Of a stretch of 7,619 bases of DNA, positions 1 through 7,619 are shown piece by piece; position 1 is the first letter of the stretch, and each line of letters opens with the position of its first letter. A model generated the notes under the pieces. It was not told the origin of the DNA, did no database searches, and saw only the letters and a list, made by a program, of their open reading frames with translations. The stretch spans positions 1-7,619 of the forward strand of contig CAYWGS010000068.1 in the NCBI GenBank assembly GCA_964457525.1, read 5' to 3'. This stretch comes from an uncultured Erysipelotrichaceae bacterium. Lineage in GTDB: Bacteria; Bacillota_I; Bacilli_A; Erysipelotrichales; Erysipelotrichaceae. The position numbers and the translations under genes were made by a program.

Positions 1-88
1 GGTATACTGAAATTCTTAATATCATTAAATAATATTTGATGATTAATTGTTAGAAGCAATTAGTAAATAGTTAAGAATCGAAGAATGA

Positions 89-111
89 AAAACATGCATG
101 ATGCATGTTTT
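89..111 (-). terminator. Intrinsic terminator downstream of the ABC transporter pair
   Basis: Perfect inverted repeat aaaacatgcat / atgcatgtttt (89-99 and 101-111) lies 2 nt beyond the permease stop codon (114-116). Read on the minus strand, the stem runs into TTTTTCATTCTT. Confidence 0.55.
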
Positions 112-113
112 CT

Positions 114-1355
114 TTAAATATCGATATTATCTTTGGCGAAGATTAACTTCAAGGCTTTAACAAAGCCCAACTTATTACCATAGCTGAGTGATCCTAGTCG
201 ATATATCTTAATCGATAGATAGGCTAATCCAATACTTGTAAGAATCATTAGAATCATCGAAATAAGTAATTCAAATAATGGTACAGATGTTAGGAAATAA
301 CGAATTGGCATCGCAAGTATTGCGACAAATGGTACAAATGAACCAATCTTTACAAAGATATTAGTTGGTGCATTAATACCAATCGAAGCGGTAATGTACG
401 CAACCATGAATAAGAGTGTGATCGGTGTAACAGACGTTCCTACATCTTCAACCTTGGATACGAGCGAACCTAAGGAAGCATATAAGAATAGATACAAGAG
501 ATAACCAATTGCGGTAAATACTAAGAAGATTAAAATAGAATCCCAAGACAATCCAGTAAATAACATCTGACTGATAAACTCTGGATAACTGGCTTGATTA
601 ATGAAATAACCAATAAAACCTGCAGCTAAGATCAATGAGAATTGAACCAATCCACCAATCGCATTGGCAAGTACTTTACCAACAATCAATGCACTTGGTT
701 GTGTAGAAGTTATTAGAATCTCCATTGTACGATTATCCTTCTCACGTGCAACAGACGTTGAGACAAAGGATCCATACATAATAACAAGCATGTATACCGC
801 AAACATTAAGATATAAGAGATAAGGAAGCTGGATTGTGCATCCTTCCCTAATACTTCTTCGTTGATGGTTATTGGTGCATTAGACAATGTATCCACAACT
901 AGAGGGTCAATACCGAGTTCATTAAATGATTTATCTCGTTGAATACGTTGCAAGATACTAATCATCATTTGATCGGTAGAACTGTACATATCTTTGTTTT
1001 GTACAATACTTCTTATGGTTTGAGTATCCTCAATGATATAACCATTGTTGATAACACCACTCTTAATATCTTCTCTTAATTGATTTTCATCTGTATAGAT
1101 ATTGAGATCATTTCCAAAATAGACCGTTAGTGAATCAATTGAGACATCCGCTGTCTTTGACATAAAGCCAAAGTTATCATATGTAATAACTGCTTCATTC
1201 TCACCTTCACTTGAATTATCAAAGAAACCCATAACGGTAGGAATACTAGTGGCTAGGATTGCCACAACACACATAATAAGCGTTGTGACTTGTACAGATT
1301 TCTTGTTTAAGATACTCATCAATTCAAATTTTAGTACTTTAAATACATTATGCAT
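114..1355 (-). CDS. ABC-2 type transporter permease (NatB-like), multi-pass membrane protein with a large extracytoplasmic loop after TM1
   Basis: ORF track 114..1364. It has an N-terminal TM (LIMCVVAILATSIPTVMGF), then a hydrophilic loop of about 130 aa, then about 5-6 further hydrophobic helices, which is the typical ABC-2/NatB architecture. It overlaps the upstream ATPase gene, suggesting translational coupling. The track start at 1364 is a GTG that sits inside the AGGTGA Shine-Dalgarno sequence. The ATG at 1355-1353 is 5 nt downstream of that SD, so it is preferred here; 1364 remains possible. Confidence 0.8.
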   Translation of the reverse strand: MHNVFKVLKFELMSILNKKSVQVTTLIMCVVAILATSIPTVMGFFDNSSEGENEAVITYDNFGFMSKTADVSIDSLTVYFGNDLNIYTDENQLREDIKSGVINNGYIIEDTQTIRSIVQNKDMYSSTDQMMISILQRIQRDKSFNELGIDPLVVDTLSNAPITINEEVLGKDAQSSFLISYILMFAVYMLVIMYGSFVSTSVAREKDNRTMEILITSTQPSALIVGKVLANAIGGLVQFSLILAAGFIGYFINQASYPEFISQMLFTGLSWDSILIFLVFTAIGYLLYLFLYASLGSLVSKVEDVGTSVTPITLLFMVAYITASIGINAPTNIFVKIGSFVPFVAILAMPIRYFLTSVPLFELLISMILMILTSIGLAYLSIKIYRLGSLSYGNKLGFVKALKLIFAKDNIDI

Positions 1356-2262
1356 TTTCTTCACCTACTTTCACTACAAAGATGTCATTTAAGCTTGGTT
1401 CATAATGGGTGAAGAGTTCGATATCAACTTTTAAACGTACTAAGTCTTCAAGTAATTCTTGTTTAGTTTTTTGGTTTAAACATTCAATAATAAGCGATTG
1501 TTTATCATGATCAATCGAAATATCCTTAACATTCTCTTTTAAGAATCTTATAAGTTCATCTTGTTCATAGGTACTTGACTTTAATCTCAAACGACTTTGA
1601 CCTAAATCAGATTTAAGTTGTTTAAGATTCCCACTTAAGATAACTTTTCCCTTATCAATCAATGTAATCTCATCACAGAATTCTTCTACATAATTCATTT
1701 GATGACTTGAGAAGATAACAAGTTTACCTTTCTCGATGAGTTCTACAATGATGTCTTTTAAGATTTGTGAGTTAACAGGATCTAACCCACTAAAAGGTTC
1801 ATCCAGAATCACAATCTCAGGATCATTTAAAAGAGCTTGTGCTATTTGAATCTTCTGTTGGTTACCTTTAGATAAGGTTTCTAACTTCTGATTCTTTGCA
1901 TAAGTAAGTTCAAATCGTTCAATCCAATACTCAGCACTTTCTTTAGCTTGTTTATGATTAGCTCCACGAAGGGTAGCGAAATAGATCAATTGGTCAAGAA
2001 TCTTTTCTTTTCCGTATAAACCTCTTTCTTCAGGTAAATAACCTACACGGTAATGATTAGGGACAAAAGGTTTACCATCTAATATAAATTCTCCACTATC
2101 TGCTTTAAATACATCCATTAGAGTACGAATGGTAGTGGTTTTCCCTGCACCATTACGTCCTAAGAATCCCATTGCCTTACCTGATGTGACTGTAAATGAT
2201 ACATCATGTAAGATTTGTTTGCCTGAGAAACTTTTATTTATGCCTTTTACGTCTAATATCAT
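1348..2262 (-). CDS. ABC transporter ATP-binding protein (NatA-like / ABC-2 subfamily ATPase)
   Basis: Walker A GRNGAGKTT, Q-loop LPEERGLY, ABC signature LSKGNQQK, Walker B IVILDEPFSGLD and H-loop SSHQM are all present in order. There is a C-terminal extension of about 80 aa, as in NatA-type ATPases. RBS GGAGG (2267-2271 on the plus strand as cctcc) lies 5 nt before the ATG. Confidence 0.92.
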   Translation of the reverse strand: MILDVKGINKSFSGKQILHDVSFTVTSGKAMGFLGRNGAGKTTTIRTLMDVFKADSGEFILDGKPFVPNHYRVGYLPEERGLYGKEKILDQLIYFATLRGANHKQAKESAEYWIERFELTYAKNQKLETLSKGNQQKIQIAQALLNDPEIVILDEPFSGLDPVNSQILKDIIVELIEKGKLVIFSSHQMNYVEEFCDEITLIDKGKVILSGNLKQLKSDLGQSRLRLKSSTYEQDELIRFLKENVKDISIDHDKQSLIIECLNQKTKQELLEDLVRLKVDIELFTHYEPSLNDIFVVKVGEENA

Positions 2263-2286
2263 AAATCCTCCTATTCTCTACTCCTT

Positions 2287-2315
2287 ACTGTAGGATTCAT
2301 AAGGACAGATGTCAA
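2287..2315 (-). promoter_or_regulatory. Sigma-A-type promoter for the ABC transporter operon
   Basis: On the minus strand: TTGACA (2315-2310), an exact 17-nt spacer, then TACAGT (2292-2287). It lies about 25 nt upstream of the ATPase start and just downstream of the nrdJ terminator. Confidence 0.6.
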
Positions 2316-2328
2316 TTAAGATAGCGTT

Positions 2329-2352
2329 AAAAAAGCGTTTCTTTCGAAACAC
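2329..2352 (-). terminator. Intrinsic terminator of nrdJ
   Basis: On the minus strand: GTGTTTC-GAAA-GAAACGC (7-bp stem including one G-U pair, GAAA tetraloop) followed directly by TTTTTT. It begins 6 nt after the nrdJ stop codon. Confidence 0.8.
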
Positions 2353-2358
2353 TTTAGT

Positions 2359-4875
2359 TTATAGACCACATTTTAATTGAGCATTACAGTTGGTACATGT
2401 ATTACATCCACCAATTTCCTCAACCGTACCTTCTAAGCAGATTGGACAAATATCGCCAACCTCAACACCGATGTTACGATCTTGACGGTCTGCTCTCAAA
2501 TCTGTTTTCTTCTCTTCAACTTGTTTTTCCTTTACGTTGATACCGAAGTCATGAACGATATCCATTTGAGCCCAGTTGCTTTCATCATCATTGGATAAGG
2601 AAAGTACTTGAGAATCACGTGAACCATCGACATAAACGGTACCACCCTTAGCACCACCATCATAGAGACGTTCATAAATCTTTTGAACTTGACGAACGGA
2701 GAATCCACGAGGGGCATTAACAGTCTTAGAAATCGAGGAGTCAATCCAACGTTGAATGGCACATTGAGTATCCGCATGTTCTTCTGGCGTTAATTCCATC
2801 GCACTTACGAAGTAATCAGGAAGAGTTTGTTTAGTGTAACCTGGATTGAGTTCCAACCAATCTTCTACAATCTTAGCGTTAACTTCAATAAACTTACCTA
2901 ATCTTCCACTTCTAAAGTATGAGAAGGAGAAGTAAGGTTCAAGACCGGTCGATACACCCACCATTGTTCCAGTTGAGCCAGTAGGCGCAATCGTTAATAA
3001 GTGAGAGTTACGAATACCATATTTTAGAATATCTTGACGAATAGATTCGTCTAATTTCTTCATATAACCAGAGTTAATAAATGCTTCACGATCTTCTAAG
3101 AATGGGAATGAACCCTTTTCCTTAGCAAGTTCTACAGAAGAACGATAAGCTGTTTCTGCGATTGTTTTAAATACAGAATCAATTGTTTCAATCGACTCAG
3201 GTGAACCATAACGTTTACGAGCCCAAATGAGTAAATCATGTAGACCCATAACACCTAGACCAATACGTCTTTCACCAAGGGCTTGTTTCTTGTTTGGTTC
3301 TAAGAAGTAAGGAGTATCATCGATAACATCATCTTGCATACGTACAGTAACCGCAACAGTATTTCTTAATTTGTCATACAAGACTTCACCCGTCTTACGA
3401 TCGACGAAGTTTGCTAAGTTAATCGCAGCTAGGTTACATACGGAGTATGGTGCAAGTGGTTGTTCACCACATGGATTTGTCGCAACAACTTTCTGACCAT
3501 ATGCCTTCGCATTTGTCATTTCATTCGCGTTATCAATGAAGAAGATACCAGGTTCTGCCGAATAGGTTGCACAGAAACTAATTAAATCCCATAAATCACG
3601 TGCACGAATGGTTCTGTAAGTCTTGATTGGATAACCAAGGGCTTCCCATTCACGAACATCCCCAACTTCATGCCAATGTTCATCGTATACTGCTTTTTGT
3701 TCAGAATTATAATGTTCTAAATCAGGGAAGCGTAATTCGAACATTTTATCGTTCTTAACCGCATCCATGAAATCTTTTGTTAATGTAACAGAAATATTAG
3801 CACCAGATAAGAATTCAGGATTGGCAACACTTAAGGAACCACCATTCGCTAATTGTTCACGTGCATAATCAGACACGTGGACAGGAACATTCTTATTCTC
3901 TGCTAGAGATTCATAAATTTCTTTTTCAATACGACTTAGTGGAACGAATTTTAATTTCTTCTCAGCTTCGTATTTAATCTGCTCATCTTTTGAATTCTCA
4001 ATAAGCCATTTTAAGACTTTTGGATTTTGCATCTTGGAGATAATAAACTCAATAATATCTGGATGCCAATCCGCTAACATAATCATCTGTGCCCCACGAC
4101 GAGATCCGCCTTGTTCCACAAGATGTGTTAAGTTCGCAATATCATTTAACCAACTGACTGCACCACTTGATTTACCACCAACACCTTTAGCAGGCGCTGA
4201 TTTTGGACGTAAAGTAGAACCATTCGTTCCAACTCCACCACCACGGGACATAATCTCCATAACTTCTTTACGGTGATTGGAAATACCGCCACGTGAGTCA
4301 TGGATAAATGGCATAACGAAACAGTTGAAATACGTAACTTGTGTTTGTGACCCAGCTCCGTATAAAACACGGCCAGCTGGAATTACATTCATCTCTGCCA
4401 ATTCTTCCGCAAAGACTTTTCCATAATGATCTCTAAATTCTTCAGAAAGCTCAGTCGATGCGAGTGATTTACCCACTCGTTTTGCGATCTGTTCATAATA
4501 GATTTCTAACGGTTTATCGACTTGTTTAAATGGGCGTGTAATAATGCCTGTACTCGCTTCAACTTCATTTTCAAGAGAAGCCCTAAACTCCTCTTCAAGT
4601 TTCAATGTTACATATTCGTGTTCACGATCAACATCAAGAACGATCCCAATTCCACGGGAAGGGAACTTAGGATCTTCTTTTACGATGGTAACAACGATAT
4701 CATTAACCCCCAGTGTTTTTAAACTACGATCTTTTTGTGAATATCGATCCAACATAACAAGACGACTTACACCTGCGTGCGTCAAATTAAAATCTTTCTC
4801 AATTGGAAAGATATGATGGAAATTATGTCGGATATCCGCATTCAATTTTTCGATGGTTGATTGTGTATAACTCAT
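2359..4875 (-). CDS. nrdJ: Adenosylcobalamin-dependent (class II) ribonucleotide reductase NrdJ with a C-terminal Cys-rich zinc-finger tail
   Basis: Large RNR-fold protein with the active-site finger-loop motif TNPCGEQPL, an upstream CNL/AAINL region, and a GSTG...GLEP segment typical of class II enzymes. It has no N-terminal ATP-cone and no adjacent beta subunit or activase gene. The tail CPIC-x10-CNTC-x2-C-x5-C matches the known class II C-terminal zinc-finger/redox tail. The ORF track begins at a TTG (4914), but the ATG at 4875-4873 is preceded by AAAAAGGGGTG-TTTTT (a good SD), and the 13 extra codons overlap a promoter -10 box. The start is therefore called at 4875. Confidence 0.93.
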   Translation of the reverse strand: MSYTQSTIEKLNADIRHNFHHIFPIEKDFNLTHAGVSRLVMLDRYSQKDRSLKTLGVNDIVVTIVKEDPKFPSRGIGIVLDVDREHEYVTLKLEEEFRASLENEVEASTGIITRPFKQVDKPLEIYYEQIAKRVGKSLASTELSEEFRDHYGKVFAEELAEMNVIPAGRVLYGAGSQTQVTYFNCFVMPFIHDSRGGISNHRKEVMEIMSRGGGVGTNGSTLRPKSAPAKGVGGKSSGAVSWLNDIANLTHLVEQGGSRRGAQMIMLADWHPDIIEFIISKMQNPKVLKWLIENSKDEQIKYEAEKKLKFVPLSRIEKEIYESLAENKNVPVHVSDYAREQLANGGSLSVANPEFLSGANISVTLTKDFMDAVKNDKMFELRFPDLEHYNSEQKAVYDEHWHEVGDVREWEALGYPIKTYRTIRARDLWDLISFCATYSAEPGIFFIDNANEMTNAKAYGQKVVATNPCGEQPLAPYSVCNLAAINLANFVDRKTGEVLYDKLRNTVAVTVRMQDDVIDDTPYFLEPNKKQALGERRIGLGVMGLHDLLIWARKRYGSPESIETIDSVFKTIAETAYRSSVELAKEKGSFPFLEDREAFINSGYMKKLDESIRQDILKYGIRNSHLLTIAPTGSTGTMVGVSTGLEPYFSFSYFRSGRLGKFIEVNAKIVEDWLELNPGYTKQTLPDYFVSAMELTPEEHADTQCAIQRWIDSSISKTVNAPRGFSVRQVQKIYERLYDGGAKGGTVYVDGSRDSQVLSLSNDDESNWAQMDIVHDFGINVKEKQVEEKKTDLRADRQDRNIGVEVGDICPICLEGTVEEIGGCNTCTNCNAQLKCGL

Positions 4876-4900
4876 AAAAACACCCCTTTTTGTAACTTCA

Positions 4901-4909
4901 ATTCTATCA
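4901..4909 (-). promoter_or_regulatory. Candidate extended -10 promoter dedicated to nrdJ
   Basis: On the minus strand: TGATAGAAT (TG at 4909-4908, TAGAAT at 4906-4901), 26 nt upstream of the nrdJ ATG and in the only sizeable intergenic gap of the B12 cluster. No good -35 sits at 17-bp spacing; TTGCTT lies only 13 nt upstream. This is acceptable for TGn-type promoters. Confidence 0.45.
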
Positions 4910-4919
4910 TACAAATTTA

Positions 4920-4942
4920 AAGCAATTTTTTGAAAATCGCTT
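4920..4942 (-). other. AT-rich hairpin between the adenosyltransferase gene and nrdJ (possible weak terminator or processing site)
   Basis: On the minus strand: AAGCGATTTT-CAA-AAAATTGCTT (10 pairing positions including one G-U), followed by TAAATTTGT. It starts 15 nt after the tandem TGA TGA stops of the upstream gene. The stem is AU-rich and the U-tract is interrupted, so termination efficiency is doubtful. Confidence 0.3.
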
Positions 4943-4957
4943 ACATTTAAAAATTCA

Positions 4958-5422
4958 TCAAACTAATTCATTCACAAAGCAATAATCCGATAAACGGTTC
5001 ACATATTGTAGAACAGCCGTATCGACTAATTGCGTTTCATTGACTCTAACTAAACTTCTTTCAGCTCGTCTAACAACAGTTCTTACATAATGTAGGAAGG
5101 CTGCTTTCTTGTTATCGAATGGATAGATAAAGTTCGAATACTTTGATTGATTTGCCTCAATGAATGTTTCTAATCGTTTTATACTCTCTTCTAAGTCAAT
5201 TGTTTTCTTATAGCCTGCTACATAAGCAGAAATATCATACAATTCCTTAACAATCTTCTCCCAAGGCTCTTTATCAAGTTCCAATTGAGCTTGCATATGA
5301 ATGATTAAACTACTGCATTCATCCAAATTACCAAGTGCTTCAATGACGGGTTCATCTTTTGAAACACGACCATCTTTAATGCTTGTAAACCCACGATCTC
5401 CTGTTTTTGTTGTGACTGGCAT
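4958..5422 (-). CDS. pduO: PduO-type ATP:cob(I)alamin adenosyltransferase (compact, 154 aa)
   Basis: N-terminal TKTGDRGFTS...VSKD...IEALGNLDE matches the PduO-type ATP-binding motif (KTGDxGxTS ... V.A.G..DE). The C-terminal RTVVRRAER ... YVNRLSDY matches the conserved helix-bundle motifs (R..RRAER, NRLSD). The ATG lies 1 nt after the upstream stop (TAAcATG), with a GTGGGG SD embedded in the upstream gene. Confidence 0.88.
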   Translation of the reverse strand: MPVTTKTGDRGFTSIKDGRVSKDEPVIEALGNLDECSSLIIHMQAQLELDKEPWEKIVKELYDISAYVAGYKKTIDLEESIKRLETFIEANQSKYSNFIYPFDNKKAAFLHYVRTVVRRAERSLVRVNETQLVDTAVLQYVNRLSDYCFVNELV

Positions 5423-5423
5423 G

Positions 5424-5927
5424 TTAACCCCACTTTCTTAATAGATTATTAAACACTTTATAAATCGGTTTAAATAATATTAGTATAAGACTATAATTCG
5501 AGAAAGCGTGAATAATGTCAAAACTTATGCCCCGAATCCAATAAACAATACCCATATTTAAGCCATATAAGATGGCATGTTGTACTGCAAATAAGAATCC
5601 GAAGAGAAAACCAAAGAGCGCGCCCAGCAACGCCCAATGATGTGCATTATCTTTAAGAATGGGTTTTAACATACGAATGATCAAAATCCAAACAGTCCAT
5701 ATCCATAAATAGCCAAGTACCCAATCCGCAAAACCCCAGACTAATGCTTCGAGAAGTGTAAAGACAAATACAATAATGACACTTTCTTTAAAACTTAGAC
5801 TTAAACCAATGATTAAAAACCACAAAGTGACGAGTTCAACATTGGGGATAAAGGATAATGAGACTTGTAAGGCTAAAGCACCTGCCGCGAGTAATGCGAG
5901 AAGTACGATTTTACGGACATTAAGCAT
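5424..5927 (-). CDS. Small 6-TM integral membrane protein, ECF-transporter S-component-like; candidate cobalamin-specific S component (CbrT-like)
   Basis: 167 aa, almost entirely hydrophobic, with about 6 predicted helices. It is Trp/Phe/Gly-rich and contains no Cys. Size and topology fit ECF S components. Its position inside a cobalamin-riboswitch operon, between a putative B12 binder and pduO, is the argument for substrate. The family assignment comes from pattern recognition only and has not been verified by search. Confidence 0.55.
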   Translation of the reverse strand: MLNVRKIVLLALLAAGALALQVSLSFIPNVELVTLWFLIIGLSLSFKESVIIVFVFTLLEALVWGFADWVLGYLWIWTVWILIIRMLKPILKDNAHHWALLGALFGFLFGFLFAVQHAILYGLNMGIVYWIRGISFDIIHAFSNYSLILILFKPIYKVFNNLLRKWG

Positions 5928-5930
5928 ATA

Positions 5931-6374
5931 TTAGTAACTCGCTGTAAATTCAAATGTAAAGATATCTTTATCATAAAGTGGTGTTATATCCATACCAGGA
6001 CAATAACCCGCACTAACACAATCTTGATTGGTTGTTGAGTTAAATAACCACCAAGGACCAACAGCACTATCTGTGGTTACATATTCTCCAATACCGACAA
6101 TATAACGACCAAATGGATCGGATACATTGCCTGAAAAGTTATACTCTAAGTTTTCTTCCTTTAATACAGTTTCTAAGAATGTACCTAACATCTCATCATC
6201 GGTACGTTTAGTCACATCTAAAATAACAACATCTTCACCTTCTTGATCAACGGTTAAAATGATTTGTACTTCTTTAGATCCTTCAACACCTTGTCTAAAA
6301 AACTGATTATAAACAAATAAACCACCGACTAATAAAACTACTGCTACTCCAATACGTACTACATTTTTCTTCAT
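5931..6374 (-). CDS. Membrane-anchored extracytoplasmic protein with a DUF4430-like (transcobalamin/intrinsic-factor beta-domain-like) fold; putative corrinoid-binding protein
   Basis: N-terminal uncleaved signal-anchor (KKNVVRIGVAVVLLVGGLFVY) with no lipobox Cys. The domain of about 110 aa follows the DUF4430 pattern: V.I....., an L.E.L..ENLEY.FSG stretch, G.YI..IG, GPWW.F...., and a terminal D.F.FEF strand. Strong RBS AAGGAGG (6389-6383) lies 8 nt before the ATG. It is the first gene after the cobalamin riboswitch. Confidence 0.6.
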   Translation of the reverse strand: MKKNVVRIGVAVVLLVGGLFVYNQFFRQGVEGSKEVQIILTVDQEGEDVVILDVTKRTDDEMLGTFLETVLKEENLEYNFSGNVSDPFGRYIVGIGEYVTTDSAVGPWWLFNSTTNQDCVSAGYCPGMDITPLYDKDIFTFEFTASY

Positions 6375-6395
6375 GAACTAAGCCTCCTTTACAAT

Positions 6396-6466
6396 AAAAA
6401 ATACACATCTGGATGTGTACAAAAAAGACAGGCTATGTCTTTTTATCTTGTTCCCAGAAGATAAAA
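6396..6466 (-). terminator. Riboswitch expression platform: three consecutive hairpins, two of them terminator-like
   Basis: On the minus strand: hairpin A is TTTTATCTT-ctgggaac-AAGATAAAA (6466-6441). Hairpin B is AAAAGACA-tagcc-TGTCTTTT followed by TT (6443-6421); its 5' arm shares 3 nt with the 3' arm of A. Hairpin C is TACACAT-ccag-ATGTGTA followed by TTTTTTATT (6419-6396). The RBS of the first gene follows C by about 6 nt. Confidence 0.6.
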
Positions 6467-6470
6467 CTAC

Positions 6471-6622
6471 GCTTATCATTGGCAGGTCTACTGGCTGATC
6501 GTTCATCCTCAAGGATCCTTCCCGTTTTTACAGTGGATACTTCCTCTTGTCCAGATCTACAGTTGCTGGGACAGCTCCGTTTACGACGGATTCCCTATTA
6601 AGCGTTGGCACCAATCCAAGCA
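6471..6622 (-). promoter_or_regulatory. Cobalamin (AdoCbl-type) riboswitch aptamer
   Basis: The minus strand shows the conserved cobalamin-riboswitch blocks in canonical order: GGTGCC..., AATAGGGAA, the P4 hairpin TCCGT-cgtaa-ACGGA, GCTGTCCCAGCAACTGTAG, the peripheral extension CCACTG...GGGAAGG, and the B12 box AGCCAGTAGACCTGCC (6496-6481). P1 closes as ATTGG (6615-6611) with CCAAT (6482-6478). Confidence 0.9.
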
Positions 6623-6627
6623 CCTTC

Positions 6628-6656
6628 ATTATAGGGTAATTTTTTAGGATAAACAA
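6628..6656 (-). promoter_or_regulatory. Sigma-A-type promoter driving the riboswitch and B12 operon
   Basis: On the minus strand: TTGTTT (6656-6651), a 17-nt spacer, then a perfect TATAAT (6633-6628). The predicted transcription start is a few nt before the start of the aptamer. Confidence 0.55.
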
Positions 6657-6697
6657 TGTAAATCATTGGATTAATTATGTGAAATATTTTGGATATT

Positions 6698-6706
6698 TGA
6701 TAGAAT
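6698..6706 (+). promoter_or_regulatory. Candidate extended -10 promoter for ispD
   Basis: TGATAGAAT (TG 6698-6699, TAGAAT 6701-6706) lies 22 nt upstream of the ispD ATG. RBS AGAGGA is at about 6718-6723. The -35 region is weak (TGTGAA at 6678-6683). Confidence 0.4.
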
Positions 6707-6728
6707 AGAGTAAATCAAGAGGAACTAT

Positions 6729-7370
6729 ATGAACTATTCGGTACTAATCGTAGCAGGTGGAAAAGGTCAACGGATGGGCTTAGGCTATAATAAAGTCTTT
6801 TATCCATTAAAAGATGGCATGACTGTTTTAGATATGACAGTTAAATTATTTGTAGATGATGCAAGATGTAAACAACTTGTTATCGTTACGAATCCACATG
6901 ATTTACATAAGGTTACACAAACACATGAAATGGGACGTATTGTGAATGTTGGTGGAGGCGCAACTCGCCAGGATTCTGTCTACAATGGATTAATGTGTGT
7001 TACTGAAGAGATTGTGTTGGTTCATGATGCAGCACGTCCGTACTGTACAATGGATTTGATTGATGAATTATTAAAGGCGATGGAAACCGAACAAGCTGCT
7101 TTCTTGGCAGTTGACGTTAAAGATACGGTTAAAGAAGTAAAAGATGGGTATGTTGTGAAGACCATCAACCGTGAATTTCTTAGAAATGCACAAACACCAC
7201 AAGCGTTTAAGACCAGTTTATTATTAGAATGTATACATCAAGCTCAAGAAGAAAACTTTAAGGCAACGGATGATGCACAACTCATTGAACGATATAGTAA
7301 TGTTCCTATTAAGGTAGTTAAGGGTTCCTACGATAATATTAAGATTACAACACCCGAAGATATTAAGTAA
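6729..7370 (+). CDS. ispD: 2-C-methyl-D-erythritol 4-phosphate cytidylyltransferase (IspD)
   Basis: Diagnostic IspD blocks are present: VAGGKGQRMG...NKVF, GGATRQDSVYNGL, VLVHDAARP, AVDVKDTVK, QTPQAF, TDDA and NIKITTPEDI. Over these blocks it is collinear with Bacillus-type IspD as recalled from memory. A related TarI-type ribitol-5-P cytidylyltransferase cannot be fully excluded without a search. Confidence 0.85.
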   Translation: MNYSVLIVAGGKGQRMGLGYNKVFYPLKDGMTVLDMTVKLFVDDARCKQLVIVTNPHDLHKVTQTHEMGRIVNVGGGATRQDSVYNGLMCVTEEIVLVHDAARPYCTMDLIDELLKAMETEQAAFLAVDVKDTVKEVKDGYVVKTINREFLRNAQTPQAFKTSLLLECIHQAQEENFKATDDAQLIERYSNVPIKVVKGSYDNIKITTPEDIK

Positions 7371-7375
7371 TTGGT

Positions 7376-7619
7376 ATGAAAAAGCTATTTCTTATTATAA
7401 GTATTCTTATCTTATCTGCTTGTTCAGAGACAAAAGTAGTGGAATCGTGTCGATATTCCATTATTGTTTCAAGTTTTCTACCTGAAGCAGATCAAACAAT
7501 CTGTCAAACGGTTTATGATTCGATTGATTCCGCTAAGTTTAATCGAACTATTGTAGTACAAAGAGAGTTTGATATCTTTTCTATTCATATACGATTTATG
7601 TTAAATGATGGGGTTGAAG
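7376..7619 (+). CDS. Putative lipoprotein, 5' partial (continues beyond the window)
   Basis: Not in the supplied ORF track because it lacks a stop. My own translation from the ATG at 7376 is open to the window end: MKKLFLIISILILSACSETKVVESCRYS... It has a classic type II signal peptide with lipobox L-S-A-C. The start is only 5 nt after the ispD stop. Confidence 0.65.
   Translation, partial: MKKLFLIISILILSACSETKVVESCRYSIIVSSFLPEADQTICQTVYDSIDSAKFNRTIVVQREFDIFSIHIRFMLNDGVE

Follow-up and report, generated by a model that had tools for sequence, protein, structure and literature searches.

ECF transporters are defined in textbooks as systems that work without a substrate-binding protein, and their group II S-components share an ECF module which is usually encoded away from the S-component itself. 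A cbrS-cbrT cluster of Lactobacillus delbrueckii was reportedly described by Rodionov et al. in 2009. The vitamin-B12 S-component CbrT of the L. delbrueckii ECF transporter has been characterised experimentally (PMC5997447; PDB 6FNP), and is encoded in the published cluster nrdJ-cbrS-cbrT-pduO (Santos et al. 2018, eLife, PMC5997447). The complete ECF-CbrT complex performs ATP-dependent transport of cobalamin (Cbl) and cobinamide (Cbi), and is active without CbrS both in E. coli and in proteoliposomes; solitary CbrT neither transports nor complements, and apo-CbrT is unstable and can be purified only with its substrate bound (PMC5997447).

Related proteins have been described in other settings. 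For extracellular transcobalamin-like proteins whose genes accompany those of CbiO/CbiQ-type transporters, a role in B12 scavenging was predicted (Burroughs et al. 2007, PMC1796856), an ECF-like system of L. sakei with transcobalamin-like proteins has been linked to haem and not to B12 (bioRxiv 10.1101/864751), and BtuM is a solitary protein resembling an S-component that binds B12 with a Cys-Co ligand (PMC6072759). In addition, the isolated beta domain of human transcobalamin has been crystallised with bound cyanocobalamin (PDB 5np4).

In the current work, a stretch of 7.6 kb (7,619 nt, here referred to as the window) from an uncultured member of the Erysipelotrichaceae was analysed. With a probability of roughly 80%, the locus serves an Erysipelotrichales-like bacterium as a CbrS-CbrT type unit for cobamide salvage; what its parts are, that they are homologous to those of the characterised system, and that the gene pair and its riboswitch are conserved is shown below.

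Organisation of the locus

Three tightly packed genes on the minus strand, encoding proteins of 147, 167 and 154 aa, are located downstream of a cobalamin riboswitch, and are separated by intergenic gaps which, determined exactly from the sequence, amount to 3 nt (5930-5928) and 1 nt (5423). The features of the locus, in the direction of transcription, are as follows.

6628..6656, minus strand: putative sigma-70 promoter of the operon, TTGTTT (6656-6651), 17-nt spacer and TATAAT (6633-6628), recognised on visual inspection immediately before the aptamer
6464..6629, minus strand: cobalamin riboswitch aptamer RF00174 (Rfam, 79.6 bits vs a gathering score of 31.5, E = 6.9e-19, full model 1-189)
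6393..6445, minus strand: expression platform made up of two weak hairpins in tandem (~6445-6421 and ~6420-6393), each with a U-run behind it
6390-6383, minus strand: ribosome-binding site AAAGGAGG, read from the sequence, directly after the expression platform and before the start codon of the cbrS-like gene
5931..6374, minus strand: cbrS-like gene for a divergent DUF4430 protein of 147 aa, similar to the transcobalamin beta domain (SLBB) and probably anchored in the membrane in type II orientation
5424..5927, minus strand: cbrT homologue, predicted 167-aa ECF S-component for cobamides (profile, BLASTP and AF2/Foldseek comparisons)
4958..5422, minus strand: pduO, 154-aa PduO-type ATP:cob(I)alamin adenosyltransferase (PF01923, E = 1.2e-38, 133.3 bits vs 24)
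4901..4909, minus strand: putative extended -10 promoter element TGaTAGAAT of nrdJ, in the pduO-nrdJ spacer, with columns TG.TA..AT invariant in 12 aligned Erysipelotrichales spacers
2359..4875, minus strand: nrdJ, adenosylcobalamin-dependent class II ribonucleotide reductase (RNR; NF005991, 1394 bits vs a cut-off of 854)

The original prediction had proposed a promoter, a riboswitch and three open reading frames spaced by 3 and 1 nt, and each of these elements was recovered in its place on the minus strand. Its four identity calls, being a cobalamin riboswitch, a DUF4430-like anchored protein, an ECF S-component-like membrane protein and a PduO adenosyltransferase, also proved correct when assessed by Rfam, by Pfam/NCBIfam and by profile and fold comparisons. 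The order riboswitch, cbrS-like gene, cbrT, pduO and nrdJ is found as well in three orthologous loci (L001, L002 and L004).

The 167-aa protein is a sequence homologue of CbrT

Considering that the 147-aa and 167-aa proteins of the window do not reach the thresholds of the Pfam models concerned (PF14478 and PF12822, respectively), family membership was assigned by means of profile and fold comparisons. When the family profile of the 167-aa protein (alignment A2) was compared with all PDB sequences, a single match was returned, namely 6fnp_A, the CbrT of L. delbrueckii (E = 3.1e-28, 3-166 of 170 profile positions). BLASTP of the 167-aa protein against L. delbrueckii CbrT gave 26% identity (E = 1e-12), a value that falls inside the range of 25-60% reported for CbrT homologues (PMC5997447), and the invariant motifs IPNV and FDxxHxxxN are common to both proteins. 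The AF2 model (pLDDT 96.1) displays the six-helix fold of an S-component, and the best 17 Foldseek matches in the PDB are all ECF S-components (FolT, RibU, ThiT, BioY and PanT), with TM-scores up to 0.74. The protein itself remains below the gathering threshold of PF12822 (16.6 vs 30.7 bits); this domain is carried by several homologues at 46-67% identity and by the CbrTs of Lactobacillus. Small residues of the AxxxA type are conserved in TM1, position 11 being A, S or G in 38/38 relatives and position 15 being A, G or S in 35/38, and we take this to be the EcfT docking motif of group II S-components. Both in the window and in three Lactobacillus loci (L087-L089), the gene is accompanied by cbrS, by pduO and by the gene of a class II RNR. 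The 167-aa protein is thus, as judged from its sequence, a CbrT homologue, and is predicted to bind and transport Cbl and Cbi.

The 147-aa protein is a divergent sequence homologue of CbrS

No Pfam or NCBIfam model matched the 147-aa protein, PF14478 being absent at E <= 0.01. A profile of its family compared with PDB sequences identified 3u7z (E = 0.0011), a protein of R. gnavus whose relatives match Pfam DUF4430. In the AF2 model (pLDDT 87.7), a helix spanning residues 2-26 is followed by a beta-grasp domain, for which Foldseek placed 3u7z first (E = 3.6e-6) and then structures of transcobalamin (5np4, beta domain), intrinsic factor and haptocorrin (5np4, 3kq4, 2pmv, 2bb5 and 4kki, all with a probability of 1.00). 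Alignment by hhalign of the 147-aa family (A1) with a profile of CbrS/DUF4430 partners (A7; 23 sequences, L. delbrueckii CbrS among them) gave a probability of 99.6% and E = 2.9e-24 over 132 columns; when L. delbrueckii CbrS was used by itself, the alignment was confined to the N-terminal anchor. On this sequence evidence the 147-aa protein is homologous to the published cbrS product. The HMM and structure comparisons therefore place the two proteins in the DUF4430/CbrS and CbrT families, in line with what had been predicted.

The sole hydrophobic segment of the 147-aa protein comprises residues 4-22 (mean Kyte-Doolittle value of 2.07) and follows MKKNVVR, and neither a lipobox cysteine nor an obvious AxA cleavage site was found in its sequence. 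The protein thus probably faces the cell exterior, where its uncleaved N-terminal helix would hold it to the membrane. The Erysipelotrichales subfamily of CbrS-like proteins is marked by an invariant GPWW motif and by a Cys119/Cys125 pair, while an aromatic pair (WW, YW or YF) is kept in all CbrS partners and presumably lies near the region corresponding to that of the transcobalamin beta domain which contacts the nucleotide loop. The most conserved residues also include a membrane-proximal EGxK directly after the anchor, of which K34 is invariant in 62 partners.

Promoter, riboswitch and leader

With a score above the Rfam gathering score, the aptamer belongs to the cobalamin riboswitch family, and orthologous aptamers occupy the same position in the three orthologous loci. 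The hexamers just upstream are likely to act as the promoter of the operon; they were not listed by a consensus scan, because the -35 hexamer fits only 3/6 positions. The expression platform includes an 8-bp hairpin (6420-6401) followed by UUUUU, and RNA folding also indicates a possible pairing by which the ribosome-binding site would be sequestered; the z-score of the leader fold is only -1.24. The leader hairpins were not listed by a terminator scan because each contains fewer than 3 G-C pairs. The riboswitch would operate as an OFF switch, although the weakness of these hairpins counts against this.

Conservation of the cbrS-cbrT pair

Related loci were gathered with an alignment (A3) narrower than the broad CbrT-family alignment A2, and the cbrS-cbrT pair is present in 86/87 of the loci examined (83/87 were positive with a profile of the cbrS-like open reading frame, and 3 to 4 more were added by inspection), so that the co-occurrence expected in the original prediction is indeed widespread. 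The junctions between the two genes mostly range from -4 to +5 nt, and PF14478 is matched by 49/62 positional counterparts of the CbrS-like protein. Riboswitch-like matches just upstream of the cbrS-like gene were obtained with a home-made model (R1) in about 60/81 sources, which is a lower bound because R1 missed at least 3 cobalamin riboswitches found by Rfam; three are added by Rfam, to give ~63/81. Across many Bacillota, the DUF4430-CbrT pair is therefore almost invariant, tightly coupled and usually controlled by a B12 riboswitch. The presence of NrdJ in surveyed loci was judged from long open reading frames and Pfam lists (L001, L002 and L004). In the L. delbrueckii-type, L. helveticus and Lacticaseibacillus zeae loci, a PF14478 gene is located directly upstream of cbrT, with RTPR and PduO genes as flanking genes.

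Comparison with known systems

Based on the identities of CbrT, CbrS, PduO and NrdJ, the locus agrees in gene content with the published nrdJ-cbrS-cbrT-pduO cluster (PMC5997447), whose composition was confirmed in the Lactobacillus loci; the same four families (class II RNR, DUF4430-type CbrS, CbrT and PduO) are present, cbrS is directly upstream and pduO directly downstream of cbrT, no ecf genes are included, and the motifs of the CbrT family are retained. In this respect the original prediction was not supported; the arrangement is not new but a known kind of vitamin-B12 scavenging operon, to which two 'hypothetical' proteins of an uncultured member of the Erysipelotrichaceae are now assigned as parts of a CbrS/CbrT uptake system. 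The locus differs from the L. delbrueckii cluster in its permuted gene order, with nrdJ last and under a putative promoter of its own, in the low identity of CbrT (only 26%), and in its CbrS-like protein, a member of a divergent subfamily from the Erysipelotrichales which the Pfam DUF4430 model does not recognise. The RNRs also differ, being of the NrdJ type (NF005991) here and of the monomeric RTPR type in the Lactobacillus loci, and a cobalamin riboswitch is present here, whereas none was found by Rfam in the three Lactobacillus loci.

The SLBB/DUF4430 proteins of Burroughs et al. (PMC1796856; PDB 3U7Z) resemble the CbrS-like protein in their beta-grasp SLBB fold, in being exported or anchored (as is probable for the CbrS-like protein), in being encoded beside ECF-type transporter genes, and in belonging to hosts that apparently rely on external B12. 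In contrast to that set, the partner here is an S-component only instead of CbiO/CbiQ-like genes, there is no alpha/alpha-toroid partner (the transcobalamin alpha domain), and the tether would be a single N-terminal helix, not a sortase or lipoprotein anchor. In the L. sakei system, similarly, an extracellular transcobalamin-beta-like protein is encoded in one operon together with an ECF-type importer, yet that operon is dedicated (group I-like), encodes its own ATPases, T component and alpha-like protein, and is linked to haem, whereas the window holds the beta-like protein and the S-component only, in an explicit B12 context. BtuM is likewise a small membrane protein of S-component fold, implicated in B12 uptake and without adjacent ecf genes; the 167-aa protein differs from it in showing no sequence or fold match to BtuM and in having no cysteine, and the hosts of BtuM are Gram-negative bacteria without ECF modules.

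Proposed mechanism and alternative explanations

At low intracellular cobalamin, the riboswitch would permit transcription and translation of cbrS-cbrT-pduO, which would be shut off when cobalamin is high. CbrS, presumably held at the external side of the membrane by its uncleaved N-terminal helix and adopting a transcobalamin beta-domain-like fold, would most likely capture or concentrate surface corrinoids and pass them to CbrT, as an accessory that the transport cycle would not require. CbrT, as the membrane S-component, would bind cobalamin or cobinamide with high affinity and carry it across the membrane by docking, as expected of group II, on a shared EcfA-EcfA'-EcfT module encoded elsewhere. 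The imported corrinoid would then be converted by PduO to AdoCbl, for use by NrdJ, the class II ribonucleotide reductase encoded alongside. The path from capture through uptake to adenosylation, as originally predicted, is thus the best reading of the locus, within which we infer the binding of corrinoids by CbrS and their hand-off to CbrT.

With respect to energisation, the original prediction left two options for the S-component, of which the borrowing of a shared ECF module is retained, on the basis of the Lactobacillus system, while independent action in the manner of BtuM is not. No ecfA, ecfA' or ecfT gene occurs in the window, as had been noted, nor within +/-10 kb at the three orthologous loci, and none of 43 genes sampled 3' of cbrT at other loci matched PF02361 (CbiQ/EcfT), as might be expected of a solitary transporter without an ECF module, perhaps aided by the anchored binder. 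However, group II S-components are normally encoded apart from their module, and the missing ecfAA'T genes pose no puzzle if CbrT, as a group II S-component, shares a module encoded elsewhere in the source organism, as it probably does. The 167-aa protein is moreover a CbrT homologue with the small-residue TM1 motif for EcfT docking conserved, BtuM appeared neither among its PDB sequence matches at E <= 10 nor among its best 50 Foldseek matches, and a BtuM-type cobalt-ligating cysteine is impossible because the protein contains no cysteines at all. Given also that B12-dependent growth is supported by ECF-CbrT and not by solitary CbrT, which fails to complement (PMC5997447), the solitary mode is rejected as very improbable. 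Even less credence is given to another tetrapyrrole such as haem as the substrate: deletion of lsa1836-1840 in L. sakei impaired haem uptake (bioRxiv 10.1101/864751), but the operon described here is gated by a cobalamin riboswitch, co-encodes a cobalamin adenosyltransferase (PduO) and adjoins an AdoCbl-dependent enzyme (NrdJ), and haem was rejected on account of this context.

The sole functional study of ECF-CbrT did not include CbrS, which makes this protein a well-defined and cheap experimental target, although the question of its role was already implicit in published work. That CbrS is a near-obligate extracytoplasmic corrinoid receptor, handing cobamides to CbrT, is put forward tentatively, at somewhat less than even odds; the searched literature yielded no bacterial DUF4430 protein with demonstrated B12 binding, and the activity of ECF-CbrT in E. 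coli and in proteoliposomes that lack CbrS (PMC5997447) also speaks against it. With the rest of the scheme unchanged, CbrS might instead bind no corrinoids and serve as a membrane-anchored chaperone or stabiliser of CbrT, acting on its apo outward-facing state or on its release from and re-docking to the ECF module. The instability of apo-CbrT, purified only in its substrate-bound form (PMC5997447), would fit such a role, as would the near-obligate, translationally coupled pairing, which suggests a stoichiometric physical partner, and the presence of the membrane-proximal EGxK, with its invariant K34, among the most conserved residues. CbrT by itself, moreover, has nM affinity for Cbl, which leaves no obvious need for a second binder. 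On the other side, CbrS has specifically the fold of the beta domain with which transcobalamin, intrinsic factor and haptocorrin contact B12, and all partners retain the aromatic pair; we regard the chaperone role as rather unlikely. Were CbrS a receptor, a widespread Bacillota ECF subclass would use a tethered binding protein, a departure from the textbook definition of ECF transporters, which excludes such proteins. CbrS could then set the affinity, or the lower-ligand selectivity, of B12 uptake, and the Erysipelotrichales subfamily with its GPWW motif and Cys pair would represent a structurally distinct version of the receptor.

pduO, nrdJ and neighbouring genes

The pduO product also matches TIGR00636 (115.6 bits, cut-off 108.45). 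The next gene on the same strand is nrdJ, 82 nt downstream of pduO, whose product additionally matches TIGR02504 (560 bits vs 400) and PF02867 (E = 1e-108). NrdJ, the client enzyme encoded 3' of pduO, had not been included in the module as originally predicted. Its start is likely to be ATG 4875 and not the upstream TTG 4914; a ribosome-binding site and ATG 4875 are visible in the sequence, and the NrdJ orthologue of L001 was called at 838 aa, corresponding to the ATG start. No terminator-like site was listed by the scan between pduO and nrdJ, and the conserved extended -10 element in this spacer points to a separate promoter for nrdJ, in which case nrdJ would not be switched off when B12 is plentiful. 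The gene content indicates that the organism relies on external cobamide for the synthesis of DNA precursors.

The only ABC genes in the window (2262..114) were considered as the missing energiser and rejected, as they encode a DrrA-like ATPase and an ABC-2 permease of exporter type; these genes (114-2262) are kept beside nrdJ only in the closest relatives.

Organization of the operon

The window carries a new, divergent member of an already known kind of system, which the original prediction had read correctly as a module for B12 capture, uptake and adenosylation. The layout described there, i.e. a cobalamin riboswitch followed by three open reading frames (ORFs) with gaps of exactly 3 and 1 nt, was confirmed, and Rfam recognized one such aptamer in the window. 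The promoter was identified by eye; together with the leader hairpins it falls just below the scan thresholds and is absent from the consensus-scan lists. The feature originally ended at 4958; it is followed on that strand by nrdJ.

Features of the locus
Upstream of the operon, divergently transcribed: ispD
6656-6628, minus: putative promoter TTGTTT-17-TATAAT
6629-6464, minus: full-length cobalamin riboswitch aptamer, scoring 79.6 bits in Rfam (gathering score 31.5; E = 6.9e-19)
About 6445-6393, minus: two weak hairpins with a U-run after each, located 3' of the aptamer and 5' of the first start codon
3' of the two hairpins and 5' of the first start codon, minus: ribosome-binding site AAAGGAGG
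6374-5931, minus: 147-aa ORF (cbrS-like)
Residues 106-127 of the 147-aa protein (gene 5931-6374, minus): GPWW and Cys119/Cys125 region
5927-5424, minus: 167-aa ORF (cbrT homologue)
5422-4958, minus: 154-aa ORF (pduO)
4909-4901, minus: extended -10 element in the pduO-nrdJ spacer (alignment of 12 loci)
4875-2359, minus: nrdJ, AdoCbl-dependent class II ribonucleotide reductase (NF005991, 1394 bits)
114-2262, minus: DrrA-like ABC ATPase and ABC-2 permease, directly after nrdJ, the genes overlapping by 17 nt

Homology of the 167-aa protein to CbrT

Taken alone, the 167-aa protein remained below the threshold of PF12822 (16.6 vs 30.7 bits), and some of its ~100 homologue clusters are annotated as ECF S-components. 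When a profile of 39 homologous sequences was compared with all PDB sequences, a single match was retrieved, 6fnp_A (E = 3.1e-28, essentially full length), this being the CbrT subunit of the vitamin B12 ECF transporter of L. delbrueckii (PMC5997447). Pairwise identity to 6fnp_A is 26% (E = 1e-12), the reported range for CbrT homologues being 25-60% (Santos et al., PMC5997447), and the invariant motifs IPNV and FDxxHxxxN are common to both proteins. The AF2 model (pLDDT 96) matched ECF S-components only, with a TM-score of 0.70-0.74 for FolT; the AxxxA-type small-residue positions of TM1 are conserved in the family, the protein contains no cysteine, and BtuM was never among its matches.

The original prediction had been puzzled by the lack of visible ECF genes and had considered a solitary, BtuM-like mode of action. 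The puzzle is resolved by the ATP-dependent transport of cobalamin (Cbl) and cobinamide (Cbi) by ECF-CbrT via a shared group II ECF module, and the solitary mode is argued against, since solitary CbrT does not complement (PMC5997447). Identity, homology and conservation of the parts are shown directly; by analogy with the characterized homologue, CbrT would bind Cbl and Cbi and use a shared EcfAA'T module, PduO would make AdoCbl, and NrdJ would consume it.

The 147-aa protein as a divergent CbrS

No Pfam or NCBIfam match was obtained for the 147-aa protein, and its 38 homologue clusters are all Erysipelotrichales-like. Its family profile matched 3u7z (E = 0.0011), and its AF2 model (pLDDT 87.7) combines an N-terminal helix with a beta-grasp domain. 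Among the structural matches of the model, 3u7z ranked first, ahead of the beta domains of transcobalamin, intrinsic factor and haptocorrin. An hhalign comparison of the family with 23 positional counterparts, encoded upstream of cbrT in other genomes and including Lactobacillus proteins, gave a probability of 99.6% (E = 2.9e-24). On account of the profile match, the fold and this alignment, the protein was placed in the CbrS/DUF4430 family, of which it is a divergent CbrS.

The only hydrophobic stretch comprises residues 4-22, after MKKNVVR, and no lipobox is present in the protein; its sequence suggests an uncleaved signal anchor that would leave the domain on the extracellular side. K34, which belongs to an EGxK motif immediately C-terminal to the anchor, did not vary among the 62 aligned partners. 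The Erysipelotrichales subfamily carries a GPWW motif and a Cys119/Cys125 pair, both invariant and both lacking in other DUF4430 partner proteins; the two cysteines may be linked by a disulfide or serve as a ligand.

Judged by fold and context only, CbrS would capture corrinoids at the surface and feed CbrT. B12 scavenging has been predicted for extracellular SLBB proteins that resemble transcobalamin and whose genes accompany those of the CbiO/CbiQ type (Burroughs et al. 2007, PMC1796856), and a related ECF-like system of L. sakei with transcobalamin-like proteins has been studied for haem uptake (bioRxiv 10.1101/864751). A role as chaperone or stabilizer is a fair rival to surface capture, considering that apo-CbrT is unstable and that CbrT already binds B12 with nM affinity. 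ECF-CbrT is functional without CbrS in E. coli and in proteoliposomes (PMC5997447). The role of this near-universal partner is the real question, and it predates this window.

Conservation of the cbrS-cbrT pair

The 167-aa protein has at least 558 relatives in species-representative genomes, and the survey covered 87 loci, i.e. the best 80 of these, six other loci and the window. A match to the 147-aa profile lies directly upstream of cbrT on the same strand in 83/87 loci, mostly with a junction of -4 to +5 nt. All profile-negative loci except L076 have a DUF4430-looking ORF in the same place, and the pair is present in 86/87 loci; PF14478 matched 49 of 62 partner proteins. A home-made model found a riboswitch-like match just upstream of the pair in about 60 of 81 sources, with 3 further riboswitches detected by Rfam. 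At the Rfam gathering threshold, no cobalamin riboswitch was found upstream of the following pairs, and riboswitch control is thus common, not universal.

Pairs without an upstream cobalamin riboswitch
L006 9555-10522 (Clostridia/Lachnospiraceae)
L066 9582-10480 (Clostridia/Lachnospiraceae)
L087-L089 (Lactobacillus-type)

PduO and NrdJ were found downstream of the pair only in Erysipelotrichales loci, in which the order of divergent ispD, riboswitch, cbrS, cbrT, pduO and nrdJ is syntenic. None of 43 sampled downstream neighbours of cbrT is a CbiQ/EcfT gene. On one contig, the gene directly upstream of a CbrT 99% identical to 6fnp_A encodes a 149-aa PF14478 protein and the downstream gene PduO, and the order RTPR-DUF4430-CbrT-PduO was found in L. 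helveticus and Lacticaseibacillus zeae. The window thus holds the same four families as the published L. delbrueckii cluster (Santos et al., PMC5997447), in permuted order.

nrdJ and its spacer

The TG.TA..AT columns of the extended -10 element are invariant in the 12 aligned spacers, and no terminator was found between pduO and nrdJ in a scan of the window. These features point to a separate promoter for nrdJ, so that shut-off of the uptake genes by B12 would leave the B12-dependent enzyme unsilenced; read-through from the upstream genes may add to its expression. A conserved AATGTAA...TTTTCA block lies ~25 nt upstream of the extended -10 (both within 4901-4946, minus), a distance too great for a -35 element; a regulator may bind there.

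The DrrA-like ATPase/ABC-2 permease pair is kept after nrdJ only in the closest relatives, L001 and L007. It was rejected as an ECF module, being an exporter pair unrelated to ECF energizing modules.

Neighbouring genes in other loci

In a Clostridia clade, cbrT is directly followed by a gene for a PF06541 membrane protein (ABC_trans_CmpB, 'putative ABC-transporter type IV'), with a stop/start overlap in L051 and L056. This gene, absent from the window, may encode a further, uncharacterized component linked to B12 uptake.

PF06541 genes
L043 10581-11507, after cbrT
L049 5253-6191, after cbrT
L051 4303-5163, after cbrT
L056 10492-11352, after cbrT
L057 10662-11738, after cbrT
L060 5338-6120, after cbrT
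L069 11796-13637, after cbrT
L088 9125-9898, minus: adjoining the cluster on the opposite strand (L. helveticus)

The next gene after cbrS-cbrT-PF06541 in L051 (5244-7553, ~770 aa) is, by its length, probably MetE, the cobalamin-independent methionine synthase; the scanned sequences gave one MetE-type Pfam match, not assigned to an individual sequence. ORFs of similar length occupy the same position in L056 and L060. Should the assignment hold, repression through the same leader would extend to the B12-independent isozyme. In L055, a THF riboswitch (84.9 bits, 10474-10577) lies immediately 3' of cbrT and 5' of a 183-aa ORF, placing two vitamin-uptake units back to back.

The relative L001 (83% identity) has an insertion between ispD and the riboswitch (1298-9638), made up of a type I-C CRISPR-Cas block (Cas3, Cas5d, Csd1, Cas7, Cas4, Cas1 and Cas2) and an AbiEi gene; the window is without this block. 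In L005 (3915-6426), one assembly of an L004-type locus, nrdJ was called as two pieces, of 117 and 736 aa, and IS transposase genes lie close by; either the gene is a pseudogene there or the assembly is at fault.
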